Shown here one piece after another: positions 1-64,000 of a stretch of 64,000 nucleotides of DNA (positions are counted from its first letter, which is position 1; the number at the start of each line of letters is the position of its first letter). The stretch is from the NCBI RefSeq assembly GCF_036971445.1, contig NC_091475.1:46624001-46688000 (forward strand), given 5' to 3'. The position numbers were made by a program, and so were the translations under genes. The notes below the pieces were generated by a model. That model ran no database searches. It was not told the origin of the DNA and saw nothing but the letters and a program-made list of their open reading frames with translations. This DNA is from Narcine bancroftii. Lineage: Eukaryota.

Positions 1-254
1 CTTTTAAAATGTTGTTCAGAAATAATTATTAAGTAGGTGAGACGGAGTCATCAGACTGCCTTTAACTCATGAATTTCTTGTCGATTTGCTTCAAGAGAAA
101 TGTTCTTTCATATGAATGTCACAATTTCCCTCTTCCTTGTTGCCTTGAGGAAACAAAACTTCCACAATGCTTTCAAGAACCCAGACAAGGGTCAGACGAA
201 ATTACCATCAGAATGGTCATGATCCAATGAAGCAATTCTTTTGCTTTCTTTTAC

Positions 255-3200
255 CCAGATATGAGTCAATCAAACATTACCATTCTTCTTCTTTCTTTGG
301 CTTGGCGGACGAAGATTTATGGAGGAGGTAAATGACCACGTCAGCTGCAGGCTCGTTTGTGGCTGACAAGTCCGATGCGGGACAGGCAGACACGGTTGCA
401 GCGGAAAATTGGTTGGTTGGGGTTGGGTGTTGGGTTTTTCCTCCTTTGTCTTTTGTCAGTGAGGTGGGCTCTGCGGTCTTCTTCAAAGGAGGTTGCTGCC
501 CGCCGAACTGTGAGGCGCCAAGATGTACGGTTTGAGGCGATATCAGCCCACTGGCGGTGGTCAATGTGGCAGGCACCAAGAGATTTCTTTAGGCAGTCCA
601 TTACAATTGTCATGGTGGTTCACGGTTTTCCTTGACAAAGAAAAACAGCAGGTGTCCATTTCACAGAGCAATTTCAACTCTCCATTTATCACTTGCTTGA
701 TCAATACTGATTTTAGTTTCATTGTCCCAAAAAAACATGACTCAATAATCAGATGACTTCCCTCTGAACAGAGGTCTTTTCCTTTGGTAAACAATCCATT
801 ATTCTGGTTCTTCATTGAGACCATTAACTCGGTTTATGGCTTGGACTCAGGTGCCTCTGCATCTGTAAAAATGCTGTTACAAAATGTGTTTTTACACCCT
901 GTTCCAATCCCCAAAGTAACTCACTAAAAAAAGAGCACAGGGGCAAATAAAGGAAAAAAAGTATCTTTGTCCCATACATTATAGGGTGTGTATATGTATT
1001 GTTTGTATGTGTGTTATGTCTGTATGAGGTTGCACCGTTATAGCACGATTGTTGAGAATTTTTGCCTTGCAGATGTTGAGTGAAAGGTCCAAATTTTCAC
1101 ATGGTTTAGTATATCAATGGGATGACTTGGAGCTTAGTAAACACAAATATCTACAAAGCACAGCTCAACTATGAGATTGGACTGACATTGGTGCTAGGTG
1201 TAGTCACTGGAGTTAAACATTTCCAATTCTTTCTGAGGATGAGCTGCATTTCCATGAAGGTTGTGGTGATGAGTTGAGTGAGAGAGATGGCTAAGTATCT
1301 TGAGGCAGTGATAGTCTCTTGCTGACTTGTCTTCACTGAGGTTTCAAATGTTGTGGACTGCAATTGTCATCTCGAAACAAAGGAAAAACAGATAGATTTC
1401 TGGAGACAATTGAATTTTGGGAGAGTGCTTCACTGTTGATGGAAACACAGTCTTCGTGAGTTGAAAAGACCATGTATATTGATAAGAGCTGCTTCCTGTA
1501 TTGATCTTGATGTTGTAGCCCAGAGAAGATAATGTGCAGTGTTTTTAGAGGGACAGAAACATGAGTCACTGGGAAGCTTTTAGAATCATCTGTATGTGCC
1601 ATTACAGATACAAAAGTGTTTCACACAACCTCCTTAACCCTATCCACCTTAGACTGGACTTGCAACTGGCCCCAACGTGAATAGACTGGTACAATCTCAG
1701 TCTCCAAGATTATACTGCTACTTTTCCCCTTCCTCTCAGAAGATCTCCAAATCCCAATTATAAAATGGAGACTGCTCCAAGTACCCTCCACCAAACCTGA
1801 AGGTGATAAAAACACAAGGTTCCGTTCTGAATTAGTGCTGCAGACATTTTCTTTAGTTTTAATTATAACTGAGACCCACGATTTCAAACCTTGGCTTCTC
1901 TGCTGCGAATGTAGAATCTGGGCTCAAGAAAGAATTTGGGACTTCAATTATGTAATGTGCCGGGATAATAATCTTATTATTAAATGTGTAAGATAGTAAA
2001 AAGGGATTTTTGTAATCACTCTTCAAAAGCTGTTGAACTAAATTCCCTGAGGAATCTTCCACCATGAGAAGATAGATAACAGTTCATCTTATTTCATGTG
2101 TACCCATCAAGTTTTGTTCAAATTTGCGATCTCTAAAACCACAAAATCAACGACTTTACCAGGAATAAACATTTTTGCTCACATTGAAGGCTACAACTGC
2201 AGAAAATCAACCAACTTTCTCCTCCAAATTTTGCTCATTTGATAACTATAAATTGCATTATTTTCAAAAAATAAATGAAATATGCAATGATACTTCTAAA
2301 GTAAGTGCAATTTCTTAGCATAACAACTTCTAAATCTTTTAAGCTTGTTCTAAGTATAGAAAGATGGTAAATTTGGCAATCACATCCTTTTTTACATTTG
2401 GTTCAAGTTTCACAATACACAGTGTTTACTGTGTACAACTACCTGAGTTCACCAACAAAATAATGCTTTCAGATACTGGGCAGTAATCATTCACAAAAAG
2501 TTTAATTAGTCATATCTTTTTAAACAGATAATTGCCCTTTTATAGAAATTATGACTGTAACACACTTAATTTGCTACATAATTAATGTGCTGTATTCACA
2601 TCTTGTGACCTCAGTGGAAATCAGCATCACATGGAAATTTGATGTGATTTAGACAATATTTTTTTATAGAAAATATTCTCTTTTTATAGACTGAAATCCA
2701 TCACTTACTTTTCTTTTCTAAAGAAAGGCCAATTTATTACCATGAGAGATTCTGAAGTGAGTGGTGAGGACCATACAAACTCTTTGATAGTGAAGGCAGG
2801 TGGGTAGTTTGTTGGGTGCTGCACCCCTTCTACCGCTTACCCTAGGCTTCCGTATGCTTCCACTTCAGGAGACGGTTATCAACGCCAGCCCGAATTCCAA
2901 ATACACCTTCTCATTTTTAAGAAATCCTAAGCTAGTAATTCGCAAAGTCAGTGGGAATGTTGTCTTTTTAATCCAGGACATTCTGAGAACATCCTTGATC
3001 TTTTCCTTTGAACTATTCAGGAGTATGGTGTTGGGAATCCTGGTAATGCAATCTACCCCTCAGAGCTGACTGTGCAACTCGGGTCTCAGTTCCGGGGATG
3101 TCATCTTCAAAGAACACACTGACCGTGCCGATTCTGCCAATGCATTTTGCAGGGTTTGCCAAGGCAGTAGTGGTGATACTTCCCCAATGTCTTGAGATGC

Positions 3201-6200
3201 AGACTGTAGATAATCAAGATCACAGAAGCATAAGAATTATTGCTACCCACCAGACCAGTAGTTTTATTTTTGTCAGATCTGAGGTCTTGATCTTCAAAAC
3301 CCTTTTTCTCAATTGATCAGAGACTGTGGTACTACAATGCAGTCAACATTACTCTCTGCCTTCACTGAGAGGGAGCTCACAATATTTGAGAAGGGGCCCA
3401 TGTGTTCCAGTGTCTCACTGTGAAGTTTTATGGAGCCATTAAAGGTCTGCAGCATGGAAATCGGTCAGTCCCTTGGCCCAACTTCTTCAGAGCAAGCTAG
3501 TCCCATCTGCCTTCCTATTGACATACCTGTGTAAATGTCTTTCAAAAAATACAATTGTCCCCACCTCAGCTCGTTCATATACATAATATGCTTTGTGTGG
3601 AAAGATGCCTCTAAGATCATCATATCCCTCTCACCTTAAAACTTTGGGTCACTAGCTTTAGATTCCCCTATACTGAGGGAGAAAACCTGATTATATACCT
3701 CATCTATGCCCCTTAAGATTTAATAAACCTCAAAGTATTTTGTTGCATCAGCAGTAATCTGACACAGATGGAACTGGGCCTTGGGCTGCTCGAACCAGAT
3801 AAGAAGACTGCACGTTCACATACACTTTGGGGTCATTACTGTAGCGGTGGCAAAGCAACAAAAAAACATAAGGGACGCTATGATCTGACCAGTTTAATGG
3901 CATTCTTAGTCGTTTAACTATCCAAAATTCACGCGATCCCATAACGTGACTCGTGGAAACGTCGTTCCTCCCAGAAGCCTTAATGTCATTAGTCCCTGGG
4001 AAACTCCCAGGCCCGCGGAGGCAAAGTGGCGCGATCTGCCACGACATTCAATGTACTACTGAAATAACACTATCTTTACAATTGGGAGGTCTATTGTCTT
4101 AAAACTAGCATTGGCAACAAAATCCCTGCTCTTTAATAGCAAGCTATACAACTGACTGCAGATAAGAATCATATTACACACTCTGCCACACCATAGCACT
4201 AGGCAACTTAAAACTGGCTATTTAGTCATTTTCTGCTCCACACTTCAGATATAATGGACTGTGGTCACACGAGTAAACAGCGCAATGGAATTGTGATTCA
4301 ATCTTCCAGTCATGCTGTACAAATGCACGCAAAATCTGGAAGTAACTCGCTTGAGCAGAAGCCACAAAGCCAAACGAAATAATTCAAAAGCTACCAGACT
4401 ATTTCCTGTGGATTTTAACAATGTTATAAATAAGTACATAGCACAAAAACAATGTTACCACTTTGAGCATTAATCCTACATCAACCAACTAGGAAATGTG
4501 ACAACAGCAACACTTGTTTGTTTACTGCTGCTGAGCTCCTACATGTGTGAAATCGAGGGGAGGGACATCAAGTTCCAAGTTGTAGCAGTACTGTCCAGTA
4601 AACATTTGCACACTCAACAATCCATGACCTGCTTGCTCAGCATTCTTTACCCATTATTAATGCACTTCACATTATAGTATCTACGATGATCCCTCCTTGT
4701 CATGGTTATGCCCAATGATCACCATTTGACAAAAATGGCACTTAAAACAAAAACATTCACTTGTGGAGCTGGATTTTGGGGCATTCGTAAATATCTCACT
4801 GGATAGAAAGCATTTGAGAGCTTGCACAGGCATGCTTCTAGTTCATTTATAAGAATGGACTCTTCGATAGGATGGAATGTGACCTCTTATCAGTCATTCT
4901 ATGTTTACTGCATTTATTAGTAGGAATTATATATTCAGTCTCTTAAGCCTCTCCCATTCACAATGATTATGACTGACCTTTTACTTCAGCATCATTTTCC
5001 TGCATTAATCTTCTTTCTTCAGTTTCTTTAATATTCATCCTTATGTTTTGAATATACTCAGTAACAGAAACTATAGTCCTATTAAGCTGAGAATTCCAAT
5101 GATGTCTTCAACTCTTGAGTTTCCTCATCCCTGTCCTGATGGCCTATCCTCTAGTTTTAGACTGATGCCCCAAATGTTGAAAAACATCATTCTTGCACCT
5201 ACCCTGCATGGTTATGCAAGGAGTTTGTATGCTTCAATGAGATTACTTCTCTTTATTGGGCCAGTCTGCATAATCTCGCCTCCCAGTATACTACTCAAGA
5301 ATCAATCTTTATTGCACTCCTTCCTTAGGCAAGGACTGTACACAATATTCTAGGTAAAATGGTACAGAGTGGAAATTTACTGATCTTTAACCTAACATCC
5401 AAAATCTCTCACAAAATGATCTCAACGTTTCAAGATTTAATGTAACGCAAGAAAAAAACTCCTTTGCAAGATATCTGATTTTGTGTAAGAACACATGACA
5501 ATTAGTTACCATCTATTGCCATTGCACTTGTAACTACACACTAACTACTTAATTGTGCCTAAACTCCTGCTACATTACTTACACTGTGTTCATCCAGGCT
5601 GCTCTCGCCACAAACATGGATTTTTCCAGCTGTTTCACCCGAAATCAAATTTGATTAAAATTGTTGGGTGGCCAGAAAAGTGGCTTCAGGGCCTTTGTCA
5701 CAGCAGGAGCAGGTTTCCATTAAAAGCACTGGTGGATCTGAGCCAGTCGATGATTATTTATACTACAATTACAAATCCACAATCAGCTGTTGTCATGGCA
5801 CTAAGCACTGACTAAAACTGCTCTGTGGCTCATCAAGAAAATGTTTCTATCGCTAATGTCTGTACTCAAAGACTTCTGTTCTCCCTCACCCATGTTTATT
5901 GGTGAATACCTTGGTCCTGATACACCTCCTAACACAAGTCTCTGGCATTATTGATCTGCTTTTGCTGAGAAATGGCTTCTGTGATACGGATATCCTTTTC
6001 AGCAAGCCTCATTGCAGACATATTCTGTCAGAGTAATGTACAGGAGTGCATGTTTCTCGCAGTTAGGAAAGGAGCCAGTCTGTGTGTAATTGCAGGGTGA
6101 TCTCCCTCCTGTCCGCCCTGGAAAAAGTCATCACCAGGCTCTTCTTAGCTGCCACCTCCCAGTGACTGCACTGATATTTGGTGGGTGGGAGTGTAAAACC

Positions 6201-6580
6201 TATTCCTGTGTTTCAGTGAATGCATTAACAATAGAATTAAACCCCTGTAAATGTTGGTGAGAAATCTTTGATGGCCATCCAATTACAGAATACTACTTCA
6301 CAACCCCTCCTGATTCAAGTCAAAACGTTTTGGCCAAGTTGAAAATGGATATATTTCTGAGTTTTGTGCAATGAAGATCATGTCTATTGACCTCTTGATG
6401 AACAGAATTCACACCGCAATTCAAGGAACAGCACTGCACCCAATGCAAGGTGGCTGGCGAGACGATCCTACACTTACCAGAGATTGCAATCATAATTATG
6501 TTCAGGAAACAGTTGCTATGTTTCCCTGCATATTCCCTTCTTGGATATAGAAGATGAGGTGGCAGATTTGTGACCGACAT
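255..6580 (-). pseudogene. Possible decayed multi-exon gene of unknown identity
   Basis: Exon-like segments with splice consensus at 6580-6478, 6117-5890, 3203-2841 and 862-255, plus frameshifted ORF pieces at ~2255-1170; in-frame stops; one segment interrupted by an RTE. No homolog confirmed. Confidence 0.35.
285..598 (-). mobile_element. 5'-truncated RTE-clade LINE (3' end)
   Basis: ORF tail GACHIDHRQWADIASNR...RIGLVSHKRACS; (GAA)n-like tail; TSD CATTACCATT (275-284) / CATTACAATT (599-608). Confidence 0.88.
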
Positions 6581-7089
6581 TCCTCCTTGCTAAGTTTTGT
6601 AACAGTAGCTATGATTCCAAGAACATGTTTTCAAGTCAGCAGATGGGCTTTTGAAAAGTCTTTTTATTAACATTTCATAATATGCTTATCACAAGGATAG
6701 AAGGCCTTTTTAACATGGTCAGGAACAGCAACAAAACAAAGCATGTTTGCTGTGGGATGAAGTTACTCTTGCTCATAGCTGGGAGAGTCAGTTACACAGC
6801 TCTTTAAATTGTATGGATCATTGGTTTTGCAATGAGGTCTTGTGCTCATCTCTGGTGAAATATTACTCCAAACTGTTAGCTTTCTCTACTTCCTGACAAA
6901 AAGTATGGGGTCTTTTCTAACCCTGATATTCAAGATGCCAAGGACAATCAGTGTGGCTCAATTTAGGATGCAGGCCAGTATTTTTAAGGACTTTGCTGCA
7001 TCCATGAACTCGCGTTTGGGGTGATCATAACCTGCTAGTTGCGTTTTACGAGTGCTGAAGTCACATTGAGACAATACCAACTCATTCTT

Positions 7090-7322
7090 CTGAGACATAC
7101 ATCACATTAACAGGCCTTTCAGCTCACAGATCCGTGCCGCCCAATTATATTCAATTAACCTACATCCCCTATATGTTTCAAATAGTGGGAGGAAACCAGA
7201 GCCCCTGTGGAAAACCCACACAGACATGGGGAGAACGAACAAAATCTTTATAGACAGCGCAGGATTCAAACCTGTCCCGATAAATGACGTTGTAAGGGCG
7301 TTGTGCTAACTGCTACGCCAAT
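7090..7322 (-). mobile_element. HE1/V-SINE-like SINE
   Basis: Core TTCTCCCC.TGTCTG..TGGGTTTTCC..GG.GCTCTGGTTTCCTCCCA; multi-copy in the window. Confidence 0.8.
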
Positions 7323-8091
7323 CACATCTTCCCAAAACCCTCCTGAGGTTGACAGCATTCTTCAGATTTGCCATTTCAACTTATTCTTCAAGCTGACATT
7401 TTCCTGCCACCATCTTGCTCTCTCCCATGAGAGCAATGTCAAAACATCTGAACTTGCAATGGAAGAGGAACATTTATCTGCCATTATGATGATCATGACT
7501 TTCTCGACTGGAACTTCATATTGAGAAGTTATCTGCACAATATTTTAATTACCAGTCAAGCAGACAAACTCCAGCCAATAACATGGCTGAATGTTAGTTA
7601 GTATGGTCAATTATGCATTTTATTCCAGAATTTAGAACTTCAAGGACGTAAAAAGGCAGGGAATGACTAGAAGATTCCTATGCATTATTCAATGCCTATT
7701 TTCAGTTTAGCAGGAAACCAACTCTTGGTATATGCAAAGTATTATTAAATAGGTCAAGGCTAGACAGTTTATGATTTTGTTTTAAACAAGCTTTTTCAAC
7801 TCATTCATTCAAATAATTTAAATTCTAAAAGTTTGCTCACAGGATAAATAAAAATTTGCTTTCAAGGGTAGACTCAAACAGAAACTGAGCCAGCTGCCTT
7901 TGTTAATTCATTATAGCTGAACTTCATAAAGGAGGAGTCCAGATGTGGTTTTCACTTGGGGGGGAGGGGGGAAAAAAAGATGTGTCATGTTTAAGAACTT
8001 AATTATTGCAAGTATTTCTTAACCATTTCAACACAATTAGCTTCTGAACAAAAATGATAAATGACAAAAGGTAACCATTTTCTTCAGAGAT

Positions 8092-8097
8092 TTTATT
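8092..8097 (-). terminator. Candidate distal poly(A) signal (AATAAA) for PRPS2
   Basis: First canonical AATAAA on the minus strand downstream of the stop codon, followed by a U/GU-rich tract (~8045-8070). Proximal ATTAAA variants exist at 10790-10795 and 10801-10806. Confidence 0.4.
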
Positions 8098-8111
8098 TAA
8101 ACCACTAAAAT

Positions 8112-10517
8112 CAGTGGTTCTCAACCTTTTTCTTTCCACTCACATACCACTTTAAATAATCCCTATGCCATAAATGCTCTGTGATTAGTAAGGGATTGCT
8201 TAAGGTGGTCTGTCAGGGGGAAGGGAAGGTTGAGAATCACTGATGAAATATTCTGCTGAAGTAAATTGTCACTGGGCCATTTCCTTTGGAGTTATGAAAC
8301 CGTGCATATGAGTCAATGAGGTACAATTAAAACAGTCAACCTTCCTTCTTTCCACCCACGTGCCGCCTCCAGCAAGCCCTTGCCGTGCCGCCTCCAGCAA
8401 GCCCTTGCCGTGCCGCCTCCAGCAAGCCCTTGCCGTGCCGCCTCCAGCAAGCCCTTGCCGTGCCGCCTCCAGCAAGCCCTTGCCGTGCCGCCTCCAGCAA
8501 GCCCTTGCCGTGCCGCCTCCAGCAAGCCCTTGCCGTGCCGCCTCCAGCAAGCCCTTGCCGTGCCGCCTCCAGCAAGCCCTTGCCGTGCCGCCTCCAGCAA
8601 GCCCTTGCCGTGCCGCCTCCAGCAAGCCCTTGCCGTGCCGCCTCCAGCAAGCCCTTGCCGTGCCGCCTCCAGCAAGCCCTTGCCGTGCCGCCTCCAGCAA
8701 GCCCTTGCCGTGCCGCCTCCAGCAAGCCCTTGCCGTGCCGCCTCCAGCAAGCCCTTGCCGTGCCGCCTCCAGCAAGCCCTTGCCGTGCCGCCTCCAGCAA
8801 GCCCTTGCCGTGCCGCCTCCAGCAAGCCCTTGCCGTGCCGCCTCCAGCAAGCCCTTGCCGTGCCGCCTCCAGCAAGCCCTTGCCGTGCCGCCTCCAGCAA
8901 GCCCTTGCCGTGCCGCCTCCAGCAAGCCCTTGCCGTGCCGCCTCCAGCAAGCCCTTGCCGTGCCGCCTCCAGCAAGCCCTTGCCGTGCCGCCTCCAGCAA
9001 GCCCTTGCCGTGCCGCCTCCAGCAAGCCCTTGCCGTGCCGCCTCCAGCAAGCCCTTGCCGTGCCGCCTCCAGCAAGCCCTTGCCGTGCCGCCTCCAGCAA
9101 GCCCTTGCCGTGCCGCCTCCAGCAAGCCCTTGCCGTGCCGCCTCCAGCAAGCCCTTGCCGTGCCGCCTCCAGCAAGCCCTTGCCGTGCCGCCTCCAGCAA
9201 GCCCTTGCCGTGCCGCCTCCAGCAAGCCCTTGCCGTGCCGCCTCCAGCAAGCCCTTGCCGTGCCGCCTCCAGCAAGCCCTTGCCGTGCCGCCTCCAGCAA
9301 GCCCTTGCCGTGCCGCCTCCAGCAAGCCCTTGCCGTGCCGCCTCCAGCAAGCCCTTGCCGTGCCGCCTCCAGCAAGCCCTTGCCGTGCCGCCTCCAGCAA
9401 GCCCTTGCCGTGCCGCCTCCAGCAAGCCCTTGCCGTGCCGCCTCCAGCAAGCCCTTGCCGTGCCGCCTCCAGCAAGCCCTTGCCGTGCCGCCTCCAGCAA
9501 GCCCTTGCCGTGCCGCCTCCAGCAAGCCCTTGCCGTGCCGCCTCCAGCAAGCCCTTGCCGTGCCGCCTCCAGCAAGCCCTTGCCGTGCCGCCTCCAGCAA
9601 GCCCTTGCCGTGCCGCCTCCAGCAAGCCCTTGCCGTGCCGCCTCCAGCAATCCCTTGCCGTGCCGCCTCCAGCAATCCCTTGCCGTGCCGCCTCCAGCAA
9701 TCCCTTGCCGTGCCGCCTCCAGCAATCCCTTGCCGTGCCGCCTCTAGCAATCCCTTGCCGTGCCGCCTCTAGCAATCCCTTGCCATGCCGCCTCTAGCAA
9801 TCCCTTGCCATACCGCCTCTAGCAATCCCTTGCCATACCGCCTCTAGCAATCCCTTGCCATACCGCCTCTAGCAATCCCTTGCCATACCATCTCTAGCAA
9901 TCCCTTGCCATACCATCTCTAGCAATCCCTTGCTATACCATCTCTAGCAATCCCTTGCTATACCATCTCTAGCAATCCCTTGCTATACCATCTCTAGCAA
10001 TCCCTTGCTATACCATCTCTAGCAATCCCTTGCTATACCATCTCTAGCAATCCCTTGCTATACCATCTCTAGCAATCCCTTGCTATACCATCTCTAGCAA
10101 TCCCTTGCTATACCATCTCTAGCAATCTCTTGCTATACCATCTCTAGCAATCCCTTGCTATACCATCTCTAGCAATCCCTTGCTATACCATCTTTAGCAA
10201 TCCCTTGCTATACCATCTTTAGCAATCCCTTGCTATACCATCTTTAGCAATCCCTTGCTATACCATCTTTAGCAATCCCTTGCTATACCATCTTTAGCAA
10301 TCCCTTGCTATGCCATCTTTAGCAATCCCTTGCTATGCCATCTTTAGCAATCCCTTGCTATGCCATCTTTAGCAATCCCTTGCTATGCCATCTTAAGCAA
10401 TCCCTTGCTATACCATCTTAAGCAATCCCTTGCTATACCATCTTAAGCAATCCATTACTAATCACAGAGCACCTATGGCATAGGGATTACTTAAAAGAAA
10501 AAGGTTGAGAACCATTG
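8112..10517. mobile_element. Composite hAT (Charlie-like) MITE: two inverted ~130-bp arms plus spacer; hosts the minisatellite
   Basis: Termini CAGTGGTTCTCAACC ... GGTTGAGAACCATTG; TSD-like CACTAAAAT / CACTAAAT; same structure without the array at 51894-52228. Confidence 0.85.
8361..10460. repeat. 25-bp minisatellite, 84 units, with polar sequence gradient
   Basis: 51 identical TGCCGCCTCCAGCAAGCCCTTGCCG units (8361-9635), then stepwise variants ending in TACCATCTTAAGCAATCCATTACTA (10436-10460). Confidence 0.98.
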
Positions 10518-11140
10518 CACTAAATTCATTGCAATTTGGTTTCAAATAATTTTTTGTTTCTGAAAATATTGTAGACATCTGAATTCATTCAATGAATTTG
10601 AAACTTTACTGACTAGTTTCTTTCTGTAACTGCAGAATGCAAATAGCTGACTACACCAGAAGATACAAAACAGCTCTTGAATAATCTAATGGAATGTTTG
10701 TTGAGAATGACTGCTTTGCATCTCAAACATTATCCATTTCTCCCCTCAAACATGTTTCATGTAAAAGGAATTTGTATACAATAGCAATATTTAATCAGCT
10801 TTTAATGTAGAACAGCCACATAACAAGAACAATTAAGATTTCATAGAAATTCACTTTAAGAACTTACACTTCGAATAAAGTACAAAAACAGAACCCTGCC
10901 ATTAATACACAGCATATTTTTTTTCTCATAGAAATGGCAATGGTGAGAAGTAAAATCCTGTCCATGACACAAAATGGTTTATAACCACTTCGACTTGCAA
11001 GTCTGGACAGAATATGAACAGCATGTCCTTTGCAAGCTGTGACTGGTTAACTGTATATTCGAGTAAATAATGCGAGTTGCTCAGAAATGAAAAACAATGG
11101 TTAGTCCAACAAAATGTGGGAAAGCTGAAATCTTATCAGC

Positions 11141-11248
<108 letters not shown>

Positions 11249-11310
11249 TCAAGTTAAGTTTATGCAGTCAAAACAATTTCTTATGAAAGCCAAATACAAA
11301 TTATTTTTAC

Positions 11311-11470
11311 CTGAATTTTTGAGCAAATTTTCATTTTTCCTTCTTGTGGAATGGTGTTTGTTACAACAACAGCTTCCAAAGCAGCACTGTTTATTTGATT
11401 AATTGCAGGGCCAGAGAATATACCATGGGTAAGGATAGCATAAACTTTGGTTGCACCAGCACTCAGCAAT
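11311..11470 (-). CDS. PRPS2: PRPS2 coding exon 6 (160 nt)
   Basis: Acceptor CCTGTTTTTAG; [53 protein letters not shown]; donor GTAAAA. Confidence 0.97.
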
Positions 11471-12299
11471 CTAAAAACAGGAGACATGAGAGGGAAGAAG
11501 CTTCAGCAAGTGTACATCAATAAACCGTTTTCTATAAAATTCAAAGGTCCTTGAGCAGCTAAAACAATAGTTGACAAATTTAATGGCTAAAAATTGTATT
11601 TTTACATTGTATTTTACATTATACTTCTTGCCACAGAAACAACAGGATTGTGGCTTTGACGCACTGAACAGTAAAGTGGATTTTTATCATTTCCTATAAA
11701 AAAACTATCCTCGTTTCCAAGAAAGTCATGATGCCACTGGAAGGCAAAGTTTTCACCACCAATATAAGAAGCGCATCCACTCAAAACTGGAAGAGCACAA
11801 GAAAATATGAGAAGGCCACACCAAGCATCTCAAGCCTGCCTCACCATGCAATACATCATGGTCAATCTACACTGGCCTCAACTCCCCACCACAGAGGAAG
11901 TTCCCCAGAATCCTCAATTCCTTGATGTTTTAAATATTAATTTCCACATTCCTCCAAAAAATTTCTTCACACCTATTTTAATTCACCAGCCCCTTATTCT
12001 GCAGCTACATCCTCTTTCTCTTGACTCTACCACAATTGAGTGAAAAACAAAAGTCTGCAGATGCTGTGATTGTAGTAAAAACACACCAAAATGCCAGAGG
12101 AATTCAACTGCTCTAAGTTCCTCCAGCATTTTGGTGCATTTTTACGACATGACTGCAAACATGACATCATCAACCCTGCAAAACCCCCTTTGGATTTCAT
12201 GTGTTTGAACAAGGTCAATCCTCATTCTTTCCTCCTTGAAGGAATGCAGGCCCAACTGTCTAGCTGTTTGATAGGACAACCCACTCTCCCATGAATTGA

Positions 12300-12850
12300 T
12301 CTCATGAGTTTCCTTTTGTTAGCTTCCAATACTATTGTATCACTTTCTTGGGCACACAGTATTTCAGGTGTGGCTTTACCAACGCCACATACAATTGTAA
12401 CAAAACCTCTCTACCCTTAAACTCCAACCTGTGAAATAAAAGCCAACATGCTGTTTGCCTTCTTAACTACTTGTTAGACCTGTATGTTAACTTTTGTGAC
12501 TCAATCATTCGAAGACCTAGATCCCCCTGAACTTTACTCCTTTGCAGTTTTGCTCCATTCAGATAATAATCAACATTTTGATTCCTTTTATTGTAGGGCA
12601 TAGCATCATATACTTAGATGTCTGTTGCCCAGGGTTTCGCCCAATCAATCACTCAGTCTTTATGACTCTGCAATATCCTGTTCATAAAATGTCCTTCAAT
12701 TTACTTTTGTACTGTTGGCAAATCTGGAAACCTTGCATTCCATTCCTTAAAATCATTCAGGTTAAAAAAATAAACAATTCAGGGCCAATTCCTTGGATAT
12801 CCAACTACAGTAGTTACATTCCTCCAGTCAAGGATTCCAAATGCTTTTCA
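12300..12850 (-). mobile_element. Old CR1-like fragment
   Basis: Degenerate similarity to the better-preserved CR1 copies in this window. Confidence 0.5.
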
Positions 12851-12933
12851 AGTGACTGTTTTCAAGCGAAAGATTTTAAAAGCTACTTTTGATTAAAGTT
12901 GGAATGATCAGGAAGTGGATCTCGTATTAGCTC

Positions 12934-14470
12934 TGTGACAGATTATGTTTTATTTTATAAGATAGTTATGTTTTTGGAAGATAAATTGTGGCAGGTTTTT
13001 TTTTTAAATGTAGGTCAGATACAAAGAACTTATTTAAAATGCCCAGAGCAAGCCAGACAGTCCAGGCTCAGAGTGCCTTTGCAAAAACCTTTGAAGAATG
13101 CCTATAAGACAGGGATCTCAAGCTTGCGGCCCGCGGGACGATAGTTTGTAGCCCCGCCTTAATATGAAAGTTTAATGTTAGTGCGGCCCGCGAGTTTGAT
13201 ATGATTGGCACTTTTCAGTGTTGTGTGCAGAGCTGAACAAACCTACCAATCATGGTGGGGTATATTGCTCTCGGGGGCGGGACATCGGCTGGACTTATTG
13301 CGAATATAAGCATATTTGTGTGCATTTTCTATTTGTCATTATATGCACGTGGCACATGCGCAATTTCCGCGGCCGCTCCCGCTTCACGCGCTTTGGCGTC
13401 CAGTCTGAACCCAGAAGTTGTTGCTCAGCGGGACAGAAAAAAAAGCGGAAAAGACGCATCGGCTAAACACTGAAACTTCAACGCAACAGTGACACCATTT
13501 GAATCTGAATAATAATAATTACATTTCTTCAGTCAGCAACTATATGTGGTTTCTTCAGTCTTCTATATCTGCTGTATTATTATTAATTTCATTATTATTA
13601 TTTTCATTTTATTTATTTATTACTGATTTTTTTTTCTTATGAATTGTTAATTAATTTATTTTTTCATCTTATTTTGTGTTAAAAAATAAAAATAAAGATA
13701 TTTGATAACATTGGAATGTTTTTGTAAGAGCTTTTCTTGTGGAAAACCTGATGTGGCCCAGCCTCAACCAGACTCTACCTCCAGTGGCTCCCGGGTAAAT
13801 TGAGTTTGAGACCCCTGCTATGAGGACTTCACAAGTAGGTGTTAATTGGACATGCTGTGGAGTAATGGATTATTGTTTTGGAAGCAACAGATGAATGGAC
13901 TCGGAAGATTGGGTCTGGGGCTGCAGCCTGTCTGAGTGCAGCTGGCTGCTCTAAGAGGGTCATGTGGGTTTTCTCAGAGAGTGAGAGTTCAGTTCTACAG
14001 TTCAGCAGCTGGGACTAGAACATTATAAGCTTGCAAGCTTATGGAAAAACAGCATTTTGAAGATGGATTGTGAGTTCTTAGTTGAGCCTATTCAAAGCCC
14101 CTGTGGTCCATCCAAGAAGGGATGGCCGGCTGTATAATGTTTCACTTGAAATAAGGGAAACAGAAAAGGAACTCTGTGGTGACCTGAAAGAAAGAGGTTA
14201 TCATCTAGAAAACCTTGATGGGGCAAGTTGCTTCAGCAAGACAATGAAGTGGCTGATCGGAAGGAATCAGTTTGTGTCCAATGAGCAACAAATCTCTCTC
14301 TGAAAACTGACAAGAACCTTTCTGAGCAGTAACCATTTACCTTTCAAGCACAAAGCCTGGTGAATTCATAAATCTTAAATTCTGTGCACAGTATAAGAAT
14401 TGCCTGCAACCAGTAACGTGGAGGAATAAGAAGTGAGAGTGGATTGTGAATCAAAGGGCTTTTCTGAACT
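12934..14470 (+). mobile_element. Putative long LTR-like repeat (interrupted by hAT element, cut off by CR1)
   Basis: Starts TGTG; homologous in reverse complement to 26330-27843 (e.g. GAAGTGGCTGAT.G.AGGA..C.GTTTGT.TCCAATGA). LTR class is inferred. Confidence 0.55.
13110..13817. mobile_element. Non-autonomous hAT (Charlie-like) element
   Basis: TIRs CAGGGATCTCAAGCT / AGTTTGAGACCCCTG; TSD CTATAAGA/CTATGAGG; host repeat resumes on both sides. Confidence 0.85.
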
Positions 14471-14473
14471 TAT

Positions 14474-15277
14474 ACCATATAACCACTTACAGCACAGAAC
14501 AGGCCAGTTTGGCCCTACTAGTCCATGCCGTAACAAATCCCCACCCTCCTAGTCCCACTGACCAGCACCCGGTCCATACCCCTCCAGTCCTCTCCTATCC
14601 ATGTAACTATCCAGTCTTTCCTTAAATGTAACCAATGATCCCGCCTCGACCACATCTGTCGGAAGCTCATTCCACATCCCTACTACCCTTTGCGTAAAGA
14701 AATTTCCCCTCATGTTCCCCTTCTAATTTTCCCCCTTCAATCTTAAACCATGCCCTCTAGTTTGAATCTCCCCCACTCTTAATTGAAAAAGCCTATCCAC
14801 ATTTACTCTGTCTGTCCCTTTTAAAATCTTAAACACCTCTATCAAGTCCCCTCTCAATCTTCTACGCTCCAGAGAAAAAAGCCCCAGTCTGCACAACCTT
14901 TCCCTGAAACTCAAACCTTGAAATCCTGTCAATATTCTCATGAACCTTCTCTGCACTCTCTCTATTTTGTTTACATCTTTCCTATAATTTGGTGACCAAA
15001 ACTGTACACAGTACTCCAAATTTGGCCTCACCAATGCCTTGTACAATTTCATCATAACCTCCCTACTCTTGAATTCAATACTCCGATTTATGAAGGCCAA
15101 CATTCCAAATGCCTTCTTCACCACACCATCTACCTGAGTATCAGCCTTGAGGGTACTATTTACCACCACTCCTAAATCCCTTTGTTGCTCTGCACATCTC
15201 AATAGCCTACCATTTAATGCATATGACCTATTTAGATTTGCCTTTCCAAAATGTAACACCTCACACTTATCTGAATT
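14474..15277 (-). mobile_element. CR1 LINE 3' fragment (relatively well preserved)
   Basis: DKCEVLHFG..RDLGV..LYKALVRPNLEYCVQFWSP..LFSLERRRLRGDLIEVFKI..TRGH. Confidence 0.92.
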
Positions 15278-17006
15278 AATGATTAACAGACAGGCTAAAA
15301 TGACATTGTGACAAGGGTGACAAAATAGCCAAACTGACATGAAAGGAATGTAGTGAAACAACGAAGTCTGCAGATTCTGGGGTTGAGTGCACAAATGTGC
15401 TGGAAAAAAATCAGGTCATACAGTATCCACAGGAAGTAAAGGGTCTGAATCGTTGGTTACCCCTTTTTTCCTATGGATGCTGCATGACCTGCTGAGTTTC
15501 TCCAGTACATTTGTGTATTGCACAAAAGGAATGTTATGTTTTTGCTTGAGATCAATTTGGGAATTTTCACTGCTTTAACTTTGGTACAGCAGACTTTTCA
15601 GGATTTGTTCTTTAATCATTTTACAACTTTCTCATCTGCATCAATCTGCCCTCATCAGAGAGGTTCACAGGAGGTCGAACTGCTTTCACTCACACAAGTG
15701 ACAGCAATGATGGGAAAATCCTAAAGCAGGAACTTGTGTTACAACTCTTCAAAGTTTGTTCATCATCCACACAGCTCAAGCCAAGCATCATGGAATATTC
15801 TCCACTTGCCTGGATGAGTGCAACCTGAGGAACACTCTAGTTCCTTTGAACACCATACAGGTTCCGGAACAGCTGCTACCCCTACACCATCAGACTCCTC
15901 AACAATAAACTCAGTCAGGGACTCATTAAAGGACTCTTACTTGTGCACTTTGTTCTTTTTTCTCTTGGTATTGCAGTTTGTTTACATTTCTTTATTTATT
16001 TACATGTGTACATTATGTACAGTTTCTTTGCACTTCCAATAAGTGGTAATTCTGCCTTGCCTGCAAGAAAAAGAATCTCAGGGTTGTATGCACTTTAACT
16101 CACAATGTGGTTTTCCACACAAACAATCTGCCCTATTTTCAAAGACACCAAATGTGGCTATTTTCTTCCACAATGAATTCACAAACCCAGACAAGGGTTA
16201 AACAAAGTAGCAAAACACAAAAATTGATCCAGTTGGATTCTGTCCTCTTTTCCCAAGAGACAGCAATGTGCTCTTCATTAATTCAATAGCCACTGATTCT
16301 GTGTTCCCCTCTTCAAAAAAGTAAGACACAACCAATTCTGGTTACTGTAACTCAACCCTGTCTGTCACAAGATTTCAACCCCTGTCTGTCACATTCTGTG
16401 AACTCCAAGCTGAACTGTTCCAAAACTGAAAACAAAAATGTCTGAATTCAGAAATATATTTTTCCTCAAATCATGCAACCATTACATCACCACCAAGGTG
16501 AGTCCCAATTCTTGGAAGCCACATGACCAGATTTATTTCTACAAAAATTCTGTTCCTTTTTCAAAACCATTCTATATCCATTACAACCTCTGACCTCATC
16601 TCTGTTCAAGTCACTTTGATTAAAAACAGATGGCTTCCTCAGCAGTTCTTGATTAAGACCCACTTGAAATCCAATAACTCTGTCTGACAGACACATCAAC
16701 TCCAAGAATGAACACTCTTTTCAGAGAAAAGTTCTCTATAGATGTGATGTGACCCTGTACCAACCCACAGTGAATTTACTAAAAATACAGATACAGTATT
16801 TTAACTCTATAATTTACTAAGACATTTTTATAAAAGAAATATAGTTTAACATAAAAGATCAACTTTTATCTGTTACAAAATGCAGTACGAGTTATACCAA
16901 CTATATCTTCCCTTAAACTCCATGCCCTAGCGACAATCGCGATAAAGGCAAGATCCAAGGTTTTTCAAATTCTAACCTCAGGAACTAATTTGACCAGATT
17001 TACTCA

Positions 17007-17225
<219 letters not shown>

Positions 17226-17337
17226 TCACAGGAATGATTCTAAAGACCAAGTATCATTAACTAGTGACAGCAAAATGCATCAACTCTGTATCATTGGAAG
17301 AATCTTGGGTTTATGTACAATTTGGGTCCAGACTCAC

Positions 17338-17462
17338 CTCTTTGCACCACCTGCATCTGGAGAGACAATTATAGAATTCCTCCATTCTGGAATATATTCC
17401 TTTATCCATTGCAGCACTGCTGGTTCTGCATACAAGTTATCCACAGGAATATCAAAGAAACC
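17338..17462 (-). CDS. PRPS2: PRPS2 coding exon 4 (125 nt)
   Basis: Acceptor TCTTCTAG; [42 protein letters not shown]; donor GTGAGT. Confidence 0.97.
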
Positions 17463-17709
17463 CTAGAAGACAATTTGTTCTAATTTTATAAAAGGATGCG
17501 GTAATGCTTTTTTTAAAAATATCTTCAGACATGTCTGGTGTCCTTTGAATATTGGAATGTCCTGGCAGCTGAATCTTTTACTTGGATTTTTTTTTTTTTT
17601 AAATTTTGGTCTTCTCAAGAAGTTTAATTCTTACTAAGCAACAACCATTGCTGCCATAATTTTCCTCCCCAATGAGCCCCATTCAAATCCTGGCTCAGCA
17701 GTAAACAGA

Positions 17710-18152
17710 TTACCATACAAGCTGATATATCGGATGACCTGAAAGTTCAAAAATTCACCTTAAAATCAGGGTCATCCGATATAAAGGGTCTAAAATTCTC
17801 ACCTTGATGGAGTCAAGATGCTGCCGCCATCTTCCTGCCGGCTTCAGTGCAATCTCATGCACTAGCCGGCGCTCCTCCGCGGGGTCCATCCATCTGGTGC
17901 GATTCTGTACAGGCTTTAAACAGCCTGTTACAGGAGCCGACAGTGATTTTAAAATGCCCAAATAAAATTTAAACCTTGAAATGATCATTTGTTATTAAAA
18001 TATTGTGATTTTCTTTCAACAGCATCCACTGATCAGCACAAGTGCCAGATTTGGAGGCATCTTATACAAAGGGTATCACTCAAATCCAACATCTTGTGTG
18101 GAAATTCTGGGGTTGTCTTATAAACGAGTCATTCTAAACAAGGGCAATATAT
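17710..18152. mobile_element. Old Tc1/pogo-like non-autonomous element
   Basis: Degenerate subterminal palindromic motifs around a GC-rich core; class inferred. Confidence 0.4.
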
Positions 18153-18289
18153 AATAATTGAACCATGAAAATATTGAAAGATACAAAAATACACAACATC
18201 CAAAGCATAGTAATTTCAAGTTCAAAAATTTTCATTCAAGCTGCGGTCAAAGAGAACAAATGCAGTAGGCAGGAACATGGCAGAGTAAA

Positions 18290-18730
18290 TAACAGTGGTT
18301 TAAATTGTATTTTTTATTTCAATGCAGGAGGTTTAACAGGCAAGGCAGATAAACTCAGTGCATAGATTGGCTGGGGACTGGGATATTATAGCCATTATCA
18401 GCAACATGGCTGAGGGACACTCAGGGCTGACAAAATGCTACAGGCATAATAGAGGTGCAGGCAGGAGAGAAGGGGGAGGGTGCATTTTTTATGAAGGAGG
18501 AAATAACAGTGCCTGGAGAGGATATGGTTGGGAGGGAAAAACCCAATGAGGCAGAATGATTAGAATTATAGGCCCCCAATACTGAAAAATCACAGTGTAG
18601 AGGGAGATCATAGTACGTTGTAAGAATAATAGGATAGCATTACTGAGAGTTTTTAACTTCCTTAATATTGACTGGGTCAGAGTGCAAAGGGCAGGGACAG
18701 GGTTGAATTTATTGTGTTCATAAAAGCTTC
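18290..18730 (+). mobile_element. Old CR1 endonuclease-region fragment
   Basis: CIYFNA..LTGKAD.L..WDIIAI, R.GGG motifs. Confidence 0.55.
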
Positions 18731-20227
18731 CTTAATCATCACCTCACTGCCATTCTACCAAACCCCTACACCATCTTCCACACTATAATACAATGTCTCA
18801 CCTCCAACAAACTTATCATTGGAGTGGAGATCATCCACAGGACACACAGAAACCTTCAATCTTCACCACCCCCACACCAGGACTAAGATCACCCCAAATC
18901 CATTCACTGACAAATCTTGTTTACACACACACTTCGAGACTGAACTCCAATCATTACGAATTCCTTCAATGAGCCAAGAAATGACTTGGTCTTACATTAA
19001 ACATCCAAAAGACAGAGTTTCTCATTAACTTATTTTTTACTGCACAACGTTAACCTCTAATCAAGATCCACAAAAGTTAGGAACACGTTGAATACTTCTC
19101 CAGTCTTGAGGGGAAGTATTTGTAGATCAAATCTAACATAAAACATGTGATCTACTTAGCCACAGCAAGTCCTAAAGAAGGAACTGCAAAGCTCTGAAAA
19201 AGAAGCATCAACACCTTCTACAAAAATCTCCAAATCAATTAGGAAGAGGGGAGACTCAGTCAATGACCTTTTTCAAGCTGTCATCATATTCAAATTGCTC
19301 TGGTTTGCAAGATACATCATCAAATGTTTAGACCCAGATGCCCAAATCAATCCTTCAGTTTCAAGGTCTACCACAGCAAGAGATTTCAAGAGAGAAAACA
19401 CTTCACATCCTCCTTTCAAAGAGGATCTACCCAGCCTTGTGAGAATTCCTGGTATGCAACCAATTAAAATGGAGGGGCAGCACCCAAGAAGATCCTGAGC
19501 AACCTGAATTTCTAAAGCTGATGAGCATGCAGTTCTTGCACAAACTGCATAAGGGGCTTTAACATTCCACACCATGCTGTCCTGTCTACAACTACCCGTT
19601 TTAACTATGGCAGAGTCAGACACTTAAAAACCCATGAACTGCTGAAGTCATCTCAACATTGAGAAAATGTCTAACAATATCATGAAACCACAAAGATTAA
19701 CAGTCAAATTTGGACTTTCATCAAGATCACTGGAGGCAACAGACAAGAAAAAGGTATTCATTCAATGAATACACTATGGAAGGCCTCCAATCCCAATTTA
19801 TCCTCAAAATGGTGTCCAGTTATTCACTTGTTGAAAAAGCATTTTTCAAAAGCATTGCCATATCCTATTTTTTTTAATTTTAAGTTTCAGATCTCTCATT
19901 TTGTATCAATATTGATACAACCCTGATGAGGTTTATTATAATGTCCAATTTCAACAACCAGTCCAGTTATTTTCACAAGCAATGAGCAGAATGGACCAAT
20001 CTGCTGATCTAACATAAAGACAGACAGCATACCAGATATTTCCCTAACAACCAGAAACCTTTATGGCAGAAACAAATGTTTCTATTTATTTTGTCATAAT
20101 GAAACAATATGCAGCTCAATATCAAAACATAATGAACAGTGAGTTATTATGCAGTGAATCCCAAGAAACATTTGAAGAAACAACTCACTTAATGAAACAT
20201 TCCTTGTGATATTGAGACTTGGCACTA

Positions 20228-20344
<117 letters not shown>

Positions 20345-20761
20345 CTAAAATTAGACATATTTGAGTAAGATTGAGCATAAATATTTGATATCCAGAAAGT
20401 GCCCCAACCTACAGTCAGCAAGATTTGATTTACTGTGGGGAAAATCAAGTTGATTCTACATTGCTCAGAACATCAGACAATTCAGCAAATAATAAAGCCC
20501 TACAGCTGACAAAGTCTGGTGATCATGCCAATATGAACTAATCCTATCTGCCTACATATGTTCTTGTCTCCCTCTACTCTTTCCCTGATCATGTCTTTTT
20601 TAATCCCTCTTAAATTAGCCATTTGGCAATGATCCTTATCAATACATTGGTCATGTCTTCTGATACCACCTTTTTTGTATGAATTATGGAGTTTGAGGAA
20701 AGATATGCTGGCAATTTCTGCTTACATTCGCACTATTTAATTACAGTTATAAAAATCTATA

Positions 20762-20975
20762 CGGGCGGCAGGAGTTAGTGCCACTTTCTTATAGCACCAG
20801 CGATAGTGTTCAAATCCCGCACTGTCTATGAGGAGTTTGTACATCTCTTCATGTCTGCATGGGTTTTCCTCCCACCTTTCAAAGCTTACGGGGGGGGGGG
20901 GGGGGGTGTAGGTTAATTGGGTGTATTTTGTGGGCGAAAGGGATTGTCACCGTGCTGTATGTCTAAATTTAAATT
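20762..20975 (+). mobile_element. HE1/V-SINE-like SINE
   Basis: Same core; tail GTATGTCTAAATTTAAATTTA. Confidence 0.8.
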
Positions 20976-21731
20976 TATCAGAATCCCTCAAATCTGCTCC
21001 CTTATATACCACAGCAACCTCAATTGCCCCAGCTGGATCTTGATCCCCATTCACAGCAAAGCCTGAACTCCTTAGATCTCAAAGGAATAGGTGCTCGTGA
21101 CATGTTCATAAGATGCCTAAATAATTAAAATGTAAAATGAATCTTGTTTTAATACTGTATAACAAATGGCATTGGTGTAGAATTGCTGTGCTAAGTTCAG
21201 TAATTCTTGAAATAGCAATAACAAATTACCTCATTTTTTTCCACGTACCATCAAAGAATTAAGTTCTTTTGCTTGTTCTTAAGTTTGTAAAAAGAAACTT
21301 GTTATCTCGAGTTTCCATTAGAATTTTACTCCTTTTAATGGCAATGTTCGAAATGTAACACGCTGGAATTATATTCAGAAACATAAGCATTTTGTTTCTG
21401 CTGCTGCTTCCAGATTCTGCTGTTGTCAGTAAGCTTAACATAGTTATTAATGTTATGATGTTTTTCTTGTGAGAATATATCTTTTATTACACATCCTCAA
21501 TTGTCCTCATGAGGGTCAGTGACCACACAGAGGGAAGTTATATCAGAAGGTGATGTGGTTACAGCATACAAAATTTCAAAGCTTTTGCTCCAGCAACAAT
21601 CAAGGTCATGTATAACCTGGAGGTCAATGGGCAGGTCAGGAAGTTCCAATAGAGCTGCTATTTTATTCTTCCAGGAGATAAGAGATAACAGAATAGACAA
21701 TTGCTACTTCTCTTTGAGGACAATAAACACT

Positions 21732-22519
21732 AGGCCCTTCCATGCCAGGCCTCTACTGGAGGCCAGCTATAAGCATGGAGGGAAAATATAAACTTATCTT
21801 TAATGGAGCAGCCCTAAAAGCCCTAAAAGCCCTAAAAGGCTCATGTTGTGCCTTGTAGCGCCCTCTGGAGCTGATGGAGGCAGGGTGACTTGCACCCCCC
21901 GTGGTGCCGCCCATCATAAATACATGGCAGAGCAATGGCCATTTACCCTACCCATAATCCCCCACGCAGCTGGAACTGCGGTTTCCCCAGATGGTTACAG
22001 CTGCGTGGGGAATTATAGGTAGGGGAGATGGCCATTGCTCTGCCACGTTTTGAGCTGCAGAGAGCGGCCCCAAAGGCCAAAGTGGCCCAGTGAGTGGCCG
22101 ACGGGGCTGTCAAAGCTCCTGCTGGCCACCCCTGCCCTGACAGTTCCCGCTGCCACCCCCCCAACCTGACCCCTGCTGGCTACGCCTGTCCCGATGGTGC
22201 CCTACCCTGATGGCTCCTCCAAGCCGCACCTTCCCAGAAGGGGTCATGGAAGGAGGGGAGTGAGAGAGAAAGGGGAGAGATGGGTCGCTGGCTAACGGCG
22301 TCATCGCAACGTCATCAGCCCACCTCTAGCAAGCTGGTTGCAGCAGCATTACATTCATGTGAGGCGGCAGAGCGCTGTGCTCTGTCAACGATCCTTACCC
22401 GAGAGGGATTGCAGCATCTTGGAGCCGACTAAGGTGCTTTCATAGAGGTAAGTCTCCCAACACAAGGGCGTAGAATCTCCACCTTTACAGTTGGGCTTTT
22501 TCACAGCACGAAAGGGCCT
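21732..22519. mobile_element. Non-autonomous PIF/Harbinger-like element
   Basis: TIRs AGGCCCTTCCATGC / GCACGAAAGGGCCT; 3-bp TSD ACT on both sides; GC-rich interior. Confidence 0.65.
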
Positions 22520-22569
22520 ACTGCAGCCAACAGTGCCTTCAGCACTGAAGGAGCCAAGTGTCACATGGC

Positions 22570-23430
22570 AGTTAAAAAAAAACAGAAATACTGGAGGAAC
22601 TCAGCCAGGCTTGCAGTGTCTATGGAAAGCAAAGAATATATTATAGACATTTCAGAGACTGGCAGGGGAAGAAGTAAAGACCAGCAAAAGGTGTTAATTG
22701 GATAAGATAAGAGGTGAGAAATGATTTTGGCTCTGAAAGGAGACAGAGAGGGAAGATAAAGCACGAGTCTGAAAAAAAAAAATTTTTCAACAAAGGAGAG
22801 AAGAGGGAGGAGAGAGAGCGTGTTAGGGGAAGGAGACAGAGGGAAGGAAGGGTTTAAACAAAAAGTGGAGAAGTCGATGCTAATGACATCTGGCTGGAGA
22901 TGCCTAGACAGAAGATGAGATGTTTTTTCCTCCAATTTGTCTCAGTATAATAGTGCATGAGACCAGGGATGTACATGTCACCAAGAGAATGGGATGGGGA
23001 ATTCAGAATGGGAGATCCATGCTATTGCAGTAAACGAGCCCCACAGATTCAAAAGTGAAATGTTGCTTCTCTTGAAAGGACTGTTTAGGATCTCGAATGG
23101 TGGAGAGGTAGGAGGTGTGGGTGCAAGTGGACTATCTCCTGCGGTTACAGGTGTAGGTGCCAAAGAGGATGATTGGTAGGGTGGGAGGAGTAGACAAGGG
23201 AATCGCAGAGGGAGTGGTCCCTGCGGAAGGAGGAGGGGAATGTGCATCTAGTGGTGGTATCTCATAGGTGGCGGAAATGGCAGTGGAGGAAACGCTGGTC
23301 ACAGAGGCTGGTAAGGACAAGGGGAATCCTGTCCTTATTGTGCAGTGAGGTGGAGGGGACAAGGGCAGATGCACAGGTAATGGAGGATATGCAGGTGAGG
23401 GCCGAGTTGATGATAGTAGAGGGAAATTTG
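22570..23430 (-). mobile_element. Penelope-like element remnant (GIY-YIG end)
   Basis: LQPDVISIDFS motif; FPSTIINSALT..RIPLVLT; related to 62200-63235. Confidence 0.7.
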
Positions 23431-24679
23431 AATTCGCTCCCAATTAATAATGGCATTATTCTTAATGAGGAGGGGCTTCAATCCATACAATGCACAAAAG
23501 CTGCTGAAATGCTCACACTGGCCAGAAGCAGATCCAAACACTGATGTACATTAAATGGCAGTCTATTCAGTAGCTAATGTGCATCTTTTTTAATTTGAAA
23601 GAAAAATGATCCATTTACTAATTAGATTAATACTGTATGTGGATTTACATTGCATGGTGCTTGCTTGAACAATGTTTTGTGTTAACCAAGCAGAAGTAAT
23701 GCAGCTGATTGTCAAAAAGGCAAAAGACCCTAAAGCTATGCTGCTATATTTCAGCAAGATGAACATATACGAGTTATGTCAAGACTCCTCTTCATATGCA
23801 AATCTAATGGTTTCAATTGCAAACCTCATTGAAAACATTATCTGCACTGTAAAGTTATCGTGACAAATAATTTACACCTAATTGTAAACCATTAATGATA
23901 CAAGTTATTTCAAAAATCAAGTTAATAATTCATAAATGCCACACTTTTAAACTCAATATATTGACAAATTCTTAAATCTAATCAACTTTGAAATAAAATA
24001 TTAAACAAGATCAGTTTTGTTGACATAAAATCCAGATTCACTGCTGCTGGAATGTGTCTCAAGCACTAAAAAGCACTTCATTTATATAGCAAAATGTTAA
24101 GGCTCCTCACAGAACATTATTTAACATATTTTAATGTAACATTACATGGTATAAAATAATAAGAGATGGCTTTAAGTTTTATTTTTGAGAAGAAGTTTCG
24201 GGAATTCCGTTTATGAAGTCACACCAAAAGATGGAGGGAATTACAGATAACGTCAAGATGCTGGAATTTAAAGGACAGATATATCATGGAATGGAATAGG
24301 ACTGGAAGAGATTATAAGCACTGAAAGACCATGAAATTTGAAAATACAAAAATGGGAATCTTAAAATCAAGGTGCTTCTTAACTTGAATCGAATGAAGAT
24401 AAAACAGCAGATTAACTGGAAGCAGAGCAAGGCTACTATATGAATTATAATTCATACCTTGACCAAGGGCTCAGGCCATAAACACTGGTTATCCTTTGTT
24501 TCCTATAGATGATGCATGATCTGCTTTAGTTTCTACAGCACTTTTACATGTTGCACATCACAGTGCCGGTTTGACTTTCCTGTTTAACTCCAATGTAATC
24601 TAATTCTGTCATCAGGTGAAGAATTATACTAGCAAAATATTTAAGATATTCACCAATTTACTCCACTAAATAGTTGTTT

Positions 24680-26165
24680 GATTCAGATTTATTGTCACAA
24701 TTACCATTATTGGCAGTGCAAAAAAAATGACTCAAATTACACATGAAAGCAAATAAAGAAATATAAGTAAACTGACTGTGCAATAGAGAAAAAAAATCAA
24801 TTAAGTGCAAAATTAAGAGTACAGGTAGTCTTCACTTTATGACTGTATTTGGGACCGAAGGATTGGTCATAACTCAGATTGGTTGCAAATCAGATTACAT
24901 GTCTTAACGAGGTATTAAAGCAATTTTTCTAAAAAATGTCAGGAAATGAATCTTTGATGAAGAAGCCTCAGCATATGTACAGTATTTTTATGTGTGCAGA
25001 TGGACACAACTCCAATAGGTCATAAGTTGAGGACTACCTGTTATTAAACAAGTCCCTGATTGAGTTTGTTATTGAGGAGTCTGATGGTAGAGGGCTAGAA
25101 GCTGTTCCTGAACCTGGAAGTGTGAGTCTTGTGGCACTTGTACCTCTTTCCTGATGGTAGCAGCGAGAACAGAGTGTTGCTGGATAATGTGGTTGCTAAT
25201 TGATGCTGGTCTCTGATGGCAGTGTTCCCTGTAGATGTTCTCAATGGTAAGGAAGATTATACCTGTGATGCCAAGCAGTATCCACTACCTTTTGCAGTGA
25301 TATTCACTCAGGGGCATTAGTATCTCTATGCCAGACCATCATGCAGCCGGTCAGCACACTTTTCACCACACATCTGTAGAAATTTGCCCGGGTTTCTGAT
25401 GTCATGCCAAACCTCTGCAAACTCCTGAGGGAAGCAGAGGCACTAACATGGTTTCTCCACTATGCCATTTGTGTGTTGGGTGCAGGAAAGATCCTCCGAG
25501 ATGGGGCCTTCCAAGCTCACCCTCTGATCACTGGATCATACACTTCCCATTTTTCCTTTCTGAAGTCGACAATCAGCTCCTTGGGTTTGGTGACATTAAG
25601 TGCAAGGTTGTTGTTGGTGCACCATTGAGCCAAGTTTTCAATCTCCCTCTTGTGTGCTGACTCATCACCATTTTTATACAACCCACAACCATGGTTTTGT
25701 CAGCGAACTGACAAGTGCTGTCGTACTGAGCCACACAGTCGCAGATGTAAAGTGAGTCGAGCAAAGGGCTAAGAACACAGCCCAGTGGTGCTCTGGTACT
25801 GTTGGAGATTGTGGAGATGTTCTTACCAATCCTCACTCATTGTGGCCAAGAGGTAAGGAAATCCATAATCCAATTACACAGTGAGATGTTGAGTCCCAGG
25901 TCTTGGAATTTGATGATCAGTTTTGAGGTAATGATGGTATAAATGTCGAATTCTGGTCAATAAAGACCATCCTGATGTATGCATCTTTGCTGTCCATGTG
26001 TTCCAGGGCTTTGTGTAGAGCCAGTGAGATGGCATCCACCGTAGACCCATTGCTACAATAGGCTAATTGGAACTGATCCATGTCAGCCCTCAGACAGGAG
26101 CTAATATGCTTCAACATCTGCCTTGCAAAACACTTCATCACTGTTGATGTGAGTGCCACTGGTTG
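24680..26165 (-). mobile_element. Rex1/Babar-like LINE RT and 3' end
   Basis: [44 protein letters not shown]; GCVLSPLL; FAD.T.VVG. Confidence 0.85.
24822..25040. mobile_element. Tc1/mariner (Tigger-like) MITE nested in the Rex1-like LINE
   Basis: TIRs CAGGTAGTCTTCACTTTATGAC / GTCATAAGTTGAGGACTACCTG; preceded by TA. Confidence 0.75.
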
Positions 26166-26329
26166 ATAAAGTCATTTAGGAGATAAAAATCAGGATTTAT
26201 TATCATGAAATGTGCTATTTTGTGGCAGCTTCAAAGAGCAAACATACATATTATAAACATCTTATGACATTACTATAGAAAAATAATAGTGGACGAAAAG
26301 TGTCTTTGGTTCATTGATTCTTATGAGCC

Positions 26330-27843
26330 GAGATGACTAAAAAACCAGCAGTGGTAGAAATTCACCAAGACGATGGTTACTTAAAAATATTTTTCATTGT
26401 CTTCATACATAATAATATCAATATTTAACTTATTCTTTCTTTGGCTTGGCTTCGCGGACGAAGATTTATGGAGGGGTAATGTCCACGTCAGCTGCAGGCT
26501 CGTTTGTGGCTGACAAGTCCGATGCAGCGGTTGCAAGGGAAAATTGGTTGGTTGTGGTTGGATGTTGGGTTTTTCTTCCTTTCTTTGACAGTGAGGTGGG
26601 CACTGCGATCTTCTTCAAAGGAGGTTGCTGCCCGCTGAACTGTGAAGCGCCAAGATGCACGGTTTGAGGCGATATCAGCCCACTGGCGGTGGTCAACGTG
26701 GCAGGCACCAAGAGCTTTCTTTAGGCAGTCCTTGTACCTCTTCTTTGGTGCACCTCTGTCTCGGTGGCCAGTGGAGAGCTCGCCATATAACACGATCTTG
26801 GGAAGGCGATGGTCCTCCATTCTGGAGACGTGACCTACCCAGCGCAGTTGGATCTTCAGCAGCGTGGATTCGATGCTGTCGGCCTCTGCCATCTCGAGTA
26901 CTTCGATGTTGGTGATGAAGTCGCTCCAATGAATATTGAGGATTTTTTATTACTATTACTATCAACTTAGGCGCAACTGTATTTACTGTGTATGTGTTCA
27001 GGAAAGTTCATTGTTTCACTGTCCAGTCATGCACTTTTCAATTCTCCAAATTCACAGGAATCAGGCAATTTTCCATACTGTGCACGGAATGTAACATTAC
27101 GATCTTCACCAGGCCCTGATGCTTCAACTTTAATTGCTAGTCTTTGTTCATTGGAAACAAACCGATCTCCTTCAATCAGCCACTTCAGGGTCTTGCCAAA
27201 AAAAACTAGCCTCCTCATAAATTTTTCCAAAAGATAACCTTTTCTTTCTAGATAACACAAAGAGTTCTTTTCCCCTATTTCAGGAGAAATATATTAACCA
27301 GCCACAGCCTCTTGTAACTAACTACAAGGGTTTAGAATAGGCTAAACCTGGAACTCAAAACCCACCTTCAAATGGGGTCTTTACCAAGTCTCCCAATCTG
27401 CAGCCTTTAACCACAAAACTACTGCAGTAAACTGTCTCCTTTCTCCCAAAAAATGGCATGTTTTTTTCTCTGCAAAACCACATGACCCACTCTGAGAACA
27501 CCGGACTTCAACCAGAAATTTGGATCGCTGGTTCCAGTTTAGCAATAAAAGATTAATCAATTTCTGAGCCTGGACCTTTCTAAACATGCTGTTCCTTTAA
27601 AGACAATAGTCCATTTCAATTCTACAACATCAGTCCAATTAACACCAACTTGTGAAGTCTTCACAGGCACTCTTCATGGTTTCTGTAAAGTCGATGGCTG
27701 ACATGGAGTCTACACTTAGGCAAAGCTCTTGCATTTTAAATGAGATGTCTTTTGTGAAATGTTAATGTCTCTTGTAGAATGTAAACCAATACCTAAACCC
27801 CCACAATCTATCCTTACCCTTTAAGATGTATTTTATTCCATAA
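26330..27843 (-). mobile_element. Second copy of the putative LTR-like repeat, interrupted by an RTE
   Basis: Reverse-complement homology to 12934-14470. Confidence 0.55.
26432..26945 (-). mobile_element. 5'-truncated RTE-clade LINE
   Basis: LRWVGHVSRMEDHRLPKIVLYGELSTGHRDRGAPKKRYKDCLK; same family as the copies at 285 and 31243. Confidence 0.88.
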
Positions 27844-27844
27844 T

Positions 27845-28470
27845 TGTATTCATATTCAGGAATCTGATGGCTTTGGGAAAGAAGCTGTCCTTGTGCTGCT
27901 GAGTACTCGCTTTAGGCTCCTGTACCTTTCCCCCAATGGAAGCAGAGTGACGAGGCTGGTGGGGGTCTTTGAGGATAGAAGCTGCTTTTTTAAAGACACT
28001 GCCTCATGTAGGTGTCCTCGATGGAGTGAATTCTGGTGCCTATGATGTCGCTCGCCAAATGAACATGCTGGAGTCCTTTCTTGTCCTTACCGCACTTTTC
28101 TCGAGCACCAGTACAATAAGACGCCTGTTTGAAACAGATGGGTACCATGCACTACTGGAGTGAGATTTTCATGATACTGATGAATATATAGGTAATTGGT
28201 CAGCAGAATTATTTTAATACTCGGCCGGGTACTCCATCCAGACTGGATGATTTCCTCAGATTCACTCTCCTGAAGGCAGCCCGTGTGTCATCCTGGGATA
28301 CGAAGAGGAGATGATCATCAGGGGACATGGGAGGGCCCAGTGGTGGCTCTTCCTTGTTCTTATGGTTTAACCAGGCACAGAAGGCATTGAGTTCATCTGG
28401 AAGAGAAAATTTGCTGTCTCCTACTGCACCAGATTTAGGTTTGTAGCAATTATAATTGTTTGTCACAATT
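27845..28470 (-). mobile_element. Rex1/Babar-like LINE fragments
   Basis: SLPDELNAF..RAAFRRVN.RK.S.LDGVPGRVLK; 3' part similar to 54420-54650. Confidence 0.7.
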
Positions 28471-29104
28471 GTTGATACATACTCAACATTATTTTAAATA
28501 ATAACATGGGGCACTTGATAACAAATGACTTTCATGCAAATACTCTGGCTATTGCAGATAGAGATGTTAGGATAAACAAGGAAAACAAAAGATTAATATT
28601 GAACCACACTAGAGCAAGAAGTGGTGGCATTGGGATGATGGGCTTCCTCAGAACTGCAACTTGAAGTATGCTTGTTTTCTAATCTAATGAACATTCAATG
28701 TGCAAGATGGGTACATCCCTCCCTTATCCACCTATTACCTCCTGCCTTTGGGACTGTGCTCCTCCCCCTACCTCTCCCCACTACTCATTTGTTCAGGCAC
28801 CGGCCAACACACTTGCATACTCTTGCTCAAGCCCAAAATATTGGTTATGTATCTTTATCTTTGCTATATAAAGTACACTGTTTGACTTGCTGAGTTTCTC
28901 CAGCATTGTGTTTTTACTTGAATAGCAAGTGGATCAAAACTGATGAAATTCATTTCGTGCATCCCTTCACCTCAGGTGTATTTACAATTCCAAATGCAAA
29001 TGAGAATTTATTGTCACATACAGAATTAAAAATGCAAAGACACATCAAAATTCTTAATTGGTGCAGCCAAACAGGATTGCAAGACATACCAACTACAATA
29101 GTAT

Positions 29105-29305
29105 ACATTTAAATTTTAGAGTTACATCATGATAATAGGCCTTTCTGGCCCATGAGCCAAATACACCAATTAACCGACAAACTGTGTATGTCTTTGGAAC
29201 ATGGGAGAAAATGGAGCACCCACTGGAAACCTAAGCAGACATGGGGAGAACATATATACTCCTTTCAGAGGGTGCTAGATTTGAACATGGGTGCCTGATG
29301 CTGTA
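29105..29305 (-). mobile_element. HE1/V-SINE-like SINE
   Basis: Same core, more diverged. Confidence 0.7.
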
Positions 29306-29571
29306 ATAAATCTGTAATTTCAGATCTTCTTCAGTCACCAGGTAAATCCAGGACCTAATTCAGCTTTAAGTAGGCTTCAGCATCTACTTTTCAGGCTAAA
29401 AGTTTGTCATAAAACAAATTGGGGTAACTTTTCTGGTAACAACAAGAGTGCAGATCATTCTTAATGCTTAGCTTCTCACTTTTGTGCTAAAAAAATGGTC
29501 TCCATCCCACCCCCAACCAGTAATCCTACCCACAGTGACTAAATCTTAAGATCTACCTCTCAGAGATCTCA

Positions 29572-29862
<291 letters not shown>

Positions 29863-30329
29863 TCAAGAATAGGTTCAACGGGTTCAAAGATAATCAAGGC
29901 TAGACACACATTATGAAATTTATTTACACACAATGGAATCCACAAAAAGGGCACACACTGACAGACTAAAAGACACAGTATACCAAGAAATGAGGGTTTA
30001 ACTTGTTCAGCACCCACCATTCAAAGGCACAGTATACCATATAACTAAACGAGTACAGAAACTAAACCTGATCTCCAGTGCCACCACTGCATGGGATCCT
30101 GGATAGGCCTATTGCAGTTGGCCCTTCGAAGCTGCCTGTGACTTGTAGCCTGGAGTTCAGCAATGGTTACAACTAACGAATACATACACAGCAAGGGTTT
30201 TGCAAAGTTATTTTCATTCATGTTTATATTTTCTATATTACAATGTGGTTACAAGGAGGAGGATCTTAAAATGGGACAAGCATAGCCGGAGGATTTCTTA
30301 TAGTATTAATATTAATTAAGACCCATAAT

Positions 30330-32660
30330 TAGCCCAATTATAATTATTTCTTGGAATATTAAAGGTATGAATGGTCAAATTAAAAGAGGTAGGACATTTT
30401 CCCATGTTAAACACCTGAAGTCAGATATTGTCTTTCTTAAGAAACCCATATTAAGAACTCTGATAAGGGGGCTTTTATCGAAATGGAAAGGGCAACATTT
30501 TCATTCTTATCCTAATGCTATGATTAGGGGATTTTCAATTTTAATTAATCAAAACATTCAATTTGTATTACATGTTATCTGACAAACAAGGTTGCTATAT
30601 TGTTCTTAGTGGCAAATTTTATAATAAAAAGTTGTTTTTGCTAAACACCGATGGACTGGAATTTTTTTTGTGATATTTTTCAGCTTTACCTTATTTAAGT
30701 CTTTTCTCATTATTAGCTTAATATTGTTCTAGATAGTTCTTCTTCTAAACCCATGGTTCTAAATAAATCTGCAACAGTAATTCATTCCTTTTTAAACAAA
30801 TTATGGTATCTCAGATGTTTGGGATATTCTAAATCCCAATAGCGGAGAATACTCTTTTTTTCCTCAAATGTGCACTGTTCTTACTCCCGTAGAGATTTTA
30901 AAAAAATAATCAATTGATTTCATTGACTAAATCATGTGAATATCAAGGAGTTATTTCTGATCATGCTCCTGTCATTTTATCTTTGAATTTTTTTGACACT
31001 CCTCTCACAAGAAGGCACTGGCATTTTAATTCTACTTTCCGATAATGATTTTCTGAATTTTATGGAAGAGCAAATTCAGTTTTTTTTAACTAAAAAATTC
31101 TTCCCTAACAGCTTCTAATTTGATTGTTTGGGATACTATGAAAGCATATCTTAGAGGGCAAATTATTTCATACACAGCTGGGGTTAAAAAAAGAGGGCTA
31201 ATGAGGAAAGATTAGATTTGGTCAATCTGATGGTCAAAGATTCTTCTTCTTTGGCTTGGCTTCGTGGATGAAGATTTATGGAGGGGTAATGCAGCTGCAG
31301 GCTCGTTTGTGGCTGACAAGTCCGATGCGGGACAGGCAGACACGGTTGCAAGGGAAAATTGGTTGGTTGGGGTTGGGTTTTTCCTCCTTTGTCTTTTGAC
31401 AGTGAGGTGGGGTCTGCAGTCTTCTTCAAAGGAGGTTGCTGCCCGCCGAACTGTGAGGCGCCAAGATGCACGGTTTGAGGCGATATTAGCCCACTGGCGA
31501 TGGTCAATGTGGCAGGCACCAAGAGATTTCTTTAGGCAGTCCTTGTACCTCTTCTTTGGTGCACCTGTCTCGGTGGCCAGTGGAGAGCTCGCCATATAAC
31601 ACGATCTTGGGAAGGCGATGGTCCTCCATTCTGGAGACGTGACCTACCCAGCGCAGTTTGATCTTCAGCAGCGTGGATTCGATGGTGTCGGCCTCTGCTA
31701 TCTCGAGTACTTCGATGTTGGAGATGAAGTCACTCCAATGAATGTTGAGGATGGAACGGAGACAACGCTGGTGGAAGCGTTCTAGGAGCCATAGGTGATG
31801 CCGGTAAAGGACCCATGATTCGGAGCCAAACAGGAGTGTTTGAATTGAGTGGTCAAACATTAGGCACAAGTTAAAAGTCCTGATTTGTATAGAAGTTGAA
31901 CAGCAACTTTTGAGGAGTAGGTGTCAGTTCTACATTCATGGAGAAAAATCTGGTAACATTTTGGCAAGCCAATTGAAAAGAATGGTCACTAACAAACAAA
32001 TTAATAAAATAACGATGGAAGGTGGTATAGACACACTGACCATTTTAAAGCAAATGATACGTTTAGAGAATTTTATTCTAGATCGTACACCTATGAATCC
32101 AATAATGTTAACACTTCAATGTTGGATTTTCTGGACCATCTTAATTCACCTTCGCTTTCACAGTATTAGCTTGGAGACACCCATTTCTCAACAGGATTTT
32201 TTTTTTTTTTTTTGCAATTTCTTCTTTACAATCAGGTAAATCTCCCAAGTCCTGATGGATACCCCATGGAATTTTATAAATCCTTTTCTAAATTACTAGT
32301 GCCTCAATTAAGTTCTGTATTTAATGATTAATTTAAACAAGGGAATTTTCCTTCATCTTTTTGTGATGCTTGTATCTCTCATTCTGAAAAAGGGGAAGAG
32401 CCCACTTGATTGTGCTTTTTATAGGCCCATTTCTTTAATTAACGTAGATATGAAGATTTTATCCTAAATATTTGCCCATAGACTGGAGAATATTTTCCCT
32501 TCAATAATTTCTGAAGACAAAACTGCTATATTTATTTTGATAAACATTGTTCATTGAATATTTTATATTTACCTCACACTCCTGACCTTGAATGTGTTAT
32601 TTCTCTGGATGCAGAGGCTTTTGATCAGATAGAGTGGGGTTATATGCTTGCTACTTTGGA
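30330..32660 (+). mobile_element. Degraded L1/Tx1-like LINE ORF2 (APE endonuclease to RT)
   Basis: ISWNIKGMNGQIKR..DIVFL, SDHAPV, WDTMKAYLRGQIISY, FYIHGEKSG, PDGYPMEFYK and YRPISLINVD fragments. Confidence 0.8.
31243..31849 (-). mobile_element. 5'-truncated RTE-clade LINE nested in an L1-like element
   Basis: Same RTE C-terminal motifs; TSD TGGTCAAAGATT (31231-31242) / TGGTCAAACATT (31850-31861). Confidence 0.9.
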
Positions 32661-33346
32661 AAAATTTTACATCAGGCCTTGTTTTGTTAAATGAGTCGCG
32701 GGCGAGGGGGAGGGCGGGCGAGATTAAAAGTGACAGTGAGCCAGAGAACAAATGTGCTTGACTTTCTTCAATGCAGGATTTGTCCAACTAACCTGTGAGG
32801 ACCCATTAGCCTCACTTGTGGGTAGATCTAACCACTGATTGGCACCTGGATGACCAATCAACCATTAGCTGCGGGGCCAATCATGCATGAGCCTCACAAG
32901 TGGGAAGATGTAACCCTTGATTGGCAGGTGAGGTGAGAGGCCATATGACCCACCTGCAATTCAGATTCTCATCAGGTTCCAGATGGACAGTCCATATGGC
33001 TCTCCACAATATATCAATTCACTGCTCAATTTCTAACCGGTGCACTTTTACTCCTTCAGTTACAAGCATTCACAAGGATAGAAATCCTTGTAATTAAAAA
33101 GCAGACACTTGGGTCACAAACTATGCCAGGAACTTGACCAAAACATCTCACCTTGCTGCAATGTCAGGAAACTGGCACAGATTCTTGCCCACTGCTTTTA
33201 CCCCCTTTACCAATGAATAGTTCAGAGGAGAGAGCTCGTGAGGGCTAGTTTAAGCAAATGGTGCTGCTGCTCAGTGCTGAGGTGTGACTCAGCAATGCAT
33301 TCTGGCTGGCACATCAAGTGAAAGCCATAGCTGGGGATGGCAAAGA

Positions 33347-33837
33347 TGTTATGCTTGTTCTTTCAAGATTGGCTTTACATCGGTTTAACACTTAACCCAC
33401 TTTATCTTCCTTGAGCTGCTTCAACCGGCTTCCCACCAATTTCCTACCAACTCCAGTCATGTGCCCAACCGTGTGCATTGTATGCTGGGAAATGTAGCTC
33501 TTATTTCCACCCCTAATAACACATCTTTCCCCTTTAAGAAACAAACACAATACTATATCGACATAAAAAAAGTATCTACATCCTGTGAGCAGTTGCATCA
33601 GATGACTTTTGGCTTCACAAAGTTGTTCAAGTTTATTCAGGAGATCTGCAAGATTCAGCTAAAGTTCAGAAATCCGTGAAGAGGTTTTTCCTGCTCTTCC
33701 TTTTTCTGTTGATCAGCAAGTTCACTAACAGTCACCAGTTGTCTGTTGGAAGTCGGATGAAGCAGCTCAAGGAAAATAAAGTTGGTTAAGTGTTAAGACC
33801 ATGTAAAGTCATTCTTCTTGAAGGAATAAGCATAACA
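33347..33837. repeat. Inverted repeat with ~90-bp arms in PRPS2 intron 1 (probable old foldback/MITE)
   Basis: 33347-33437 is the imperfect reverse complement of 33745-33837. Confidence 0.8.
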
Positions 33838-36209
33838 CGTGTTGTAAAATCCTAAAGTCTCTTCTATCACCTCGTGTTGCATGTGAGTGAAAGCTGCTTT
33901 TGAGTATGACCAAAGGCAAATTAGGCCAAAGAGAGTTGTGCAGTCAAACACAGGAAGACAGCAGGTTCCATCATATCCAACACATGGGGAGACTGTAAAA
34001 TCTGGTTGGTCTATTTACACAGAGCCCATTGGCATATCCCCAACAATAGCTTACACTCACTGTTGGCAGGGCTTAGCTCAGAGACCCATATCTCAGCAAT
34101 GAGTAGTCACTGAGCTAGACTTGCCCAATAGCAACCCTTATACGCAGCCTCACCACACCAAGTCAAGGGGCAATTGAATGCTGCGCACATACCAGATTCT
34201 TACCAGCATAACACAAAGGGAAGGGGTTCACTCCAGATTCCAGTTCAGAAGCATTGTCAGTAACACAGCTCTAAATAAAGTTTTAAGTACCCCTTTCAAT
34301 GCAATAAGTATTATTATTGTTGGGGACCCATCCCCTACACATAGAAAATACCGTATTAATTATTGTTAATCTTGAAATGCTTAGTCCTAGACCTCAAATT
34401 TTAAAACTTTGACAATCCGGATGCAAATTAGTAATCTTATCAATGGCTGAATTGGCCAAACGTATCAGACTCTTGAACAGATGTCCAATATGCAAACTTG
34501 TTCTCATAAATTTCCTTCGCCTGGACCTTGCATTGTTTTAACTGCACTTTTTCTCCCAAAACACTGCTCTTTTATTTTGCACTACCTGTTGTAATTTTTG
34601 AGATGATTTGCCCAGATAATACACAGAATAGTTTTCCCACTGTATATTGCTATATGTGACAATAAATTAACAATATTCTGTGGACAATTTTGAGTGCAAC
34701 TATGCATCAGTGCTGAAATCACAGAAAAATATTGACTAACCAAAAGAGTACCCTAAAACACTGTTTAATCCCTATTGAATTGAGTATACCAGTTTCAACA
34801 CTTGGAAAGAAATTGACCCTGGTGCCTGTTTGGTCCTTAAGTTAGTTTACAGGTGATCTTTAACCTCAGCATTATTTTCTATTGTTAATCCACATCTCAC
34901 ACACAAAGGTAGGATCAGGCTTATCTGTGCTGCTTGGATGGTGTATACATTCTAAAACTTCGTCTTTTTTTTAAAAAATATATACACATGCATGTGCAGT
35001 GCAGCCATAGAGAACAATATCTTAAGGAGAGCCAAGACTCACAGTCCAGCAAACCCATCAATCATTTGTTGCTAGAAAACTTATATCCTCTGATGCCTTC
35101 AAGAATATTCAAATTTTTATAATAACTACATTTTGCTAAATCATTTGATAAATACGCTCCTTCCACAACTCTGCCTTTTCTGTGTTGCCAAATGCAAGAA
35201 GGTTCAAACCTTTGAATTACACACCATGTACTGTTTATTTAACCATCAATGCCCTTAAATGATCCTCATGTTATGGTGAGTGGGGTTTATATGCAGAATA
35301 CCACTGGTCACACCACTCCACCACAAGCCTGCATCTTCTACAGCCAAGCCAATTTAGAATTCAATCTTCCAAGTCTCCATGAATCTCTTGTTCCTTGATC
35401 TTCCAATTCTGAGAAACCTTATCAGTTGCTATACAGTTATGTTATCTTCAGTACACAATTGGATTACACAATCCAGCACAATTTACCACTCTATAATGAA
35501 GCACTGTGTTGTTTTGGACCGTAACTGTGCAGTGAATTACAGGAAGATTTGCCTGTATTACTCCACATTGTTAATGCATTCGACATCTAAAGGTGTCAAA
35601 ACCTCCTTGTAAAAGTGCAAAATTCTCATCCACCAGTGAAAGCCCTGAGAACCTCTAGTCTTTTTCAGGAGTACACAAATCAGGCTAAAATAGTGGAAGG
35701 AGTGCACTTGCCGCAATTCTATCCAAACAGCCACTTTATGTCATATTACCTCCTTATCGCAGAGGCGAGCCTACAGGCCCCATACTGTCCTCACTCACGT
35801 CAACTTGAGAGGACACGATCCTCCAATAATTTTCAAGCAGTTTTCTTGAAAAACACATCACAAGTTTTAAATTGGAGCTTTTGGCATCAGATTCTTACTG
35901 GCATTTTTTTTCATGGCCAGAAATTTCAATTATGTCAGAACTTGCTTCTAAAGACAGAAAATTCAGCAATTTCCACGCTTGGACTAAATTCATGAACCTA
36001 ATCCCAGAATCACAAAAAGGTACCACACAGAAACAGATATTTTTGGCCCACCCCCATCAAAGATGATCTCATTTGCCCAAAACATACCCTTACCCAAAGA
36101 TGTAAAAATGCTGCAAGTAAATTAGTATATGAACTTGCTACTATGAATGGATTCTTAAAGGTATTATTAAACTGCCCACTGAAGAGTTTTCTAAAAGATA
36201 ACCTCCACA

Positions 36210-36832
36210 CTATTTTACAGGTAGATGCAAACTTCAACAATATTAAATAAAATAACAGAAAACAATATACCAAAGCATCCAGAGATCTTTCTCCTAAGTA
36301 ACATAACAAACAAAGAATTTGGAATTGATTTGGAGGATGCACAAAAAAGATTTGTTAAGATAGCCCTAGCCGTAGCAAAAAAATGTATTATGTCAACCTG
36401 GAAATTGGAAGATAATTTGAAAATACAACTATGGTATATAGAAATGAATAAATGTATTCCATTAGAAAAAATAACATAGTTTAAGAAATAATATTGAAAT
36501 ATTCGAACAAGTATGGGAGCCTTACATTAAATACAATAGCGAAAACCTACCGGGGACAAACATTACCTAAGTTGATGGAAGGAGAAGGAAAGAAAAGAAT
36601 GGACTCAGCAGAATTTCTGGTGTATTTTTGTTGAATGACAACATTGTCTGACTGGCTTAATGCAACCTAGATTGTATACCTAAAATGGATGAGAGGGGGG
36701 GGTGGGGGGGGTGGCTTGGGAGGAGGGAGGGGGGGGGGGGAGAAAATGTCACTGTATATGTGTGAAAAAGAAAAAGTGTATACCATGGCTAATGTGATTT
36801 ATGGTGTGAAAAATTAAAAATTAAAAAAAAAA
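36210..36832 (+). mobile_element. L1-like LINE 3' end with poly(A) tail
   Basis: ALAVAKKCIMSTWK..WYIEMNKCIPLEKIT; G-rich 3'UTR; A-rich tail. Confidence 0.8.
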
Positions 36833-36927
36833 ACAAGATGAAATACCAGTCAAGCTTTGAAAACCTATTCCACAAATAAACAAACTGGTGGTAGATTCAA
36901 ATTTCAGATGAATATTTGGTGATAAAA

Positions 36928-37157
36928 AGGGCAGCACTGTTAGCGCAAAGCTGTTACTGCCCAGCAACCTGGCTTCTGTCTGTAAGGAGTTTGTACATTC
37001 TCCCAGTGTCTTTGTGGGTTTTCCCCAGATGCTCTGGTTTCCTCCTACCCTTCAAAACATATGGGGTTGTCAGTTAATTGAATGCAATTGGGCAGCACGG
37101 TCTCGTGGCCCGGAAAGTTGCATTACTGTGCTGTATGTCTAATCTATAAATTTAAAT
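36928..37157 (+). mobile_element. HE1/V-SINE-like SINE
   Basis: Same core and tail. Confidence 0.8.
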
Positions 37158-38379
37158 AAAGCTATTTGACAGGTTGAGGAAAAAATAACACACTGACAAA
37201 ACTTTAACTACTATATTTCAGAGTTGTATAGCAAGTACTGTATATTTGCATTTTTTTAAAGATAGTTCTTAAATTATAAAGAAAATCTGCAGTTACATTT
37301 CAGCATTCTGAAACGCACTTCATTGCCACCATATTACAGAATCGCATGGAATAATGAAATGGCAGCCACTCACAGGGTGATAAGTGGCACCTAGGCAAAA
37401 TCTCAAAATGAGCAAAATCATATCAAAACAGCTGATTTGATTTTTAGTCTTTCTGAGGAGAAAATGCTGGCTACATTTGAACGAAAGCATCATCCCCTCC
37501 TCCCACCTGGAGCTGCACAAAAATGTTCCAACTTGGTCGACTAAAGAATTTAGATGGATCTCAAGCTCTATTTTTAGACTTTTGGATTCTTAACAAATGA
37601 GCCTGGCTTAAATAGGCATTTTGTTACTTGCTTTGAAGGTAACCAACCAAAAAATGCACCGGGCAGTAAAAGGGATTATTTCAAAGTGGAGGAAAATCAG
37701 TAACAGATCCAATTTTCATGAGAAAAACACATGGTGGAGGAATTTTGCACAGAAGGCAAAAGATAGATGACATTTCAAACTGAAACCCTTCATCAAGAAT
37801 AGCAAGAAATGGGCAAAAGAGACACCTGAATAAAAAAGATGGGAAAAGGGACAGATTGGCAGGTGATTGCGGAGTACAGGACTCCCCAGCTTCCCCCCCC
37901 CCACCCACCCTGTCGTCTTCACCTATCGACCAACAACTCCCAGCTCCTTCTCATGAACCCCACCCTCTAGCTAAACGCCAACCATCTTTTAGCCTTCCTT
38001 GGATGCTGCCCTAATCGGCTGAATTCTTCCAAGATTTTGTGTTTCTCCAGTTTCCCAGCATCTGCAGTCTCTCCAGTCGACTTCCAATTCCAAGATGCTG
38101 CTGGAGAACATTCCCTCAGTAACTGGGAATTTCCTTCAAAAAGAGAAGCTTGCAAAACTCTTTGGTTTCAAGACTTGATGGGATGGAGATACAGGAGACA
38201 AATGTGCTACAGCTGGTCCAATATTGGGGAGGGGGGGGGGAGGGAAATGCCCCCTCTCGGATTTCACAAATAACCTGCCAAAAAGATATTAAAGCGCATT
38301 GACGGAACTGGGGTTTTTAAAAATTAAAGGCTTTCAAGCTCCTATTTATTGCTGCCTATGGAGATGTTGGGAGGCAGCA

Positions 38380-38810
38380 GCAACCACGTGAACGCACAGC
38401 ATCTCCGGGCCCGCGTTCCCTTCCACCCCCGCGCGCTCATCCCGAGGCCCCTCCCCCTCCTTCCACCGCCGCGCGCACTTGTCCCGGGACCCCTCCTCAC
38501 CAGGTCTCTTGGTTGCTGAATTTTTTGGTCACCACTTTGCCCAGCTCCAGCCCGAGCCTGTCCGCCACCCTCTGCGAGAGCTCCTGGTGCGAGCTGCCGC
38601 TGAACAGCACGATATTTGGCATGGCGGCGACTGAAACCCCCCCTAAAGCTCAGCACCCACTGCCCACCATGTCCTTCCCACCGGACTCAAGGCCCGCCTC
38701 TGCCCTGCCCTGGCCAGAGCCGGGGCCCAATCACAAAGCAGTTCCAACCTCCTGTCCAGTCACGTGAGGCGCCATGATCCTGTCAATCAGTGAAGATCCC
38801 GCCCCTGCTT
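38380..38810 (-). promoter_or_regulatory. CpG-rich promoter/first-exon region of PRPS2 with E-boxes, GC boxes and CCAAT
   Basis: GC/CpG-rich patch spanning exon 1; CACGTG at 38761-38766 and 38385-38390; GC-box-like CCCGCC near 38693 and 38798; CCAAT near 38727; no obvious TATA. TSS not determined. Confidence 0.7.
38501..38622 (-). CDS. PRPS2: PRPS2-type ribose-phosphate pyrophosphokinase, coding exon 1 (122 nt)
   Basis: GCCGCCATG Kozak context; translates [40 protein letters not shown]; donor GTGAGG at 38500. NIVLF and QRVAD match PRPS2 rather than PRPS1 (NIKIF, QKIAD). Confidence 0.96.
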
Positions 38811-39192
38811 GCAACCTGGCTGACATCTCCTCCCCACAGCTGTCAATCAATTAAGAGCCCATGCTCCAACCAGCCCAACATGTCAATGAGAAAAGATTCA
38901 TTTCCCCGACCCTCTTCTTCCTGTCATTCTGCCATGCTTCCCTTCACACCTTTTCTTAGGCATTGCAGCTTATCGTATTCCATCTCCTCTGTCAACCAGG
39001 AATCATCTTTGCTTCTCATCTTTAGCTGTGACTTGCAGCAGCCATTCTCAGCCTTCTTTTTGTTGATGAACCCCTTAAGATTCTGCTCAAAATTTATGGG
39101 CTTCCTTACCTGTGAAGTAGTTAATTGTAGTTGGTTTCTTCCACACTTCTCTCCTGCAGACAACATAAAAGATAATTATGTCACATGACATG

Positions 39193-39433
39193 TGTAGTGC
39201 ACATCGAAAGAATCAAAGGCTTGTTGATCCAAACCAAGGCTTTTAATAACTGGAAGACTGGAGGATATCACATGTAGGTCAACCAGTCCAGAATGACCTA
39301 GTCTGGCTTGGAGCAACCCTTTAAGACCTGCCAGTAGGTGTGGCTACACTCTCAGCCAATCACAGTCATCCTACACTACCATCTGTACATATGTACATAT
39401 ATACACATTGGTGATAGAATTTGTACTCTCACA
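39193..39433 (-). repeat. 3' LTR of the Gypsy element
   Basis: TGT...ACA termini; about 21 substitutions plus a small indel versus the other LTR over ~225 aligned nt (hand count). Confidence 0.92.
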
Positions 39434-42400
39434 TTCACCCCTTCTTTGAGAACTGACCCCAGGGTGGATGGAGGTCTGTTAAAAAAAAAAGAAAATAAAA
39501 GGCCCGGTGGAGGTTAGGGGCTGTACCAGTCAAGGGGCCTGATCATCTGGCGTGACCGCCGTGGTGCTGGGATTGGGGTCGCTGGAGACATGTCGCCGGC
39601 TGTCTCGTTGGGTGCGGCCACTGCTTCGCTCAATTCCCCAATGGCGTTGTCGACAGTCTGGCCTGAGCTGGTGGGGTGGTGCTGGTCCCTCTGTTTAAGC
39701 ACATGACCTGGGGGAGAAGGATTTGGGGGAGGTTGGGTTGTAAGCACTGCTGGGCCTGATCCAGCTTGGGCTAGGACCCTTACCGAAACGATGTCCTCCC
39801 ACCCGTCTGGGTACTCAATATAGACATGATGCGGGTTTGCATGGAGCAGAGTCACTCAGTCAACCAAGGGGTCGTTCTTTGAGTACCGGACATGGCGTGG
39901 CAGGAGGACCAACCTTGGGACCATATATGGTTGTTCCCGATCGGATTTCTTCGGGAAAGAGAACATCCTTTCATGGGGGGTGGCATTGGTTGCAGTGCAT
40001 AGGAGGGAGCAGATGGAGTGTAGGGCACTAGTGAGCATGTCCTGCCAGCAAGAGGTGGGGAGACCTTTGGACTGGAGGGCAAGCATAACCGCTTTCCAGA
40101 CAGAGGCATTCTCTCTTTCGACCTGCCCATTACCGCGTGGGTTATAGCTGGTGGCCCTGCTTGAAGCAATACCACACTCCAGAAGGTACTGCCACAGCTC
40201 TGCGCTCATAAACGAGGACCCCCTGTCACTGTGGATGTAACTGGGGTACCCGAAGATGGTGAAGATGCTGTGCAGGGCCTCTGGGACTGAGGAGGTGGTC
40301 ATGTCTGAGCAGGGCACAGCGAACGGGAAGCAGGAGTTCTCGTTGATGGCCGTAAGGATGTAGGTATTACAGCTGATCGATGGTAGGGGCCCCTTGAAGT
40401 CCACGCTGAGACGCTCAAAAGGGGCGGGTGGCTTTGATGGCGTGGGTGTTCTCCGGACGGAAGAAGTGGGGCTTGCACTCAGTGCACACTGGGCAGGCTT
40501 GGGTCATGGAGCGAATCTCCTTGACCGTGTAGGGCAGGTTGCGAGCTTTGACAAAGTGCGCGAACCTAGTGACCCCCGGATGACGGAGCTCCTCGTGGAG
40601 TCTCTGCAGCCTGTCTAGTTGTATGTTGGCGCAAGTCCCCCTGGAGAGCGCATCTGGTGGGTCGTTCAGTTTACCAGGCCGATACAGTATATTATAATTA
40701 AAGGTGGAAAGCTCGATTCTCTACCTGGCGATTTTGTCATTCTTGATCTTACCTCGCTGGGTATTGCTAAACATGAAGGAGACCGCGCGTTGGTCGGTCA
40801 GCAGTGAGGTAATGTCTCCAACGATGTACTGCTTCAATTATGGCCTGGGCCTCCTTCTCGACAGAGGAGTGTCGGCTCTCAGGACCCTGGAGGGTTCTGG
40901 AGAAGAAGGCTACCGGCCAGCTGGCCTGGTTCAAAGAGGCTGCCAGTGCAAAGTCGGACGCATCGCTCTCGACTTGGAACAGGATGGACTCATCGATGGC
41001 ATGCAGTGTTGCAGCGGCGATGTCCAATTTAATGCGGTCAAAGGGCATTCTGGCTTCGGTTGACAGGGGGAAGGAGGTGGTATTGATGAGTGGCCGTGTC
41101 TTGTCGGCATAGTGTGGAACCCATTGGGCGTAGTAGGAAAAAAAGCCCAGGCAGTGTCTGAGTGCCTTCTGGGTGTGGGGGGGGGGGGGGCGGGGGGAAA
41201 AAGTCCATGAGGGGACGCATGTGATCTGGGTCTGGCATTACCACCCCATTCTCCACCATGCAACCTAGAATTGTGAGCCAAGTGGTCTGGAAGACACACT
41301 TGTCAAAATTGTAGGTCAAGTTCAGCCGAATTGCAGTCTGAAAAAATTTCTCAAGGTTGGCATCGTGATCCTGGATGTCATGGCCGCAGGTGGTGACATT
41401 GTCCAGATACAGGAAGGTAGCTGTTAGCCCGTTCTGGTCCACCATCCGGTCCATTTCCCGCTGGAAGACTGCGACGCCATTTGTGACCCAAAAGGGTACC
41501 CTGAGGAATTGATACAGCCGCCATTCGCTTCGAAGGCCTTGAAAGGTGGGTCTTCTTGGTGGATCGGGAGCTGGCGATAGGCCGAACATAAGTCAATGGT
41601 GGAGAAGACGCGGTATTGGGCGATCTGATTCACCACATCTGTGATCCATGGAAGGGGGTACGCATGAAACGGTTGATTGGCTGTAGTCAACCACCATCTG
41701 CAGCTTCTCCCCATTTTTAACAACCACCACCTGGGCCCTCTAGGGACTCGAGCTAGGTTCGATAATGCCCTCGTCCAGCAGTCTGCACACCTCGCTTGTC
41801 ATAAATTCCCTGTGTTCTTAATTATATTGCCGGCTTTTGGTGGCCACAGGCTTCCAGCCAGGGGTGAGGTTTGCGAAGAGTGCTGGCAGAGCAACTTGGA
41901 GGGTGGAGAGACTACAGGTGCGGCCCCGGGGTGCGAGGGCGGGTGGCTCGGGCTGCTGCTGGCAGGAGGCTTCCAGGGTGGAGTAGTTACAGACAGAGTG
42001 GAGCGTGAGGCCCCCCAAAGTGCAGGGAAACGGTTCGAAACTGGCACTGAAAATCCAGTCCCAGCAGCACAGGGGCGCACAAATAGTTTGAAGTCTGTGA
42101 ACGTGATGCCCTGGACTTTCAGGGTCACCACGCAATACCCCTTTACCCCGATCGAGTGTGATCTGGTCACCAATGAAATCCTCTGGGCAGTGGGGATAAT
42201 AGCCAGTCCGCAACGGTGGGCCAGGTCTGGGTGGATAAAACTGTCAGTTGAGCCCGAGTCAAATAAGGAATTGGTACAGTGTCCATGCACTTCAATCAGT
42301 TCCATTGCTTTTGTAAGGGGATGGGGGCAGTCCTGGTCTAGGGTTACTGATGCAGTGACCCTACGTGATGATGTCAAGTAACGTGTGCATGGTGACATCA

Positions 42401-43574
42401 CAGAAACAGTTGGGTTGGAGCAGTCAGCGTCGAGGAGTGCCCTTGATCGGCATTGGGAGCGGGTCCCTGATTGGCAGCGGCGGTGGGTCCCTGGTCGGCA
42501 GCGTTGGTAGCGGCAGCGACGGGCTCAGCAGTGATGGCGGCAGCGGGTCTCTGGTTAGCAGTGGCCGTCGAAGTCAGGGCTGGGGCCTGGTCGGACATTG
42601 CTTCTTGAAGGATGGTGAAGCAGGGCAATGTCGTTGCGGCAAGGATGTGTTGTACCTTCCGCACTCAGCGTCTGCCCCATGACGTCAGGTGCTGCCGTGC
42701 GGTGGAGCCCTCGCTCTCATTGGAGGAGAGATCTGAGGAAGAAGGGTTTGAATGGGAGAGTGGCGGTTGGGCTTCACATGAGGCACTGTGTTTGACGGTG
42801 GCCATTTTGGAGTGACAGACTCAGCAAAGTGGCTGTTTTTAAGGCACTTCTGGCACCTGGCTTTTCTCGCCGGGCACTGGGACCTGCTGTACTTGTCCCT
42901 CCCGCAGAAATAACACTTCGGGGTCACATCGGTAGCTTAGTGGCAGCCAATAGGTCTGCTGGGGTGTAGTAGGGTTGAGGGAAGGCATCCTACTCACATC
43001 AGAGCGTAGGGTCCAGCCAGAGAGTACATGACCATACTTAAGACCACATCCTCCATTGTCTCTGCGATCCGGATCACGTCCTCTAGGTTTTCTTCCCTGT
43101 GCTCTAGCAGGCGCTGCCTCACCTCATTCAATCGAACCCCGGCCATGTAGCCATCCCGAATGAGATCGTCTGTGGTCTCCGCAGCAGTCTGTGCAGGCAC
43201 AGTCTCTGCCCATTGCCCTTAGTGCTTGAATATAAGCTCTACAAGACTTACCGGGCCGTTGCCTCCTTGTCACTAGTTTGTACCGAGCATAGATCCTGTT
43301 CACCAGTCGCTTGTAGAGCCCTTTCAGCACCTTCATGCATGTGGCGTAAGTGGTCACATCCTGGATGCCCTGGTAGACTCTCAGGGACACCATAGTCATC
43401 AGTATTAGTTGTCGATGGCTGTCCTCTATCACGGCAGGGTCAGAGAGTTGTATGTATGTTTCGAAGCATCTCACCCAGTGCTTAAAGTCATTTGAGGCTG
43501 TAGCCGACTGTGGGTCGATGTCGAGGCGTTGCAGCCATAGCTCCATCCCTTTCAAACTTTCTAGTTAATAAAAT

Positions 43575-43798
43575 TGTAGAGTGCGTCGAAAGAATCAAAG
43601 GCTTGTTGATCCAAACCAAGGCTTTTATTAACTAGAAGACTGGAGCGTATCACATGTAGGTCGACCAGTCCATAATGACCTGGTCTGGCTGGGAGGAACC
43701 CTTTAAGACCTGCCAGTAGGCGTGGCTATGCTCTCAGCCAATCACAGTCATCCTGCACTACAATCTATACATATACTCATTGGTGATAGAATCTGTAC
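43575..43798 (-). repeat. 5' LTR of the Gypsy element (outer end slightly truncated)
   Basis: Direct repeat of 39193-39433; AATAAA and TATA-like TCTTAAAG on the element sense strand. Confidence 0.9.
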
Positions 43799-43877
43799 AA
43801 GGTGAAATCAAAGTTTTTACTCTGTACGCAACAACTGTGGCCTGTGATTTCAGAACAAGTAAACAAAGGAAAAATCC

Positions 43878-44070
43878 TTAAATTTTAAATTTAAATTTTA
43901 GTTGAGTCTGAGCCACCCAATTACACCCAATTAACCTACAGCCCCCAGCACATTTTGAGGAAACCAGGGCACCCACACAGGGATGGGGAGAGCGTGCAAA
44001 CTCCTTACAGACAGTGTGGGATTTAAACCCCAGACCTGATAGCTGTTGCTGTAATAGCATTGTGCTGCCC
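43878..44070 (-). mobile_element. HE1/V-SINE-like SINE
   Basis: Same core; (TTTAAA)n tail. Confidence 0.75.
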
Positions 44071-44399
44071 TCTTATTGAACATGTACACATACATATTAC
44101 AAAAAAAATTCTTAGAGCGCATTGAGTCATGAGGGTACCATAAGCATAAAACTGAGGATGTAAAAACTTAATAAAAATAATTTTAAAATAATTCTTATAA
44201 AATGAATATCTTAGAGAGATCCTTGAGCTTAATATTCCTTTACAAGTTTTTTTGATGTCAGGCTCCATATTGAATAGTGAAGGTCACCTTTTGTGATATC
44301 AAGTCTTTTCCTGGATTTCGCCAAGTAACTACCTTGCTGAATACACATCCAACTACCATTCATTCTTGTGCAACAGTTTACCCCTCCCCTCCATTTTTG

Positions 44400-44756
44400 G
44401 CCCAAAAATCAGGTGTTTTTGTATGACCCATGTAAAAGTTAACTCCACCCCCGGCCATCTGCCATCCGAACTCCATTTGCCCTGTCCATCAGCACTCCCA
44501 ACTATGGATCCTCGCCCCAGCCACCCACCCAACTGAATTCCCAATGCTCCAACTGCCCACGCATCCAAGCTCCTGACTGCTAATCCTCGCACCAATGCCT
44601 GTCCATCTGAACTCATCGCCCCGGCCACTCACCTGTCCGAGCTCTCCAAGCCTTGAATGACGCTGGTACTTCACGAGGTCAAAAGTTTGACCGTGTAAAG
44701 TGGCCCAGAAAAAGTGGCCAAAAAAAATTTGACGATTACATGTGAATATATGGTAA
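44400..44756. mobile_element. Old Tc1/pogo-like non-autonomous element
   Basis: End resembles TACA.G.GAATATA.GGTA; C-rich internal repeats; class inferred. Confidence 0.4.
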
Positions 44757-44878
44757 GTTCGTTGAAGGAAAGGCAATGAAAAATATTTCAGCCTTTTCCC
44801 AAAGTTTTGGAAATATATTCTTAACCCAAAAGTTTCTTTTTAAATGATTGAACTTATGTTGTGCAATTAGATCACTTT

Positions 44879-45796
44879 TAAAAAATTTTTTTTATTTTTC
44901 TCACTATGAACCATCCTGACCAAAATACACATAAACATTTCCCTTTTGAATGTACACTGTCATTTTCTCCCCTTTCCCCCCCCTCCCCACCCATTCAACA
45001 TTCAACATATATGATACATTAAACCACACATGTCAAACTCAGGCCCACGGGCCAAATTTGGCCTGTGATATAATTATATTTGGCCCGCAAAATCATATCA
45101 AATATGTATTAGACCTGACCCGCTGGCCGCCGCACCAGTATAACGCATGCACAGCTAATACTACAAATCCCAGAATGCTTTGCAAATGCATTGGCGCCGA
45201 CCCGTCAGCCCGCTAATCGCCCCCACCTCCTCTCTTTACTTTCATTAGCATCTGTGACCTGTCGCCCAACTCACACGTAATAAACCCCTTACGGAAAATG
45301 GCCAAACGAAAGACAGAAAACAGGACCTTTCAACACAGGTGGGAGGAAAACTCTATGTTCATCATTTTAAAAGACAAACCTGTTTGTCATTGAAGCAAGT
45401 TGTTATTTTTTTGACTTGTTGGCTTGTGAAAAAAAATACATTTAAAAGGAGCTTAAACACTATAGAGAAATATTATTTATTGAATATTTTATTTCTCATT
45501 TGTTAATGCTTCTTCTGGAAAGAGTTTAACCAAAACTATTATTAAACATTTATTTTAATAAGAAAAAGTTTAACATTACATATGTTGAAAACATGCAGAT
45601 GTTGTTGAAAATTTTCAATAAATATTTAGTTTGGCCCACGACTAAGTCCAAGTTTTTAATTTTGGCCCTCTGTGAATTTGAGTTTGACACCCATGCATTA
45701 AACCCATTAAACAATGTAATCACACAATTAATATAAACAAGAAATTTGTGTCTTCTACTTTTACACACTGGGTCAGTTCATTTCGTCTTCTCCTTC
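44879..45796 (-). mobile_element. Short L1-like 3' fragment with 19-bp TSD, interrupted by a hAT element
   Basis: TSD TGTGCAATTAGATCACTTT at 44860-44878 and 45797-45815; T-run (minus-strand poly A) at the left end. Confidence 0.75.
45025..45695 (+). mobile_element. Non-autonomous hAT (Charlie/SPIN-like) element
   Basis: TIR core TGTCAAACTC / GAGTTTGACA; perfect 8-bp TSD CATTAAAC; retains transposase N-terminus MAKRKTENRTFQHRWEENSMFIILKDKPVC (~45298-45390). Confidence 0.88.
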
Positions 45797-45829
45797 TGTG
45801 CAATTAGATCACTTTGAAGATCAATCAGT

Positions 45830-46330
45830 CTCTTGAAATTTGGCATTAATGTTGGTGGATTCTTCCTTAAATGGATCTAATATCCAACTGGGGTTTAACA
45901 GGTCATTAAATCTTTCCTGCAGATGTGTATGTATTTACTTTAGGTGTTTCACATAAATAGTAATGTCATGGTCCTTCAGTGCTTCTGCATTCGTGTTCAG
46001 ATTTGGAAATTGTAAAAATTACCAACATCTAATATTGCTCCAATAGACCAAACTTTTTAATGAAAGGAACAATGACTTCCTTACTATCAATGACGTTATT
46101 GTATTTACCTTGTAGGGTCTTGTTCAATAAATTGAGTTTGTCACGGATATCTGCTTGATAAAATATGTCCACCTTTGCATCATCGAGTTTTTCTCCATGC
46201 TCTTTTTGAGAAAGTAAGGAAACAATCGTGTCCCAGAGTTAAATAAAATGAAGACAAATTCCTTTGGACGCCACCTCAACACAGTATGCAGCAGGCAGCA
46301 TCTGGAAATGCTCTTCATTTTCTTCATACA
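45830..46330 (-). mobile_element. hAT (Charlie/Buster-type) transposase remnant
   Basis: Frameshifted LLHTVLRW..SKG.CL..LWDTIVS..DIFYQADI.DKLNLLNKTLQGK. Confidence 0.75.
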
Positions 46331-46519
46331 GCTGCTGGGATAGACGGTTTCAAAGGGGATGAGTTTTTTAAAGTTTCCCAGTCCTCTGTTTTTGCTTCCT
46401 TGTTTGCCTTCCCTTTTGCTTTTATTTTAGCCTTAACCTCTCTTGTTAGCCATATTTGTGCGATTTTTCCATTCATAATTTTCCTTTTTCTCAGAATATA
46501 TCTATCCTGCACTTTCTTT

Positions 46520-47390
46520 ATTTGAAATTCCATACATGAAATAATCATAATCAATATAATGGTAACATTAAAGTTATATACATGATGGTTTTCACCCCCA
46601 TCCCATAACCCCCACCCTCCCAACTTCCCCCTTCAGAAGTTTATATAAAATGTATAAGTTTTTGGATTGCAGAGAGAGGTATCATCCAGAACATATCTCC
46701 CAATTCTTCATAAACACCCAGAGGAGAATCTCGTAGGTCTAGAGGTATAGAAAAGATGCCATTACATATTTAATCCCACTATTTGGACGTACAGGCGCCA
46801 AATTTGCAAAAACATAGAGTACTTATTCCTCAAGTTGTATGTAATTTTTTTTCCCAAAGGTATACAACTTTGAATTTCTGCATGTCACCTTGGCATACAC
46901 AAAAATATATCAGATGTTCAAGTAACTGCAATGCAATTCCTCATTACTGCTAAGGCTAATTAAAAAAAATTCAATTGATAACTTAATAGTTTTAATGTGG
47001 GTCTTGTACCTGCAATATTTCCAAACAAAAGGACTTTGTGGAAAGGCAATTCCTGTAACTTGTTCCAAAAAAAAATTCTGTAAATCTGCCCAAAGGGCCT
47101 TACATTGGGACAGGACCAAATTGAATGTGTATAAATTATCCCACATCTTCACCACACCTAAAACATTGATCTCATAAATCTGATTTTAATCTATTCATCT
47201 TCTGTGGAGTAAGATATAAATGATGTAGAAATTTATATTGGACTAATCTATATCTTACATTAATAGTATTAGACATAGAATCCTGACATAAATGTTCCCA
47301 TATTTGTTCAATTGTAATATTTAGGTCTGTTTCCTATCTCTGTCTAGATCTATGAAGTCCTTGCTTGGGAGTTCCTGCTTGTCATAAAGA
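46520..47390 (-). mobile_element. L1-like LINE 3' fragment
   Basis: Degenerate L1 C-terminal region and C-rich 3'UTR tract. Confidence 0.55.
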
Positions 47391-47679
47391 ACCTTGGTCA
47401 TATCCTTAATACAGAGAAGCCTTTATTCCCAGCATCTGAACCCAAAAACCAACTTCCATGCAGGGAAATATTCCAGGAGAGAGTTCAGTGAGGTATACCT
47501 ATATGGAGGTGCTTGCTGTACAATTCTAATGACCAGACAGGAGGGTGTGCGACAACAGACTTTACAGTACCATAGGAAGTTGTGGCATCGGAGGAGGTAA
47601 TGGGATCCAGGGACACTTGATGTCTCTGAAGGGACTCTCTCTTGCTTCTTTTTCTTGATGCGCCTCTTTTCCTTTACAA

Positions 47680-48110
47680 CTGAGATTTCAGATTTCTTGT
47701 CAGAGTACAACCCCAACATTAGTTTTCCTGCACGCAAGGTAGCTTTACACTTAATAGTAGTGCAAAAACAAAACTGCACCTAACATACACGTGTAAACAA
47801 TTAAAGAAATGTAGATGAACTGACTGTGCAATACAGATAAAATAAAATCAATAAAGTGGAAAAGTAAGAGTCCTTAAATGAGTTCCTGGTTGTTTGTTGT
47901 TGAGGAGTCTGATGGTTAGGGGTAGCAGCTGTTCCTGAACCTGGTAATCAGAGTCATGGACACCTTCATTTCTTTCCTGTTGATAGCAGTGAGAATAGAG
48001 TGTGTGCTAGGTAATGTGCATTCTTGATGATTGGCGTTGCTCTCCGATGGCAGTGTTCCATGTAAGATGTTCTCGATGGTGGGGAAGGTTTTGCCTCTGA
48101 TGTCCACTAT
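47680..48110 (-). mobile_element. Rex1/Babar-like 3' end
   Basis: Close similarity to 24680-25270 (TRFRNSCYP and 3'UTR). Confidence 0.7.
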
Positions 48111-50279
48111 CTCTTTGCAAACAAAGGAAAACAAATGTTATGTGGTGAATTTTGCATGTATGATCATAAAGGAACCTTGAACCGTGAAACACTGCCTGAC
48201 TACAGTGGTGTCTGTGGGTAGATGATGAATGTAGATAGTTGAGATTAACAGGATGCTGCAATGATCAAGTGGTCAATTAAAAACTCCAAGTGGAGGCCAC
48301 ATGTAAAGCAAAACTGGCTATTACCTGGGTGAAAGAAAATGCAATTCCAACCTACCTTCTAGAACGTGCAAGAGTATTATTTTTGCATTGTCACCATGTG
48401 AAGAATCATGCAGACTTACAGAAGACTGCAGATGCTGGTATATCTGAGGTGAAATGCCATCAGCATCATTGGGAGAAAAACAATGGTTAATGTTCAGTCC
48501 AGAACGTCAATTATTCCTTTTCTCCCATCGATGCTGCCTGACCTGCTTTGTTCCTCTAGTAGATTATGTTTAGTTATGTGAAGAAATAGGTTTGTGCCCT
48601 TTGAGGATCAAAACTCAAAGGGAAGCTTTAATGTCAGGGAGAAAATGCTTTCATTTTGATCCAATATATTCACAGTGGATACATTTTTTTTATCGATACA
48701 CCTGAATCCCTTTTTCCCTCAATATTAAAATAATAACACAATGGACATAATAAAACACAGCTGCAGCCAAGGCACTAACAACAATTTGGTCACAATAAGG
48801 CATTATAAAACAGGAAAGTTGAGCCCTGGGTGAAGACATGAAGTCATGCCTCTTACACAGCACCTTTGACCCTTTTCTGAAGAAAGTTACTGTCCTGTCT
48901 TGTTTCTGATTCTGTTGTCTAACATGTGAGGAACAAAGCAACAACTTAACCAATGGTTTCTTCGCTTCTCCAGTATATCTTAAAGGCATTCAGGAAATGT
49001 AGAGAAATGGGAATTAAAAAAAAACTTCTCATCTCCAAATAAAATATTTTACAAGTGACCTTCAGAGGAGTATCTTTTCATGTCAGAGGTTCACAGCAGT
49101 TCAGATGAAAGAGATTTTAATCTGAGGGTGAAGTAGTACAAATGTTGACTCAGATCTGAAGACTTGTAATTCTGATAATATGTTGAAGAGAAAGCATTGG
49201 ATACACAGTAAGATATTCCACTTTCAAGAGGCACTCACGTACCCACTGCCCACTCACTGGGGCCCAACTTAGATATGCTAAGTTGGCTCCAGACCTCATC
49301 ACAGTCTTGGTCCAATCATGGATCAAAGAGATCAATTCCAGAGGTGAGGTCATCGATGACTGATGACAGCACAGCATCCTGCTAAAACTGGTGTTTGGGC
49401 ATCTGAGGGAAAACACTCCAGTAGTTGGAGTCCTGCCTCTCACAATGGAAGATGATTGTGGTCGTCAGCCACAGGACATCAGGGAAGTGTCCTCGGCCTA
49501 AACGTTGGCAGGGCTTTTGCATGAGCTGCCCTGGTCCTACTGAATATTTCTGGCATTTTCACTATTTTTGCTGCTTAGTTGTATTTCATTTTGGACAAAG
49601 AAAAGCAAAGAAACCTATGGTTTATTTTGGGAGTCATTAGCTGCACATATTCTTATTATCCTGATGGGTCAATGGATACTTTTGATAAGAAACATGAATG
49701 GCATGATGGTGCAGCTGGTGGAGGTGTTGCCCAGTCTGTCCAGAGGCCTGGGTTTGATCCAAGGAACAGAACTTCATCTTCTGTCTGCACACACTATTGA
49801 ATTCATCTGTTCCAGGAAAATTGCTCTCTGAATTATTATCTGGATTAGGCAATTCTGCCCTTTCTCGTCCATCTGTAATATTGGCACACTCTCCCAATTA
49901 GCATGGCCTGACATGTGTAGCATTCTCTATGGTTTTGAATTTCATGGTTTTTATATTCCTTTGCTTGTATTTTCTTTCTTTAACTGTACATGTTTTATTG
50001 TTTTATTGTTCACATTATTGCTCTTTAACTACTTTAACTGATCCATTAACCAGATTGTATCTATAGCAGCCTATTCCCATTGAAAACTTATCTGAGATAT
50101 AATAAAACACTGATAATCTACCACCTTGTTGCTCAGAATTAAGAACATAAGAAATATGAGCAGGAGGAGGCCATCTAGCCCATCAAGATTACTCTGCCAT
50201 TCAATAAGATCATGGCTCTGATTAAAGGCTTCACCTACCTGTCTTTTTCCCAGATCCCACGTGTCCACGTCGCCCAAAC

Positions 50280-50450
50280 ATACCTATGTGAGCAATTAGC
50301 CTTCTTGCCCCATATGTTGATGGAACATGAGCATCTGGAAGAAACCTATGGGAGAATGTACAAACTCCTTACAGACAGTGGTGAATTTGAACCAAGGTCA
50401 CTGGCACTGTCATTGTCTTGCACTAACTGCTACACTAACCATGCCACCCT
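50280..50450 (-). mobile_element. HE1/V-SINE-like SINE fragment
   Basis: GGGAGAATGTACAAACTCCTTACAGACAG core. Confidence 0.7.
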
Positions 50451-51001
50451 TCTTAATACCAGTCTTCAGTTTACTTTTTTTTAGGATGTTAACATTTTAC
50501 ACCGGAAAATACATTTCACTAAAGCAAGTTCCTTCAATCTGACACTTTATTTTCATGTGGAAGCAATTTACAAGTTGAACTGCACTAGTTGGCTCTGCTC
50601 GGATTTTTGGGGAAGATATCTTCCATCCATCTGCTCTTCCAAATGTGACCACTGTGGAGGGAAGGGGTTGGTCATTATTTTTGTGATGGGGAGGTTGCAA
50701 ATGTGGGGGGTATGAGATGGCTGAGATGGGATGGGGGGGGGGGGGGGAAGAACCCCTTGTGTCCAGAAAAAAGTCACCTAGAGATGCAAGAGCTCATGGC
50801 TTTAGGAGAAAGATTTTGGGGAAAGTTTACAGGTTAGGGGAACCTGAGGGGTATGTGGGAGGATAAAACAGGATGAGTGTAGGATTCATGTACTTTGCTG
50901 TTTAATGCTCAGCACAGTCTTGGTAGACCATGGGGCCCTGTTCCTGTGCTATATGAGTCCCCCAGAACCTTTCAGAATCAACCACTTTCATGGTATTCAG
51001 A

Positions 51002-51200
51002 GGCTTTGATAGCTCAATGGTTAGAGCACTGACCTTATAAACCAGGGGTCACAAGTTCATCCTCACTGGGTCCTCATTTCTGTGAGGGGCACTTGACAAA
51101 GTGGTGACTCTCTGTCTTCCTTACACTCGACAAAGTTAAAGAATTTCAAGTATGTTCCATTCTGAATATAGTATTACGCTTCAATAATGGAACCTTTACT
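51002..51200 (+). mobile_element. tRNA(Thr)-derived SINE or tRNA pseudogene head (51002-51074) with tail
   Basis: GGCTTTGATAGCTCAATGGTTAGAGCACTGACCTTATAAACCAGGGGTCACAAGTTCATCCTCACTGGGTCCT resembles tRNA-Thr(TGT); A and B boxes present but stems and anticodon are mutated; no T-run terminator. Confidence 0.7.
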
Positions 51201-51489
51201 AGATGTGTTCAAAGGAGCATCAGCAGTGAAGTTAAAATGTGAAACTTTGCACTGATGGTGTCCTCTGACAAGACACTTGGATGGAAAACATCAACAAGTT
51301 TGCAGATGTATCAAGGAATTAATAAATTACAGAAAATGCTTGATTTTAATTGCAAAGAGTTAATTTTAGCCATAGTATCATACAGCAAAGGAACAGGTGC
51401 TTAGACGCACTGTGTTAAAGCCACCTGAGACAGAGCTATACTAACTCTACCCTCTCAGGTCTGCTTCAGCATTCCCCTGTTGGGATCGA

Positions 51490-53660
51490 CTGTTACCAGG
51501 ATAAAGAGCATGCAAGGAAGCAAAGATTAGTGGGAAGACAGAGGACTGGGAAGCTTTTAAAAGCTTACAGAAGGCATCTAAGAATGTCATTGGGAGGGTA
51601 AAGATGAACTTTAAAAGAAAGCTAGAAAATAATATGAAAAAGGTCAATAAAAGCTTTTTTTTAGAATATTAAAACAAGAGGTTAAAGTAGATATAGGACC
51701 AATAGAAAACGACACTGGAAAAAGTCTAATGAGAGACAAGTAGATGACAGATCAACTGAATGAGTATTTTGCATCAGTCTTCACTGTGGAATATATTAGC
51801 AGTGTACCAGACTTTCAAGCCTGTCACCGAAGAGACATGAGTGCAGTCACAATCATGATAAAGAAGGAGCTTGTGAAGCTGAATGGTCTACGGCAGTGGT
51901 TTTCAAACTGCCTCCAAACTCACATACCAGCTTAAACAATCCCTATGCCATAGGTGCTCTGTGATTAGTGAGGGATTGCTTAAAGTGGTATGTGAGTGAG
52001 AAGGAAAGGTTGAGAACCACTGCTCTCGACCCAATCTTTACTAAAATATTTTGCTTGAGAAAAATGATCATTGGCCCATTCCATTTGGAGTTATGAAACA
52101 GTGCACATAACAAGTCACTTAGGTATTCAAACTTTTTCTTCCTACTCACATACCTTATCCCTTACTAATCACAGAACACTTATGGCATAGGGATTACTTA
52201 AAGTGGAATGTGAATTTGAAAACCACTGGTCTAAGGGTAGATAAGTCTCGCGGGCCATATGGAGTGGACCCTCTGGTTCTGAAAGAAGTACCTATAAAGA
52301 TTGTGGAGACATTGGTAATGATCTTCCAAGAATCAATAGATTCTGGCATGGTTCCAGAGGATTGGAAAATTGCAAAGGTCATTCTACTGTTTAAAAAGGA
52401 GGGAGACAGCAGGAAGGAAATTATAGACCTGTTATCCTAGGGAGTATTTGGATGTGCATAACAAGATAGTAAAAAGTCAGCATGGTTTCCTTAAGGGAAA
52501 ATCTTGCCTGACAAACCTACTACAATTTTTTGAGGAAGCCACAAGCAGGTGAGACAAGGGAGATGCAGTGGATGCTGTGTATTTGGAGTTTCAAAAGGAC
52601 TTTGATGAGGTGCCACATATGAGGCTGCTAAAGAAGATTGAAGCCTATGGAGTTACAGGAAAGATACTAGCATGGGTAGAGTGTTGGCTGATCAGCAGAA
52701 AGCAGAGATTGGGAATAAAGGGATCCCCTTCTTTTGACATGGTATGTTAATGACTTGGATGACTGAATAAATTGCTTTGTGGCAAAGTTGCAGATAATAT
52801 AAAGATAGGTGCAGGGACATGTAATGATGAGGAAATGGAAAGGCTGCAGAAAGACTTGGATTAGGAGAATGTTGGAATGTATAAAGATCTGCACTTTGGT
52901 AGAAGGAATAAAAGGCCAGACTTTTATTTGGATGGAGAGAACATTCAAAATTCAGAGGTGCAAAGGAATGGGAGTCCATGTGCAGGATACCATAAAGGTT
53001 AACCTTTAGGTTGAGTCAATGGTGAAGAAGGCAATGGTGGCACTCATATCTAAAGGAAAAGGTATTAAAGCAGGGATGCAATGTTGAGGCTTTCTCAGGC
53101 ACTGATGAGGCCTCACAGAGCACAGGATACAGTTTTGGGCTCCTTATTTAAATAAGGATGTGCTGGCATTGGAGAAGATTCAGAGAAAATTCGCAAGAAT
53201 GATTAGCATATGAGGAATCTTTGTCGGCTTTTGGACTGTACTCCTTAGGAGATCAGAAGAAAGAGGTGGGGGGGAATCTCATAGAAGCATTTAGAATGTT
53301 GAAAGGCCTGGAGAGAGTAGATATGGCCAAGTTGGCCATGGTAGGGGAGTCAAGGACAAGAGGGCACAACTTCAGGAATGAAGGGCAACTATTTAAAACA
53401 GAGATGTGGAGAAATTTCTTCAGCTAGAGAGTAATGAACTTCTGGAATTTGCTACCATGGGCAGCTGTGGAGTTCAGGTCAGTGGGTGTACTTAAGGCAG
53501 AGAATTAAAGTTATCTGAGTGTCCAGGGTATCAACCATTTTGGGGAGAAGGCAAGGGAGTGGGGCTGGGTGATAGAATGTATCAGATCACGATTGAATGG
53601 TGAAGTGGACTCGATAGAGTGAATGGCTTACTTCTGCTCCTATATCTTCTGGTCTTATGG
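51490..53660 (+). mobile_element. Degraded CR1 LINE ORF2 and 3'UTR
   Basis: LNEYFASVFT, DKSRGPYG, VPEDWKIA, QHGF..GKSCLTNL, DAVYLEFQK, TRGHN motifs. Confidence 0.88.
51894..52228. mobile_element. Composite hAT MITE, second copy, inserted in a CR1 LINE
   Basis: CAGTGGTTTTCAAA ... TTTGAAAACCACTG termini; 8-bp TSD GTCTACGG/GTCTAAGG; CR1 sequence resumes on both sides. Confidence 0.85.
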
Positions 53661-54269
53661 TGATCCAGATTCACTCTGAATCACCCTGCCACTCCTGCCT
53701 GCTACCATGAGCCTAACATGCTTTGTTCTGCTTTCTCTCTGCTGTATCATTCTGCACATGCTTCACCCTCCCGACCATGCTCTCTGAAGCCCTTGTGCCT
53801 CCACAGATTTCATGCTCCACTTCCCATCATTCAGCTCTGTCTGTATCCAAGTACTGTTAAGTATTGACAGGTCAGTTGACCTCTCGCTAAGTGATTATGA
53901 CCAATCACTTTTGCGTGTTGTTTCATCAGTTTCCCCCATTCCTGGTCACCGTACTCAGTTCGTTAGCCCACATCCATTCAAACCTACTTGAAAAAACCTC
54001 CCCTCTGTTGGGTCCGCTTCCAGTTGGCCTTGACCAAACCTGAATATCTGCCATCTCTCACTTCCCGCTGCAGCCTGCCACCTCTGAGCCCAAGGTGGAT
54101 CACCTTCACTTCACCCTGCCCCTTTACATATCACCCTCTGGTGTGCTATCTCATCCCTTGCACCTCAATATGATTCATGCACCAATTTCAATCACCCAAT
54201 TGTGATTATTTCAAATGACCTCTTCACAGTTGGTCAATTTCCCCCTCATCATGTCCATCCCTGTCCTGA

Positions 54270-54965
54270 TTCAGAATCAGAATTTATTGCCATGAACATG
54301 TCACAAAATTTGTTGTCTTGCAGCAGAATCACAGTGTAAATATTTATATAAAAACATTACAAAATAAATTAAAACAATACAAGAAAAAGTTGAAGTAAAT
54401 TAGTGTCTGTGGTTCATTATTCATTCAGGAATTTGGTGGCAGTGGAGAAGAAGCTGTCCTTGTGCCACTTACTACTGTACCTTTTCCCCAATGGTGGCAG
54501 AGTGAAGAAGACATGGCCTGAGTAGTGGGGGGTCCTTGAGGATAGACGCTGTTTTCCTAAGATACTACCTCTGATAGATATTCTCGATGGTGTGAAATCT
54601 GGTGCCTGTGGTGTCACAGGCTGAGTTAACAACCCTCTGGAGTTTATTCTTGTCCTGAGTGTTGGCACCTCTGTAGCAGAAAGCGATGCAACCAGCCAGA
54701 ATGCTCTCCGTGGGTCACCTGTAGAATTTTTCAAGAGTCTCCAGTGACATATCGTATCTCCTCAAACACCTCACAAAGTGTAACTGCTGGTGAGCCTTCT
54801 TCCTGATTGCATCAACATGGAGGCTCCGGGACAGATCCTCAGACCTGTTGTCACCCAGGAATTTGAAGTTCTTGACCTTCTCCACTACTGAGCGCTTGAT
54901 GAGGACTGGTTCGTGTTCTCCTGATTTCCTTCTGAAGTCCACAATCATCTCCTTTGTTTTGAGTG
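54270..54965 (-). mobile_element. Rex1/Babar-like LINE 3' fragment
   Basis: MIVDFRRK..FKFLG..KKAHQQLHFVR.LRR..FYR; GATTCAGAATCAGAAT tail. Confidence 0.8.
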
Positions 54966-55493
54966 CAATACTCTAGCTCCCCACAAGCTCTGTTAGGCCA
55001 TTACCTTTTCATGACTGCTCAAGCATGCTGATGCCTCCCATTCATGTCTGTTCAAACTCCATGAAGCCATATTCTCCACAGGTCCGCTAGAACTCCACCC
55101 TGCCGGTTCCCACCCATTTGCCAGAACCAATCTGAATCACCGCTGCCTCTCGCTTGTCCTAAAGCCCATTGTGGTTCTCTTGCCTCCACCCTGTCCTCTG
55201 TCTTCACATTCTGTTGTGTGTGGGCTCATCACCTTGCACCTATAACATTTGATGATGCATTTCCAATCACAAGCGGTTGCTGCGGCAAATCACTTCTACA
55301 CATAGGTTGATCAGGTTCTCCAGGGCGTGTCTTATCTTGTCCCAGTTCATCCTACACAGTCTGTTCAGCCATCACCCTTTCACATCCGTTTCAATTCCAC
55401 ACTGCCATATTCCTCGCATATTCCTCTGCCGCTACTCCCTTCTCACTAAGACATTGCGCTTGACCCTTGCTTCACTCAGATTTCTGAGTCCGC

Positions 55494-55557
55494 TTCAGAT
55501 TCACCCTGACAGGCCCGCACCCATTTTCAGATTCACCCTGACAGGCCCGCACCCATT
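55494..55557. repeat. Perfect 32-bp tandem duplication
   Basis: TTCAGATTCACCCTGACAGGCCCGCACCCATT x2. Confidence 0.9.
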
Positions 55558-55803
55558 TGCCGGATGCAGTCCGGCTCACCTTGCTGCCCCACTCTCTCGC
55601 CATCTCTCTGTCACTCTCGTCTGTGTTGCAATCAACCAGGCCAATGAAATGTGCTGATGAAAATGATACCCAATAAAGTGCTCAGGATTGAAACGACTGC
55701 CGTTTGCTTCCTGTGGAATTGTAGTAAGACCTTTGACAAGGTCCCACATGGGAGGTTAGTTCAGAAGGTTCATCTGCTGAGTCTCCCCAACACTTTTGTG
55801 CAC

Positions 55804-56179
55804 TGTTTATGTTTGGGATCTGAGCGATGCTCAGCAAAGCCAGCATTTATTGGTTGCAGAGAGACTTAGATTAGGAGACTGGGTAAAGAAGTGGCCAATT
55901 TTGGAAGTATATAGTCTGGCAGGGTGGGTATAATCCTTGCTTATAGGGTGTGAATGACTGCATCACCTGTGTAAATTAATACTTGTGTGCTGTCTAATGT
56001 TTTTCCCCGTTTGTTTCCCGTTACAATGGGTTCCCACGCTCTCTTATAAATTCTGTGCATTTGTTCCCTTGTTCCCTTATAAATTGCCTTTCTTATTAAT
56101 TGTTGTGTTAATAAAAACCCTTGTGTCCAGACTCGTCCCTCTTTGAACCCACTGAATCTGCCACTTTCTCTGCAAAACA
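55804..56179 (+). mobile_element. Putative solo LTR
   Basis: TGTTT...AAACA termini; TATAAA and AATAAA in promoter-then-poly(A) order; no TSD found. Confidence 0.5.
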
Positions 56180-57880
56180 TATAGACAACAAACAATAATG
56201 GTCCCAACACCGATCCCTGAGGCACACCACTAATCACAGGCCTACCATCTGAGAAGCAATCATCCACTACCACTCTCAATCTTCTCCCATTCAGCCAAAT
56301 CCATTTTACAAACTCTCCATGGATACCTAGTGTATGAACCTTCTGAACTACCCTCCCATGTGGGACCTTGTCAAAGGTCTTATTAAAGTCCATATAGACA
56401 ACATCCACAGCCTTTTCTTCATCTACTTTCTTGGTAACCTCCTTGAAAAACTATAAAATTTGTTGAACACAACCTACCATGCACAAAGCCATGCTGACTC
56501 TCCTTAATCAGCCCTTGGCTGTCCAAATACTTGTATAACCGATCTCTCAGAACACCCTCCAATAATTTGCCCATTGCTGACATCAAGCTCACCAGCCTGT
56601 AATTTCCTGGTTAACTTTTGGAGACTTTTTTAAATAACGCTACCTCCTAATCTTCCAGCACCTCACCCGTACCTAAGGACATTTTAAATATTTCTGCCAG
56701 GGACTCTGTAATTTCTACGTGAGTCTCCCTCAAGATCCGAGAGAATGTTATGTTAGGCCCTGGGGATTTATCTACTTTTATTGGGTAGCAACGCATTTCC
56801 AGCACGAGTGATAGGAACTGGTCTAAGGTTCGAATCACGTGCTGTCTGTAAAGAGTTTGTGGGTTTTCTTCGGGGGCTCTGGTTTCCTCCCGCCATTCAA
56901 AATGTACCGAGGATGTACGTTAATGGGGTGTAAATTGGATGGCATGGACGTGACCGAAGTGGCCTGTTACTGTGCTGCATGTCTAAATTTTTTTAAATTA
57001 CATTTTTTCACTGTAAGGCAGCAAGCATCTCCTCCTCTTTAATCTCTATATGTTCCATGGCACTACTACTTGTTTTCCTTCCTTATCCAGTGTCCTGAGT
57101 AAATACTGTTGCAAAAAAAACATTTAAGATCTCCCCCATCTCGTTAAGATCCACATATAGTTGACCACTCTGATCTTATATGGCACCAAATTTGTTCTTT
57201 ATTATCTTTTTACTCTTAACATACTTGCAGAAACCCTTCGGCTTTACCTTCACATTATCTGCCAAAGCAACCTCATGTCTTCTTTTTGCCTTCCTGATTT
57301 CCTTCTTAATTATTCTTTTACATTCTCTATACTCTTCTCGTACCTCATTTGCTCCTTATTGTCTCTACCTGCTCTATGCCTCTTTCTTCCTCTTTACCAG
57401 ATTGCCAATATCCCTTGAAAACCAAAGTTCCCTATACCTTTAATCCTGACAGTAACATGCAAACTCTGCACTCTCAAAATTTCGCCTTTGAAGGAGTTCT
57501 ACTTACTGACAAGTAAGTATTTGCCAGACAACTAATCCCAGACTCTTCCTCGATTTTTTCTCAATTCCACAAAATTGGCTTTTCTCCAATTTAGAATCCC
57601 AACTCAAGGACCAGACCTATCCATATCCATAATTAACTTGAAACTAATGACATCATGGTCACTGGACCCAAAATATTTGCCTCCACATACTTCTGTCACC
57701 TGACCTGTCTAGTTCCCCAATAGGAGATCAAGTACTGGATCCTCTCTCATTGGTACCTCTATATATCAATTTAGAAAACTACCTTGAACACATTTGACAA
57801 ACTCAAAGCCATCCAGCCCTGTTACAGAATGGGTCCTACTATCATAACTTTCTGTTTCTTACATCGGTCTGCCTTCTCTC
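56180..57880 (-). mobile_element. Degraded CR1 LINE ORF2, interrupted by a SINE
   Basis: DVVYMDFNKTFDKVPHGR, GVPQGSVLGPLLF, DKSPGP motifs. Confidence 0.85.
56785..56998 (+). mobile_element. HE1/V-SINE-like SINE nested in CR1
   Basis: B-box GGTTCGAATC, family core and tail. Confidence 0.75.
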
Positions 57881-58120
57881 TACAGATGTGGAGGAATTTC
57901 TTCAGTCAGGGTGGTGAACCTCTGGAATTTGCTACCATGAGCTCTCCTGCAGAGGCCGTTGTTGGGTGTATTTAAGATAGAGATTAATAGGTATCTGATT
58001 AGTGAGGGTTTTAAATGTTACAGGGAGAAGACAGAGGAGTGGGGCTGAGTGGGAGAATGGATCAGCTCATGGTAGAATGGTGGATTGGATGAATGGCCTA
58101 CTTCTTCCTGTATCTATGGG
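57880..58120 (+). mobile_element. CR1 3' end fragment
   Basis: Similar to 53400-53660 (MWRNFFSQ, 3'UTR GAATGGCCTACTTCT). Confidence 0.7.
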
Positions 58121-58589
58121 CTTATTGCCCTTTCTAATTGCTGTTGAAAAGGTTGTGGTGAGCCATGAACTATCACAGTCTTTCTGGTGAACCCACAGCA
58201 CTGATTGTGAACTGATTTCAGGATTCAGATCTGCTGTTATGAGGACCAGCAATATATTTCCAAATTTGGATGGTTGAGCAGAACTACCTGTAGCCTTGTC
58301 CTTTCTGGAGGGTGCAGGTACAGCAGGTGCTATTGGAGTCACTGCACACATAACTCAATGCAGACTATAGCCACCATGCATTGGTGATGGGGTATTGAAT
58401 GTTTGGGATGCCATCCGAGCAAGCGGCTTTGTTGTGGAGGATGTTGTGTTGCTGAGAGTCGTTAGTGCTGTACACATCCAGGTCAGTGCAGAGCATACCA
58501 ACAGGGAACCATAATGCAGCTTACATTTTGGAAGGGAGTGAACATTTGAGGTGGATGTGGGGGTTGGTGGAGTATTGGGAAGAAACTTT

Positions 58590-58792
58590 GGGTTAGTACA
58601 ACACTGTTACAGCATCAGTGACTGGGTTTCAAATCTGTAAGGAGTTTGTACATTCTCCCCATGTCTGCATAGGTTTCCTTTGGGTGCTCTGGTTTCCTCC
58701 CACCCTTCAAAAACGTAGGTCAATTGGGTCTAATTGAGCAGCATGAGATCATGGGCCGAAAGGGCCTGTTACCATGCTGTATGTCTAAATTT
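58590..58792 (+). mobile_element. HE1/V-SINE-like SINE
   Basis: Same core and tail. Confidence 0.75.
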
Positions 58793-60944
58793 ATATTCAC
58801 TCCCTTCTGCTACCACTCTACATTTGTCTGATGGACCCATGCAGATGCAGAACATCTTACTTTCCTTTCCAACTCCTCCACTAGGGTTACCAATGTCGGG
58901 TCGAAAAGCTTTGATAGCCCAATTTTTGCCCAGTCCCCTTCATTCTAATTCATCTGTGGAACAATTGCCAGCACCTCTGCTTTAAGATGTAAAATCTGGT
59001 ATCAACTGGCAGTGGGCACTGTGACATGGGCCGATGGGTAGTATGTCCAACCAATGAATAACAGACACTATTAGCTGGATGCTGAGTTGACTATAATCAA
59101 CAGCATGGATTACACCAAACATGGCATGGGGTCACTGCACACCATGAACTCTGCCCCCACGCTCCTCCGCTCTTGACCTTAGCCTCTGTGGTTTTTTATT
59201 TCTGTTCATACTGGTCTTTTAAAAGATGGATAAAAACAACAGGAATCTGATCTTTGGGAAAATTTTATTTTACACATGGGAAAATGTCATGCGTCAATGC
59301 ACCTAAATGTATTATGGCATTCAAACCTAAGGAATAACAACATCTGGTGACCTGCATAACAACACAAGATGCTGCCAGTGGGCCACAGAGTATAAACAGA
59401 ATCATAACTATCCTGGAGAGTGACAGCTAATTTACAGAAATTTCTCTCAAAACCATCTCAGGAATGATGGATGGGAATAAAACTTAAACCTCATTGCCTT
59501 ACCGGATTCTGCCAGCAAGGCCTGAGAATGCCACTCAGCTGTGACCCTGAAAATGGGGAGAAAAAAATGAGGGCATTTTTTTTTTGCTCAACCGTTGTTC
59601 TCTGGTGAAATGGGTGGATTTCTGAAGTGGGAGTGCCAAGCAATTTGTGATGCCGTTAGGGACCGGTCATTCTCTTTGAGGTCAACTCCTGCTTCTGAAG
59701 CGAAAGCCCAACTCCAGCCAACACACTGTCTCATCCTCCTGCAGTCCGTTCATTGATCTAGAGGCTGCTGGTTTCCTCCCGGTGGCTGACGACTGAAGAA
59801 ACCCACATCTCAGAATTAAGCAAAGCTTCCCCTGCTCCACCGATGGGTAAACTCCACAAGGTCTGACAGCCAAAGGACTTCTGGGTGATAATTTTCCCTA
59901 TCATCGAGAGGGAGAAATGGTAATGTAATACCTGGATTGTTAGTTACCGGGAATGGGTTGGGGGGGGGGGGGATGGGCAGGGGAGAACAATAAGGAAATG
60001 ATTGAACAGCAGCTTTAAAACAGGGGTTGAACATGAACTTGAGAAGGAATCATTTGTAGGCTATGGCGAAAGGGAAGGGAAGTGTGCTGCAAAATAAAGG
60101 TATAATTCAGGTGTTTCTAATAATTACTTCAAATCATAAATGTTTGACATACAATTTGTGTGAGAAGATTCCTTACATTCTAATTGACATTGCAAATTAG
60201 AATTCTCCCTTCAGTAAAATCACTGAAAGCAGCCATTTCACCTTCACTGAGTCTGATCCACTCATACATTTGTGGCACTTCCAACATCTTACTCTTTGCC
60301 AATTATACAGCGCAAATTTTATGACATTAGAACATTATGAATGGTAAGAAGAAATCTTATTCATCTGCTTTGCCTTGATAAGATCCAAAAAATACTCAAT
60401 AATGCATTTGTGTGTTTAACAATTTGACCCTGCAGTGGAGGAGGTACTTGCCCTGATTTGTTGCCAAACCTGCAGATAGTGAGGTGAAATGTCAGCAGTA
60501 ACCAAGAACATGCCTTCTCCTAGTCAGACGACCACATTGGATATACAAATACACAAGCACTGCCTTTTATTTACATTTTGTGCATGTGTGGAGTTATTGT
60601 CACAAGATTACAACAAACCAAGGCAGCTCAGGATGACAGCTAATTAAATATGTTTCCATGGTTCTTGTAATGTTAATATGTTTCATTATTTCAGCCACTT
60701 AATGGTGCACAACTCTCAGTAAGACTTCTAATTTAATACAGAATTATATATGGTTTGATTTCCTCAATGAGGAAATGATTAATTCCTCAACGTGAACCAT
60801 TTACCTGAAATGAGAGGCAATATTCTAGCCTACAGCTCAACGAGGTCTTGGCAGAATTAGATTATGCTGCATTAACATTCATGCTTAATCATGTCATGTT
60901 AAATTAGTGAATTTGTGGGCGTATCACAAAATAAAATCCCTGGA

Positions 60945-61480
60945 TTTAGAACATTACAGCACAGTACAGGCTCTTTGGCCTCAATGTTGTGTGAACCTAT
61001 ATATTCCTACCAAAAATATCTCATAACCTTCCTACCTTGAAGTCCTCTTTTTTCTTTCATCCATGTGCCTAAAGAGTCTCTTAAATACACCCAGTGTTTC
61101 AGCGTCCACCACCATCCCCGGCAAAGCATTCCAGGCATCCTCAGCTCTCTGTGTAAAAAACTTACCCCTGATGTCTCCCTTAAACCTTTCTCCTTCACTT
61201 TGTATAGATGTCCTCTGGTGTTTGCTATTGTTGCCCAGGGGAACAGACACTGCCTGTCCACTTATCTAGGCCTCTCAGAATCTTGTCGCCCTCAACTAAT
61301 TCTCCTCTCATCTTTATTTTCTCCAAAGAGAAAAGTCTGAGCTCTTCTAACCTTACACCATAAGACTTATTTTCCAATCCAGGCAACATCTTGGTAAATC
61401 TCCTCTGCACCCTCTCCATAGCCTCCACATCCTTCCTATAACAAGGTGACCAGAACTGAACACAATGCTCTAAGTGTGTC
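60945..61480 (-). mobile_element. CR1 LINE 3' fragment
   Basis: LEHCVQFWSP..MERVQRRFTKMLPG..FFTQR..WNALPG. Confidence 0.85.
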
Positions 61481-62199
61481 AAACTCGCGGCTATTGTGCA
61501 ATTAATTCTGCTAAATAATGTTATTGCTTTGAACAATTTTATATTCCTTATTTCCTTCTGGTCACTGACCCATCGAGCCCAGCCACCCTACAGCTCAATC
61601 CCCTTCCTACCTTAATTCTCCTCCTGTCATCTCTTCTCCCCTATCACCAAATACTCCACCCAGATTCTATCACCTTTGACACTTTGGGGAAAATTTACAG
61701 AGACTAATTAAGCTAAAGATCTGCACATCCTTGAGACAAGGGAGGACTCTAGATCACCCAGAGGAAACCCACAGTCTCCACACAGACAGCGGCAGAGTTC
61801 AGGATTGAACCTCAGTCACTGAGGCAGCCGTCCTTTTAGCTCTTGAGCTTCCATATATCAGGATCCAATTTTTGGTTTAGTGTTTCTTTATTAATATTTG
61901 ACAAAATTAATGCACTTGAGAGATTTTTTAAAACAGCTTCAGTTAAGAGATACATCAATTTAGTTTTTTTTTTTGTCTTGGACTCAGAGAGTGCAATGCA
62001 TTGAGCTATGTTGTTTGAGAGAGAACACCATCACTATCGGTTGAGCTCACATTATCGTTCTTGCTCTCAGCACAGGTACCTAGGATCTTTCCAGTTGCAT
62101 TTCTGCAAACCTCATTGCTTTTATCAAAGGCATTGTTATTAAAAATAAATAACATTACTTAATGTCCTTTCAAAAACTATTTCCAAAAAGATGATAGGA

Positions 62200-63235
62200 G
62201 TAAAACGCGAAAGCCTGCAGACACCGTGATTGAGGTAAAAACACAGTGCTGGAGAAACTCAGCAGGTTAAGTAGTGAACTTTATGCAGCAAAGATGCCAA
62301 CATTTTAGGCTTGAGCCATGAGAAAAATGTGGGCAGGCGCCCGAACAAAATGGTGATAGGGAGGGGAGGGGCAGGGAGAACAGCACAGTTCCACAGGCAG
62401 GGGGTAATTGGTAGATAAGGGAGGGAAGGCATACCAGTAATCAAGGGGGATGGCTCTGTGAATGGAGAGGGATGGGAGCTGAAAGAAAAGAAGACAGAAA
62501 GATAGGGAAAGAGGGAGAACAGGGAGTGGGCTAGTAGAAACTGGAGAAGTCAATCGGGTGGAGAGTGCCCAGCTAGAAAATTAGGGATTGCTCCTTCAAT
62601 TTGTGGGTGCTCTTGGCTTGACAGTACCTGATGCAGTGGAGAGACATGTCAATGCAGAAATGGGGCGCAGAATTGAAATGGATGGCCACTAGGAGATCCC
62701 CGTCACTGGTATGGACAGAGTGAAGGTGCTCAGTGAAGCGATCTCCCAGTTGGTGTCCAGTCTCCTCGATGTAGAGAAGGCCACAACAGGAGCACAGGAT
62801 GCAGTAAGTACACGTGAGGCTTCACTTGGAAGGATGGTTTGGGGCCTCAAATTGTGGTGAGGGAGGAGGTGTGGGCACCAGCAGGGGATGCCTAGGGGGC
62901 AATTAATGGGAAGAGATGAATGGATGAGGGAGTCACAGAGGGAGGGGTCCCTTCAGAAAGCAGGGAGGGGAGGAGAGGGGAAGATGTGTTTGGTAATGGG
63001 ATCATGATCATGGAAATTCCGGGGGCTTAATGTGTTGGATGCGGAGGCTGGTGGGGTGGTAGGTGAGGACAAGAAGAATCCTGCTTTTGTTGTGTCTGGT
63101 GGCAGAGGGGGCCAGGACAGATGAGGGGGAAATGGAGGAGATATGGGTAAGGGCTGAGTTGATGGTGGTGGTGGGGAAGCCACGCTTTTGGAAGGAGGAG
63201 GACATTTTAGATGATCTGGAAAAAGATGACGTCAG
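62200..63235 (-). mobile_element. Penelope-like element remnant
   Basis: MSSSFQKRGFPTTTINSAL..RILLVLTYHPTSLRIQHI; related to 22570-23430. Confidence 0.7.
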
Positions 63236-64000
63236 TTTTCTTGATGCAGGGGCAAACATAATTCACCTGGGGTTATTTAATTGGTTCTTGGTGACCTCTG
63301 ACTACATCATTAGATTGAAAGAAGACATTCTCAGCCTCGTTCTTCCATTTTGGGAGCATAATTTAAAGACATTGCTTCAAAAATTGAAGTGGGAATTTTA
63401 AACTGTGTGAATGTTCTGAAATCCAGTGGGTGGTTTCACACAGATGAACTGCATTCCCATACTTAAGATCTTGTCTTTCACATACTCACGGACAGATTTT
63501 TGGGATTTATTCCCACCCATGCTTTCTTTCCCAACTCCATCAAATTACTCACCAATCGATTACTCAATTGCATTAGTGTTAAATTTCAGATGCAATATCC
63601 TGAAAACAAGATGTAAAGTCTGCATGGTTGGCAGCTACTAAAACGTTTCTAAAATGTCACCAACAATTTTCATTGGGAAATCAAATTTTTTTTTCAAAAT
63701 AGGTCTTAAAAATTAGAAAAAAAACCTCTTGTAAGTTAAAACTGTAAAACTCAAGTCTTGTCTGCAAATCATAATTTTTCTTGTACATCTGATGATGATT
63801 TCAATTTCCATCCATCAAAAAGTAAACTCAGTCTAAAGTTGCTTGTTTTAATTTCACTGTAATTTCTCCATTAAAAATAGTTGAATACTATGGAAACGAC
63901 ATCATTTTTCAGGCATGGGTTCTGATAGATGCATTCAGCAAACAAAAGTGCCTTTGGCCGATCATCTTTGCACTTAGCATTAAACACCTTGTTACACTAA

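What the first reader, a model, noticed from the sequence alone, without database searches (positions are those of the whole stretch)
43559..43637. Gypsy element lacks a tRNA PBS and has a perfect 15-nt complement to its own LTR: candidate self-priming
Seen: on the element strand the 5' LTR ends ...CTCTACA, then one A, then TTTTATTAACTAGAA (43573-43559), with no TGG (the complement of tRNA CCA). This 15-mer is the exact reverse complement of TTCTAGTTAATAAAA (43637-43623) inside the LTR, 49 nt away, which overlaps the AATAAA signal. Pairing puts the 3' end of the LTR segment adjacent to the U5 edge, the geometry needed for minus-strand priming after cleavage. Established: Tf1/Tf2 of fission yeast self-prime using the first ~11 nt of the transcript. 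Here the pairing segment appears to lie ~40 nt downstream of the predicted initiator and is the poly(A) signal itself, and I see no chromodomain. Inference: a tRNA-independent priming variant that could also hide the 5' poly(A) signal. Self-primed Gypsy groups may already be catalogued, so novelty needs checking.
Basis: partly seen in the sequence, partly recalled or inferred. Interest (0 to 1): 0.7.

Follow-up and report, generated by a model that had tools for sequence, protein, structure and literature searches.

The report
Self-priming signature in animal Gypsy retrotransposons
A decayed jumping gene, like its relatives in many animals, has no landing site for a host tRNA; the spot where DNA copying must start pairs instead with the element's own terminal repeat, so the group very probably starts copying itself with a piece of its own RNA.

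Summary
The 15/15 complement is real and sits at the primer-binding position, one base after the 5' LTR of a decayed Ty3/gypsy element whose closest named proteins are from rays. It is a clade trait: 20 of 25 related families show an exact 10-18 nt LTR complement there, as do 5 of 5 held-out elements, while 3 of 3 outgroup elements have a TGG tRNA site. The letters change and the pairing stays: 266 of 273 cells are Watson-Crick, one is G-U, and pairing falls to background at position 17. One near-identical copy (L014) carries both halves of a compensatory change, and host copies vary at the two partners 43635/43561. This fits a self-primer that is copied back into the PBS, as in Tf1. The clade lacks a chromodomain and has two zinc knuckles, so it is probably not Tf1/sushi; no reference tree was possible. 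No priming was shown biochemically. This scan noted the same trait earlier on other genomes.

The parts
43575..43798 (-). 5' LTR (its first 7 nt are missing relative to the 3' LTR, so no target-site duplication can be read)
   Evidence: D1, D3; loose ends at 43798 and 43573-43575; 21 differences in 224 aligned columns to the 3' LTR, K2P 0.10
43623..43637 (-). LTR arm, putative self-primer; overlaps AATAAA at 43629-43624
   Evidence: (I21); same arm in relatives
43559..43573 (-). Primer-binding site, exact complement of the LTR arm, starting one base after the LTR end; no TGG
43637..43643 (-). Initiator-like word CCAGTCT (A at 43641), candidate start site 4 nt upstream of the arm; present in both LTRs
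   Evidence: function inferred
43672..43678 (-).
   Evidence: function inferred
42446..43546 (-). gag, ATG 12 nt after the PBS; broken, pieces in more than one frame
39514..42416 (-). pol in the order protease, RT (motif YLDN), RNase H, integrase; broken by frameshifts; no chromodomain
39434..39447 (-). Polypurine tract
39193..39433 (-). 3' LTR, TG...CA; its copy of the arm has two mismatches to the PBS

Best explanation
This is a decayed copy of a widespread animal Ty3/gypsy clade that primes minus-strand DNA synthesis with its own RNA. The stretch near the 5' end of the transcript (about 13-18 nt, ending in ...TAAA) folds onto the PBS one base past the LTR; a cut at the 3' side of the arm, most likely by the element's RT/RNase H as in Tf1, gives a 3'-OH facing U5; RT copies the ~48 nt back to the cut, jumps to the 3' R and goes on. 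In plus-strand synthesis the primer is copied, so the PBS is rewritten from the LTR arm each round, which keeps the two strictly complementary. Shown: the complement, its position, its conservation with changed letters, its sharp edge, its absence from tRNA-primed outgroups. Inferred: the cut, the enzyme, the start site, priming itself and the copying of primer into PBS.
For: 20 of 25 families (37 loci with a readable 5' end, out of 80 fetched plus the window) have an exact complement of 10-18 nt; 196 control positions gave at most 10. Held-out set: 5 of 5 in-clade elements with the LTR-gag junction have 10-15 nt; 3 of 3 outgroup elements with two LTRs have TGG and only 6-7 nt. Positions 1-13: 266 of 273 cells Watson-Crick, 1 G-U, 6 mismatches; background from position 17. 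221 of 231 paired against a mean of 132 (max 166) when PBSs are dealt to other families; in 10 disjoint nearest pairs 37 differences are compensated, 5 not. L014 differs from L009 at 4 of 200 nt, two of them the partners of one pair. Host copies differ from this copy at 43635 (about 81-98% of depth) and 43561 (48-91%), which are partners. TGG at the PBS in 0 of 21; anticodon-loop pattern in at most 3 of 21 at any register. Precedent: Tf1 (PMC7175516, passages).
Against: No start site, cut site or primer was observed. The families used for the pair counts were chosen for having an exact run (20) or a near-exact one (L045), which inflates the Watson-Crick share; several are close kin, and two of the 10 pairs include a one-base register shift. 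The two host variants are not phased. The arm sequence is itself partly conserved (G at position 10 in 20 of 21; permuted pairs still 57% paired), which a host RNA primer could also explain. If the start lies at 43676 the primer would carry an unpaired 39-nt 5' tail, unlike Tf1. The extra helices of the Tf1 'pretzel' were not shown (combined p = 0.15). Five of 25 families miss the exact test.
Confidence: 0.8

Rival explanations
1. The helix exists to hide the 5' poly(A) signal (it can form only at the 5' LTR), and priming is by some other, unseen route.
For: The arm overlaps AATAAA here; 10 of 21 arms hold AATAAA or ATTAAA and 19 of 21 families have no canonical hexamer further 3' in the LTR. 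The TAAA end of the arm is the best-kept part.
Against: It leaves the element with no primer site (TGG in 0 of 21). A selected RNA helix would tolerate G-U pairs and drift in position; here 1 of 273 cells is G-U and the 3' arm always starts at the LTR edge. 11 of 21 arms lack a canonical hexamer. Masking may still be a side benefit of self-priming.
Confidence: 0.08
2. The PBS binds a host RNA fragment (tRNA half or another small RNA), and the LTR arm is a decoy or a captured copy of it.
For: Half-tRNA priming is known in copia groups (PMC6317226, PMC10886601, passages). The arm is partly conserved across families. Host tRNAs were not available.
Against: 20 distinct 13-mers among 21 PBSs, median 5 differences; no fixed anticodon-loop register; each PBS fits its own LTR better than any other in 19 of 20; single-copy compensatory change in L014; no Rfam family over the region.
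Confidence: 0.06
3. The helix is a leader structure for translation control, dimerisation or packaging next to the gag start codon, unrelated to priming.
For: The gag ATG follows the PBS closely: 12 nt after the arm here, and about 14-45 nt from the PBS start in 21 families (approximate starts).
Against: Same objections as for masking: no other primer site, strict Watson-Crick pairing, fixed position at the LTR edge.
Confidence: 0.04
4. Chance or a local inverted duplication in this one AT-rich copy.
For: The arms are 13/15 A+T; the 3' LTR arm has two mismatches.
Against: 0 of 100,000 shuffles reach 14 nt; the same feature recurs with other letters in 20 of 25 families and 5 of 5 held-out elements.
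Confidence: 0.01

Closest known systems
Tf1/Tf2 (Schizosaccharomyces pombe), Tj1 and the Tf1/sushi group of chromoviruses
   Same: Ty3/gypsy domain order; no tRNA site; PBS complementary to a stretch of the element's own LTR, next to the LTR end (PMC7175516, PMC4600332, 10.1101/2022.12.06.519325; passages).
   Different: Arm of 13-18 nt, not 11; no chromodomain in 29 of 29 scanned proteins; two CCHC knuckles in 42 of 46 full-length proteins where chromoviruses usually have one (PMC2577118, passages); arm ends in a poly(A)-signal-like word; three-duplex 'pretzel' not shown; start site at the arm not shown.
Tcn1 clade (gypsy, non-seed plants/fungi) and TAR lineage (copia, plants), predicted self-primers
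   Same: Meets the same sequence criterion, a complement of at least 10 bp starting 0-5 bp after the 5' LTR (PMC6317226, passages).
   Different: Different lineages and hosts: Tcn1 groups with Tf1/sushi, TAR is copia; this clade is an animal gypsy group.
Mag lineage and other non-chromovirus animal gypsy clades (A/B/C clades, Cigr-1, MolGy groups)
   Same: Two zinc knuckles, no chromodomain, short LTRs, 5-bp target duplications in relatives, wide spread in animals.
   Different: Which named clade this is could not be tested: no labelled reference sequences were reachable. The passages read on these clades give no primer data. That Cigr-1 of Ciona has one ~1200-codon frame and ~245-bp LTRs, like this group, is recalled and untested.

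Membership tests
Ty3/gypsy LTR retrotransposon | Two LTRs, PPT, gag then PR-RT-RH-IN | tested here: met
tRNA-primed LTR elements | PBS starts with TGG (complement of tRNA CCA) 0-3 nt after the LTR | tested here: not met
   window and 0 of 21 families; outgroups L089, L091, L093 do meet it
Half-tRNA-primed elements | PBS complementary to a host tRNA anticodon arm | tested here: inconclusive
   loop pattern fits at most 3 of 21 at any register; host tRNA set not available
Self-primed LTR elements (works like Tf1) | At least 10 nt right after the LTR complementary to the element's own LTR | tested here: met
   15 nt here; 20 of 25 families; 5 of 5 held-out
Self-primed LTR elements (works like Tf1) | Primer lies at the 5' end of the transcript | tested here: inconclusive
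   two initiator-like words, 4 and 39 nt upstream; no shared initiator or TATA peak in relatives; only contigs could be laid
Self-primed LTR elements (works like Tf1) | RNase H-dependent cut 3' of the primer; primer found on cDNA | not testable with these tools
   needs biochemistry
Tf1/sushi group | Three-duplex 'pretzel' leader | tested here: inconclusive
   a short hairpin often follows the arm but is not above shuffles: p < 0.05 in 2 of 21, combined p = 0.15
Tf1/sushi group (chromovirus) | Chromodomain at the integrase C-terminus | tested here: not met
   none in the window pieces, in 29 of 29 aligned relatives or in the Pfam lists of the 120 proteins shown
Tf1/sushi group (chromovirus) | RT/RH/IN groups with chromoviruses in a tree | not testable with these tools
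   no labelled chromovirus sequences at hand; the tree separates 26 in-group rows from 4 unnamed outgroup rows (support 1.0) only
Mag lineage | Two CCHC arrays in Gag | tested here: met
   42 of 46 full-length relatives; shared with Micropia/Mdg3, so not diagnostic
Mag lineage | RT/RH groups with Mag, SURL, Jule | not testable with these tools
   reference FASTA supplements could not be read

The most novel reading that the evidence does not exclude
A large animal gypsy clade outside the chromoviruses evolved self-priming independently of Tf1/sushi, with a primer that doubles as the LTR's poly(A) signal and lies inside the leader, so that one helix primes reverse transcription and silences 5' polyadenylation, and a second processing step (not the cap) sets the 13-18 nt primer length.
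Probability: 0.25. Interest if true: 0.72.

Novelty: new variant of a known kind. Interest (0 to 1): 0.52.

Why it matters
Self-priming among gypsy elements is described as a trait of the Tf1/sushi chromoviruses. If this holds, a second, phylum-spanning animal clade replicates without tRNA. That bears on whether self-priming is ancestral or arose repeatedly, predicts escape from silencing by 3' tRNA fragments (inference), and explains why PBS-based annotation misses these elements. The phased compensatory change between near-identical copies gives a purely genomic test for self-priming that can be applied to any LTR group.

Tried and rejected
No whole genome is held, so host tRNAs and phased host copies could not be searched. 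ARAGORN found 0 tRNA genes in the window and in 45 of 45 loci scanned. Two viral-contig scans found no relatives. No RNA holder was listed; four runs were guessed as RNA, and contigs cannot show starts. A conserved hairpin right after the arm was not above shuffles. A shared initiator or TATA position upstream of the arm was not found. A splice acceptor at the TTTAG-like part of the arm was rejected because 6 of 21 families have T in place of the A. Motif search of 14 supplements of PMC8556966 gave no hit, three files were not searched and the FASTA files are unreadable; these could name the clade. ESM Atlas returned only generic Gag clusters. Rfam gave one chance-level hit. Look-ups of earlier findings by sequence and place were empty. 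Dropped before counts: 44 of 80 metagenome loci without a readable 5' end; L074 from the tree for low cover; the window itself had no partner among the 10 disjoint pairs; in the held-out set L086, L087, L088, L090, L094 (no 5' junction) and L092 (no LTR end found).

Full report
Observation. The described sequence is present exactly as stated. On the minus strand the 5' LTR ends at 43575, one A follows, and 43573-43559 is the perfect reverse complement of 43637-43623, which includes AATAAA at 43629-43624. None of 100,000 shuffles of the LTR gave a complement of 14 nt or more to the 30 nt after the LTR, and 9 of 20,000 random stretches of the window gave 15 or more. The helix dominates the predicted fold for all 10 transcript starts tried.

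The element. It spans 39193-43798 on the minus strand. The LTRs differ at 21 of 224 aligned columns (K2P 0.10); the 5' LTR lacks its first 7 nt, so no target duplication can be read. A polypurine tract lies at 39447-39434. Gag is followed by protease, RT, RNase H and integrase, in pieces over three frames: the copy is dead. The best named relatives with high identity are from rays and sharks (Narcine 76-77% over the integrase piece), with more distant ones from a nematode, a shrimp, a damselfly, a spider and many unnamed contigs (1248 hits, 120 shown). Full-length relatives have one frame of about 1200 codons, two CCHC knuckles in 42 of 46 and no chromodomain in 29 of 29 scanned. Relatives with intact ends show 5-bp target duplications. 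LTR contigs are far deeper than internal ones in the host runs, which suggests many solo LTRs.

Relatives. A metagenome scan returned 80 loci (the best of 421). Thirty-six of them plus the window had a gag start with enough upstream DNA. Twenty-nine of these 37 have an exact complement of 10-18 nt ending just before gag, while 196 control positions in the same loci gave at most 10. Grouped into 25 families, 20 pass. Of the five misses, L045 pairs at 15 of 16, the PBS of L037 matches its 3' LTR at 12 of 15, and L036, L068/L069 and L078 show no recognisable 5' LTR at gag. Pairwise protein identity among the families runs from 30 to 88%, median 45%. A second scan gave 14 further loci not used to shape the idea: 5 of 5 in-clade elements with the LTR-gag junction have a 10-15 nt complement, and 3 of 3 distant elements with two LTRs have a TGG site and only 6-7 nt. 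The tree separates those distant rows from the in-group with support 1.0.

Covariation. Anchored at the LTR edge, positions 1-13 are Watson-Crick in 266 of 273 cells, G-U in one; positions 14-16 pair in 16, 17 and 14 of 21 families; from position 17 pairing is at background. These 21 families were chosen for an exact or near-exact run, so the share is inflated, but only L037 among families with a visible LTR was left out. Dealing PBSs to other families drops pairing from 221 to a mean of 132 of 231 (max 166 in 20,000). Each PBS fits its own LTR best in 19 of 20. In 10 disjoint nearest pairs, 37 differences are compensated and 5 are not (two pairs include a one-base shift). Two within-family cases are the most telling. 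L014 differs from L009 at 4 of 200 nt, and two of these are the partners of one pair, changed together; its 3' LTR carries the same arm. In the host, other copies differ from the window copy at 43635 and at 43561, which are partners: C-G here, T-A in most other depth (four runs, not phased, 71 further rows not shown).

Mechanism. The simplest reading is Tf1-type self-priming. In Tf1 the first 11 bases pair with the PBS and RNase H cuts between bases 11 and 12 (PMC7175516, passages). Here the 3' end of the arm faces U5 one base past the LTR, the same geometry. A cut after the arm leaves about 48 nt of template for strong-stop DNA. In LTR elements the plus strand copies the primer to rebuild the PBS (established knowledge); a paper title seen only in a reference list says the Tf1 primer is not removed. 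If the primer is the LTR arm, any change in the arm is written into the PBS in one round. That explains strict Watson-Crick pairing, the lack of G-U pairs, the sharp edge and the paired change in near-identical copies, none of which a merely selected RNA helix predicts. It also implies that the edge of pairing marks the primer's 5' end, which favours a start close to the arm. The cut, the enzyme and the priming are inferred, not shown.

Two initiator-like words exist, with A at 43676 (30 nt after a weak TATA-like word) and at 43641, 4 nt before the arm. Relatives show no shared initiator or TATA position. Tf2 uses alternative starts of which only one includes the primer (PMC5341516, passages), so both could be used. 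The arm holds AATAAA or ATTAAA in 10 of 21 families; 19 of 21 have no canonical hexamer further 3'. A very short R region would force primer and poly(A) signal to overlap, so masking may be a by-product (inference).

Rivals. A tRNA 3' end is excluded (TGG in 0 of 21). A tRNA half fits no fixed register (at most 3 of 21), and the 21 PBSs are 20 different 13-mers, but host tRNAs could not be searched, and the arm is partly conserved in sequence. Poly(A) masking or a translation structure alone leave the element without a primer.

Comparison with what is known. Self-priming is described for Tf1/Tf2, Tj1 and the Tf1/sushi chromoviruses (PMC4600332 and 10.1101/2022.12.06.519325, passages) and predicted for Tcn1 and copia TAR (PMC6317226, passages). 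This element works like them on the sequence criterion but fails the chromodomain test, and its two knuckles fit Mag or Micropia/Mdg3 better than chromoviruses (PMC2577118, passages). The named clade could not be fixed. Ten literature searches turned up no report of self-priming in a non-chromovirus animal gypsy clade. I read passages, not whole texts, of 15 papers (also PMC3601003, PMC6238403, PMC3587641, PMC8556966, PMC10886601, PMC12440569, PMC6934838, PMC11673190 with no term hit, PMC5443660); PMC5006619, PMC2864245, PMC13524379 and PMC5371799 were seen in listings only. This scan noted the same trait on other genomes; I tested it here on my own set of loci.

Verdict. Real, clade-wide, most likely self-priming (0.8); a new variant of a known mechanism, in a lineage where my searches found no report of it; interest 0.52.

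Noticed in passing
window 41041-41592 (-); relatives P0001-P0120, L001-L085: The RT catalytic motif reads YLDN, not YXDD. 59 of 77 relatives with a readable motif have Asn at the second Asp, including loci with 99-100% identical LTRs, so such RTs seem to work. YLDD members also carry the self-complementary PBS. One literature search for YLDN found nothing.
   Followed up: partly
21 families, arm position 10: A G-C pair 10 nt from the arm's 3' end is kept in 20 of 21 families, and the arm is followed by RCCT in most: a possible recognition site for the cut.
   Followed up: partly
window 43576-43719: Contigs in two DNA runs jump back 144 nt within the LTR, which may reflect tandem or partly duplicated LTRs.
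   Followed up: no
window 43630 and 43636: Loose ends in three runs point to related LTR subfamilies with a different arm upstream of the TAATAAAA word; their PBSs could not be read.
   Followed up: no
window 43900-44075 and 36976-37019: A SINE-like repeat next to the 5' LTR with an inverted partial copy 7 kb away (I2); its likeness to cartilaginous-fish SINEs is recalled, not tested.
   Followed up: no
window 8359-10460: A 2.1-kb minisatellite of 25-bp units, 99% alike, with two unit types; it explains the six long overlapping ORFs there.
   Followed up: no
window 55944-56450 (-): A fragment of another reverse transcriptase (Pfam RVT_1, E 8e-9).
   Followed up: no
L081-L094: Fourteen contigs with gypsy-type LTR elements or their fragments sit in assemblies titled as bacteria, most likely eukaryotic DNA binned into them.
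   Followed up: no
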